Of a DNA stretch of 16,226 nucleotides, positions 1 to 16,226 are shown in pieces (within the stretch, counting starts at the first letter, position 1; each line of letters begins with the position of its first letter). The notes beneath the pieces are model-generated. The model saw nothing but the letters and a program-made list of their open reading frames with translations, was not told where the DNA came from and searched no databases. Source of the DNA: Octopus sinensis (lineage: Eukaryota). The DNA lies in the NCBI RefSeq assembly GCF_006345805.1, contig NW_021825182.1, positions 1 through 16,226 of the forward strand. Reading direction: 5' to 3'. A program made the translations under genes and the position numbers.

Positions 1-1
1 A

Positions 2-2191
2 ATCAATAAAACCAACTTGCATTTTAGGCAATTGGTGTCTTTTCCTGCGATCCATCATAGGCATGATATTACGAGTAAAATGGCTCTCCAAATCGCCTTG
101 TTCGAAGAACTCAGTTGCAACTGTAATAGCAGTCTTTCTTTGAACCTCCCATGGCTTAGTAATACTTGAAAGATCAGACGCAGTCATCATCATGCAAATT
201 AGTAAATCAATACTTTCTTGAGATGACAACGCTTGGTCATCGACTTCTAATTTCTGTTTGAAAATGTACCTTTTCTCAAAGTACATTAGGAGGTCCGTAG
301 CAAGGATTGATTTCTCTATAAGTTTAAGCCCCTGCTGATATTTTTCAACTGAGATGTTTCGTAAAATATTTGTTTCTTCATATTTTAATATCATGAGACA
401 TCGACTTATATGATGATATTCCATCACAGACGTGTTGTAAAGAATAGCAAGAGGAGATGCCGTCTTCGCTTGAAACGCATTATCACGTCCTCTATGATCA
501 ATATCATGACACAAACAAGCAATCAATAGGCAAATCCGATCAAATTCTGTGAAATATATTTGCAATTTGCCAGTAGTCAACATACAAAACATCATTTGAG
601 TAACATTGAGAGCATGGCGCCAATTATGATAGGTGACAGGTCGATAGTTCTTTTTAACAGTTAGTATCCACCTATATAATAATTCTTTAGATATGTTGAG
701 AACGGGCAATGTTTTGGCATCTAAAAATATGCGAACGACCAACAAAACAGTGTCATCCTCTGAATATAAGAAGTGATCGAAGTCGAATTGATAAATTTGA
801 GAATAATTTACAGATTCCATTTCCATACTTAAAAATCGATCTACAATTTCTGGATAGCAAGTAGCATGATAACTAAGCACTTTATTTGTAAATTCTAACT
901 GACATAACGTTTTTGCTGAAGTTTCATAAAGACGGCAATTATAGATAGCTAAACCGCAGAACATTGTAAATAGCTCCATCATGTTGATATCATTTCGACT
1001 AAAAATATCCCTTGAATCTCTGATATACACGATCCAACCGACAAAATTATTGCTGGCATCTTTAATTGCTAAGCAAAGCAACCAACTACCAATCTTACTT
1101 TCGAGTTGTATGGTATCAGACTCTGTAAATTCATTCAAATTAAACACATCAAAATTATTTTTACTATTCATATTTCGTTCAATTGCTTTTCTTACGTTTG
1201 GTGCTATAATTTGTTCTGAGATATCTGAAGCTCCTCTCGATAACTGAAAGACTTTCGAATATTCAGTTGGGAGAATTTTCTCTTTGTTCGGATCACTCAA
1301 ATAAATGCTGATACTCTCACACTGTAACATTTCCATGGCGAGTTTGGTAATTTCGGATATTAGTTTCGTTAGAGAATTTTGATATTTTAGTATACACCGA
1401 TTTAGTTTTAGTAATAAGCTGTGGCGATCGTGCTCTTCAATTGAACTTGCAAAGAAAGTGCTATTATTCATACTGATAGAACAAAATGACAAAAACCTCT
1501 CGAAGATATTTTCGTCTTCTGAGTCAAAATATTCCTCCTTTATTTTGTTTAATACTTGAGCGACAGCTAACAATTTATTATCATTGTCTAGAATTGGCAT
1601 ACATAGAATGCTTTTGGTACGAAATCCAGTCTTTTCGTCGACTTCACTCAAGAAACGAGGATCCTGATACACATCCTTAATATTTAATAGACATTTATTT
1701 TGAGCTACAAATCCTGAAATACCTTTTCCGAAGGGAATGCGTATGGCGTTTTCTTCAGTATGAAGTGATTCTTCAAGAGTAGATTCAGCTGTAACATCAA
1801 ACAGGGTCGAGATTAGATATTGAGTTTGTCCCGTTCCCCGAGCCAAAAAGAGACTTGCTTTTTCACACGGAAGTAAGGTACATAACTTCTTAAGAACTCG
1901 ATGGCATAGAGAATCTGTATGAAACTCACTGTTAAGAATTTTCACAACTTCTTTGTACAGTTCATTTTCCGTTAGAGTTTCGCTCTCGTCTTTTTGAGCC
2001 AGTTTCTTTTTAAACAAGGCATTTCCAATGAAATCAATGAAAGCATGTGCTTTTTCTATATGTATCTCAGTTTTAGCGAATATCTCTTCACCCAATTCGC
2101 TTAGACCATGTTCAGTGAGCCATGTTCTAACGAACAGTGGATTGTTCTTCAAGAACCCATCCACTTCTTCCTCAGTAAGTTCTGTTTCCAT
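2..2191 (-). CDS. Intronless GAF-GAF-catalytic cyclic nucleotide phosphodiesterase of the PDE5/6/11 family (closest in motif pattern to invertebrate cGMP-specific PDE5/Pde6). 3' end lies outside the window; candidate retrogene.
   Basis: Manual reverse-strand translation gives 730 codons with no stop, starting METELTEEEVDGFLKNNPLFVRTWL. An in-frame TAA lies three codons upstream (TAA AGA AAC ATG). GAF-A: SLFLARG...TLFDVT...IPFGKGISGFVA...NIKDVYQDPRF..EVDEKTGFRTKSILCMPI...AQVLNK...F...DE. Catalytic motifs: YHNWRHALNV (YHNWRH at 614-631), CHDIDHRG (HDIDH at 494-508), SVMEYHH, ILATDL, MMTASDLSSITKPW, EFFEQGD, LPKMQVGFID. Confidence 0.95.
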   Translation of the reverse strand, partial: METELTEEEVDGFLKNNPLFVRTWLTEHGLSELGEEIFAKTEIHIEKAHAFIDFIGNALFKKKLAQKDESETLTENELYKEVVKILNSEFHTDSLCHRVLKKLCTLLPCEKASLFLARGTGQTQYLISTLFDVTAESTLEESLHTEENAIRIPFGKGISGFVAQNKCLLNIKDVYQDPRFLSEVDEKTGFRTKSILCMPILDNDNKLLAVAQVLNKIKEEYFDSEDENIFERFLSFCSISMNNSTFFASSIEEHDRHSLLLKLNRCILKYQNSLTKLISEITKLAMEMLQCESISIYLSDPNKEKILPTEYSKVFQLSRGASDISEQIIAPNVRKAIERNMNSKNNFDVFNLNEFTESDTIQLESKIGSWLLCLAIKDASNNFVGWIVYIRDSRDIFSRNDINMMELFTMFCGLAIYNCRLYETSAKTLCQLEFTNKVLSYHATCYPEIVDRFLSMEMESVNYSQIYQFDFDHFLYSEDDTVLLVVRIFLDAKTLPVLNISKELLYRWILTVKKNYRPVTYHNWRHALNVTQMMFCMLTTGKLQIYFTEFDRICLLIACLCHDIDHRGRDNAFQAKTASPLAILYNTSVMEYHHISRCLMILKYEETNILRNISVEKYQQGLKLIEKSILATDLLMYFEKRYIFKQKLEVDDQALSSQESIDLLICMMMTASDLSSITKPWEVQRKTAITVATEFFEQGDLESHFTRNIMPMMDRRKRHQLPKMQVGFID

Positions 2192-2889
2192 GTTTCTTTA
2201 AAGTTTAAGTCCAAAAAAAAAAAAAAATGGTTCAATGAAGCCTGCAGTATTCTAAGAAACGTTTCATGAGAATTTCGATTTTCTTTTTTAATTCAGCAGT
2301 CTTCGCTACTTGAAATTAGAAGCAGGCGACAGATAGGTTTCCGTGGCTTGTCTTCGAAATCACGCTGTATAGTCTGTTGTGACGTAAGTAAAACTATGAC
2401 AAAATATTCAAAATCGTCATAAATTTGCATAATTTTGCCTTTGGTTTTATTGGTCTAAGGCAAAACGTTCCTCACACTGAATCATATTCTGTTCTGTGTT
2501 GTTGATAAATGACCAGATCGAAGATACAGTTGATGCTGACTTGAATCGAACTCTACGAAAAACGTCACTACATTATTGCTGGAATTAATTTGATTCAATT
2601 CTCAACACTTTCTGAAACTTCACCGCCGGTATCTTGATGCATTTTCCTTTCCTTAAGTTTAAAGCCCATGTTTAATGAATCTAGTTTGGTTCAACATATC
2701 ACCAAATATTTATTTAAATGTAAAACAATTGCCAAATCCAACGCTCTTTTACTGAAATTTCACTAACATCTACAGAGTAATTTTATGCGCGCGCATGCTG
2801 TATTTCGAGCTAGTGCATATGAAGATTTGTTTTATTTTATGCATGTATTCTCATGCATATAGTTGCATGTCTAGAAATGCACATATAGT

Positions 2890-3665
2890 CTTAAAATGGT
2901 AGGCTTCTGGAAAGTTTAACAAATTTTTACACTTCCAGTGATGACTTGGATCTGTAGTCTTTAAACCAGTCTTCCCCTTCTAGTTTTGAGAAGCCTAATT
3001 TCTCAAGGCTGGTGCTTAGGCAATTTGCTAAATATTCCAGTGCCACAATAATTACAGGTATTAACCTGAACTTGTAATCCGGGTAGAGTAACTGTAAATT
3101 ATTCAATAGTTTGGCATAGATGTTTTCTTTTTCGCTATCTTTAAGTTTTATGTTAACACCTTACTGGGCAGCTAATTTCCACTACTGTACACAATTTCTC
3201 TTCTCTGTCCCAAATCACTATGTCTGACATATTATGCTTCCATTTTATTGAGGTTTTCGCTGGGTCATTCCACCGGTACTCTTTCTAAGTATGAGTGGCT
3301 ATGACACCTGTCATATGTAGACTGTCCCTTTGACTTCAAGATTATCCACCTGACAGATCTCATTATACAGTGTCCTAGCTACAACATCATGTCTCATCGA
3401 TAGATAATACCGCGATAATTGCTTTGGACAACTGCTTATGATGTGGGTGATATCTTTGGTTTTAACTCCAGGAAGTCTGCTTCGTTTATCACATTTTCTT
3501 GCTTTTTCTACATCGTTGTCCCTTTTGTGCATCAGGTATTTGGTTGATATTTCTTGTTCGTGGCTTGCAAACGCATACCCTTGTTGGTCCATGACAGATC
3601 ACTTTGAGTGATAGTTTTGTACATTACTGTCATCTCGGAGCTTTCTGTTAACATATCCATGCATG
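2890..3665 (-). mobile_element. Decayed, 5'-truncated non-LTR retrotransposon with a restriction-like endonuclease (R2/R4/NeSL-type C-terminus)
   Basis: Broken minus-strand frames give MHGYV..., YAFASHEQEISTKY, a CCHC-like zinc-knuckle remnant (K..ITHIISSCP...Y..RHD.VAR), then KTSIKWKHNMSDIVIWDREEKLCTVVEISCP (PD-(D/E)xK remnant) and EKENIYAKL...LYPDYKFRLIPVIIVAL. Stops and frameshifts are present. Confidence 0.85.
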
Positions 3666-3886
3666 GTCGATTATGTATGTATGCATGTATGTATGTTAGT
3701 ATGTATGTGTGGTGAGGGGGTGTTTACTGATGATAGCTGTTTTACATTATGGTAGGTAGTAAGCTCCAGGTTAGAAACCGACTCTTTCACAATTGGTGAA
3801 AAATCTAGAAATAAAACTGAATAAATACATACACATATTACATACATGCATATATGTATGCGTGCATACATATATATACACACACA

Positions 3887-4115
3887 GGCGGCGAGCTGGC
3901 AGAAACGTTAGCACGCCGGGCGAAATGCGTAACCGTATTTCGTCTGCCGTTACGTTCTGAGTTCAAATTCCGCCGAGGTCGACTTTGCCTTTCCTCCTTT
4001 CGGGGTCGATAAATTAAGTACCAGTTACGCACTGGGGTCGATATAATCGACTTAATCCGTTTGTCTGTCCTTGTTTACCCCCTCTGTGTTTAGCCCCTTG
4101 TGGGTAGTAAAGAAA
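3887..4115 (+). mobile_element. tRNA-derived SINE, family 1, full-length monomer
   Basis: A-box-like TGGCAGAAACGTTAG and B-box GAGTTCAAATTCC. The body GCCTTTC.TCCTTTCGGGGTCGATAAATTAAGTACCAG recurs many times in the window. Flanked by a 16-bp direct repeat TATATATACACACACA (3871-3886 / 4116-4131). Confidence 0.9.
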
Positions 4116-4183
4116 TATATATACACACACATACACACATACATACGTACACACATACATACGTACACACATATATATACACA

Positions 4184-4490
4184 GTGGAGGCACATGGCCT
4201 AGTGGTCAGAGCAGCGGATCGCGGTCGAGGGATCGCCGGTTCGAATCTCAGACCGGGCGATGTGTGTGTTTATGAGCGAAACACCTAAGCTTCACGCGGC
4301 TCCAGCAGAAGGTAATGGCGAAGTTCTGCTGACTCTTTCGCCACAACTTTCTCTCTCTCGTTCCTCCTGCATCTTGCAGCTCACCTGCGACGGACCGGCG
4401 TCCCGTCCAGGTGGGGAACCTTTACGCCAAGGAAACCGGGAAACCGGCCCTTATGAGCCAGGCATGTCTCGAGAAGGAACAAACAACAAC
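4184..4490 (+). mobile_element. tRNA-derived SINE, family 3, tail type A
   Basis: A box TGGCCTAGTGG and B box GGTTCGAATCTC. The 5' ~150 nt are homologous to 4674-5048 and 15948-16226. Contains CCTGCGACGGACCGGCGTCCCGTCCAGG, which resembles a V-SINE central domain from memory, and ends in an (AAC)n tail. Confidence 0.85.
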
Positions 4491-4673
4491 ATACACACAC
4501 ATATACATATGTACACATACATACACTCACATGCGTACGTAGATACATAATGATTGCTTCATTTTGTCAAATGAAAGCTGTTTCACATTATGGTAGTGAG
4601 ACGCCAATAGGTTATTGGGTTTAAGTGACAAATGCTTTTACAATACTTTTGCCATTCTCTCGGTTGCCATAAT

Positions 4674-5048
4674 TGGAATCACTCCGTCGGTTTCGACGAT
4701 GAGGGTTCCGGTTGATCCGAATGAACGGAACAGCCTGCTCGCGAAATTAACGTGTAAGTGGCTGAGCACTCCACAGACACGTGCACCCTTAACGTAGTTC
4801 TCGGGGATATTCAGCGTGACACAGAGAGTGACAAGGCCGGCCCCTTGAAATACAGGTACAACAGAAACAGGAAGTAAGAGTGAGAGAAAGTTGTGGTGAA
4901 AGAGTACAGCAGGGATCACCACCATCCCCTGCCGGAGCATCGTGGTGTTTTCGCTCAATAAGCACTCACAACGCCCGGTCTGGGAATCGAAACCGCGATC
5001 CTACGACCGCGAGTCCGCTGCCCTAACCACTGGGCCATTGCGCCTCCC
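4674..5048 (-). mobile_element. tRNA-derived SINE, family 3, tail type B, with target-site duplication
   Basis: Minus strand begins GGAGGCGCAATGGCCCAGTGGTTAGGGCAGCGG...GGTTTCGATTCCC. Perfect 10-bp TSD TTGCCATAAT at 4664-4673 and 5049-5058. Confidence 0.9.
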
Positions 5049-5141
5049 TTGCCATAATAGGTTCCAGTGAGAAGCATTGCGAGATAACTGGTAACATTAT
5101 GGTTGCAAATAAGGTAGTGAGCAGGCAGAAATGGTAGTATA

Positions 5142-5571
5142 GGCAGCGAGCTATACGCCGGGCAAAATGCTTAGCGGTATTTAGTCTGCCGTAACGTTCT
5201 GAGTTCAAATTCCGCTGAGGTCGACTTTGCCTTTCAGCCTTTCGGGGTCGATAAATTAAGTACGAGTTACGCACTTGGGTAAATCCGGCTGTCCTTGTTT
5301 GCCCTCTCTGTGTTTAGCCCCTTGTCGGTAGTAAAGAAACAGGTATTTCGTCTGTCTTTACGTTCTGAGTTCAAATTCCGCCGAGGTCAACTTTGCCGTT
5401 CATCCTTTCGGGGTCGATAAATTAAGTACCAGTTACGCACTGGGGGTTGATGTAATCGACTTAATCCCCTTGTCTGTCCTTGTTTGTCCCCTCTATTGCC
5501 CCTTTGTGGGCAATAAAGAAATAAGAAACGTTAGCATGCCCGGGCGAAATGCGTAGCAGTATTCCGTCTCT
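5142..5571 (+). mobile_element. SINE family 1 tandem multimer (two bodies plus a head fragment)
   Basis: Two copies of the GTTCTGAGTTCAAATTCCGC...GGGGTCGATAAATTAAGTAC body are joined at 5340/5341. A third head fragment (AGAAACGTTAGCATGCCCGGGCGAAATGCG) starts at ~5525. Confidence 0.85.
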
Positions 5572-5840
5572 CATACAAACATACATATATATATACATAC
5601 ATACATACATACATACATACATACATACACAAACATACATACATACATACATACATACATACATACATGCATACATACATACACACCCAATACATACATA
5701 CATACACACATGCATACATACATACATTCTTACATACATACATACATACACACAAACATACATACATACATACATACATACATACATACACACAAACATA
5801 CATACATACACACAAACATACATACATACATGCATACATA
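5572..5840. repeat. (TACA)n compound microsatellite
   Basis: Direct inspection; the source of the spurious MYVC/HTYI ORFs. Confidence 0.95.
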
Positions 5841-6088
5841 TTTGGTTGGTGCATAATTATTGCGGCTTTTTTCCAAATTTTATTCAATAAAATCAACAAC
5901 AATATTTAACAAAAACATCTTTCAATGACGACCTCACTGTCTGCCAAGCAAATTGGAAGCAGTAATTGAAGTAGATGGTGAATATGCTCCGAAACAATCA
6001 TTTAAAGATGTTTTTGTTACGTGTTGTTATTGTTTTTGTTGAATAAAATTTATAGAAAAGAAGCCGCAATAATTATGCACCAACCCAA
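5841..6088 (+). mobile_element. Mariner-type MITE / internal-deletion derivative
   Basis: TIRs TT(T/G)GGTTGGTGCATAATTATTGCGGCTT at both ends, with inverted homology extending ~85-90 bp. TA dinucleotides at 5839-5840 and 6089-6090. The internal stretch translates to LPSK(L/W)EAVIEVDGEY, like a mariner transposase C-terminus. Confidence 0.9.
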
Positions 6089-6135
6089 TAGATGCATACA
6101 TACATACGCGTGTTTAATTTAAAATATAAATATAT

Positions 6136-6544
6136 GGCTGTGTGGTAAATAGCATGCTTACCAACCACATGGTTGTGGGTTCAGTCCCACTGCATGGCAT
6201 CTTGGGCAAGTGTCTTCTACTATAGCCTCGGGCCAACCAAAGCCTTGTGAGTGGATTTGGTAGACGGAAACTGAAAGAAGCCCGTCGTATATCTGTATGT
6301 ATATATATGTGTGTGTGTGTGTATGTTTGTGTGTCTGTGTTTGTCCCCCTAGCATTGCTTGACAACCAATGCTGGTGTGTTTATGTTCCCGTTACTTAGC
6401 GGTTCGGCAAAAGAGACCGATAGAATACGTACTGGGCTTACAAAGCATAATTCCTGGGGTCGATTTGCTCGACTAAAGGCGGTGCTCTAGCATGGCCGCA
6501 GTCAAATGACTGAAACAAGTAAAAGAGTAAAAGAGTAAAAGAGT
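6136..6544 (+). mobile_element. tRNA-derived SINE, family 2
   Basis: A box TGTGTGGTAA, B box GGTTCAGTCCC, a CORE-like CTTGGGCAAGTG segment, an internal (TA)(TG) microsatellite and an (AAAAGAGT)n tail. Further copies at 10301 and 14496. Confidence 0.9.
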
Positions 6545-6560
6545 ATATTATTTGTTTCAC

Positions 6561-6800
6561 CTTTTAATTTTTCCTTGAAAGACGTTTTTTCCGTTGTATG
6601 ATTTTCTGTGGTTTCCCTAACAAACAACTCAACTGCAGAGTCGAGGTTTCCGGGTCGCGATTTTGGTTGTTTTTCTCTTGGCATTTGTTTTGGATAAAAC
6701 ATCAAAGGAAATCCGAACAAGATGGTAATAGCAGCGATGAAGAGAAACCCTATCCACCAGGCACCAATCCAGTTGGGATCACTCGGTGTCATACCTTTAT
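6561..6800 (-). CDS. Internal exon of an organic anion transporting polypeptide (OATP/SLCO family)
   Basis: Encodes (x)KGMTPSDPNWIGAWWIGFLFIAAITILFGFPLMFYPKQMP...KEKLK, carrying the OATP signature DP.WxGAWWxG. Acceptor ...TTTTATTATTCCAG| at 6801 and donor |GTGAAA at 6560. Length 240 nt, phase 1-1. Confidence 0.92.
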
Positions 6801-6939
6801 CTGGAATAATAAAAGAATTAACAAATATTAGAACTTACTTTGAAAAGACGATTTTTCTTGAATTATTTGGAATGGAATTACGGTGCCTTCCTTCTCTTCA
6901 ACTTTCTCCCTGTCCCTCACCCCGTGTCTCTGTATATTT

Positions 6940-7195
6940 GCCTCTCTCTCTCTCTCTCCCACACACATATGAACAAACACATATACACACATACACACAC
7001 ATATATACACATTCGCACACATAAACACATATACACACACACATACACATATATACATATACACATACACATATATACACACCTATACACGTGCATGTAT
7101 ACACTCTTTCAATCACACACATATTCACTCACATACATGTTCACTCTCTCTCTCTCTCTCTCTCTCTTCTATAAACACACACACACACACAAACA
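6940..7195. repeat. Compound (CT)n/(CA)n/(TA)n microsatellite
   Basis: Direct inspection. Confidence 0.95.
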
Positions 7196-7202
7196 CTTAT
7201 TC

Positions 7203-8044
7203 CTATTTCTTTATTACCCACAAGGTGCTAAACATAGAGGGAACAAACAAGGATAGACAAAGGGATTAAGTCGATTATATCGACCCCAGTGCGTAACTGG
7301 TACTTAATTTATCGACCCCGAAAGGATGAAAGGCAAAGTCGACCTCGGCGGAATTTGAACTCAGAACGTAACGGCAGATGAAATACCTATTTCTTTTCTA
7401 CCCACAAGGGGCTAAATACAGAGAGGACAAATAAATGGATTAAGTCGATTACATCGACCCCAGTGCGTAACTGGTACTTAATTTATCGACCCCGAAAGGA
7501 TGAAAGGCAAAGTCGACCTCGGCGGAATTTGAACTCAGAACGTAGCGACAGACGAAATACCTATTTCTTTTCTACCCACAAGGGGCTAAATACAGAGAGG
7601 ACAAATAAATGGATTAAGTCGATTACATCGACCCCAGTGCGTAACTGGTACTTACTTAATCGACCCCGAAAGGATGAAAGGCAAAGTCGACCTCGGCGGA
7701 ATTTGAACTCAGAACGTAGCGACAGACGAAATACCTATTTCTTTTCTACCCACAAGGGGCTAAATACAGAGAGGACAAACAAGGACAGACAAAACGATTA
7801 AGTCGATTACATCGACCCCAGTGCGTAACTGGTACTTACTTAATCGACCCCGAAAGGATGAAAGGCAAAGTCGACCTCGGCGGAATTTGAACTCAGAACG
7901 TAGCGACAGACGAAATACCTATTTCTTTACTACCCACAGGGGGGCTAAACGCAGAGAGGACAAACAAGGACAGACAAACGGATTAAGTCGATTACATCGC
8001 CGCTAAGCATTTCGCCCGGCATGCTAACATTTCTGCCAGCTCGC
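7203..8044 (-). mobile_element. SINE family 1 head-to-tail array (four bodies of about 175-185 bp plus an internally deleted head unit)
   Basis: Repeated GTCGATTACATCGACCCCAGTGCGTAACTGGTACTT...GGCGGAATTTGAACTCAGAACG units. Junctions GAAATACCTATTTCTTT near 7388, 7562, 7738 and 7920. Head sequence at 8000-8044. Confidence 0.92.
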
Positions 8045-8274
8045 ACACAAACACATATTCCACAGAACACATGTTAATTTACCGAAAATGAGATAAAACT
8101 ATGCAAAGTGCTCAACAAAATATTTAATAACAACCAAAAGGATTTCAGAGCTGAGATAAACGTCTCAGTGTTAGAGATTATTCCATATGAAACACAAAAC
8201 AGATACGTGATGTAGCGTACTTTATGAATAAGCTGCAAGTGGTTGTGTACACCGTGGAAAATATAAACTGGTTC

Positions 8275-9566
8275 AGACACAAAGACAATAGAGAGATAAA
8301 GAGACAAATAGATAAGCAGGTAGACATGTGTAGACATAGAGACAGACAGATGTACAGACAAATAGATAAGCAGGTAGACATGTGTAGACATAGAGACAGA
8401 CAGATGTACAGACAAATAGATAAGCAGGTAGACATGTGTGAATAGAGACAGACAGATGTACAGACAAAAGAGTAGCAGGTAGACATGTGTAGACATAGGT
8501 AGAGAGACAGATGTACAGACAAATAGATAAGCAGGTAGACAGTGTAGACATAGAGACAGACAGATGTACAGACAAATAGATAAGCAGGTAGACATGTGTA
8601 GACATAGAGACAGACAGATGTACAGACAAATAGATAAGCAGGTATAGACATGTGTAGACATAGAGACAGACAGATGTACAGACAAATAGATAAGCAGGTA
8701 GACATGTGTAGACATAGAGACAGACAGATGTACAGACAAATAGATAAGCAGGTAGACATGTGTAGACATAGAGACAGACAGATGTACAGACAAATAGATA
8801 AGAAGGTAGGTAGACATGTGTTAGACATAGAGACAGACAGATGTACAGACAAATAGATAAGCAGGTAGACATGTGTAGACATAGAGACAGACAGATGTAC
8901 AGACAAATAGATAAGCAGGTAGACATGTGTAGACATAGAGACAGACAGATGTACAGAGAAAATAGATAAGCAGGTAGCATGTGACAGTAGACATAGAGAC
9001 AGACAGATGTACAGACAAATAGATAAGCAGGTAGACATGTGTAGACATAGAGACAGACAGATGTACAGACAAATAGATAAGCAGGTAGACATGTGTAGAC
9101 ATAGAGACACACAGATGTACAGACAAATAGATAAGCAGGTAGACATGTGTAGACATAGAGACAGACAGCAGATGTACAGACAACAAATAGAGAAGCAGGT
9201 AGACATGTGTAGACATAGAGACAGACAGATGTACAGACAAATAGATAAGCAGGGAGACATGTGTAGACATAGAGGACAGACAGATGTACAGACAAATAGA
9301 TAAGCAGGTAGACATGTGTAGACATAGAGACAGACAGATGTACAGACAAATAGATAAGCAGGTAGACATGTGTAGACATAGAGACAGACAGATGTACAGA
9401 CAAATAGATAAGCAGGTAGACATGTGTAGACATAGAGACAGACAGATGTACAGACAAATAGATAAGCAGGTAGACATGTGTAGACATAGAGACAGACAGA
9501 TGTACAGACAAATAGATAAGCAGGTAGACATGTGTAGACATAGAGACAGACAGATGTACAGACAAA
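8275..9566. repeat. 54-bp minisatellite, about 24 copies
   Basis: Unit GACAGACAGATGTACAGACAAATAGATAAGCAGGTAGACATGTGTAGACATAGA. It translates as the 18-aa repeat MCRHRDRQMYRQIDKQVD, confirming the 54-nt period; scattered indels are present. Confidence 0.95.
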
Positions 9567-9701
9567 ATAGGTAATAACAAAAACAGAGCATACAATAGTA
9601 GATAAGCAAATAGATATATAGTTATAAAAATTGATGGTATAATAGAAAAACAGACAGGTGTGTGTGTGCGCCTGTGTGTTTGTGTGTATACTAATATATA
9701 T

Positions 9702-10277
9702 TTCTTTACTACCCACAAGGGGCTAAACACAGAGGACAAAAACGGAGAGACAAAGGGATTACGTCGATTACATCGACCCCAGTGCGTAACTGGTACTTAC
9801 TAATCGACCCGAAGGAATGAAAGGCAAGGCGACCTCGGCGGAATTTGTTAAACCAATCATAAAGGCAGACGCAAATATATATTTCTTTACTAACCACGAG
9901 GGCTAAACACAGAGGGGACAAACAGAAAACGGATTAAGTCGATTACATCGACCCCCAGTGTGTAACTGGTACTTACTTAATCGACCCCGAAAGGATGAAA
10001 GGCAAAGTCGACCTCGGCGGAATTTGAACTCAGATCATAAAGGCAGACGAAATACCTATTTCTTTACTACCCACAAGGGGCTAAACACAGAGGGGACAAA
10101 CAAATAGATTAAGTCGATTACATCGACCCCAGTGCGTAACTGGTACTTACTTAATCGACCCCGAAAGGATGAAAGGCAAAGTCGACCTCGGCAGAATTTG
10201 AACTCAGAACGTAACAGCAGACGAAATACGACTGCGCATTTCGCCCGGCGTGCTAACGTTTCTGCCAGCTGACCGCC
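9702..10277 (-). mobile_element. SINE family 1 head-to-tail array (three bodies, one head)
   Basis: Same unit as 7203-8044. Intact head (GCATTTCGCCCGGCGTGCTAACGTTTCTGCCAGCT) at ~10235-10277. Confidence 0.9.
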
Positions 10278-10300
10278 TTTAAAAAGGGTATACTTATATA

Positions 10301-10643
10301 GGCGCAGGCGTAGCAGTGTGGTAAGAAGTTTGCTTCCCAACGACATGGTTTCGAGTTCAGTCCCACTGCGGGGCGCCTCAGGCGAGTGTCTTCTATAGCC
10401 TTGGACCGACCAAAATCTTGTGAGCAGATTTGGTAAACGGAAATTGAAAGAAGCCCGTCCTATATATGTGTGAGGGGCTTTGTGTCTGTGTTTGTCCCCC
10501 ATCATTGCTTGACAACCGATGTTGCGTGTTTAACTCACCGTAACTTAGCGATTTGGCAAAAAAGACCGATAGAATAAGTAGTAGGCTTAAGAAATAAGTC
10601 CTGGGTCGATTTGTTTCACTAAAAAGCCTTTCAAGGCGGTGCT
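10301..10643 (+). mobile_element. SINE family 2, 3'-truncated and more diverged
   Basis: Homologous to 6136-6544 and 14496-14895; breaks off at AAGGCGGTGCT. Confidence 0.85.
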
Positions 10644-10930
10644 GATATTTTCAACGGTCTGTATAAATATATTTTGAACAATTGAACCCTTACCCTAACC
10701 CTAAATTGTTGATATTTTCTGACCTTATAATTTAATGTCGAAAGCGGATAACTCTTTTATCTTTTTCGCTCTTTATATTTTAGTCTTTGCGTTTTCGTTT
10801 TCCGGTTTTCATTTTCCGTTTTTTAACCTTTCGCATTCTTTAGATGCTGCCTTCTCCTTTAAATAACTGATATTTATCTCTCACCAGATGGAGTACTTTT
10901 ATGTTGAATTTTCTATCACGGAACATTACA

Positions 10931-11320
10931 TCTTTATATATAAAAGAGAAGTTGTGTGTCTGTCTCCTACGATTTAGATTCCTAACAACTCCCACATTTT
11001 GCGGTGCAGTGTAACCAAAAGCGTGTATCTTATAGTCGTGATTCATATCGAGCCCTTCTGGGTATTAGCGCGCGTCTACGATGAGTCTACGATTTTAAAA
11101 ATAATTTACCATCATTTTTTTCATTTTAATGCATTTTTTTCGCTAAGGGAAGTAACTCTCTAAAAATGTCTACGATGAGTCAACGATTTAAAAAAAAATT
11201 TACCATCGTTTTTTTTCCATTTTTAATGCATTTTTTGCTATTTTTTGGCTATAACTCTCTAAAAATGCTTATATAGTTATTTCCCTTACAAACCCGAGCA
11301 ACGCCGGGCGATATTGCTAG
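10931..11320 (+). mobile_element. Non-autonomous Helitron
   Basis: 5' end TCTTTATATATAAAA, subterminal hairpin CCCG-AGCAACGC-CGGG (11293-11308) and 3' CTAG. It is inserted between A10930 and T11321 with no TSD. Internal ~95-bp tandem duplication (about 11074-11268). Confidence 0.85.
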
Positions 11321-11723
11321 TTATATATAAAGCTTGCCCGAGGGCGTTTATACATCCATATCTATAAACGGTAATTTTCAGTACTTTTCCCGCTGGATTA
11401 AGTATTCGTTTCTCTTTTGTCTTCTGCAATTTTATTTTTGGATCTTCTATATATATATGAAGAATTTTCCTCCGTCTGGCTGTTTTTTCTCTCTACAAAA
11501 CAGAAAGTTGCATTGTGGAACAGCCTTTTTAACGAGCATTTTTATTTATTTATCACCCGACGAGATACGTCTGCACCACCGGATACTCCCGAATCAGTTG
11601 CTGAATGTCCCCCAAGAGGAATCGATGCTACGTGGGTCATAAACAATTGTGATTAATAATATAATAATATATTCTCGTATATTCCATCTTCTGTCTTTTA
11701 TTAGTTTTAATATATATATAATA

Positions 11724-11748
11724 TCTGAAGAAGTATTTTCTAATATTG

Positions 11749-11810
<62 letters not shown>

Positions 11811-11832
11811 CAATATTAAAAAATTCTTCAGA
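11724..11832. repeat. Palindrome with an (AT)n core
   Basis: Arms TCTGAAGAA..TTTTCTAATATTGATTTTCTAAT and ATTAGAAAATCAATATTAAAAAATTCTTCAGA flank about 20 AT units. Confidence 0.85.
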
Positions 11833-12201
11833 AAGATATATACGTGTGTAAAATAATTGTCGTATTACAAATATATATATATATATATATATAAATATGT
11901 GTGTAAATATGTATAAGTATAAATATATAATAATGACATTGAAAGGTTTCGAAATACGTTTTTACGATCGTTTCGCAGAAGTGCTGTCCATATAATGGAA
12001 TAAATAGATTCAGCCACACATTACACGCATAAATTTAATAGTTGCCGTCTTTGTATGAAGGAAGCACTATATATATTATTATATAAACATAAGAACTTAA
12101 TAAATTGTTAATCAGAATCATTTTCAACATGCAGACATGGGTTTTATAAAACCTTAGATATTATAGGAGATTAATAAAGATTTAGATAGTGAATAATATA
12201 A

Positions 12202-12202
<1 letters not shown>

Positions 12203-12238
<36 letters not shown>

Positions 12239-12249
12239 TAATAATATAC

Positions 12250-12340
<91 letters not shown>
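12203..12340. repeat. (TA)n microsatellite
   Basis: Direct inspection. Confidence 0.95.
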
Positions 12341-12341
<1 letters not shown>

Positions 12342-12668
12342 TTATTTATTTATTTTTTTTGAGATATCAAAATAAAAGTGATACTTATAAATAGATTGAC
12401 AGATAAATTAATTAGAATTATTTGACTCTACGCACAGTTACATGACATAAATTATACATTAAATAAATATTGAATAGATATTCTTGGAATTAGAACCCGT
12501 GCACATCTAATCTATAACAAATGAACAGTTATAATTGCTTTAAACTTAAACATCTAAAAATTTTAATTGGCATCTTCCAATTATACAAATACAAAATATA
12601 AAATATATATTTTGACCAATTTATAATTTTATAATTTCAGAAATAAAATTTCACATATTATTTTATTT

Positions 12669-13801
12669 TATATTATCTAAGTCTATGGACTATATTTGGA
12701 ATACAGGACAATATAATGGATTCACACATAATTATTATGGATTACTACAGAAGACTTACCGAGGAGGAATATATGAATTTCAAGATTCTCATACTAAAGT
12801 GTGCTTACCAAAATCAAAAGCAGTAATTCTTAATTTTTATTTTATATTTTGGATCTTTACCCTTTGAACGGCAGATCGAGAAACTAATTTTTTGTAGCTT
12901 AACACTTTCAAACTTCGGACACTGAACGCTAACTCTAAAACCCTGACCCTAACCCTAAAGCCCTAACCCTAACCCTAAAACCTTTACTCTAACCCTATCC
13001 CTAAACCCTGACCCTAACCCTAAAACCTTAAAGCTAAAACCAGTACAAACGCACGAAATATGTCATAAATAACAGTGACAAACAAAATACACACCGCCGA
13101 TAGTTGTTGACAAACAACGGCAGTAATTTTATTCAGCTGAATACACGTCATTGATTGGTTGAAATTACCGAAATATGACAACTTTAACACGAAATAACTT
13201 TAAAAATATAAACTTTTCTCAACAACACTAAGAGTAAAAGATGTTTTATATGACACATTCTACCAGTGTCCGAAGTTTGAAAGTGTTTAGTTACAAAAAA
13301 TTAATTTCTCGATCAGCCGTTCAAAGGAAAAAGATCCTATATTTCAAACAAACACCATTTTCCCATATTACTTCATAATTAAGAAAAAAAAATACCATTC
13401 ATAAAATTATAGAAATTTCACATTTGATATTTCTGAGGAGCAGAAGAGTGATCTATAAATGTTTATCAATATAGGATTCCATTATTCTATATTATCTAAG
13501 TCTATGAACTATATTTGGAATACAAGACAATATAATGGATTTTACACATAACTATTATGGATAATTAGGGAATAATTACGAGGAAACATATATGGATTTA
13601 AAGACTCTCATACTAAAGTGAACTTACCAAAATCAAAAGCAGTAATTTTTAATTTTATTTTATATTTCAAACAAACACCATTTTTCCATATTTATATTAA
13701 AAAAAAACTACCATTCGATAAATTATACACATTTCACATTTTATATCTCTGAAGATCAGAGGAGTTGTCTATAAATGCTTATCAATATAGGATTCCATTA
13801 T
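12669..13801 (+). repeat. Two-copy ~314-bp tandem duplication; copy 1 is interrupted by a MITE
   Basis: TATTATCTAAGTCTATG.ACTATATTTGGAATACA...CTTACCAAAATCAAAAGCAGTAATT...CAAACAAACACCATT...ATCAATATAGGATTCCATTAT occurs as 12669-12850 + 13338-13487 and again as 13488-13801. Confidence 0.85.
12851..13337. mobile_element. MITE with 74-bp TIRs, GG termini, an ~8-bp TSD and internal telomere-like repeats (Merlin-like by terminal features, tentative)
   Basis: TIRs GGATCTTT..CCTTTGAACGGC.GATCGAGAAA.TAATTTTTTGTA.CT.AACACTTTCAAACTTCGGACACTG at 12851-12924 and 13264-13337. Flanks TATATTTT / TATATTTC. (CCCTAA)-like tract at 12929-13040. Confidence 0.85.
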
Positions 13802-14147
13802 AGGACAGCACTTCTGCGAAACGATTGTAAGATGCTTTAAAAACTTAATTCGAAACTTTTAAAATATCATTATTATATATTTATACTTATACATATTTAC
13901 ATATATTTATACATATTTATATTTTTAATACAACAATTATTTTACACACGTATATATCTTTCTGAAGAATTTTCTAATATTGATTTCCTGGTATTAATAA
14001 TAATATATTATATAAAATATATATAATCGCTCGTATTAAATACATGAATACTTTAATAGTATAATATTTGATACAATAGAGCACTCAATATAAATTCAGT
14101 ATATAATATTCTCATTGAATATATTAACTAAAGATATTATAATATAT

Positions 14148-14151
<4 letters not shown>

Positions 14152-14193
<42 letters not shown>
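14152..14193. repeat. (TA)n microsatellite
   Basis: Direct inspection. Confidence 0.95.
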
Positions 14194-14196
<3 letters not shown>

Positions 14197-14495
14197 AATC
14201 TTTTGCGCAATGATAAAAAAAAACCAAGGCTGTGTAGATATATCATTTATAGATAGAAGGTCTTACAGCTGTTCTAGGATATTTATAAATTATATCCCTT
14301 CATCGGAGACGGTGTGAGAGGATGGTTAAGTAATAGTTAATTTAGATGGGATACAAAATAGAGAGTGAGGTGGAGGAAAGAAAATAAATGTGAGATATGT
14401 CGGGATATTGAAGATATAGATCCATTTTTTAGGCAGAATGGTATATATGTAAAATTCCAATACCTTATGAGTAAATTTCAATATATATATATATA

Positions 14496-14895
14496 GGCGC
14501 AGGAGTGGCTGTGTGGTAAGTAGCTTCCTTACCAACCACATGGTTCCTGAGTTCAGTCCCACTACGTGGCACCTTGGGCAAGTGTCTTCTACTATAGCCT
14601 CGGGCCGACCAAAGCCTTGTGAGTGGATTTGATAGCCCGTCGTATATATATGTATATATATATATATGTGTGCGTGTATGTTTGTGTGTCTGTGTTTGTC
14701 CCCCTAGCATTGCTTGACAACCGATGCTGGTGTGTTTATGTCCCCGTCACTTAGCGGTCGGCAAAAAGAGACCGATAGAATAAGTACTGGGCTTACAAAG
14801 AATAAGTCCTGTGTCGATTTGCTCGACTAAAGGCGGTGCTCCAGCATGGCCGCAGTCAAATGACTGAAACAAGTAAGAGAGAGAGAGTAAAGAGT
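14496..14895 (+). mobile_element. SINE family 2, near full length
   Basis: GGCGCAGGAGTGGCTGTGTGGTAAG...GAGTTCAGTCCC...GGCCGCAGTCAAATGACTGAAACAAGT; flanked by (TA)n. Confidence 0.9.
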
Positions 14896-14994
14896 ATATA
14901 TATGTATCAGAAGAAGTAGATGGGCTTAATAAATACAGTTAAATATCTATAAAGTACTCAGTGATAAAAGTATTTGGTTAACTATGTATATATA

Positions 14995-15881
14995 CAAGGT
15001 GTTCGGAATAAATTTGAAAGTTTGTATAAAAGGAAAGGAAAACTATATACTATCCAAAGCTAAAAGTATATTTTTTAAAAATCCAAAAATATTAACTAGA
15101 TTATAGTGGGATGATAACAGTTTGTTCAAAGTTGTCACCCTCAGCTTCCACCACAGTCTCAAGACGGCTCCGGAAGCTGGTACCAGCGTTCCTCAATGCG
15201 TCTCTGGAAAATCTTCGAACATCTCCTTGATCTAGACAATCAGCTCGGACTTGGTGTTACCGGTAGAGTGGTTGGTGTCTTTCTCAACTGCACCTCGCAC
15301 GTATTAAACTCATGGGATTACAATCGGGGCAATTAGGAAGCCAGAACTTGGGGGCTGGTAAAGACGTAGGAATTCTCCGCCAACCATGTATGGCAGGGAT
15401 CCGGATCCTGCTGACCAGACGTAAAACCTTCCAGCAGTAACCCTCTACAAGCAGGGTTTGAACACTGTCTCCAGCAGCTTCACATAGCGGCCTGAATTGA
15501 GCCCAAGGCCCCATTCTAGGATGAGGGGATGAGTTCCCGCGTTTGGACGCAGTCAGAAGGCTGTGTCTCTTCCTGTTTGATCACGACTTCGTAATCTCCG
15601 TTGCAGCTGTCCATGTCATGTCTTACCGCCGTTGCAGTGTTCGCAGAGCATTGAGCAGAAATCATGATGCCAGCACTATGATACTCGGCGCGATTCATCA
15701 TGATATAGGCAACTCTTTGCCAATATTCAGATGGTCACCAGTTCTCCATGTCTGCTAAATTGTCTCGACAATTTTAATGCTATGCTCTCCAACGCCGCTA
15801 ACTATTCACCAATACATCAAACTGTTCCTGAAAAACAAAAAGGTGGACATAAAAATTGTCAAACCTTGTCCGAACACCCTA
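14995..15881 (-). mobile_element. Decayed, internally deleted Tc1/mariner (maT/DD37D-like) transposon
   Basis: Imperfect TIRs: left TA|CAAGGTGTTCGGATAAATTTGA; right end reverse complement AGGGTGTTCGGACAAGGTTTGA. Broken minus frames: NSGRYVKLLETVFKP..., YVW-QQDPDPCHT, FWLPNCPDCNPM, YVRGAVEKDTN...NTKSELI, FRSRLETVVEAEGDNFE. Confidence 0.88.
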
Positions 15882-15947
15882 CATACATACATGTGTGTGT
15901 GCGCGAGTTTGTGCGTGAATACTTGATTCATTGATATGCAGGTATAT

Positions 15948-16226
15948 ATCACCGTGATCACCGTGACCGACCAGGCTATCAGATGTTGTTACACATCGCT
16001 GGTCACAATGCGCTTCGCATTGTTTTAGCCTCAAATGACGCCACCCCGCTGGCTAAGCGAGCAGCCAACAGAAGAAAGAGTGAGAAAAGTTTGGCGAAAG
16101 AGTACAGCAGGGATCACCACCATCCCCTGCCGGAGCCTCGTGGAGCTTTAGGTGTTTTCGCTCAATAAACACTCACAACGCCGGTCTGGGAATCGAAACC
16201 GCGATCCACGACCGCGAACCGCTGCC
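15948..16226 (-). mobile_element. SINE family 3, tail type C (5' end runs off the window)
   Basis: AGAGTACAGCAGGGATCACCACCATCCCCTGCCGGAGC...GGTCTGGGAATCGAAACCGCGATCC is nearly identical to ~4900-5020. Sequence left of ~16080 differs from both other family-3 copies. Confidence 0.85.

What the first reader, a model, noticed from the sequence alone, without database searches (positions are those of the whole stretch)
2..2191. Intact, intronless PDE5/6/11-family phosphodiesterase: candidate functional retrogene missed by the ORF track
Seen in sequence: 730 consecutive sense codons covering the native-looking N-terminal helix, both GAF domains and almost all of the catalytic domain, with no intron and no stop. 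The metal-binding His/Asp motifs and the invariant Gln (QVGFID) are retained. Established knowledge: animal PDE5/6/11 genes are typically highly multi-exonic. Inference: this is a retroposed copy kept by selection, since it is clearly diverged from canonical family motifs yet still open. It may be a lineage-specific cGMP PDE.
Basis: partly seen in the sequence, partly recalled or inferred. Interest (0 to 1): 0.75.

Follow-up and report, generated by a model that had tools for sequence, protein, structure and literature searches.

The report
Octopus single-exon PDE5/6-like phosphodiesterase gene
The open frame is a real, probably working octopus cGMP phosphodiesterase gene without introns, but it is one copy of an old, already annotated octopod family of such genes, not a newly made or overlooked retrogene.

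Summary
On the minus strand, 2191->2 is 730 sense codons from an ATG, and the frame runs off the contig end. It encodes GAF-A, GAF-B and a class I PDE catalytic domain with all metal-binding and Gln motifs (human PDE5A E=1e-125). The ORF list omitted it only because it omits ORFs that run off an end.

- The window is collinear (88% nt) with the O. bimaculoides locus of XP_014774802.2, an annotated single-exon "cGMP-specific PDE-like" gene.
- dN/dS against that gene is 0.47 (0.34-0.68): constrained, but loosely.
- Every cephalopod relative I could check (five O. bimaculoides, five or more O. vulgaris, one Argonauta) also has a single-exon CDS. They lie in tandem arrays and form one clade (bootstrap 100).
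- The Biomphalaria orthologue has about 22 coding exons over 93 kb, so introns were lost wholesale, most simply by an ancient retroposition.
- No spliced octopus parent appeared in four searches. This copy shares 5' flank with its paralogues, so it arose by DNA duplication.
- Haliotis has a separate single-exon copy beside a multi-isoform gene.

Verdict: an ordinary new orthologue of a known gene. The family history (probable retrogene replacement, then amplification) is mildly interesting and was not found in the literature searched.

The parts
2..2191 (-). Partial single-exon CDS (730 codons, ATG at 2189-2191) of a PDE5/6-like GAF-GAF-PDE; the 3' end is cut off by the contig end
   Evidence: orthologue P0002 (XP_014774802.2) starts at the same ATG and continues 243 codons past QVGFID
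1472..1915 (-). GAF-A (aa 93-240) with an intact NKFDE-type motif (N215 K216 F222 D226 E227)
   Evidence: Pfam GAF E=2e-20; motif alignment; lowest dN/dS of the protein, 0.28
917..1408 (-). GAF-B (about aa 262-425, limits approximate); the NK of the NKFDE motif is replaced (RD) in this and all other octopus copies
   Evidence: PDE5A alignment; motif alignment
2..631 (-). Catalytic domain (aa 521-730): HNWRH 522-526, HDIDH 562-566, ATDL 631-634, D673, Q684 (PDE5 Q775 equivalent), Q725 in QVGFID; window-specific N570D and A676S
   Evidence: Pfam PDEase_I E=4e-72
2192..3453 (-). 5' flank conserved with O. bimaculoides (88% nt); 2192-2675 is also shared with the paralogue loci of P0003 and P0004; the T16 run just before the ATG is window-specific
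   Evidence: blastn; upstream comparison
6562..6801 (-). Isolated OATP/SLCO-type exon (Pfam OATP positions 202-280 of 545), on the same strand and upstream of the PDE; genomic context, not part of the PDE gene
   Evidence: Pfam E=1e-17; no counterpart in the collinear part of L001

Best explanation
The window holds the first 730 codons of a functional, single-exon gene for a PDE5/6-like cGMP phosphodiesterase from an octopus. It is the orthologue (or a very close paralogue) of O. bimaculoides XP_014774802.2. Inferred mode of action, by homology with PDE5: the protein dimerises, binds cGMP at GAF-A, and hydrolyses cGMP at a two-metal HD-type site. There Gln725 reads the base and is held in place by Gln684. 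The gene belongs to an octopod family of at least five to ten single-exon paralogues per genome, arranged mostly head to tail. That family stands in the place of the single, roughly 22-exon PDE5/6-like (Drosophila Pde6-type, CaaX-ended) gene of other molluscs. The likeliest history has three steps. First, one ancient retroposition of a processed mRNA in a cephalopod ancestor, before the Octopus-Argonauta split. Second, loss of the spliced parent. Third, DNA-level tandem and segmental duplication with fast divergence. The window copy came from that last step, not from a retroposition of its own. Shown: open frame, domains, motifs, collinearity, single-exon structure of the relatives, monophyly, dN/dS below 1. 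Inferred: enzyme activity and cGMP preference, retroposition as the cause of intron loss, loss of the parent.
For: Open frame and domains. Motifs. Collinearity with L001 over CDS, 1.26 kb of 5' flank and further anchors out to window 15917. Same ATG as P0002. dN/dS 0.47 (95% CI 0.34-0.68), GAF-A 0.28. No significant excess of window-specific changes (35 vs 23, p=0.15). Gene range equals (aa+1) x 3 for P0002, P0003, P0006 and the 692-aa gene (O. bimaculoides), for P0004, P0005 and the 1033- and 1135-aa genes (O. vulgaris), and for Argonauta P0175. Biomphalaria orthologue 92.6 kb with about 22 coding exons. Octopod clade bootstrap 100; non-cephalopod mollusc clade bootstrap 90-99; no cephalopod sequence inside it. 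Paralogue homology reaches 435-484 bp upstream of the ATG. Only single-exon family members appear among Octopus hits in listings that span cnidarians to insects. CaaX endings in paralogues, other molluscs and insect Pde6.
Against: The 3' third of the gene is missing from the window, so intactness is unproven. The O. bimaculoides orthologue lacks the last ~175 residues and the CaaX box of its paralogues, and an assembly gap follows 115 bp after its stop. dN/dS of 0.47 is loose for an enzyme, and sister paralogue pairs reach 0.76 and 0.94. No O. vulgaris or O. sinensis protein more than 72% identical was listed, so this copy may be dispensable in some species. No poly(A) remnant or target-site duplication could be examined. 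The homologue searches are not exhaustive: P0006 was missing although it was part of the query. A spliced or unannotated parent therefore cannot be excluded. Trees are neighbour-joining only, and the cephalopod branches are long. There are no expression data for this copy.
Confidence: 0.72

Rival explanations
1. One reading: a recent, lineage-specific retrocopy of a still-present multi-exon PDE5/6/11 parent, kept by selection.
For: Intronless CDS and dN/dS below 1. Haliotis shows that such parent-plus-retrocopy pairs do arise in molluscs.
Against: An orthologue exists in O. bimaculoides at a collinear site. All octopod relatives examined are single-exon and form one clade that includes Argonauta. 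The 5' flank is shared with paralogues, and the orthologue is truncated at the 3' end relative to them rather than at the 5' end, which fits DNA duplication. No spliced octopus gene was found.
Confidence: 0.04
2. A decaying or dispensable duplicate: the frame is still open over these 730 codons, but the gene is losing function through relaxed constraint, loss of the prenylated C-terminus, or truncation.
For: dN/dS is 0.47 overall and 0.54 in the catalytic part. There are window-specific changes at two near-invariant columns, N570D and A676S. The orthologue lacks the CaaX tail. No close O. vulgaris or O. sinensis counterpart was listed. The 3' end is unseen.
Against: Both species keep 730 or more codons open at dS=0.18. 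Neutral drift at that divergence would be expected to introduce several stops or indels (inference). The upper confidence limit of dN/dS, 0.68, is below 1. GAF-A is well constrained at 0.28. All catalytic ligands are kept. The rate does not differ significantly from the orthologue.
Confidence: 0.15
3. The intronless state came from gradual or recombination-mediated intron loss at the original locus, or from gene conversion by a cDNA, rather than from a retrocopy inserted at a new site.
For: No poly(A) remnant, target-site duplication or parent locus was seen. The cephalopod clade sits where the orthologue is expected in the tree.
Against: All of about 22 coding introns are missing in every copy examined, and no partly spliced intermediate was seen among octopods or the three unnamed sister sequences. 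Wholesale loss is the usual signature of a reverse-transcribed mRNA (established knowledge).
Confidence: 0.08
4. Artefact: cDNA contamination or misassembly created an apparently intronless gene.
For: The contig is short (16.2 kb) and ends inside the CDS.
Against: Non-coding flanks with repeats are collinear with a chromosome-level O. bimaculoides assembly over more than 13 kb. The same single-exon structure appears in three independent chromosome-scale assemblies.
Confidence: 0.01

Closest known systems
[quoted passage not shown]
   Same: 84% aa and 90% nt identity over all 730 codons. Same ATG, same in-frame upstream stop, collinear flanks, single-exon CDS, same domain order.
   Different: Different species, or a very close duplicate, with dS=0.18. 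The window has N570D, A676S and a T16 run before the ATG. The window carries an SLCO exon upstream that L001 lacks. The window's C-terminus is unknown; P0002 ends without a CaaX box.
Octopus paralogue arrays: O. bimaculoides XP_014782379.1, XP_014782381.1, XP_014782380.1, XP_014788894.2; O. vulgaris CAI9740185-CAI9740195; O. sinensis XP_029650736/39/41/45; Argonauta hians GAB1609066.1
   Same: Single-exon CDS, GAF-GAF-PDE layout, the same N-terminal helix, GAF-B without NK, one clade with bootstrap 100.
   Different: 35-72% identical. Most are 1000-1136 aa with a long acidic tail and a CaaX box. They sit in a tight array about 640 kb away from P0002. Two (Ovul 1033 aa, Obim 692 aa) have Glu in place of the invariant Gln.
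Drosophila Pde6 (CG8279) and the invertebrate PDE5/6-like gene of other molluscs (e.g. Biomphalaria KAK0041345.1)
   Same: Orthologous group in the trees; GAF-A/GAF-B/catalytic layout; long C-terminal tail ending in CaaX in most members.
   Different: These genes are multi-exon (Biomphalaria about 22 coding exons over 92.6 kb) and single-copy. They keep the NK motif in GAF-B and HRGTNN. They are only about 39-43% identical to the window protein.
Human PDE5A (PDB 9lss, 3bjc)
   Same: Best solved-structure match, E=1e-125 over aa 80-730. All metal ligands and Q817/Q775 equivalents are kept, and the GAF-A NKFDE motif is present.
   Different: The window protein has no counterpart of the ~70-residue PDE5A N-terminal extension; instead a short helix begins at residue 1. 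GAF-B is divergent. PDE5A is a roughly 21-exon gene (established knowledge).
Haliotis rufescens single-exon copy XP_046371054.1 beside multi-isoform XP_046371544.1
   Same: A single-exon PDE5/6-like gene in a mollusc.
   Different: It groups with non-cephalopod molluscs (bootstrap 90-99) and never with octopods (0/100). It coexists with a canonical gene at 59% identity. It is therefore an independent event.

Membership tests
Class I cyclic nucleotide phosphodiesterase (Pfam PF00233) | Catalytic domain with the HD-type metal-binding His/Asp set (HNWRH, HDxxH, TD, D) | tested here: met
   PDEase_I E=4e-72, 243 bits against a cut-off of 24.8; all motifs aligned and conserved. The last ~24 profile positions lie beyond the contig end.
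Class I cyclic nucleotide phosphodiesterase (Pfam PF00233) | Invariant purine-reading glutamine | tested here: met
   Q725 in QVGFID, plus Q684 at the PDE5 Q775 position.
GAF-containing PDE5/6/11 group | Tandem GAF-A and GAF-B N-terminal to the catalytic domain | tested here: met
   Pfam GAF with two stretches; continuous alignment to full-length PDE5A residues 153-822.
GAF-containing PDE5/6/11 group | NKFDE cGMP-binding motif in GAF-A | tested here: met
   N215 K216 ... F222 ... D226 E227. cGMP binding itself was not tested.
Invertebrate PDE5/6-like (Drosophila Pde6 type) | Groups with mollusc and insect PDE5/6-like genes rather than with PDE11 | tested here: met
   NJ trees: PDE11 (Mercenaria, vertebrates) falls outside; the node joining PDE5/6-like genes has bootstrap 100.
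Invertebrate PDE5/6-like (Drosophila Pde6 type) | Long C-terminal tail ending in a CaaX prenylation box | not testable with these tools
   The C-terminus lies beyond the contig end. Paralogues end in CMIS, CVIS, CTIS, CKIS or CVIC, but the orthologue P0002 ends NDQNRQY.
Retrogene | Lacks all introns of the ancestral gene | tested here: met
   No interruption in 730 codons, against about 22 coding exons in Biomphalaria. Untranslated-region introns cannot be judged.
Retrogene | A spliced parent gene in the same genome | tested here: inconclusive
   No non-family Octopus protein appeared, but the searches are not exhaustive and no genome-wide tblastn was possible.
Retrogene | Poly(A) remnant and target-site duplications at this locus | not testable with these tools
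   The 3' end is outside the window. In O. bimaculoides a (GT)n tract and an assembly gap follow the stop.
Retrogene | This copy itself arose through an RNA intermediate | tested here: not met
   Homology with the paralogue loci extends 435-484 bp upstream of the ATG. The orthologue is truncated at the 3' end relative to its paralogues, not at the 5' end. This fits DNA duplication, though a long 5' UTR carried by an mRNA cannot be fully excluded.

The most novel reading that the evidence does not exclude
In cephalopods the ancestral ~22-exon PDE5/6-like gene was replaced outright by a retrocopy. In octopods that retrocopy was then amplified into fast-evolving tandem arrays of 5-10 or more genes (dN/dS 0.5-0.9). 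Some copies lost the CaaX box and some replaced the invariant substrate-reading Gln with Glu. This would be a lineage-specific remodelling of cGMP signalling. It may be tied to male reproduction: one octopus 'cGMP-specific PDE-like' gene is testis-biased in O. sinensis (PMC11202624), although it could not be mapped to this paralogue.
Probability: 0.45. Interest if true: 0.5.

Novelty: new member of a known kind. Interest (0 to 1): 0.3.

Why it matters
As a single locus it matters little: it adds one more orthologue of an annotated octopus PDE gene, and that orthologue is truncated by a contig end. The family-level picture is of moderate interest for cephalopod genome evolution and for PDE biology. 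It offers a probable case of retrogene replacement of a conserved signalling enzyme, followed by tandem amplification and rapid divergence. It also supplies natural variants at positions that set substrate choice and membrane anchoring in PDE5/6. I found no description of this in the searchable literature.

Tried and rejected
(1) Two look-ups failed. Gene-structure look-up for Saccostrea P0012 and for the canonical Haliotis gene P0318 returned no record. Their multi-exon nature rests only on their 'isoform X' names.

(2) Searches for squid, cuttlefish or Nautilus members. Two profile searches and the exhaustive representative search gave no named decapodiform sequence. Three unnamed single-ORF sequences (ENA P0162, ENA P0170, Logan P0163) are sister to the octopods (bootstrap 100), but their organisms could not be identified. 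L010 shares no octopus repeats with the window.

(3) T16 run plus 'tttaaag' before the ATG as a conserved 3' splice acceptor. Rejected: the T run is window-specific, and only the last ~30 bases are shared with P0002, P0003 and P0004.

(4) Long ORFs at 8178-9739. These are artefacts of a 54-bp tandem repeat and have no Pfam hits.

(5) Rfam and tRNA scans of the window found nothing.

It was replaced by stop-free pieces.

(7) Identifying the source species was not possible. dS to O. bimaculoides (0.18) is slightly above the O. bimaculoides-O. vulgaris values for other paralogues (0.12-0.15).

(8) Structure prediction was not run. The 40%-identity alignment to full-length PDE5A already fixes the fold.

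Full report
**1. Observation**

The minus strand from 2191 down to 2 translates into 730 sense codons beginning METELTEEEV. An in-frame stop sits three codons upstream of the ATG. Given the local composition, 730 open codons have a chance probability of about 2e-25.

Pfam finds PDEase_I at aa 521-730 (E=4e-72, profile positions 1-214 of 238) and GAF with two stretches. The best solved structure is full-length human PDE5A, which aligns to aa 80-730 at E=1e-125 without large gaps.

The frame leaves the window at base 2. The window's own protein is on record on a contig of 16226 bases, the same length as the window. The window therefore appears to be the whole contig, and the gene is cut by the contig end. 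The ORF list omitted the frame simply because it does not list ORFs that run off an end.

**2. What the gene is**

The nearest proteins are all from Octopus (accessions):
- O. bimaculoides XP_014774802.2 (P0002, 973 aa): 84% identity.
- XP_014782379.1 (P0003): 72%.
- O. vulgaris CAI9740194.1 (P0004): 70%.
- Further paralogues: 45-49%.
- Other molluscs: 39-42%.

The window aligns collinearly with the P0002 locus (L001). Window 1-3453 matches L001 12191-8729 at 88% nucleotide identity. That stretch covers the CDS plus 1.26 kb of 5' flank. Further anchors follow in the same order out to window 15917. The ATG and the upstream stop are the same. The window is therefore the orthologue, or a very close duplicate, of an annotated gene in another octopus species.

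**3. Functional state**

- All catalytic ligands are kept: HNWRH 522-526, HDIDH 562-566, ATDL, D673, Q725, and Q684 at the PDE5 Q775 position. The GAF-A NKFDE motif is also kept. GAF-B has lost its NK in every octopus copy.
- Nei-Gojobori dN/dS against P0002 is 0.47 (bootstrap 95% CI 0.34-0.68; dN 0.084, dS 0.179). By region it is 0.28 in GAF-A and 0.54 in the catalytic part.
- With P0003 and P0004 as reference, the window lineage has 35 private amino-acid changes against 23 in P0002 (p=0.15). Only two of them fall in columns that are at least 95% conserved: N570D in the HRGxNN motif, and A676S.

The copy is constrained, but loosely. Whether it is intact cannot be settled, because about a quarter of the gene is missing from the window. 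P0002 continues 243 codons past QVGFID. It lacks the last ~175 residues and the CaaX box of its paralogues, and a (GT)n tract and an assembly gap follow its stop.

**4. Intron status of relatives**

For every cephalopod relative I could look up, the annotated gene range equals (aa+1) x 3 bases, which means a single-exon CDS:
- O. bimaculoides: P0002, P0003, P0006 and a 692-aa gene.
- O. vulgaris: P0004, P0005, and the 1033-aa and 1135-aa genes.
- Argonauta hians: GAB1609066.1.

An unnamed ENA sequence in the sister group (P0162) is also one uninterrupted ORF of 3822 bases.

The genes lie in arrays. In O. bimaculoides four of them sit within 10.42-10.44 Mb of CM046624.1, and P0002 lies about 640 kb further on. 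In O. vulgaris the accessions CAI9740185-95 are consecutive.

By contrast, the Biomphalaria orthologue spans 92.6 kb with about 22 coding exons.

**5. Phylogeny**

The trees are neighbour-joining with 100 bootstraps.
- All Octopus and Argonauta copies form one clade (bootstrap 100).
- Argonauta nests beside the O. vulgaris 1135-aa group (99), so part of the amplification predates that split.
- The octopods plus three unnamed single-ORF sequences form a clade (100) on a long stem.
- Chiton, gastropod and bivalve genes form a separate clade (90-99). It contains both Haliotis genes and no cephalopod sequence.
- Insect Pde6, echinoderm and cnidarian PDE5-like genes come next, and PDE11 is outside.
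- Most members from octopus to insects end in a CaaX box.

The octopod family therefore occupies the place of the single Drosophila-Pde6-type gene of other invertebrates.

**6. Is there a spliced parent?**

I ran four searches: the single sequence, an octopus profile, an exhaustive representative search, and a deep cephalopod profile. They returned Octopus proteins only from this single-exon family, while also listing orthologues from cnidarians to insects.

This favours loss of the spliced parent, that is, retrogene replacement. It is not proof. The indexed searches miss things: P0006 was absent although it was part of the query. No genome-wide tblastn was possible either.

Haliotis is instructive. 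It has a single-exon copy (XP_046371054.1) beside a multi-isoform gene (XP_046371544.1), and the two are 59% identical. In no bootstrap replicate does it group with the octopods. It is therefore an independent event.

**7. Origin of this particular copy**

Homology between the window and the P0003 and P0004 loci runs 484 and 435 bp upstream of the ATG. At the other end, P0002 matches P0003 only as far as residue ~915 of 1091. Shared 5' flank together with a 3' truncation fits DNA-level duplication better than a second retroposition.

An ancient retroposition as the source of the family's intronless state remains the best explanation.

**8. Context and literature**

The window carries an SLCO/OATP exon (Pfam OATP positions 202-280) on the same strand 4.4 kb upstream of the PDE. 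In O. bimaculoides the PDE lies between two half-length OATP gene models. The downstream model holds OATP positions 334-392 and a Kazal domain. The PDE is therefore probably nested in, or splits, an SLCO gene.

No paper in the library describes this PDE family, its intronless state or its expansion. One gonad transcriptome study lists a 'cGMP-specific PDE-like' gene as testis-biased in O. sinensis (PMC11202624). It cannot be assigned to a paralogue.

**9. Verdict**

This is a real, probably functional gene. It is a new orthologue of a known, annotated kind, and it is neither overlooked nor recently retroposed. The family history is the more interesting part and deserves a proper genome-wide test.

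Noticed in passing
window 6562-6801 (-): An intact OATP/SLCO exon (Pfam OATP positions 202-280, E=1e-17) lies upstream of the PDE on the same strand. It has no counterpart at the collinear place in O. bimaculoides L001. There the PDE sits between two half-length OATP gene models (324 and 315 aa), so the PDE may be nested in an SLCO intron.
   Followed up: partly
window 8302-9574: A 54-bp unit is repeated about 23 times (94% matches) in a purine-rich stretch. It produces overlapping spurious ORFs of up to 512 aa in several minus-strand frames.
   Followed up: yes
window 7259-7964 and 9693-10228: Two arrays of a 174-bp unit (4 and 3 copies). The unit also occurs singly in all O. bimaculoides and O. 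vulgaris loci fetched, and in the Argonauta locus, so it is probably a SINE-like octopod repeat amplified in tandem here.
   Followed up: partly
window 12939-13023: An interstitial telomere-like repeat, (AACCCT) about 13 times (the complement of TTAGGG), lies inside a very AT-rich stretch (GC 22-29% over 11.5-14.5 kb) with long (AT)n runs.
   Followed up: no
window 5572-5840: A (CATA)68 microsatellite. It underlies several overlapping 110-125-aa ORFs on both strands.
   Followed up: no
window 2210-2225 (-): A T16 run sits 20 bases before the ATG. It is absent from the O. bimaculoides orthologue and from the paralogues, so it is not a conserved splice or promoter feature.
   Followed up: yes
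L004 3197-6298 (O. vulgaris 1033-aa gene, P0008) and L003 2322-4400 (O. bimaculoides 692-aa gene, XP_014782380.1): These paralogues replace the invariant substrate-reading Gln (QVGFID) with Glu (EVKYFD / EVEYFD). The pair evolves at dN/dS 0.94. This suggests changed substrate choice or loss of activity.
   Followed up: partly
L001 12920-13462: The O. bimaculoides orthologue stops without a CaaX box. The stop is followed 43 bases later by a (GT)n tract and then a 426-base assembly gap, so its true 3' end is uncertain.
   Followed up: partly
L006 2001-4655 (Haliotis rufescens): Abalone has its own single-exon PDE5/6-like gene (XP_046371054.1; also present in H. cracherodii and H. rubra) beside a multi-isoform canonical gene. 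This looks like an independent mollusc retrogene of the same enzyme.
   Followed up: partly
L010 5001-8822 and L008 1001-3370 (ENA assemblies ERZ21867824, ERZ24900295): Full-length PDE5/6-like proteins are encoded as single uninterrupted ORFs on large eukaryotic contigs inside assemblies filed as metagenomes. P0162 is sister to the octopod clade. The organisms are unknown.
   Followed up: partly
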